A DNA stretch of 52,057 nt, the filler included, from Jimgerdemannia flammicorona (lineage: Eukaryota), in the NCBI GenBank assembly GCA_003990765.1. It is 2 parts of 2 records of this genome, joined end to end, with 100 filler letters (N's around TTAATTAATTAA, not from the genome) between each part and the next. Parts side by side here need not be neighbours in the genome. Positions count along the whole stretch, not along the records: positions 26,081 to 52,057 come from RBNJ01000771.1; 1 more part is not named here. One strand, given 5' to 3'. Shown one piece after another: positions 1 to 52,057 of this stretch. Both the position numbers and the translations under genes were made by a program. Under the pieces are notes generated by a model that made no database searches, was not told the origin of the DNA, and saw only the letters and a program-made list of their open reading frames with translations. Each line of letters opens with the position of its first letter. Positions within the stretch are counted from its first letter, which is position 1.

Positions 1-12222: not shown

Positions 12223-12799
12223 TCTGAGTACAAATAGTATAGCAACCTGGTTAGTGTTAATAAAAAAGGGTACAGACTGAGAAGATATACTATTTAGTCT
12301 ATTAGTTCATTTAATATACTTAGTGGTTATCATAGTGTCAAAAGTCTCAGATTCTTAGCAAACAGTCCTTATTATGTATCACACATTTTTAGATAGTGTT
12401 TAACCAATAATAAGCTGGTGGCAGTGGATGGCAATAATCATGTGATAAATATATTGATTGGCCTGTAGAATCTAGAATAGAATTCACAAACCTATTGACA
12501 CTGTGAACAAGACAACAGCACTTTATAATTATCATTATAGTGTATATTATAATTAATAATAAACAACTTATATAAAACACACTTGCTTTTATTAAATATA
12601 TAATACTTATGTTTAATTTAAAAATTAATTACTTAAAACAATGTCTCATTAGAATATTGATGATCTTAGGATACATTTGATGTTTGATAACTATAGATAG
12701 TTTAAAAATACAATAGTTATATATATATTGTTTTTTTAAAAAAAACAAAAAACAATCAAATAATATTATAAATATTAATACCTCTTTCTTTACACTCAA

Positions 12800-15700
12800 T
12801 CAGTTTCTTTCTGATGAAGTAGGTTTTATGCCATTAAATATCTCAAGTGCTTTCTTATCAAAGAAATTCTTAGTATTCATTTTATCAATTATGAGGATGA
12901 TCCCACCATCTTCAATGTAACAGCTGCACCCTGTATTCTTATGGGGACAAATTACCAATATGCCAATGAATGAGATGCCAAAGTCCTTTGCAGTATGATA
13001 TTTTATACAAAGGCATTTGAGTGTCTTTTTCCTCCTCTCAAGACACCAATCGGGGTTCTATTTGTCATTGAAGAATTTTTTAGGCTTTAGTGTTTTGATG
13101 GCAGTTTTGATGTTAATATTGGAGGATAGTCTTGCTTGAACAAATACTGGAATTGTAATTAGTTCAAATTGTCGAGCATCACTTTCTATAGAAAAATCAA
13201 TCATAAATACTATATTGGGAACAGTATTATTCTCTGGCATAAAGAATGAATGTTTGGAATTGTTGAGGTATGTGAAAAGATACCTCTTACCACAGAGGGT
13301 CTCTGATCTAATGTGTCCCATGCCACTACTGCAGATGGAGATTTTGTTCAATAGTAGCCATATCAGAACTTTGCAATCAGAAATGTGGTTGACAAATAAA
13401 TCATGCACAGCTAGCAAATTCTTTATTATCTCTGTGTCGAAAAGATCGGAGAGTAGAGTAATCAGATATCACTCAAATAAATATCTAGATGTTAGTGGAC
13501 ACCATGTATACTGACCTAGCCTCTCTAATATCATGTTACCAATCTTGTTACCTATTGTATTCTCATGGTAGTGGATGAACCCCATGATGGCCAGGGGCTC
13601 TGAAAAGCCTGCAATCATCATCACTATGTCAACTGGGTCAGAGTCAATTTGTTTGAGCTGTACAAATCCAATCTCAACTGCTAACACTATGGCATTATTC
13701 TCAATTGTTTTCTCTTCTGAGAAAATGTGGTGGTTCATCATTGCTACTTCTACAACTGGCCATACAGTCTGTACTTGATAGATCTCTATAAGATAGCCAG
13801 CCATCTGGTGAATAATTACCTCCACTGTACTGCTTTGCAAATATTTGATCATGCCATTGAGATTGATACCTATTGGTAGCCTGGCATTTTCGATCACACA
13901 TTCCAGGAATCAAATAGTGAACCGATGACATCCCTATAGGTATTTGAAGACATACACAATCTGGTTGACCATTAGAATTCTAATGAATCGCTCAAGAAAC
14001 TGGCCCATGTTGTCAGCATTATTGAATCCATTATTGACTATGTAGAAGTGCATACTCTTCATGCCACTGTATGTTGCAGTTATACTCACCAAGTCCTGCT
14101 TTATATCATTGATTTGCAAACCCATTCCAGAGAGCACAATACATAATACACCTTATTTAGAAATCTCTAGTACAGTCTGTAAAAGAATTGCAAAGAGTGA
14201 ACATTTCTGGTGTGATAATGACTTAGAGTAGAATATTTGTGCATACATAGAGATGGCTGCCTGTGCCTCATCAAATGTGATTGGGAGTTACTTTTGGTCC
14301 ACCAGCTTCAAGATAGTTTGCACTATGTTGACTATATAGTATCAGAGATCCGCACTAGGTGATTTTCCAAAATATTCTTTTCATAATGTAACCCAGAGAT
14401 CCAATGGTTTGGCTACAATATAGCCTGGTAGCAGTTGCATGAGAAGCCATATTTTGGACATTGGTTTGATTGAACCCAACAAGAGCTTCTTGAGGATAAA
14501 GAGATGGCTGGCCAGAACTATACAGGTCCATTTGAGCACTTTTTCGCTATTCTGTTATGGGTTGTTGCATTTGATTGACAGATTGTCAGTGGCCATATCC
14601 AAGTCACCTGATCCAATGTTCTTATTGTTTGGATCTGTTTCGAATGTGAGATATACTCTATATATCTGGCAGAAGAGTTCATAGAGACTGTGGGTTTTTC
14701 TAGCACTATGAGGGATATACACTATTAGATATATTTGATATTTATCTAAAAAAGAATATATATATGTAAATAATAATATAAAGCTTACCCCAAGGTTCTA
14801 ATCATCATAAACCATTCATTATCCTCAGTCATTTTTACAAGAGAGTCAAGTGTTATTTGGCCAACATATCCTGGGCCACCTGGGGTTTCTGGCAGTGAGT
14901 GTAGAATTAATGCAATACTATCGTTTACTATTAGAATCTGGGCATTATTGATGTATTTTGACAGTGGATGGTCAGCAATCATAAATGTGTCCATAGGAAA
15001 GCCATTTGTTATCACTTTGTTGAATGTGGGCAACCATGAACTCCAAAGATCTTCTATCTCAACCAATATCATATCTAATGATTTACAAGTATTGGTTGCA
15101 GGCATAGGTGTATTAATGGATGGACCTTCCTCCCTAACCAAACCTGCTAATAATGGTGATGTTGGAATGTCTATTATAAAAATATATTTTGTGTGAGGTG
15201 ATCAATTTATGACAAATACTGCATCGAGCTGTATTATGAATATCAATAGTTACATGGTACATATTTTTCATCATTTTACTGATGCTTTGTGGTGTTTGGG
15301 TTTGCACTTTAGTGTTTTGCAGTTATTATCATCAAGCGTGAAATGCTCATAATTACAGTAGTGCATTATGTTCTTGATAAATATCTACTCATATAATCCT
15401 TTTTTTCTCTGCTCTTGAGATCCCCAAATGCCTTTTGTGATGAAATAGCCTGAATCATATCTTCTGAGTTGACCTCTTCTGTTGACTGGTTTTTGATGTA
15501 TTCTGGAAATATAACCAATATGAATTAGTAGACCATCAATGATGTTGAGCATATCTATATGTGACTAGTTTAATATCTACTAGACTTAGGGAACTTTTGC
15601 TTTGATGATGGCATTCTGGGTTTGGCAAAAATTTGCAATAATACTATTTGAATGAGAATCAACATTAGACAATAATCATAAAAAAATCCCCTAAGACTGA

Positions 15701-16528
15701 ATTATTTTATATAATAACCAAATAACTTACTAGGTAGTATAATTTTAATGAGATTTGTCTACTGGTTCTGATAGTTGAATGAGTATGTCAATATTGTTAT
15801 ATTGTTTCAAAAGATCATCATCCAATATATCATTGTGTTCAAGGCTGTCAGGATGAGCAATGCAGAGAACCAGTTTGTCATGGTTGCAAGTAATATTGTT
15901 GGGTTTTATAGCCTTGATCACCTTGCAAAAATCATCAATATCAATACTCTCAAAGTTCACAAGTTTGGTTGCATAACAGTTTGGAAGTTTGATGTGATAC
16001 TAAATAGCTAATAATGAAATAATATGACAAATATATGTGAGATTTAGTTTTTAAATCCATCAAAGATTTGTATTCTGCTATCAATATTCTATTCATTCAA
16101 GATGTCTTATTCTCCCACTACAGATGTCGAATTCATTATCTTGCAATGGTATAAAGTATATAAAAAACTTACCACATTGATGAGATACAATAGTAGGGGG
16201 CTGGACAATAATATGAATATGTTTTCATATGAGCTGACTTGGGAAGTATTCTTGAACTTTACTAAGTGCTGACATTTATTTATCAAAGTTAGTGTCAACT
16301 TCAATGGCTGCCAGCTAATTGTGGGGTCATTGAGGGGTATGTTGACTTTCCAGAGCACAAGTTCATTGACATTGATATGATTGAAACATGGAGTCAGTTC
16401 TGCTTTGATCAGCTTCTTGAGCTTGCCAATATATCAGTTTTGGTAATTTTGATGGAGAATGCATAATAGAAAGGTGGAGTGTTATCATAAATAAGGCAGT
16501 TGAGTGTAAGGCTGTTGTTGGTCGACAT
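12800..16528 (-). pseudogene. Crinkler copy 3: CRN header (plus a possible second Ubl-like header) + P-loop NTPase + PD-(D/E)XK-like nuclease, disrupted
   Basis: ATG at 16528: MSTNNSLTLNCLIYD...LVLWKVNIPLND. Walker A remnant WFMMIRTLG^ARKTHSLYELF, Walker B LPITFDEAQ (about 14262-14288), shared block AVEIGFVQL...FSEPLA, nuclease motif FFMPENNTVPNIVF...VFVQARL. Stop TGA at 12800. Colinear with copy 2. Confidence 0.85.
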
Positions 16529-16764
16529 TCTGAGTGCAAACAGTGAGTTAGATTCTATATAACAGTTTAGACAGAGTTACCATTTAGTTTATTGATTTAT
16601 ACTATTTACTATAGTTGTTGTCATATTGGTTATTGTTTATAAGTTTATCTATATGTCATGTATTATCTATTTACACAAGTGACTTCATGGGTCATTGTAC
16701 TGACTTTGGGATAATTATATTCATGGGTCTAGATCATCCCAGGCTATCTGAACCAGATCAATTT

Positions 16765-16803
16765 TGCCAACCCTATACAGATCAATTTTGCCCACCCTAT
16801 ACA
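16765..16803. repeat. Short tandem duplication CAGATCAATTTTGCC(A/C)ACCCTATA
   Basis: Two adjacent copies starting at 16765 and 16788, differing at one position. Confidence 0.8.
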
Positions 16804-17480
16804 AAATGAGATAGATCGCAATTTTGTTATTAATACTCTGAGTGCAATTTCCAAGACCAGAGTGCACCTTTACAAATTATGTCAGAATTTGGTAACTATA
16901 TATTCATACGCCCAATACAGCACTTGATTGTGCACCCAAACATAGTCTACAACTATCTTGGCTTCACTTTGTAATATTTGAATTCATTGTTAACTATATA
17001 GGATATCTAACAGAAATCCCTAGTGTGAGGTCAACCTGGCTTTTTGTGTTGCTCCTTCTTGATCAATATAATTATCTACTCCTGGAGCTTATTCAGTCAC
17101 TATGGTTACTGCACATATCCAAAATGATTATAACTGAAAATCAATATGCTAAAAAAGTTTACAAAAGGCTAACATTTTTGCCATTATTAAATTATCCAGA
17201 AGTTGAAAAAATCTTCTAAATTAGTATACCAATTTGAAACCCATAGGTGAATATTATATATTACTTTTACATAGTTTGCTTTTTTGCACCAGACATATGT
17301 CATATGATATACATGTGTTAGTTAGTGATATTATATGCAACTTATCATCAGAGATATTTTCTTGATAGCATAATTATAATTGACTCTTGTCTCAACTTTG
17401 CTTAAATGAATGCAAGAATTCGGATCTTATTAGAATATAGATGTATGATAACAATATATCTTTTGACTAAAGACAAAGAC

Positions 17481-17740
17481 CTCTAGAGTATTCAATTATA
17501 ATATAAATATTCAACTTGTCTAAATTGACTGAGAAATACTCTCTAATTTCAAACAATACTGGTAATTCATCACCATGTAACATCTTGGCAATATCAGAGT
17601 TTAGATTTGACCTATAATGTGGTTAAAATATTATCTAGCATATGTAGTGGTATATCAACCTTCCAAAATATGAGGTTGATAATGACAATATAGTTGAATT
17701 CCATTCTCTTCTCTTTAATATATTCTCTCAAATCAATAGT
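17481..17740 (-). pseudogene. Crinkler copy 4: 5'-truncated CRN header fragment absent from the ORF track
   Basis: Manual translation IDLREYIKEKRMEFNYIVIINLIFWKVDIPLHMLDNILTTL*../..DIAKMLHGDELPVLFEIREYFSVNLDKLNIYIIIEY aligns closely with the copy 2 header. Confidence 0.8.
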
Positions 17741-17795
17741 TAATTTAAAATTAGTATATGGTAGATAAAATGCCTAAAACTTATATTTTTATTTT

Positions 17796-17940
17796 ACTAA
17801 CCAAAACCTGCTTTTTGTTATAAACTAAATCTTGTTTTTTTTGTTATTCTAACCAAATCTTGCTTTTTGTTACTAACTAAATCTTGCTTTTTTCACTAAA
17901 CAAATTGTGCTTTTTTCACTAACCAAATACTGATTTTTTT
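17796..17940. repeat. Minisatellite, about 6 copies of a ~24-bp unit ACTAACCAAATCTTGCTTTTTGTT
   Basis: Repeated CTAA(C/A)(C/T)AAAT.TTGCTTTTT units read directly. Confidence 0.85.
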
Positions 17941-17970
17941 TTTTATACTACTGACTGTATTTCATTCGGA

Positions 17971-19130
17971 TTATAGACTAAACAAAATTTGAAATCTATT
18001 TAGGACACTGGTGATATTCAACCTGATCCTTTTGGATGATATATTATTATTTTCAGATCTATCAGGATCACTGCAATTGCTCTCCAGTTCAGTCTGCAAG
18101 ACGATGTGATAGTGATGCTTCTTTGAATCAACATGCAGTGGGTCAGATTGCTTGATATATAAAAGGTTGAATTGCTTGGTATGCAGAGGGTCAGATTGCT
18201 CAGCATAAGCTTGCAAAGGTTCAAAATGCTTAGCATGCAGAGGATCAGGTTGTTCAACGTAAGCTTGCAAAGGGTTGAGATGTTAATTATACAAATGGTC
18301 AGGTTGCTTGGTATATAAAAGGTTGGGTTAATTGATGTGCAGTGGGTCCAGTTGCTCAGCATGCAAAATATCAAGTTGATTGACATACAGTGGGTCAGAA
18401 TGTTCAGCAGGATACCTCTTGGGGCCAGAGTCAGATTTGGATTCTTCACTATTGTCTGTTTTGTATTAAATCAGTTTTCTTGGCACACTCTTGCAATTCG
18501 AGCATATGCAATGGGATCAATCTGGATATGACTCCAAGTCAAGCCAAATGATGTGTTGTTGGAAATTCACTAAAAATGTGATAACCAGTATTTAGTTTTT
18601 TATTTCTAAAGGAACTAAAACATATGTAAATATAGACATACAAAATGAAATAGGCCACCTCAATGGATGCCCATAAATTGACAGATAAGATTGACCAATA
18701 TTTGGCCTGGATTCATGCTGGTACTGGTACCAAGAATACCCACATGGGAGTTCCTAAAGAGTGCAATCTAAACAGAGCATATATAATGTGTTAAAAGCTA
18801 TAGAATTATATAATAATTCATTCATAGGTATTATTAATATTTACAGGTGTTGTTTTCCCTTCTATATATAGTGAGTATATTTCTCAGATGAGACATTCAA
18901 TTGGGATTGTGGTGCTCTACCAAATTGGGGCATCTTGGATACATAAATGTTCTATCTGAGTTGACAGGTGGTTTAATCAGGGTCAGATGGGTGGATGGTT
19001 TTGGTTGTTTATATCTGGGATTTTTGAAAATTATTTTTTTGTTTAATAAAGAGATATTGTAATTTATCCATATATTTATACCATTGATTTTTGTATATTT
19101 CAATAGTTTTGCATGGTCTTCTACCAACAA
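17971..19130 (-). pseudogene. Degraded gene with an 8-residue (24-bp) coding repeat (QxDPLHxK) and a possible eroded zinc finger
   Basis: EQPDPLHAK, EQSDPLHTK, KQFNLLYIK, KQSDPLHVD, continuing through a frameshift to about 18410. Upstream fragment FMYPRCPNLVEHHNPN*MSHLRK is only suggestive of C2H2. Confidence 0.45.
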
Positions 19131-20295
19131 TGAGTCATTGATTACTTATCAGACTTTTCTGATCATATTAGTCATATTGGTGATATACATATGTAGTTTT
19201 AATATACAACTCAGTTCATTATGAAGATCTATTATATTAATCTTCATTTTTCTAGCCAGAACAAGAGTTATGAAAGCTTTTAGTATACATATAAACCCAC
19301 TTCATGCAAGAATTAGGTTCTCAACTGCAATGTGACCTGTAGGCATATGTGAACTCTAACTAATATCTTTAAGATGAATCAGTGACACTTTGTTATATAC
19401 TTTTGATGTACTTATTGTATGCATATACTTTGGATATTTTCACTATAAAAGTAAAATGATTGAGCATTAACATCTAAGTGATAAATAAATTTATATTATG
19501 TGAGTCTATCATATTATGACCTATGTATTTGAGTGTCCTATTCAATGTATGGTAGAATATGGTGATACTGATGATATCACCAAATTCAGACAAGGGAATT
19601 GATGTTATCACATCCAAATGAGTTTGCCCAATCCAAATTGATCACCTGATCATGTGCCCAGAACAAGATTTTGTGTGCAAACATAAGCCAAATTCATAAC
19701 TGCTATAACTACTGCTGAGTGACCCTGGTGCCAATTTTTTTTTTTTTATAAAAATGCTTTTATATTATAATAGTGAATTAATACAGGGCCTACAGGCCTG
19801 GGTCCATCCAGTGGTATATCTGGGATATAACAATTTAGTCATCCAGTCTTATATTACATGAAGCTTGTAAGTTTGGATTTTTTTTTTTACTATAAAAAGA
19901 ATTCAACTGCTATGAGATCAGTACTACCATAATATATTAGTTAATTCTGGCTGGGTCTTAAACAAAAAGAAATTCTCATTCAGTGAGTTGTTGAATGGAT
20001 ATAATGTATCAGGAAAGTATTTTTCATATGAGCATGCACTCAATAATATTATATGTGTATGTGATAGTATAACCCAAAAATTGATAAAGATCACATCATC
20101 TTTGAAAAACAATCAATAAAAGAATACATATATATAATCTTGATTATTTGAGGAGTGCTTACAATGATACCAGTGCTGTTTCTTTTCCTTTAAGCTCTTT
20201 CAAACCCTGGCAACTGTTAATACAAATATATACTATATATTCTACCCCTTATTGTATTAATGTGTAATGGTAAGTTTGTCCAAGCCACCTACTAG

Positions 20296-20344
20296 AAAGG
20301 CAGTCATATATATCTGGACATGTATGACTGCTTTTTAACTTATT
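20296..20344. repeat. Palindromic dispersed repeat, copy 2 of the 2732-2793 family
   Basis: aaaggcagtcatata-tatctggaca-tgtatgactgctttttaacttatt. Confidence 0.75.
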
Positions 20345-21329
20345 ATGTGATACTTCTACCAAATTGTAAATAGTGGCGAAGTAATATCCTTTTGGGTACC
20401 TCTGGTTTTAGTTATTAAAAGACCATATATCATCCACCTCTTTTACCATACAGAAAAAATGCTCCCATTCTGCCTGGGCTATACCAGATATTATCAATCT
20501 GTCAGTAAACTCTGCTGTAGCTAGACCAAGTACCCAGCTGCAAATAATTGACTATCTAAGTTAACTATTTCTAATCTAAATCAATCCTAATCATGTGCCC
20601 AAGGTCACATGATTGTGCACCCATAAGTGTAAAATTAGGGGTATATTATAACTCTTGATAATATATATTCAAAGCAAAAGGTGACTCTGTATCTCTGTCC
20701 ATAATTGTTTACTCAACTATATTACAGAATTAGAATCTGCAGTTAGCTATAGGCTGCAATTTTATAAGCTACTAAATATTGCTTCTTGTATGAATTTAAT
20801 TGTCAACTCAAATGACTGAAACTTATTTGCAAATACAAATGATATAAGTGATAATAATATTATCAAATATCATTTGTCATAAAATTAAAATAATAAATTC
20901 TGTAATATACTAGTTAGTCAAGTCAATAATTATATCAACTTAGATTATATAGAATATACTACATATCATTTCTATTAGTTTCAATATTCTTGCAATTTTA
21001 GTATATCCTGCAAACTATATACTAATATAGAGTCTCTTCACTTTTATATAAATAATGGTATGTGGAAATGTAGGCTTTTATATTAGCCAAACCCAGTCAC
21101 TGGGTTTAGGATTTTCTTAAACTATACTTCTTTAGTTTTATATATATTTAATCACACTAGTATTAAAAATACTTTGCCAATAAATTTGAATAAGATTTTA
21201 TATCAAATAAATATAATTGAATTCTTAGAATATTTCAACCTGAATATAATATAATACATAATTATAAAATTCTGAATAATATCATCAATATCAAATAAAA
21301 GAAATATAATAAGAAAAGTATCTTAATAC

Positions 21330-22720
21330 TGTGATAAACCACGAAATGTAGCAATCTCAAAACCTAACCAGGTGATGTGAACATTAGCATAGCATAGTAA
21401 CCAGTAACCATTGCTGCGGAAAAATATATAAATAACCAGATAACTAAAGAAGGGAATAATGTGAACAGTGGCTGTCCCCTGGAGAGTGGCTGTCTGCTGG
21501 ACAGTGACTGTCCACTCAAACATACCATAGATAGCAAATCTATAGTTAGCCACATAGTAACTGGATAGCAACCACAATGTATAAATTACCCCAAAGACAA
21601 GAGTGAATAAACCTCAGTCTGAAATTCAGAATACATTTCAACTCTGGTTCACTTTCCGATACAAAGAAGAGTCCGAAATTCAAAGCAAAAGACAAGTCTG
21701 TCTACCACACTTCGAGAGGAACTCTACAGCCACTGTTAGGAGATTGTGAGCTTATTTCCCCACTCTGGTCCACTTTCTGATACAAAGCTTGAAGATTTGC
21801 TGCCCAAGTTCAAGAAAGAACTTCATCGCCTTTTGAGTAATCTGCTGCTTAAGGAATAAGCTGCCATTTTCAAGAACTTTCCCAATTCAGAAGAATCCAC
21901 ATCATCTATTGTTTATAAGTTATTCTCTGCCTTCCCAAGAAAGCCACCTTGCTCAAGCCAGTTTCCAATGCAACTTTGCAGTAGAGCCAGTCTATGATGT
22001 AACCCTGTACAAACGAAGCCAGTCTTTGACATAACTTTGCTAAGAGACCCTTTCTCAAAGAATGCCACCAGTTGTTTGTATTCCCAGAAGAGTCTGATCC
22101 AGAAGAACTCATGCCATCTGAGTTATTCTCAGTTGAAGCTGCCTTTTTTTTCAAGAAGTCTGCCGATTCAGGAGAATCTGCGTTATCTGCCATTTTCAAG
22201 TCATCCACATTCCTAGAAAACCCATGACATCTGAGTTATCAGTTTGTTCCCAGTGAGTCTGATTCAGAGAATCTATGCCATACTATTCCCAGTGAGCCAA
22301 ATCGAGTTATTTGCCAAATTATCAGAACATCCCACATAAGGAAGCCCACACTACACAGAGATTGTCATGCAGAAATCACATAAGGAGAACTGCTAAATTG
22401 CTAGACCATCACACACAAGATTGTTGCACTACACAGAAATCACCTGCTACTCAAGAAGGAAACTGCTCATGCTATACACAAATTCTGCTATTCCCAGTTG
22501 ACTCAAGAAGGAAAGACATGAATCGCCACTACACCCAGAGAACTATCCCAATAAGGAAACCGCTTGCAGATATCCAGCTTGACTATTATACCACTAAACA
22601 CCAAGGACCTCAGGAATCTTAGAACATTTTATTACTTTTTGACAAAGTAACTGGGGGCTCAAGCCAAACTACATCAACCCCCAACCCTGTAATTTGCCTC
22701 CATTGAGCTGGCACATTACA
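21330..22720 (+). mobile_element. 1391-bp solo-LTR-like element related to 4925-7284
   Basis: TGTGAT (21330) ... ATTACA (22720), with TSD ATAC at 21326-21329 and 22721-22724. GTATAAATTACCC followed by AGAGTGAATAAACCTCAGTC (21600-21619), identical to the reverse complement of 5740-5759. Internal short direct repeats. Confidence 0.85.
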
Positions 22721-22732
22721 ATACTAAAAAAC

Positions 22733-23620
22733 TTATACACAACATTGTTCACACTCAGATCCACAGATTGCCTCATCCTCAGTAATTTTCGGTAACCAAA
22801 AGACTTGAATAAGAGTGAAAGCAGCTTGAGCTTTCACTAGACTCCATTGTTGCTCCACTTCTTGATGGAGAATTCCATGCATAAACTCTGAATAACTATT
22901 TGTACAATTCTGATGAAATGCACTGGTATCATCAAAAACCTCATTGGTGATTGCTTGTTCATTATTAAGGAGTTGCACTTGGTTCATAAGAATTTGATAT
23001 AAAGTGATACTAAAAGACGAAACAACAGCTTTTTCCAAGTTCGATTGTGGTGGTTGATTGCTGACATATGTGTTGAATTTGTCACCAGTATGAATTAATG
23101 ATATTGTTAATAGAGTATAGTTGTCTATATAGACAGTGGCAGTATAGTTAAAGTTAAAAAGTTTCCCTCCAAGCATGTTGTCTGTATGAATTATATAGAA
23201 AATACTCTATGGCTTGAGGTTATAGTTGTAAATGCCATGCTTGTGAAGATATAATAGAACATCAAAAATTTGTATGCATATAGCTTTAATATCTACTTGC
23301 ACAGTAATATTATCTGCAACTGCTGGATACTTACCCTTCTTTGATATGAATCAACTTTATAAAGAGCCAATCACTGGCTCTATAAGCTGGTAGACTGTGT
23401 TCTTGTCTTCACAATGATGAATAACTTTCCCAATATTGAGATATTGTCTTGGTAGAAGGTTGTTATATTGAGCTATAACCTTTAAAAAATATATAGTTCC
23501 ATTACTTGCTTTGGTTTTGTATATAGTATTGTTTCTCCTAATGTAAATAGGTTTGTCTATAACAATACTAAATATGTGAGCACCAGTGTTTGTATGTTGA
23601 AATTTTTCAAAGTGAGCCAT
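22733..23620 (-). pseudogene. Protein kinase-like pseudogene
   Basis: IYKTKASNGTIYFLKVI (subdomain II), VYQLIEP, QIFDVLLYLHKHGIYNYNLKP*SIF (eroded HxDLKPxN), GKLFNFN (eroded DFG); several in-frame stops. Confidence 0.72.
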
Positions 23621-24379
23621 ATATAATATGAAGGTGGGATTTGGAATAAGTAGAGTAAAATGCAATGCATTGCCAGCTATTTATTTTCTCTTACTTGTAA
23701 AGAGAACAAAGAATGTTTATACTCTATTATTCAATTTAGAAATTAGGAGTATCACTGATGGGTGTATTTAACAACAAAATTGGTCTATTGCCAAATATAC
23801 ATTTGATAATAAAATAGAACAATTGTTGATTTATCAAATATATTTACCTACTGCAGATAATATAATCCTTAATATGTTATACAAATAATTTTTATATAAT
23901 ATATCATACCAAGACTTATGATTGTAAAGACAGTACAGAAGTTTACATAAAAAGAGTTACCAAATTGTTAAAGAGTAGAACCGATATTGTTTGTATTTTA
24001 AGAGAAATTATTTGAAGTTGAAAAAACAATTTAGCTCACATTTATAATTTGATACCACCTCTGTCACATACCTCTCTTTTTAACTAATCATTACCATATC
24101 ATCAGAAACTGCACCCAGCTTTTTGTTTATTTAAAAACAATCATTTGTAGATCTATTCTTTTAAATTATAGAAAATAGACACTACCAATTGCAATGATAA
24201 TAATATACACAAATAATCAAAATATATTTATTACACATATTAGTATTTTAGATAGCTATTATAAAAATAATTTTAAAGATTATTTTGGCTGACAGTGTAT
24301 ATATCTAGTAAATAAATTGGAAGGAATAATTGTTTATAAATATAATTTTTCGAAATAAATATTTTGCAGATGTTCATAT

Positions 24380-25980
24380 GAGTTTTTACAACTGAAGAGG
24401 GCTGTAGAATAGTATGAGAGGTGTTCTGGGGCTAAGCTGAACTAATACAAGTACAAGATCCTAGTGTTAGAAAGAGGAATAGTAGAAGGAGATATGATTG
24501 GATCAATGGTTCCAGCAGAAGAAATAGGCTATTATATGAGAATCTATTTTTCAGTATATAGATCTTTGCTGTCTTAAGAATAGTCAAAGCAGTGGATAGT
24601 AGAATATGGGAATACTCTTCTGGAGTAGAGTGGCTAATATATCTTCTTAGTTAGAAGAGTAATGATACTGAATGTATACTAACTGACCAAGCTGTAGTAT
24701 CTGGGATACCACTTGGATTTTTTAATATAGATAATCAAGAGAATGTTGAAGATAGCCAGAACCTAAATATAGATAGGACAGAGTAGTCAGATAAGCTGTG
24801 AGATAATAATATTGCAAATAGGCTATGGTGAACTAGATTTAATAAACTTTACCAAGTATCTATATTACTTAAGAGCATAGACATTGAAGCAAGCTAGTGA
24901 GTTGAGAGGCTGTAAGTAGATACTATTTATGCAGCCAGTATAAGAGGTACAGTTCTCTCTCTATAGTATGTCTAGTGATCTGCTTTCTCTAGTAATACTA
25001 GAGAGATGTCAGAAGATAGACTTCAAGAGTTTTTCTGGTAAGATGTAGTAGATAGTACTTATCAAATTGGCATTCAATAACAGAGCAATGAGAGGGAGGA
25101 TAACTAGAGACTCAGGATATAAAGATAGGATTATCTTCTGCTAAAGAATACTTCAGTAGATAACTTCAGTCTGAAGAATAATATAGAGTTCCTTTGGGAG
25201 TATAGGTAAGATCTGTAGTCTATAGTAGAGTAAAGAGTTGGAATCAGTAAGGAGTGAGATTGGAATAGAGTTTAATTATAGAGCCAGCAAGTGGTATGAT
25301 GGATCCCCCCCAAGTTCTGAGTAGTATAGTGGAGACTCTTATAGTGAAATGTAATGCTTAACTATTAGTCAGGATATTTAGTAGATGGAAGAGTATTGGA
25401 GTATAAAGAGTGCTTCAATATCAGATAAGAGAATAGAGAATGGTATAGATCTCTAAACATTGGTTGGAGAAGTATAAGGTGATGGGAGATTTTTGGAAAG
25501 TAATTGAAAGTCTTTTAGGATCTGCTCACTGAGATCTATAGTGGGAAAAAGGTAGGAGAAGCTATAGTAGCAACTGGTGGGAGAGGATGGGGATGAGTGG
25601 ATAACTCTCAAGTGAGTGCTGATCATTTGAATTGAGCTTACTAGAAATTAGCTTTATATATTTAAGAAGAGATAGTAGTTGATACTTAAAGTATGGATTA
25701 CAAGATAAGAGTGAATAATATTATAACTGGTAGAAGGGGTGAGGCTCTGAAGAAGGGTTCTATAAAAGGCTGGGAGAAAAAATTTATATATAGAGTAGAG
25801 AGAGAATTGGGATAGTTAGAGAGATGGTGGTATTTTAGAGAGATAGAGAGGGAAGAGAGAGAGAAGAAGATAGAGAGAGGCTCTGCAGAATATTAAGTGA
25901 GGAGAGGGGGAGGGGGGAGTTATATGAGAACAATATAGATTAGTAATTGAGTAATAAAATAGAAATCTAAGTAACTATAA
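24380..25980 (-). mobile_element. Heavily mutated retroelement relic, possibly LINE-type reverse transcriptase region
   Basis: Strong purine skew on the + strand and no ORFs. Faint minus-strand remnants in LINE order: LPSTKYPD (KAPG-like, about 25370), IYLQPL (about 24910), AYxDYSVL (YADD-like, about 24780), RIL (about 24460). Weak evidence. Confidence 0.35.
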
Positions 25981-26080
25981 NNNNNNNNNNNNNNNNNNNN
26001 NNNNNNNNNNNNNNNNNNNNNNNNTTAATTAATTAANNNNNNNNNNNNNNNNNNNNNNNNNNNNNNNNNNNNNNNNNNNN
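25981..26080. other. Artificial contig spacer: 44 N + TTAATTAATTAA + 44 N
   Basis: Exactly 100 bp and symmetric, with a six-frame stop linker at 26025-26036. Confidence 0.97.
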
Positions 26081-26735
26081 AAAAAAAAAAAAACTACTTA
26101 TATATTTTTATAAAAATCTGCAAAAATCAAAAAACGATTTATTAATAAATTTAACCTTTATATATATATATCTTATTTTATAAGTATTTTATAACTAAAT
26201 TTAGCTATAAAAATTTTTCAAAAATTTATATATTTTTTTAACTTAATATTTATTATAAAATTATATAAAAAAAAAATTCTAATAAATTAAAATTTTTAAT
26301 AAAAAATAAAAGCAAATTTTTTTAATAATTTAATTTTTTTTAATTTTAATTTTAATTTTATTTTGATTTTTTGATTTCTATTTTTAAATTTTATTTTTAG
26401 AGCTAAATTTAGCTATATTATAGAAGATATATATTATAAAAATAAAATTTACTTAAAAAAGTAAAAATATATATATTAAGCAGAATTATTATTTTTAATA
26501 CAAATAGAACAGAGATAATAAGTTTACTATTCAGAGATAGTCTTCAATCTACTTTACTTTCTTTTCTTTTGAAATATTACTTAAAATTATAAACTTCAAA
26601 CTGCTGGACATCAAGCATCTATTGAGCTTATTAGATAATGCAAAATTTTAAAGTTATAATGATATTTACATTTAATCATATCTAATATATCTAATACTAA
26701 TGTACTAATAACGTTTCTGAATAAGGATGGGAAGT

Positions 26736-26743
26736 TGACGTCA
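26736..26743. promoter_or_regulatory. Perfect CRE/ATF palindrome TGACGTCA upstream of SZT2
   Basis: Ends 66 bp before the predicted ATG at 26809; function is inferred. Confidence 0.5.
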
Positions 26744-26808
26744 TTGGATGGAATGAAAGCCCCGATTTCGCTCTCTGCCGTTCGCTGCAACTAACACCAA
26801 CAAGCAGC

Positions 26809-29800
26809 ATGCAATGGTAGGTTCGGACCGTGGAAGCATTCATACCACTTCGACACTAATAACTTACCGAAAGACAATAAAACAGCACTGAGGATGAAAC
26901 AGGTGTTGATTCGCCAGATCGTCTAGCTGATACCACCGCAGCCGAATCCTTGCTCAACGAGGAACAAAAGGTGGGCCGAAATTCCCCATTTATTTCCAGG
27001 CAAGTTCAGTCGCAATCAAGCCACTGCCTGACCCATCACCATGATCGACACGTTATCATTATTCTTCTCCGCAATAATGACAGATTTCCGATGCTCGAAC
27101 GGCGATATTGCTAGTCAAAAACTCACGATTCTTCTCGAGAAACGAATATTCCCAATGGTTGCTGAGATACATGTACCAACCTATAGCGGCCAAAGAATAC
27201 GAGGTTAACACCCGAATTTTCTGCCATCCACGCATAGTTTCCTATCTGACAATATACAACGGTAATCTTGTCATATTCGATTTAACTTACAATCCTCTCA
27301 ACGCGTCGTGTGCCATTTTTGCAGGATATCCAAGTTCTCCACATCTCAAACAGCCGCAAACTGCATTGGTCCTTCAACAATACCACACCTGCCAAAACGT
27401 TTCAATCACGTAATACGTCCCTCTCGATTTTCACCACCCCGCCATTGACTGCTACGACCAACGGTGATATTTCGCTTCCTGCATCCAATGTGGCTACCGC
27501 GGTTCAGACGCCAACCACACCGAAATACCCTGCGCATACCTTCAATCTATCGTCGAATGGGGGTATTACACCACCTTACGACGTAACCGCGCAAACTATC
27601 AACCAGCCGATTCCGAAAAAGCTATACAGGCTCAACCCACAAACCCGCATATTTACTATCGCCAAGAAATACCGCATGGTTTTCTTGGTTGATGTGAGTT
27701 CGAGCCTCGGGACAACTGACGCGGGCATGAGCTATGGTGGCGGCGACTCTCATTCAATGAGAGTGAAGGTGCTGATGAGCGATGTATTTGAAACGTAATT
27801 TTTCCAAGCTAATTATATGCGTGATACATACACGTTGTACAATGTTTTGAAAGCTATGATTCATATCCTCTTTATTCCGTAGGTTACAGAAATGCCTCGA
27901 CGGCATTGTGCGTCGATTCTGTATCCAAACCTCCACCACGAATGGGTCAACCGTACAGGTATGCAAGATTCGCTGGTGTGATATGGCAGGTTCCCATCGT
28001 GTCAAATCCGCCCTTACATGAAACCTTCCTCCCCTCTCGCTTCAATTCGGTTTTCGTAGCCTGACCCAACCCTTCACATCACAGTCGTCGCTGAATGCTC
28101 ACAGTTTGTCTCCAATCTCAATGTCATACCGCTGCTCGCTGAGTTTCCCACAATGCGGGTTCTCCTCGGGGACGTTGTCGTCTGCTCTTCTAACATTCGA
28201 CACGTAATCCAGCGCCTGCAATCCGAATTCACCATCTTTCAGAACCAGCTGGCTGACTTCCGCAAGGATCTAGAGAAAAAGAGGCCCAAGATGGGTTATA
28301 CCTTGGACGTGGGCCATCCAACAGCTGGCGTGGGTGTTACTGGCGACTTGCTGGAACCAACCAAGAGCCTGTCTTCTGGAAAAGCAACTTCTGCTCCGGG
28401 TATCTCGGGCAAGGTTAAGACTGCCAAATCGGCTGGCGGATCCAATGCTGGAAGGAGAAAGAGCGACACGAATAATCTTACGAAGTCTATATCCACTATT
28501 ACTTCTTCTACGGTGCCACCGCCTACTAAAACGGCCACCAATGTCCTATCAACAGGAGCGGCGGCAGCAGCAGCAGCAGCAGCAGCGAGTGGCAAGAAAG
28601 ACGTGTGGGGAGTTGGGAACACGGGTAGCAATCTTTCCTACCATCTGCACGCCGGGCTTCTGGCACTGAACTTATTGCCACAGGACGCGAGGCCTTCCCT
28701 GGTGTTCATCACAGACGGCGTCGTCAAGTCTAACCTACAAGATGAGGAAGTGGTCCGGTCCTTTGCCAAGGACGACATACCTTGTACCATTATTCAAGTT
28801 GGCTCAGGACAGGGTTTTTGCCCTGCAAGCAACTTCGGATTTGTTCCGGACAACGAGATATTACGATTCTTAGCTGCAGCCACGGGAGGCAAATTTATAT
28901 ATTCTTCCGATTGCAAAGCTATAACAGACTCTGCCTCAACGCTGGTCACTGTTCCATCGACGAAACAGGTTCAGCCAACGTTCTCGACCTTGCTCGACAC
29001 GTCGGCGGCACCGTCTCCCATTAATACCCCAACAGTTGATCTGTTTCCAACACTGACATTTGCCCTCACGTCAAGAACGCAACCCTCATCATTCAACCCG
29101 CCAAATTTTTACCACAAGCACTTCTTGATACGTGAGACATCCTTCTTCAAAATCAAATCAGACACACGGTACTCAAGCATGGGTAGTGCCAGCATCGGGT
29201 TGTCGGAACCGCATGTTGATGTTCCGAGAGAGTGGTACATACCCTTGGGTGCTGGCGATGGAATTGAGAATATACATCCTTCTCTTCACGATACCTCCTT
29301 CGCTTCGTCGCTGAATTTCCCCTGGGACCCGAAATCGCAATCGCCGGCGGTCGAGATCAACAGGGTTAGGTATCGTGAATATGCGATCGGTTCTGAAGTA
29401 TCCCAGGTGATTGCTGCCAGATTAAGGCAAGGGTTCACTATCCATTCTGTGGAGACTTCGGAGAACGGAACTGGAAGGGGGTATGGAAAACCTGCGAAAA
29501 TCACAATATCGATGGTACTACTATGGCTGCCAAATGTGACGATCGAATACAACATCAAGGCATTCTGGCTACCCATTGGGGCTACGGGGACAGGTGGCAG
29601 TGCATGTAACATATTCACGAGGACCAAAGCTCCACGGGCAGAAATCTATGTTTGGGCGCACACATACTTTGCACATGTATTCGCCGACGTCGGTCGCAAG
29701 ACTGGTGTGGATAACTCTCCCGTCTCTGCCAAGGTGCATAAGCTGTACCGCTTCCTCTCCAAAATTCACGAAACAGACGACTTGCTGAAAGGTTGGACAA

Positions 29801-32800
29801 ACTTCAATACCAGATGGCAGCAACTTTCTGGGAGAAGCAACAACCAGTCGCCCATCGCCTCTGTGGCGATACTGGCTAGTGGCCAACAGTCACAACAGCA
29901 ACAATCTCCAGCTTATCACATGCAGAAATATCTTGAAGCATTCAAAAATTACTGGGAAAGCACTGAACGCAATGATCATCGATCGTCAACAAAATGCTGG
30001 TATGATTTTGCTGAGATTGACGTTCTTGTCGGACATGTCTCGCCATACAAGGTTCCAAACAAAGCTTCGGATTATAATGAACAATATAACGGTAACGCGG
30101 AGGACGAAATTACGGAGGCTATTAGCATTGTCGAGGAGCGATTGACGAGCACTTGGGCGACATTTGTGTCAAAGGATAACGTTTTTGTACGTATTGTGCA
30201 GAAGAATGGGAATGCAAACGCTAGTGGAACCGCAACCCCAGTGGGTCCTGCAGGTGCGGATATTGCTTACAACGTGGAAAGATCATATTTGCACAGCCAA
30301 GTACCAAGCTTTTGCGAACTTCGCTTCAGCAGGGATACTGGGTGCCTTGTGACGCTGAGGATTTTGTTCTTCAACGTTGATTTGCTCACGCGGCGGAAGA
30401 CTGTGGACAATCTGGCCCTCAAACTATCACGAGTCGAATGGGATCGCGATGGTGTAAGTGGAGCTAGAGTCATGCCCAGCGGCAACATCAATAGGAAATG
30501 GCTGATTGTTTGCCAGCGCCCATTGTCACATATGTTGATGCGTGATGGCGAGCATTGCATCTCACCTGGAGAGCTTGATATGCCATCTGCATCATCGTCA
30601 ATTGCGGGTCAAGGGCAAAAGCACCAGCACCAACAACATCAATATCAGCAATCACCGTTGGCAGCTATGAGATCGAACCCTTGGTACATACCCTCTACGC
30701 TGTGGCTAACAAGCGAATTTGTTGTGAAGAACTATCTTAGACACTCGCCATGTTCTTGGTTAACTGATGGACAGGAGGATCGATTCTACGAGGATGCAAA
30801 GATACAAGACCTTGCGTTTCAATTCTTATGCCAAGCACGCTTGGATCAAGGATACCTCTTGGTGTCAACCCAACAGCACAAAAACCACTTTTATCAAGAA
30901 TTAAATTTGGGTGGATCAGTGCTTCCAACCGCAATTCAATACTTCGTCTGGAAAGACCCAGCTGGCAAGATTAATACTGAACTATGGATGGAACCAACGG
31001 GTGATCGCAATTTGAAAGATCAACTATCACGAACTTCTGATGTTGACCGGAAAATAATTTCCCAACTCGTGACGTTTGATGCGATTCATGCAATAGGACG
31101 AAACCATACCAAACAGGTGACCTCGTCAGGCGCAGCAGCAAATACTAGGGGAGATCCTATGATGAAATTACCAAAGTCGTTTGACTTAGTGTCTGTCCTA
31201 CGACTGGGTCGGTTCGCCATCGCAGCATATGCATTACCTGTTTACGGAATTGCCGAGCGAAATTTTGCCAATCGATTGTTCAAGTTTGCTGCAGTGGAAA
31301 TGATATCGGACAGGTCCCCATTGGGCTGGGGTGCTAGTGACAATCTCTCATCGCCGTTGAGTGAAGCCTCGACATCCGATACTGGGAGCCTAGCGTTAGG
31401 AGATTCGCAGCATGCTGGTGGTGCGAGCATCGGTGGGGTTGGCCACTCGCGGCAAACTACAACGGATACACTACAAAATCGCCAGAATCATCGCGGACAT
31501 TCGCTTCAGCTGCAGAAATCGAGTCCCATGGGGTCGCCAGCTATCGATACTAACTCTGCGTTCCCCACACCCGCTGCACCCGATTCTATGTACGCCCCGA
31601 AACCGGATGATTTACTGATCCAGCACCTAGCAAGTATCAGCAAACTCGAATACGCCAGACGCGATTGTGCGCTCATGCATTACTTTGTAGAGAAATCCCT
31701 TACGAAACTAATGGACGGAGAAATAGTTATGGCGCAACACGACACTCACGACAGCTTCTGGGACGAAATGAAGAAAGCCATGCTGGCAACGGACAATGAA
31801 CACAATATTTTGACCGCCCATCATCTCATCAGAAATTTACGAGATACCAGATGTTTTGTCAAGATTTTTGACCCACAGTCATTCATACTTATATTGGCAC
31901 CTTCGCTCGGGATTGTCGTCAATGCTTTGGAAAAAAATCCTTACGTTTTACCATTACCAGACCATTGGTCGAGCGAAGATGCCAAAATGAGAAAACCTGT
32001 GGAGTATATGGGATTCCTTATGTTTGAGTGTGTACGACAAAAGCCTCTTCGTCTCGTCAAGCGAAGCACAGTATCGAAGTTTCCAAGCTCTGACAGCATT
32101 ATTGAATTAGAGTCGTTCGACCGCGATAAAGTGACAATCACACCCGTGCCTTTTTTGGTGGAAGAATCCGACGGACTTGAAACCACTTTGAGGCCTACGT
32201 TGTTTGATGGACATTATCAGACGACCCAGCTCCAGGCGTCACCACGGACCTTACGATTGACGCAGGATGTGTCCAAGCTCTATGCCCGAAGTTTCGTCAA
32301 GTCAGTGTATTCTTGTCTGCTACAGAACCATGTTGTAGACGCCGATGATTTTGAAAAGGCGATGGAAAGCTGCGCAGAATCAAGTATGGAAATCGTCATT
32401 ACGAGATATGTTAATGTACAGACCTTGCTGAAACAGAATGGAGCACATCGGTAATGTATTTCACATTCAACGATATCGTATTGTTTGTTGGGTTCCCCCT
32501 TAAAGTCCGGAAACTCATATTTGCTGATGTGATTGGTTTCTATTAGAGACGATTTCGGTGATATTCAAGATCGGTTCGTTTCTGTTTTGGGGCACTACTT
32601 TGAGCCTGTCAATTCCTCGAAGGATGGGCATCGGAGCATCTTCTACTATCGACCCAAAAATACTCGTGTCAACTCTAAACCTGGGACGACTGAGATGGCG
32701 AACGTGCTACACGACATTATTGGGTGTGCTCAGGAACCTCTCTTTATCCGCTTAGAATGCACTTTTAAGAAGCCTCCAACATCCCCTACGAAGGACGTCC

Positions 32801-34727
32801 ATGAGGCGGAAGAGGTCACCTTCCCAGTATTAGCCTTTCCTATCTCATATCAAATCACTTTAGATGACGGTAGCAAATATGATTTCGATCCGACATATAT
32901 TGGGACTGGCGCTTGCCCCGTCGATTCGGCGGATGGTACGATCGCAACATTACATTTGGTTTGCCTTACATTGCCGTCGACAGAAGATGATGTGTCGGAC
33001 ACTCCGGTCGATGTTGTTACTGCCCAATCGTACGTATCTTTGTGTGAATAACGGTCTCTCTTTTTTTTTTTTTTTTTTTTTTTTTCTTCAAGAAAAAAGA
33101 AACGATAATGTTTTGATCGTGGTCTCGTTCTTCCGTATTTGTTTACAGTTCACTCATTGACAACATGCGATCGCGCCCGGCTTGCTTGGCATCGTTGCCA
33201 CCTGACAAGCAGGAAGCCTTAGCCGCCACAGAAGCTAGACTTGACTGGCTCTTGACCGAAGAGATTATGCACGGCTTGCTGCGTTCTGGCCCTGTCACGC
33301 AGCCAGTATTGGATTATATCGAAGCTCAATTGAAAAAGAACGTCGCCGACTTCCCAACATCAAAAGCCATGCCTTTGAATTTTGTTCGGAAGAAGAAACC
33401 AGAAGAGAGAGCAATCACCAAAGCAATCTTTTTGGAAGAGCTAGCCAAAGTCGACATATTACCATACTCTCTAAATAGAGTAGGGGATTGTTTCTACGTG
33501 AGTGAGGATGTCAGAGAATGTGATGACTCATCCAGCACTACAACTCTGTTCGCATCTGAAATCACGACAAATGACAATGACATGGCTGACGATCAAAATG
33601 ACGACGAAGAGACATCTGTTACAGGTGATGGGGATAATTTATACGGTCTGGGCATCACCATGACGGAGCAGACCGTCGGACGAATCGTTCAGAAACAACT
33701 GTTCTGGTTATTGTTGATTCCACAGGATGGAAGTGTGCAAATATATTTCTATTCTAAAGCTATGCACGAAGTTGGCCTATCTGCCATCATTAAACGTATT
33801 CAAAGTATGATATTGCAAGTCGAAAAGCGTGCGAATCAGTTGATACTTTTGAAAGAGTTGAACGAATCACATCTATGCAGGTAAGCGGCTGTCATTTCCC
33901 TTTGTGTTTTAATTCTTCATTCATGATTCATCGTCTCAAAATACTGTGTTGCCATCCACTTTGCAGTAAATATCTTGTCGTTCCTGAATCCACAAGTCAG
34001 ACTGGAGATGCTTCCGAGGAGTTTCCCGATGGCGAGGATGGCAGTCCAAAAGACAATTTCGTCGATGCAGAATTCGAACCTGGGCAGCTGGCTTGTCCAC
34101 GAGTGTTCTCGAGTAGGTTTCCTCTTCACTGGCGATTGAAAGCGAATCATGCCCTTAACTCGATCGCGGCGGCACTTCATCCAATGGCCGTTACGAACCG
34201 AAGTCATATGTTCGTTTACCCGAAAGATGGCTCCGTGGTGTATATAAAACTATCGGAAGTTGATATTGTCCCTCCCACGATGGACTCGGAGGGGGGCGAT
34301 AATGATGTTCGTCTTACCAGTTCTCCTTACGGATCGAATCTGTCGCTGGTAACTGGCACAAACAGCGTACCTTCTACGCCGTTTCCACTTCAAGGCTACA
34401 CAGCAGAGGACGTCCGACCCTCTCCGTTTGTAAATGGGAACAGTCCTCGATATTCTTCGACGACTTCACCAGGATCACGGAAACCGATGCAAGCGAAACC
34501 TGTCGAAACAAGAGAACTAGTTCTCGATGTGTTTGGCGTTGATCCACCTGGACGAGAAATAACAGAGGGATTGGTTGAGATGGTGGAAAAAGGATTAATA
34601 AATAACACTTTGCGAATCATCGCTGATTCTTTGGCTCGAAATCCCACTTTCAAACTGACGTCAGCCGTGAGTACTTTGTGCGAACATCATAAATGGCCAT
34701 TTATATATATTATGAAAACTAATCTGA

Positions 34728-34758
<31 letters not shown>

Positions 34759-37700
34759 GATATTCTCAGGATGTCGATTTTATCCTTCCAGTCGAAAAGA
34801 ATCCGGCGAAACGGCAACCATTCTGCATTCCATTTCTCGTCCGAAACCCGCATACATTCTTGCTCTACATGCGACAGAACGTTCTCTCAAGCCAATTGCA
34901 CGCTCTCTCTGGCTCAGATGTGGTCGCAGCAGTGAAGCGTCACTACGCTTCTATCTACGGGTTCGGTACGGGCTTTCGTAGCGACTCGCATTATCACGAT
35001 GAAAGGTAAAGTGTCCTGGGAGAACTCAACTACGTTGGTCCATTACCGCGATGCGGATCATCTACTAATTAATACTCGACCGTCTTTGCAGGAGCGGAAA
35101 GAGCCAAGAACTTCTGCCTGGGGAGTTCTGCTTCTACTATAACATGATGGTGACCAAAAATCCATCCCACATGACTCTTTTAGAGAATTCTGCAGGGCAG
35201 GGTTTGGCCGGAATCTGTTTGACATTGCTCGATCCCTCTGGAAGGCCAGCGCTCCAAGTTCCGGCACAAGATCAGGAACGCGTTGATGGTGTTGATAGAG
35301 CGGCGGTAGAAGCATGTCTCGATCAACCATTCTACGGCTCCGGGGCTAACGAAGAGTTCTCGGTCGTTGCAGAGATCTGGGTGATGGGCTCTGTCAACGC
35401 TGGTGCGATCCTAGAGCATCTTGAGAAATGCTTCCGTCAAAGTCTTTGCGATTATCTTGTGGAAATGATAATATCGACAGATGTAAGTTATATAACAGGT
35501 GAAGAATCAGAGCTTAATCGCGCCGTACCAACATCGATTATGGCCGACACTATGGAGGACGACTTGCCACAGTTGTTAGATCCGAAGATACGAACAACAC
35601 TTGTAGAGCCGTGTTTTTCCATTTTGAAGAAAGCTGCCGAATGGCAGAGCCCGACAGCGCAAGAGTTAAACCTTTCGGCGAGTTTAGCACCGTGGTGTAT
35701 GGACGATTTTCTATGCGAGCTCTGCGACGCCCTCACGGACATGCACTCAAGTTTTGCACCAATCATTATCAAGACTCAAACTTCGGCCACAGACTCTGCC
35801 GAAAGCAAACTTGAAATCTATCAACCTACGCGCAGCCGCCAAGATGATGAACCTCACGAACCGAATGTTCGTTTTGTGGTGATTAGCGGTATCAAAGAAC
35901 TATCAGACAAATATGGTATTTCATCTGGCAGTCCATCGGTTGTTACACGTCGAAGAAGCATTGACAGCGACAAATCCCACAAGTCGCATAGGTCGAGTAG
36001 GTCGCGCTCGCGCCGCAGCTCCTTCGAAGAAAATGACAAGGCCAGCATTGCTCACTCTCGCAAAGAAGATCATGCCAGCGACAAAGGCAGCATCAACATA
36101 CCGCGCAAGGACGAACTTGCCAGCAGCCATCGAAAAGATTCGTGGACTTCCATACCCTATCAGCAACGAACTCAACTTGATGGCATGACACGTTATCCAG
36201 GTGTCTCTCGCGAAGGTCTCGCACGACATTGTTTCTTGTTGATGTCGTTGAATGGATCAAATCTAGTTACTTACACGTACAACTGGGGCGACGTGATTCA
36301 TGAACAAATGTTCAGTTTCATCAATCGAACTACAAGTTGGCACGCATCACGGATGAACGTTTTGAACAGTATACTTCACCAGAAGATGGGATTATTCCAT
36401 CACACAGATCCTATATATAAGCCAATCCAGCCACCCGCAGCTCAACACGCCCACTCGCACAATGCTACTCATCACCCTCAGCAAAACGCGCATCATATCG
36501 CCATGCAAACACCGCGTCTCGGTTTTCTATCACCTAACCCAAGTAGCCTTTCCGTCTCTCGACTGGCTCACGTAGATGGTACCGGGTTGCGCTCGAACAC
36601 CGTGCAGATAAGCACTCCTACGAATATTCCCCGTCCTACGGCTTCTCCTCAGCCAATTGATGGCACAAACCTGAACAGTCTTATATACGAATCCTTTCCA
36701 CCACGGTTGCGAGCTGGCAACGACTATCCTCGACCCGAAGAAGGTAAACGCATGCCCACAGGTGATTCACGTATGAATGATGCCTCGAGCTGCTCCAGTC
36801 TAGATGTACCGGAGAGGCTCGCCAAATCACCCATACCAACTGGCAATCTCGCGCGCGATTCCACCAGAAGTGTCGAAGTAAACAAACTTTTGCGGGATTC
36901 GATCGCGGAATCCGTGACGGAATCGCTGAATGCGAAGGCACAAGATGCATTACTGCGACACGGGCCGCCATTCATGGAAACTCACTCCCGGCAAGCAAGG
37001 ATTCAACAAGCGCACGACAACGCAATAAAGATATATACTAAGTGGGCGAAGCGATACAAGGATTCCAAGATCCCTGAACAAGAGTCGGAGAGTATAGCTA
37101 CATCGGATCTTGCGGTAATCTTGCGTTCTTCCCGGCTATTGCACTTCTGTCGGACACCTCTGTTGTTCACGGATTCAGGAAACATGGGATTGGAAGGCGT
37201 TTATGAACGGCAATTATCAACAAAAACGCTCGAGTGGTATTCGTTGCTGACGCAAATGTTCATGAGAGAGTACGCAACTTATCTTGAGACAGTCGGCATG
37301 CAGACAGTTGTCTTTGGCGCCACCGACTCCCATCTAGTCGAAGACATGGAGAATACCCCATTCTTTTCAAAATTCAAGATTTCGGACGAACTATTCGTTG
37401 ACTGTCCTGCGGTTTTCTTGCTTAAGGTCATGCAGATTGGCTCAATCATGTGCGAAGTACGCATCCAAGGCATTTTCGTATGCGTCACGCTATATATACT
37501 GCATAGACGTCATGGTCGATTGCGTGCTGCTCTGCCTACATTCGAAAAAGAGGAATGGATTCGTCAGAATTTTAAAATGTTTACGGAGGAGTGCGGGAAA
37601 TTCAAACAACGCATACATGTCAACTCGTTTGTCTACGACTTCCACTTAAGATACATCCAACACACTTTGGATAACCACGAGTCTGCGTCCTTGTCGTTGA

Positions 37701-38867
37701 ACCTCCTCCAAGTTATCTGTGCGTTCGCACAATCTCACCCGTCGCCTGCAAGTTATTCCCGAAACCGCATCTTCCAAGGAACATTTCATGTAGAATCCGA
37801 TACCATACCCGAGGGTCTCTTTGACTATATTTTAAGCAATCCAGAAAAATATAGGTTCGAAACTTTGAACTTTGACCTCAATCCCGTGGCGTGCTTCCTC
37901 TCTTCTGATTTTGTAGACTTCAGTGTCAGTGTGAAAGACGATCAATCTCGACGAAAGCAGACGGGTTCGTCCTTTAGACATACACTTCTTGTGTATCCAG
38001 CGGATGATTCGTCGAGCGACAGTTCGCGGCTGCCGAATGATAGCAGACGTGTTGCATTGCAATATTTCGTGATTGTCACTTACCAATGCAGTTCACAAGG
38101 AGCGGACTCGGTGCAGGCAACGAAGGTCCTCAAGAATATTCCAGGCAAGACAGCTTTTAAACCGCTAGAGGAGGTGATGACGCCAGAAAACTACACGCTC
38201 GGGAACATTATTGACAATGCAGAAAAGAGACTGCAAAAAATGATAGAGGAGGTACGTTTAGCAGGGATATTTTTATTTTTATGCAATTGTCCCTTTTTCT
38301 TTTCTTTCCACTTCCTATTACTTCGGTTTTCCAAAATAATTATTAGTAATAAAAACAATAAAGTAAACTGATATTCGTTTTCAATTGTCAACCGTCTTTA
38401 TATTCGGACTGGACAATCAGGCTGTTGCGTTCCATAGCCGCGACGCTCAATGGGGCAGGCTCTATCGCGATCAGCTACATAATAGCACCCTGAGAATCGA
38501 GGATTTCACTCGCCTTCCGCAACGCTTCGAAATCCTTGACCTTACGACCGTGGATCCGCAGTTCCGCGATTACTTACAGCTACCGCTGAACTGGCACAAA
38601 ATACTAGACAGCATGCGGGACTTTTATAAATATTATGCACGAGAGTCGCGCCAAGGCGACGCACGACACCTTGTCATCTTCAATACGCAATGCGAGGATT
38701 TTTTGGTGCATTTCCAGCTACGTGAATCCATCAAAGTAAATGTTTCTGTCGTGAGCCGGGAGAAGAGGAGCATGGCTGGAAAGATGGAAGGGTTGGAAAA
38801 AGATCACGTGTCGGATATCGCGAAGACATTTGGTTATCATTTGTGGAGGCAAGTGGTTCCGAGGTAG
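26809..38867 (+). CDS. SZT2: SZT2 / KICSTOR scaffold homologue, 12 exons, about 3635 aa
   Basis: Exons 26809-26816, 26886-26970, 27084-27203, 27325-27794, 27883-27958, 28060-32450, 32547-33029, 33149-33880, 33967-34666, 34770-35005, 35092-38251, 38421-38867 (GT-AG, total 10908 nt, divisible by 3). N-terminal LLVKNSRFFSRNEYSQWLL, TRIFTIAKKYRMVFLVDVSSS and DVFETLQKCLDGIVRRF match the SZT2 N-terminus, as do VFITDGV, FGFVPDNEILRFLAAATGG, ARLRQGF, SRLLHFCRTPLLF and IHVNSFVYDFHLR. Confidence 0.92.
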
Positions 38868-39022
38868 AGCGATTTGTATCTGTTGTGAGTTGGGCGTGTA
38901 TTTCTTAGCAATTACTTTCTGGTTTATTCAATCAATGTGAGAAGCAAGAAAAGGGCCATTTAAATAGAAATATCTATAATATCGAATGACGTGTGTCACC
39001 GTATTATGCCATTGACCCATGG

Positions 39023-40018
39023 TCAAGAAATAATACCCTCAGCTATACTCTTACTCTGTACAACCCCCTTATCCGTGCGGAAGGGTATTCCTTTGTAAAG
39101 CGCCACACCCTTCGGAGATGTTGAGAAATGCGTTGCCACTCTTTCCAAAACCTTCTGTTTTGGTTTGAGCTGCTCATCTGGTATCCCTATCAGTTTACCG
39201 GAACATGCAGACGGTGTTTATAATGTTATAGACAAAACCAATTTTTTTATGGAATGGAAATAACTCTCGGAAATAACTCTTGATGAAGGACAGCACGCAC
39301 CGTTTCCTAGGCTTTCAAACCACACACGCTCACCAGCCACACTCCCTTCAGGAGGTTCAAGGATCTCAACATGACGGGGCCCCTTGCCTTCTTGGTTGCT
39401 CGCACACAAGAGCATTCCATACGACTCAATTCCGCGAAGCTTGATTGGCTTCATGTTTTTCACAACAATGACATATTTGTCCTTGACGAAGAATGACATG
39501 TTAATTTCTTTTGTGTCTTGGTATCAAACATGGCAAATCAGTAATAATAATGTCGTGCAGTTTATATAGAAACGGCGAAAGAAGCCCACCTGGAGGTCGT
39601 CAATAGTGATATACTTTACAAGGCCGCTCACAATTGTGCGCAAACCGTTCACTGTGTCACCGACGTCGACTTTTGAAAAAAAAAATATAAATAAAATAAA
39701 AAATGAAAATGAAAAAACACCGAATCCTCCCCCCCCCTGAGAATGGTTAAGGAAATTATCGGCTGGCATAAGATTGAAGGTAGTTCACAAACTGATTCAC
39801 AAACCTTGCTCCACATACAGCGAGTCAGCATCTGGGTGGCGTTCTATTTTCAGAATACGACCAACGCGTATGTCTATCCTATGTATCAATTCCACAGATT
39901 TGGCCTCGACGGGGGTATGTTCCAAACGGTGATGGTTTGCTAGCTGGAGCGTTGAGCGTGTAAGATTTATACGAGCGGCCGGCGCATAATTTAGAAGGCG
40001 ACTATATTGAGAGATCAT
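39023..40018 (-). CDS. Stand-alone tRNA-binding OB-fold protein (Arc1p C-terminal / EMAP II / Trbp-like), 4 exons, 212 aa
   Basis: Exons 40018-39805, 39669-39590, 39481-39301, 39186-39023. [39 protein letters not shown]...NMKPIKLRGIESYGMLLCAS...VEILEPPEGSVAGERV...LKPKQKV. Confidence 0.92.
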
Positions 40019-40286
40019 GCTGTGCTGGTAGTTTTGATTTGCGCGCGGGCTACCATTTTTATTTTGGCGTCAGGACTATTCAGGCTATGGGATTGTGGGA
40101 TTGTATTGTGTGTTGTCGAAAGGCTGGTCACATGTTCCCCTCTGTCACAGAACGAGGTGACCTCATTATATTTATATATAGCTAATCCACCATTGGTAAA
40201 CAACCGTTGCTCCCCTTGCCACTCATTACCTTCAACCCCTCTCCCCCTCCACCTCACACACCTCCCATTCTTTCCCATTCCCTCCC

Positions 40287-42373
40287 ATGAATCAACATTC
40301 CTACGACATTTACGCTCAGGTACCACCACCTCCTCGACACCACCTTCCAAGTGTTTGCTGTTTAACCTAAACACCTTTTGTTTACAACCTTCAGGACAAT
40401 GGCAATCATTACCATTCACAAGGCGGTTTGGAACCATACCTTGCTCAGCTAGGCATTTCACCCGCTGGTTTGTCGTCTTCCTTGCTCCTGCTAGTGTATT
40501 TACCCTCAGCGTTCCACATCAGAAACTTACGCAAACTACGAACCTGCAGATAAACCCTCCTTTATCGAGGAGATCAACTCCATTGACGACGTGGAATTCT
40601 TGAGACGATTGGTTATTGAGAAAGAGCGAGAAAAACAGAGCATAGCAAATGATCTGGACATTGCTGCGCGGCTTGGCCTGGCGATCTCCGAGACGAACGA
40701 GGAAATGCAAGTCAAGGTGCTAATTCGACTCGTATATTTTCGTTTGATATCAGATCCAAATTTACCGAACTCTCCCATTGGAAAAATTTATTCAGTCCTC
40801 TGGATCTACTTGTCTAGATCTCGGTCATGGAACACGAGAATCAATACCTTCACTCGGAGTTGATGCGGTCCACGGAACTCACAAACCAGCTTATGTCCCG
40901 TGATGACCAATCCAGGTCATTGACAGAGCAGAAGATGTACATGAACAAAGAGCTTGACATGGCTAGGCGGGAGCTGAGGCGGTTTCGCAAGGAATTGGAT
41001 GGTTTATCGGGGCAATTGAACGATATGGCAAATGACATGGTACGAGTTCAATACGGTCCTTTTTGTCCTTGCCGTTTTGTTTTTTATTCCCGTGCCTTGA
41101 TTAGGCGGCTTTCGATGAAAACATTACAAATACATATGCACGCGCGTGTACATAAATGATAATGCATAAAAAGCAAAAGCATTCAAAATGAAATGAAGCT
41201 TGGCCCACGGCAAAATTCTGTTCGGCTTGCCTGTATCATTAAGATACTTCCGTCTCAAACCATTTTATTTTTATTTTTTTTTATTCCATCCGGGATAGGT
41301 TGATTCACGTGGGAGGGCCGGTTCATACGCCAAGAAATTGGGTAAATGTTCATATCTTCGTACTAAATTTCATTGCCGCGACGTGCAGTTTGCCAACGTT
41401 GTCGCATGTATATGAACAGCTCATCCAATTGTTACTCTTGGAATATTATTTTCATTCTTTCTTTAGCGGAAGTAGAGCACAACTTGACGACCACGCAAGA
41501 AATGAATGTGAACCTTCAGAATCTTTTGGAAAAGGCTTTGAATACACAAAAGCAGTCAAATGCGAACACAACACACGTGGTGAGAAATATTCAATCCGAC
41601 CTCACGAGGGTAAGAATAACTACATGTCTTTGTTCACAAAATATTTCTGCTGCAAAGGGGCTCCTCTAATTTCGGCGAATTATCGTAGGTTGTCCAAGAA
41701 AATGACCGCCTACGCTCTCGAATTGCTGAGCTCGAGGAACACCAATCGGATTGCGAGAATAAGCTGGCCGAGATGATTGACAAAGCCAAGGAGTATGCGT
41801 CATTGCTTGAGCAAGCCCAAGACACTATACATACATTAAGCGAGCCTCGGTTGGACGATATGAGTGTGTCCCATATTCCAGAGAAGGCCGGAAAGGAGAC
41901 CGAAATCACAAAGGTATTGATTGTCATGCTTTGTGCTCTATTGCCATTCGTTATTTGTATCTCATCTCACCAAGAGACTGGCAAATTTATGAATCGTGTT
42001 CTATTTATATTGGTTCCAGGGATCCTTGTTATCAACTGAAATCACTCAGGAGATCGAAAAGGAGATTGAAAAAAAGTTGGTGATCAAGATGGACATTAAG
42101 AATCGGATTGTGAAGCATGATTCGATTGTCAACGACCGGCGGAAAGCTCAGGAGGGGCTGAAATACCTGTTACCGGATCGTGATGTATCGACATCATATG
42201 CATACGGACGTCGCGGTTCCTTCGGCAGCGATACCTCGAATATTTCTGCAGCCTCTGCCGTTACCCTTCCTGCTGTGTCATTCATCAATCGCGTATCACC
42301 CACCAAGTCGCCTAGCACACCAACTCGAATTTTCCAGATATTGACTGGTAGACGGGATGGTACTCTCGTATAG
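40287..42373 (+). CDS. Long coiled-coil protein with a CC1-box (AAxxG) motif; candidate dynein-dynactin adaptor; start uncertain (40287 or 40399)
   Basis: Core exons about 40550-40716, 40818-41039, 41299-41341, 41467-41609, 41689-41913, 42020-42373 splice in frame. KEREKQSIANDLDIAARLGLAISETNEEM is followed by about 200 aa of heptad-like sequence and then KGSLLSTEI. Confidence 0.8.
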
Positions 42374-43048
42374 GTTTAGTCATTTTCCAAAGGAAATATT
42401 TGTGCAGCTTTGGCCACCACCCAAGAACACTTTAGCACATTCTTATCCAGACATGTTTTGAGGAGTACATGTTCTCGCCTATTTTCTTGTCGCCACTTGA
42501 ATCAATCTTTATCAATTGTCTTTATGAGTTTATTGTTTTTTCACATTTTTTTCGGAATCGTTATGAATTTGTACAATTTTGACTTTTTGTTGGCTGCATT
42601 AGTATTTAAACGATAGACTGCACAGTCCCGTTTTAACTTCATTTCAACCGAGTTGGCAGAATCAAATCTTCCGCATACTACTCTTCCAATATCACGAGGC
42701 AAACGCTCGGTTTTTTTTTTTTTTTTTTGGTTCCCCTCCAGTGTCATGTGGCTTTGGTGGCCCCGATTTCTCGAAATATTTTGACCGCCCATTACAGGAG
42801 GTGAATATATTCGGGTTATGACGTTCAATTATCGGAGCCATGAGTCGGTGTTTGGCAAATTTTCTTACAAAATCACAAAAAAAAAAAAAAAAAAAAAAAG
42901 GGGAGGGGGTGGCAACCCATTTTACATGAACCCAAAGGTAAATCTCAAAACAGTCTCTAATCGGAGTGCGTTGTCGATCGATGTTATTTGAACATTTCCA
43001 CAAACACAACGGGTCTTTACCGTATAATGTCATTTAATCAGGCCAGGA

Positions 43049-46000
43049 TCAATCCTTGTCTTCTTCCATGTAATCTGGATTTTTTCTCAGCAACACGAAA
43101 CCCTCCAACACGTGTGACAACGCAATATCTGCCAACAAGACAAATATTTGAATAAGTTAGATTAAGCAGTCCAGTCACCCATATAACGAGCGGAATATAA
43201 GACCTACATTCTTCTGTTGCCAATTCAGCTCGTTCGGAATGCGCCAATAGGACAGGCGTTGAATGCGTTTGAAAGCCTGTGATCGTTTTGGGCCGACCAG
43301 CTTGACCGACAACATCAACGGCCTATTTCATCAATTATGAATGTAGGAAAAGTTGACATCGTTTGCATAAATGGCAAAATCAAACATTTCCCTTGAGTAC
43401 GCCTCAAAGAGAGCAAGTATTTCCCTACGTGCTCTTTTTACGCCACCAGACATACCTGACCCACACGGACCGTCACGGGTAAACTCTTCAGATCCTCATC
43501 AAGCGTAATTAGGAATCGCGGGTACATAGCCGTCACCAGCGTGTAGAGCAGGTAATGAGACTTGCCCAGTATAACTATGTGCACATAGGAGGGTGCGTGC
43601 GCAAATTGAGTACTTGGTGGCTCGGCGGTCTTCCGTCCAGTGAAGCACAAGCAATCAAAAAACACGGAAAATAATAAACGGCCGAAGGTACTCACAGCTC
43701 TTGGCATCCGTGAAGGCTATGGTGCTCGCCAATAAACCTGCAACTGCAACTGGCGACAGCAACTGACGGTCGGTGTGGAATGGGTTGATAGTCATAGTTC
43801 CCTTGCCCATATGGAGCAGGCCTTGCGCAATACGGACCATGAACAGACTATTGGGCTCCTTATTGTAGTAGGAAGCGAGCTGACGCAACATCTGTGCTAA
43901 ACGTGCGTTGTTTGTACCTGCGCCAACGAGACCCATGGCGAAAATGGCGTTCACGGCGACTTCCGGGTCGTTATCGTGGGAATACTTGCTTAAGGTGTCC
44001 AAGACAGAAAGTACAGGGTTTGAGGCACACAGTAGACCGAGTGCAAGGGGCACAGCACGTCGAATCACTGGTTCGCCGTAGTGCATCTGTGAGGAGTAAG
44101 CATGTAACAGAAGCGATTTGATTGACAATTACTACGTACCGACATATATGTTTCCAGGAAGGAAGTATAAAATAACTTTTGGCTTACAAGATGATTGTAG
44201 GTCCTCAACGACATCTCCGCGCCAATATCCTCACCCATAGCAATCAACGCGACACCGAGGACTGCAAACGCCTGATGCAGATCATCCTCTTTGTCTTTGT
44301 CCAGGTGATCGTTGCAGATGTGCAGCATTTTTTGCACCTTAAGAACATTACCGGTGCCAGCATACGAAAGAATTTCCACTAAAGTCTCTGTCTGCTTGCC
44401 CAAGGGATGTTCAATTGCCTTGAGAGTCTCAAGTGTCGCCTCTGATGCGTCCTGTTTGCCTGGAGGTATCAAGCATAGATGCCAGGTTGCGAAATTTGTA
44501 AAATAATGAGAATATTGTCAAGTGTAAGAGGTAAACTAGCAATGCCACATTCATAAAACACGCTGCTCACCAAGATATAACAACGCGAGACCAAGGCCCA
44601 TGAATCTAGACCACGTGTCCTTGAGGTGTACCTCCTCGCGTTCCATCATGGTTTGCAGGATGGTAGAAGTGATATCGCCGTCGCAAGAACCGACGAAAAC
44701 CATACCGAGGGCGAGAGCCGCAAGAGACGAAATCTCCATCGACAAGCCTGCGTCACTCACAACTGGTAACAGAAGCTCCGAAATTTCTTGGCGCGCTGAA
44801 CCAGCGTATGCGAGACCGAGGCTAAATGTGACGGGATTATGAAATTGCATGCGTTTGTACAAGCAAAGAGCAAAAGCTCCAGTTTTGGTCAAGCATAATC
44901 AAAACCGAGAAAGTGCAATTACTAACCCAAGGATAGACGCAGTTCTAATGGAGACGTTTTTGTCGTCGATGTATTCTTGCAGCACAGCAAGCGCCGGATC
45001 GGATTCGTTGCGGACGCCAGAGTTAGTTATTCCTATGGCAAGCAAACCACCAGCCTACGAAGGACAAAGCAACAAGTGTGGAGCTATAATCATCAAAGCC
45101 AAACCGAGATAACCGAGATGACCGCGGTGTATATAGTCTGTGGATGGTGGACTCCGATACGTTGACAACCACATACCTTAATGTAATTTTCGGTCAAATA
45201 CAGATACTTATCGAGTTGAGTCAACCCTGCTTCGACGTCCCACAGTAGAATCACACCGTGCGATGCTGTGGCGCTCATCATGCCGTGCTCTTTGTTCTTA
45301 TATATCCACGAATCACTATCTTCTTTCGGAGTCATAAGCTTGTCGGAGCCGAAACCGGCGTTGACAAATGCATTGACAAATGTCGAGGCTAGATTCTGTC
45401 GTGCCGAATCGCCGGCCGCGGATGCAAAGCCAGGACCTGTAAGAATCGGACATGGGAAATTTAGAACAGCAATCACAGTTAGATTGTCCTAAAGAAACTA
45501 TGGAGCCAAAATAGCAAAGGGTAACATACGAATATTTTCGAGGTGGCTTTTGTAAATGTCCTCAGGAGTTTTGGGTTCAAGAACGTCAAGCTCACGTGCC
45601 AAGGAGATGAAGTGCTCCGATAACTGTAAATTATTGAGGCAGCTTAGCACATCGGGATCATCCGACTCCACCTGAATGGATTGCCGAGCTAAGATAAACG
45701 CAAGCTGTTTTTTCATTGTCCTGCATGGCGAGTATAAACCGAGAGTGCAGGAAATTGATGAAATCAGTTGCAGTGTTATCGGACATTGTCATCTGTCATA
45801 ACATGGTTTTGGTGTGCACACGGAGCCGATGTTCCCGAGACATACGGTGAACTCTACTGTGCTGAAGATTAAGGTGTAGAGGTTAGATATATCAAACTCG
45901 AATTGTACCTGTCTTCACAAGCATCGAAGTCTTCCTTAATTAGATCACGATCGCCTAGCCGAATAGCTAGGGTGAGCGCCTCGGGAAACTTGATCTGCTG

Positions 46001-47482
46001 GCGATAAATGGTGTGCGCAGTTCGCAGAAATGCGGCATCATCTGGAGGCACAAGAAGGTTCACGCAGCTAATCACAGCAGGCGGGTGGAGTTTAACATGT
46101 AAAATGATTGTTACATAAGGCTAGTGCATACACAGGTATCAATAATTTTTTATACATCAACGCATACCTAACCATGTAGAGACATACGCGTGCGTACGTA
46201 TCCTTATCCACAAATTGTGGCAGCTGGTCGATAGCTTCGAGTTCCAAAAGCAGATCGACAGCGTCCGCCTCGGCATTGTGCTTGAGAAAGAAGGGGACGA
46301 TCTCAAGGGCCAGTCGCATTAAATCGCCGGTTGATTCGTCCTCTTCTGCACGTTTGTTGTATTCAAGACCAATTTCGGACGACAGGTGTCTAAGGAACAC
46401 ATCCCAAAGGATGAGTACCGATCAAATTTCAAGAGCACATGCACGCACACCGAAATCGCGATTGTACCTGACATATTCATGACCCCACGATCCTGCCTCT
46501 TCAGCAGAGCCCACCAGCCTATACTTCAAGGAATCCCGTTTGCCCTCTTCCGAGTATGTCATGCCTAATACAGATAGGATATCTGCAAGGAAATGCTAAA
46601 ACAAATGTGAACCTGTCAATACGATACGTGTTACATGCATCATACAGGTGCATCATTGACAAAACAGTGCACACAGAAATTCCTGTGCATACTGCTGTAT
46701 TCATTTAAGTCAAAGTGTATTCCCAGACCATTGAAGGTTCGACTCTGCTTCCGCCTGGCCCCATCTGCCATAACTCTGCAAAGAATCACGCTCTGGCGTA
46801 ATCGAAGCTAACCTTATCCTCTGTCTCCATCCAGGATTCATATACTTCAATTAGACCACTATAATGGGGCCTCAAGAATTTCAGGGGTTTGGGAACAGAG
46901 GTCATAGAGCTTGTTGAGGTACGGATCAGGGTACGCAGGCTCTCCAGTGCAGGTCGATGGAGATCTGTGTTTGACTCCTACAGTACAAACGCGTGTATAT
47001 GAGTCGGGTGCTTCAGAACAACTATGCGCATTTCTTGGAACCAGACGACAGGGACCCAGCCAGGCTCTTAAATCAGTTCGATACATACTTTCAGACGATC
47101 CACGAGCATCTCGAGCTCACTCTTCAATTGTTGGTCTTCTTCAGACTGGCATATATAGGGATCGAATAGAGTAAAAGATGTATTTGAATCCTATCATGAA
47201 TTCATGTCGACACGCGAGTGCAAAGAAGACAACGCATTTCCTTCAAACCAACCCCATGAATTCAATCTACTTGACATTACAAAGATGACAACAGGGAATC
47301 TTCCAATGGCTCAAATGTTAGACACTGAAAGCAAGTCTTACCAGTTCCTCCGACTCGTCTTTCTTGTCCTTATCGCCATTCTGCTTTATGACCTTGGTGT
47401 CAGCCTGGTTGGGGTCCTTTTTCTTCTGATCAGAATCGTTTGGCGGGACGTTGGCGGCGGAATCTTCCGTTTCTTTGACCAT
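43049..47482 (-). CDS. RPN1: 26S proteasome regulatory subunit Rpn1 (PSMD2), multi-exon
   Basis: MVKETED..., [150 protein letters not shown]...KD*. Confidence 0.97.
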
Positions 47483-47581
47483 GATGGTATTGATTGCGAG
47501 TAGGATAAGGTGGTTGTGGGGGAGGGGAGGGTTAAGGTGTTCCACCAGAGGTCGCTTACGTACGTGTCGAGCAAGTAGTGA

Positions 47582-47640
47582 TGACGTAACACGTTTTGAC
47601 CTGAGGCATATTAGCAGTCCAACCACGACCCCGCCACCAA
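47582..47640. promoter_or_regulatory. CRE-like TGACGTAAC plus PACE-like CGCCACCAA in the 171-bp bidirectional RPN1/ATG12 intergenic region
   Basis: TGACGTAAC at 47582-47590 and CGCCACCAA at 47632-47640; the same pair occurs upstream of the E2 gene. Confidence 0.55.
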
Positions 47641-47653
47641 GTCGTTGTTCGCC

Positions 47654-48533
47654 ATGAACTCCCCGCAATTACCCCCGCTTCAAAGCCCCAGTGTTTCTAC
47701 TGCCACCACTTCCAGTTTCTCCCTCACACCCGCCGAAACTCAGCTTCCGTTTTCGTCTACCACCGCTCCGGCTCTTCCGGCCTCGTCCACCCCGAAATCT
47801 CCCGACGAGGTTGTTGCCGCTCTGAAAAAGAAGGATATCAGTAAAGGTGTGAAATGTAACCTTCTCCGAGTGTTCAATAATCTGATTATTGTTATTATAT
47901 TTCAAGAACATGTTTTGGGGGAATGGTTGGTGTTCCTCAGGCCACATTTCTTCGGAGCTGCTCCTCATTTCCGTTTGACTTGGATTTAAAACATCTAGTG
48001 GTGGTTCGCTTCCGCGCCATCGGTAATGCCCCCATCATGAAGCAGAATTTCTACAAGATCACCGCATCCAACAAGTTTCAAGCAGTCATTCAATTCTTAC
48101 GGAAAGAGCTCAATTATAAAGGATCTGACCCTTTAGTAAGTATTCCCTTTATAGTTTCAGGGATTCCGTCAGTCTTTCATGCTACTTTCCTGAGGCCACA
48201 CAGAATTCAGACCAACCACGGAGAACAAATAGAAGCTGTTGCGTTGTCCCTCTTATCATGATAATACTCCCCGTATCCATTACACACACACACCTCCCAC
48301 GCGATTAGTTCCTGTACATTAATAGTGCCTTTTCCCCAGCACCTGACGAAATAGTTTCCAACCTGCACAAGGTGAGGAGTTGTGTGCTTTTGAGAAATAT
48401 TCCCTCTTGGCAACCTTCTTTAATATGCCGTTTCGATATCCTTGCCGCCACACTTGCAATATTCATACAATAGTGTTTCAACACGGACGGCCACCTTATA
48501 ATAAACTATTGCACAAGCGCTGCCTACGGGTAA
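47654..48533 (+). CDS. ATG12: Ubiquitin-like autophagy protein Atg12, 4 exons
   Basis: Ser/Pro-rich N-terminus, then K^[41 protein letters not shown]^[21 protein letters not shown]^[19 protein letters not shown], ending in the conjugating Gly. Confidence 0.95.
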
Positions 48534-49485
48534 TATTGGTTAGTCTAAGCTTGGTGTTCTCGTGATTTTCAGGCACGCTTTCCAGAAGCTTGAAAATATC
48601 ATAATATACTGTCACGTTTGTATTCTAGATAGAACTTTGCGCAATGCTCTGGTTTTGTTCATTCAGGCCCGTACGGAGGGGCTCAAAACATTGCAATTCA
48701 CATTTGACAACATCAGATTTAATCAAATATTTTCCTTTCTGTAAAGAAAATGAGATCCGGCCGGTGATTCAACAGCCGTTTAGAGGGGCTAGTGACGTTT
48801 AGCAACCGGATACCCTCTTTAAAACAAGGAGGATACATAACCATCGTATCGTTTTTCACATGGGGAAATGATGGTTTTCGTCCACCTACACCGTTCTTTT
48901 TTGCAAACATTACTCTTTATCAGGTTTCCTACAAGTACTCATGATGAGTGCACATAAAAACACGTAAGCCGAACACAGGATCTGTCAGTTGTGGTGGTAA
49001 TGGATATGTGATATTGCTTGTATATACTGCAATCTCAAAAGGCGCGCCATATGGACAGGACGGTGGATCAGGAAAACAAATTGTGAATCGAGCAACAACC
49101 GGACCAAATTTACAATGATATAGTACAAGGAAGAGGAAGACATTGGATGTAAGGCATCCATTGATTATAAATTCTGTAGGAACGACGACAGGTCGGATAG
49201 TAAGAATGGTGCAAAAAAGACTACAGATATCAAGGCAAGTATCGAAACTACAAGAACAAAGAGGTCAGTACATGCTGAAGCATAAGGACAAGCACAGAAC
49301 AAAATCTGGTGATTACGCAAGAGCAAAGATGTTCCCGATGCATTGCAAAGATGTTTGGACTGGCTACCTCTTCACCGAATGTCAATCTCTCACCGAATGT
49401 CAATCTCTCACAGTGAAGACACTACCAAGGGACATCTCACCATATCAACTTCCTTCATTCAGCATGTCACGGTATTTCGTTCAGC

Positions 49486-51193
49486 CTATTTTTCATCCCC
49501 ACTCGACCCATCCAAATCTTCATCATCGTCCATCACATCATCGGCTTCCGAGCCTTCATCATCTTCCGCCAGATCTTCATCGTCATCGGAATTGCCGGAG
49601 TCGTACCAGAAATCGGCATCCTCCTGAACGTCCGTAGGACGAGCGACCATGAAATCCTGTTCTGTGCGGGGCATCTGGAAACCACTAGGGATATCCTTCT
49701 TCGAGGCTTCGACTTGAGCTAGAAGAAATGATGAAATTTTCATAAGTTCCTTAAATTCTTACAAATCGGTATATTGCAATGAACGAATGAACGAGGAAAA
49801 CGATTGAAATACACACCACGGACGATGGCATTATACGCGGTCTTATCTTTTCGGTAGGCTACCTGTTTGATAAAAAATCATTGGTCCAACAAACGTTGTG
49901 CGACATTGATAATACAGCATTAAGAGCTTACTGGGCAACATACCCCAGCGTCCTAGAGAATGGAAGGGGGTATTGTTAAGGCGAGCCAATATAAAAGTAT
50001 AATCTTATGACAGTCTCAATTGAGGAACAATGTACATACGACATTGGCAGGACTCGAACAATTGGGGTCAGCCAGAAGGGAGATAATTGACATGAGTATG
50101 CCTGAAAGCGAAGGAAAAGCTCAGTTCAAAATCTGCATGTTTGGTTTCTATCATAGAGTCATAATTTTGATAACTAGTAACGCTATTCGCAGAACTCACT
50201 TTCAACCGACTGTTAAATAGGTGGTTTCAGAAGTCAAAGATAAGTGAAGGGATGAACACCGAGTTTAGCCATTTGCAACCAAGAAAATATATACTAAGTG
50301 AATTGCCGAAGTACATCACCTGCGTAGGATTCCATCGTTCCTATTTGCATAGATCGCGCAGATTTAACCAATTACTATTTATGAACACCAACTGCGTGGG
50401 ATCCAAAATGGCGGACGACAACGGTATGAATAAGTATAGTTACGTGCGCGTACACGTACCTCAGCCTTTTCGCCACTAACAGGGTCATCACCCGGCGGAT
50501 GCAAAATGGATATACAAAGCCGGCCATCAGCATAGACTAAACATTTATGAGTAAGGAACAATAGACAAGCGTTATGGACACATAATTAGTATCAAATATT
50601 GTAATTTCATAAAACAAGGCAAGATTGGCAAGAGATGGCGTGCTTGTTAGATTCCGTACCGTTTGGATGGTAAAATTCTGTATTGAAGCGGAAGGTCGGC
50701 GGAAGAAAAGGATAGTCAGGCGGGAAGGAAAGCGTTGCCTACACAGAAGGTAATGCGTAAATTCTTATATGACTGTTTCACAGATAGGTTATTTGCAAAA
50801 ATAATAGAGCGAATTCCAACTGCTAAATGGAAATACCTTAAAGTAGCCACCCTCGTAAACGGTTTTGGGAGATCCAATGATCGCCACGTCCCTGAATTGA
50901 GAATCATGTAGGGAATTTAGGATGATTGAGGAAGGATCGTAAGCCAGCCCAATGTTCAAAGAGGTAGATCTGGCGATGATGAATCGAAATTACACAAACC
51001 ATTCGAAGATGTTGTCTTCTTTCAAATCAACAGCGAACCCAGGCACTGGGTTCCTTGTCAACTCTTATGGATCCATTTGGAACAAAAGCGCAAGTTGTGA
51101 GACGCAATTACTCAAAATCACAAGTCTACAAGGGATAAGTGGCCGAGTACCTTTGAATTGTTTCTGCAAAATGTTTGCGGCAGAGGAAGCCAT
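49486..51193 (-). CDS. CDC34: Ubiquitin-conjugating enzyme E2, Cdc34/Ubc3 (UBE2R)-type with acidic tail; many small exons
   Basis: [131 protein letters not shown]. Has the family-3 acidic loop insertion and a D/E-rich C-tail. Confidence 0.9.
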
Positions 51194-51281
51194 GTCCAAC
51201 GGTAATAAGGACGAAAGTAAAGTAAAGGAGAACAAGGTAGAAAGTGGGGTTCACAGTCGGCTGAGAGTCATAAATATCGAC

Positions 51282-51326
51282 TGACGTCGCAGCTTGGTGA
51301 CGTAACCAAACGAACTTCGCCACCAA
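51282..51326. promoter_or_regulatory. Two CRE-like sites plus a PACE-like site upstream of the E2 gene
   Basis: TGACGTC at 51282, TGACGTAAC at 51298-51306, TTCGCCACCAA at 51316-51326 (GGTGGCGAA on the minus strand). Confidence 0.55.
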
Positions 51327-51988
51327 CTGGCGCAGGTGACAGATCATACCATTGATTGCCATATTTGGCCGTGACGTTGACACAACAATCGCCAAACATG
51401 GCAACCAAAAGACGCTGCGGAAGAAAGCATCTTAGTCTAGGCTTGTTTGATTGGCTATGTAGCACTTGAAGCTCCCTTAGGTTTACATGTAAGTCAAGCA
51501 ATGTGCCTCACTTTGCTATTGTCTAAGGGTTCATCAGACAAAGTCAGTTTTTGAGTTTTATTTTTATTTTTTTTAAGTAATGTACAATTCTAGGTTTGGT
51601 TAAAGATAGGTGACATACAATTCTGGATCAGGTGTTTTTCAGATCAGATTTCAGATTCATTGAGTTCTAGTTGTAGTCTTAGTGGGAATATTATTATTGA
51701 TAAGCAGTACTTCTTTCTCTGCTATCTTACCAGTTATAAGATTTGGTAGGCAATCTTTTAAGTTCTTTTTCACAACTTATATCCCCTCTACCTCAGGTTG
51801 GTTTGCTATATCTGTTGTAGAGCAGTGGGAGGGAGGCAATGGTGATGAGTTGTCTCTTTATCAGTATCAGATTAGTATCTTTTTTACTTTTTTACAGTTT
51901 CTAATATCTTCAGCTATATTTATTTTAGTATAGTATCTTCTTTCTTTTACTATTATCAATAAGATATAATCTGATATATTATAGACTG

Positions 51989-52040
<52 letters not shown>

Positions 52041-52057: not shown

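Follow-up and report, generated by a model that had tools for sequence, protein, structure and literature searches.

A conserved CC1-box coiled-coil family of Mucoromycota and Zoopagomycota, putative dynein adaptors, at a Jimgerdemannia flammicorona locus

Does the gene at positions 40287 to 42373 of the Jimgerdemannia flammicorona window (the whole stretch of DNA analysed, 52,057 nucleotides, filler included) encode a dynein adaptor of the CC1-box type, and to which adaptor lineage would it belong? Among fungal coiled-coil proteins, those characterised as dynein activators are Hook proteins (HookA/Hok1) and Num1 (PMC7649786), in agreement with a preliminary description of this DNA, which had proposed an uncharacterised CC1-box adaptor kept in early-diverging fungi. 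Our answer is based directly on the gene, its motifs, their conservation, the predicted helix layout, and the LIC and p25 genes of the same genome.

Gene model and predicted layout

The 419-aa reading frame is open across eight exons with GT-AG at all seven introns, six of which are joints in spliced contigs of runs X1 and X2 (presumed RNA). For the seventh (41040-41298) there is no listed joint; X2 record 6 has 43 letters there, which is the length of exon 5, and one low-depth contig also reads through this intron. Runs X3 and X4 cover small pieces only and are left out of the evidence. One locus for the protein was found in the genome. The peptide of exon 3 recurs unchanged in P0001 and P0002, two public hypothetical proteins under the name Jimgerdemannia flammicorona, which reach 435 and 466 aa via other splice sites; the added residues are excluded by the RNA contigs. 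Structural statements refer to the AlphaFold2 monomer model of the near-identical P0001. The features of the gene are as follows.

40287..42373, +: eight-exon gene, 419 aa; spliced contigs, GT-AG introns
40287-40319, 40395-40467, 40550-40716, 40818-41039, +: exons 1-4
41299-41341, 41467-41609, 41689-41913, 42020-42373, +: exons 5-8
40431..40578, +: two short conserved N-terminal helices (residues ~24-29 and ~34-45), from the model (pLDDT ~60-75) and the consensus; spans intron 2
40591..40892, +: CC1a (residues ~50-116), in Mucoromycota with one heptad more before the CC1 box than in Zoopagomycota or the HAP1_N profile
40654..40686, +: CC1 box LDIAARLGLAI, with AAxxG at 40663-40677; predicted site for LIC helix 1
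40842..40853, +: QYLH (residues 100-103), a QxxH-like word not kept family-wide
40893..40919, +: coiled-coil break with an Asp pair (residues ~117-125), of highly variable length in Mucorales
40920..41841, +: CC1b (residues ~126-278), over four exons; most conserved region
41911..42043, +: Spindly-like motif KG-SLLSTEI, with LSTEI at 42029-42043, at the CC2 start; predicted p25 site-4 contact
42029..42127, +: short CC2 (residues ~306-338), from the model
42155..42172, +: amphipathic helix GLKYLL (residues 348-353), with G in 45, L in 45 and L in 45 of 47 rows

In the model, helices 61-132 (which includes AAxxG) and 142-294 have pLDDT above 90 for most of their length, and a loop leads to a helix that begins at the L of LSTEI. 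In full, two short helices precede CC1a and the break; CC1b follows with 153 residues, then a disordered linker, the CC2 helix of 33 residues, the GLKYLL helix and a tail that is disordered as well. The sequence of CC1 box, break, CC1b, linker and motif at the CC2 start is the layout given for all adaptors (10.64898/2026.04.25.720804), and the two long model helices supply a CC1 of at least about 200 residues, as in adaptors, where it may be continuous or broken. Residues 74-280 are net acidic (36 D/E vs 27 K/R). The preliminary description had read, after manual splicing, AAxxG and KGSLLSTEI about 230 residues apart with about 200 aa of coiled coil between them, and the spliced model bears this out: AARLG occupies residues 74-78 and KG-SLLSTEI residues 302-310 (LSTEI 306-310, with the K-G junction spanning the last intron), 235 residues separate the first A of AAxxG from E309, and the coiled coil corresponds to the two long helices. 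It had also described a Pro/Ser break before the second motif; the linker is present, but its Pro/Ser enrichment is only mild. The GLKYLL helix is a candidate cargo or partner site, and the two N-terminal helices are possibly, by analogy, the counterpart of the autoinhibitory helices of TRAK1.

Family range and conservation of the two motifs

A search with P0001 recovered 56 proteins, from Mucorales, Endogonales, Umbelopsis, Calcarisporiella, Glomeromycotina and Podila; 45 of these were combined with 2 more in a 47-row alignment, the rest being 6 near-duplicates and 5 incomplete or shortened models. A profile search gave 163 representatives (150 of them listed), and the named members that it added were more Mortierellomycotina, the Zoopagomycota Syncephalis, Basidiobolus and Dispira, and, in Mucorales, a paralogue of lesser length; the 30 members identified by name include no protein from chytrids, Dikarya or animals. 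A word-based search with a 22-sequence profile, which has no bearing on range, had two Syncephalis proteins among the matches listed. In a quick tree built from 65 rows of the CC1b core, the branching agrees with the subphyla. As judged from sequence, this is a real, conserved and uncharacterised family of Mucoromycota and Zoopagomycota; no description of it was found in the open-access literature on dynein adaptors in Mucoromycota and early-diverging fungi. Three public Mucorales models of 1206-1309 aa (P0005, P0063 and P0218) contain the family protein in extended form, the extension in P0005 being a 3'-5' exonuclease domain; these fusions are probably joined neighbouring genes.

The preliminary description had staked its reading beforehand on conservation of both motifs in orthologues, and both are conserved. 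AAxxG and its flanking leucines are kept in 46 of the 47 aligned members, the sole miss being a gap in the model, and AAxxG is present in 4/4 named full-length Zoopagomycota members, which do not have the extra heptad; five Mortierellomycotina rows have AGRFG in the CC1 box (AG for AA). At the downstream motif, 46 of the 47 rows keep E, 43 keep S, 43 keep K and 39 keep G, after a variable linker. In 20,000 protein shuffles, AAxxG arose by chance in 6.2%, the extended word LxxAAxxGLx[IVL] in 0.015%, JxxE-phi in 88%, and AAxxG with JxxE-phi at 200-300 spacing in 1.05%. The sequence alone thus supports the CC1 box and not the second motif, given the gulf between 0.015% for the extended word and 88% for JxxE-phi, which has 4 matches in the 419-aa protein. 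Since JxxE-phi is so common by chance, LSTEI is uninformative in a single sequence, and its support lies in conservation and position.

The adaptor Spindly-motif consensus is JxxE-phi, located either in the loop that follows CC1 or where CC2 starts (10.64898/2026.04.25.720804). The preliminary description had called the match imperfect; LSTEI does fit this consensus, but its L is itself atypical of the family, with F at the J position in 41/47 rows and L in 3/47. The phi position is F in 26/47 members, and in Mucorales and Glomeromycotina most motifs read FSxE(F/V); these two F preferences place the family motif outside the published consensus. In Mortierellomycotina, by contrast with shuffles, [ST]LxxE[LI] is found in 15/15 rows, with 35 matches vs 0.47 in shuffles (maximum 4); a single protein has up to 7 copies, and in 15/15 it is the first copy that aligns with LSTEI. 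Such a motif is present in 1/4 Zoopagomycota members, which is chance level. These patterns were picked after the sequences had been seen, and the shuffles ignore the kinship of the rows.

The QYLH word lies 26-29 residues past the first A of AAxxG, i.e., one heptad earlier than in Spindly (34-37). H/Y occupies the QxxH place in 8/8 Glomeromycotina, 4/15 Mucorales, 0/11 Mortierellomycotina and 0/4 Zoopagomycota rows. In adaptors that have it, QxxH/Y (HBS1) stands about 30 residues past the CC1 box, with an acidic patch. It is not universal among adaptors, and A. nidulans dynein has different HBS sites (10.64898/2026.04.25.720804).

Both motifs are missing (0/18) from the 18 short paralogues, which form one clade inside Mucoromycotina (SH-aLRT 100), a count made without the long-branch P0200, with two of the 18 rows possibly truncated models, and with the joint loss standing as a single event. 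These CC1-less paralogues retain CC1b, and the GLxxL word is kept in 14/18.

The putative partners are encoded in the same genome. The LIC gene includes the helix-1 word and is split over two overlapping contigs; its helix 1 (L004 643-735, minus strand) has LF where human LIC1 has FF, as a natural variant or a sequence error, and the FF pair of the human helix is essential (PMC6336354). The p25 protein has T18, S31, Q32 and I35, the four positions compared of the five that PMC8047447 names for site 4 (the fifth is 56). When the complex of the LIC helix-1 peptide of this genome (31 aa) and a pair of CC1-box exon peptides (55 aa) was predicted without an alignment, the scores were 0.15 and 0.25 vs a mark of 0.34; as the method is uncalibrated for peptides, these values weigh neither way.

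Relation to Spindly, TRAK/HAP1, BICD and Hook proteins

A degenerate Spindly-box pattern has one place in the Jimgerdemannia genome and none in the control. That place lies in a Spindly-type gene on another contig of this genome, and a Rod_C gene is present on C4182.

G000:C3305 (L017 2484-5225): Spindly-type gene, with CC1 box AAEIG, canonical Spindly box LFSEVEDKR and C-terminal CHQQ

In this gene, for which the intron is predicted only, LFSEVEDKR lies 251 residues past AAEIG and the CHQQ end represents a CAAX. Profiles of the window family score about -30 bits on it (hhalign 4%), and in the absence of profile similarity the genome holds two different CC1-box proteins. Spindly orthology of the 40287..42373 protein was rejected on the basis of this separate gene, the lack of a CAAX and the 33-residue CC2: the 419-aa protein ends without Cys, and Cys is at -4 in 0/47 C-termini. 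The protein likewise does not have the long RZZ-binding coiled coils that follow the Spindly box. The likeness to Spindly lies in the CC1 box, in the Spindly-box-like word with the same K-G-x5-E register, and in the spacing (235 vs 237 in human Spindly, counted by eye in the PMC5579357 supplement).

Spindly has been placed near the base of Obazoa in origin (Wu 2023, PMC10630089), and orthologues are listed in Coemansia, Allomyces, Catenaria, Batrachochytrium and Spizellomyces (van Hooff 2017, PMC5579357), with a CC1-box lead-in similar to that of the window family. Mucor, Phycomyces and Mortierella are in the same published set and none is among the Spindly entries in the part of the orthologue file that was covered (17 of 25 places), so the RZS module, given the Spindly-type gene of Jimgerdemannia, may be wider in Mucoromycota; among the matches listed in the orthologue file of that study, none is by motif a member of the window family (PMC5579357). 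The proposal of an uncharacterised CC1-box adaptor kept in early-diverging fungi therefore needs qualification: the family and its motifs are conserved as proposed, but Spindly orthologues from such fungi were already listed (PMC5579357) and adaptor activity is an extrapolation. What is new is probably a second, non-Spindly CC1-box family in fungi, the only fungal CC1-box proteins found in print being Spindly orthologues named from sequence.

By Pfam and ESM, the nearest named family is TRAK/HAP1. HAP1_N (PF04849) is the sole Pfam match of the CC1-box exon (E 0.027) and the top Pfam match in 4/5 basal members (E 1.7e-5 to 1.1e-4), and its profile matches are collinear over positions ~62-304 of 307. 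The Pfam cut-off of 33.9 bits is never reached, the best scores being 24.6 (basal members) and 12.8-15.1 (P0001/P0002); over the 47 members, HAP1_N is matched in 8, third after two generic coiled-coil families (10 and 9). Milton (PF12448) has no match in P0001/P0002, in the basal members, or among the best 25 of 44 families for the 47 members. Assignment to an unrelated coiled-coil family, which the preliminary description had named as refuting its reading, did not occur in these HMM searches; the nearest named match is the sub-threshold HAP1_N. Two orthologues are labelled 'HAP1 N-terminal domain-containing' in UniRef, without comment. The HAP1_N profile found no match in the Spindly-type gene, but this control is confounded by an intron in the CC1-box lead-in and says little about how specific the HAP1_N match is. 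On the whole genome, exon by exon, HAP1_N gave two weak and unrelated-looking places and missed the 40287..42373 gene, which indicates that exon-wise family searches are insensitive; Zwilch and HOOK_N had no match in the genome by the same insensitive search, which is no proof of absence.

In the ESM Atlas, P0001 retrieved its own cluster first and then CDR2-like, TRAK1 and BICDR clusters at 0.86-0.88; 5/5 named neighbours shown are CC1-box adaptors, and 1/10 of the best named matches shares the family of the first. The Basidiobolus member retrieved two unnamed Basidiomycota clusters at 0.89 and TRAK1 at 0.88, with 9/10 named matches in agreement. As the named families score below 0.9, these neighbours are leads only. 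The two unnamed clusters (~760 aa, with Basidiomycota records) are possible Dikarya relatives.

The resemblance to TRAK1 extends to the order of elements, i.e., short helices, the CC1 box in a CC1a that is likewise short, a break, CC1b and the motif; in TRAK1 the helices shield the CC1 box (10.64898/2026.04.25.720804). The family differs from TRAK/HAP1/Milton in its length of ~420 aa, its Pfam scores below cut-off without a Milton match, the heptad that Mucoromycota have inserted ahead of the CC1 box, and a QxxH word that is not conserved. Neither a Miro- nor a kinesin-binding site was identified in the family, although Miro motifs are hard to judge by sequence, being too plastic for exclusion on that basis (PMC10897228). 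The layout is TRAK/HAP1-like, yet the protein lacks defining features of TRAK/HAP1 (HAP1_N above the cut-off, Milton) and of Spindly (CAAX, long coiled coils after the box).

BICD2 is the best natural PDB match of the 47-row profile (CC1 box of 6PSE, gap-free, E 0.17, not significant), a match to BICDR1 (E 2.2) is not significant either, and LSTEI resembles the BICD2 motif LLSEL (10.64898/2026.04.25.720804); CDR2L and BICDR clusters are the ESM neighbours of P0001 that connect it with CDR2/CDR2L and BICDR. Unlike BICD2, BICDR and CDR2, the family has no BicD Pfam match, its CC1 is broken instead of continuous, and there is no long cargo-binding CC3 coiled coil. A PDB sequence search with the 22-sequence profile gave 56 rows with generic coiled coils topmost and no adaptor, and Foldseek against the PDB gave nothing at E <= 0.001, with four weak coiled-coil rows.

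Hook and Num1 families were absent from all family scans of this CC1-box family. Hook proteins differ in that they bind LIC by the Hook domain; HookA requires p25 for its function. If Hook were truly absent from this genome, the importance of the 40287..42373 adaptor would be raised.

Proposed function, rival readings and surroundings

We consider the protein to be probably a homodimeric CC1-box activating adaptor of cytoplasmic dynein-dynactin, which would belong to a separate family that spans Mucoromycota and Zoopagomycota and has a TRAK/HAP1-like layout. We infer every binding step from animal adaptors. The AAxxG groove of CC1a would bind LIC helix 1; the acidic CC1, ~230 residues long, would run along the dynactin filament beneath the dynein tails; past the flexible linker, (L/F)xxE-phi would dock on site 4 of p25; and the short CC2, the GLKYLL helix and the tail would bind an organelle or vesicle receptor, with the N-terminal helices perhaps shielding the CC1 box until cargo is bound. 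As for the cargo, we consider an interphase membrane organelle most likely, and not the kinetochore. More tentatively, and with the odds against it, the family may be the fungal orthologue of the TRAK/HAP1/Milton lineage, i.e., a bidirectional kinesin-1/dynein adaptor of an organelle (possibly the mitochondrion) from the opisthokont ancestor, kept in Mucoromycota, Zoopagomycota and possibly Basidiomycota; the tandem motifs of Mortierellomycotina (up to 7) would then serve multivalent pointed-end binding, and the motif-less Mucorales paralogue might be a decoy or heterodimeric regulator.

That the protein is an unrelated structural coiled coil (a tether, spindle-pole protein or scaffold), in which the AAxxG kink and the start of an amphipathic helix arose by convergence, seems unlikely to us. 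All family and structure matches are below threshold, JxxE-phi arises in most shuffles, and most of CC1b is as strongly conserved as the motifs, as such a protein would have it; but the extended CC1-box word is very rare by chance, both motifs stand at adaptor spacing, canonical repeats occur in every Mortierellomycotina row, both motifs were lost together in the paralogue clade, and two ESM queries both name CC1-box adaptors as nearest families. It is distinctly unlikely that the protein binds LIC as a non-activating scaffold or regulator, or is mainly a kinesin-1 protein, with a pointed-end motif that has drifted. The F-variant motif of most members, the lack of a conserved QxxH/Y, the motif not evident in 3/4 Zoopagomycota and the AG for AA in five Mortierellomycotina rows are in keeping with drift; the E held in all rows but one at adaptor spacing argues otherwise, and the QxxH variation carries less weight given that the word is not universal and HBS sites differ in A. 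nidulans (10.64898/2026.04.25.720804).

Highly improbable is a divergent orthologue or paralogue of Spindly that works with RZZ at the kinetochore, to which the matching spacing and K-G-x5-E register, the Rod gene, the origin of Spindly near the base of Obazoa (PMC10630089) and the similar lead-in of fungal Spindlys would all be suited. The separate Spindly-type gene (AAEIG, LFSEVEDKR, CHQQ), to which the family has no profile similarity, together with the missing CAAX and short CC2, refutes orthology in this genome.

If the protein is the dynein-dynactin adaptor that we favour, it suggests, from sequence comparison, that early-branching land fungi possess a kind of adaptor which has until now been studied in animals alone. 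A CC1-box family of this second, non-kinetochore sort would, if true, mean that Spindly-type and TRAK/HAP1/BICD-type adaptors parted earlier, closer to the animal-fungal ancestor, and would provide a candidate dynein link to organelles or nuclei in coenocytic hyphae, those of arbuscular mycorrhizal fungi included. The variation found in nature, with F in place of L, tandem motifs and a paralogue devoid of motifs, is a direct test of the consensus for the Spindly motif and also of the way in which non-animal dynein recognises adaptors; Mucor and Mortierella are transformable.

The genes that neighbour the locus are housekeeping genes and give no hint to the function of the 40287..42373 protein.

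27286-38867, +: very long gene, presumably SZT2-like; two large ORFs without Pfam match
39218-40069, -: tRNA-binding-domain gene, divergently transcribed
43655-47668, -: PC-repeat proteasome subunit gene, which we take to be Rpn1-like
47881-48261, +: Atg12

An N spacer at 25982-26080 of the window joins two contigs, and the AT-rich left contig, which is unrelated to the gene-rich right one, contains ORF pieces with ankyrin-repeat, BTB and Crinkler N-terminal domains (446-1066, 3474-4055 and 7892-8338).
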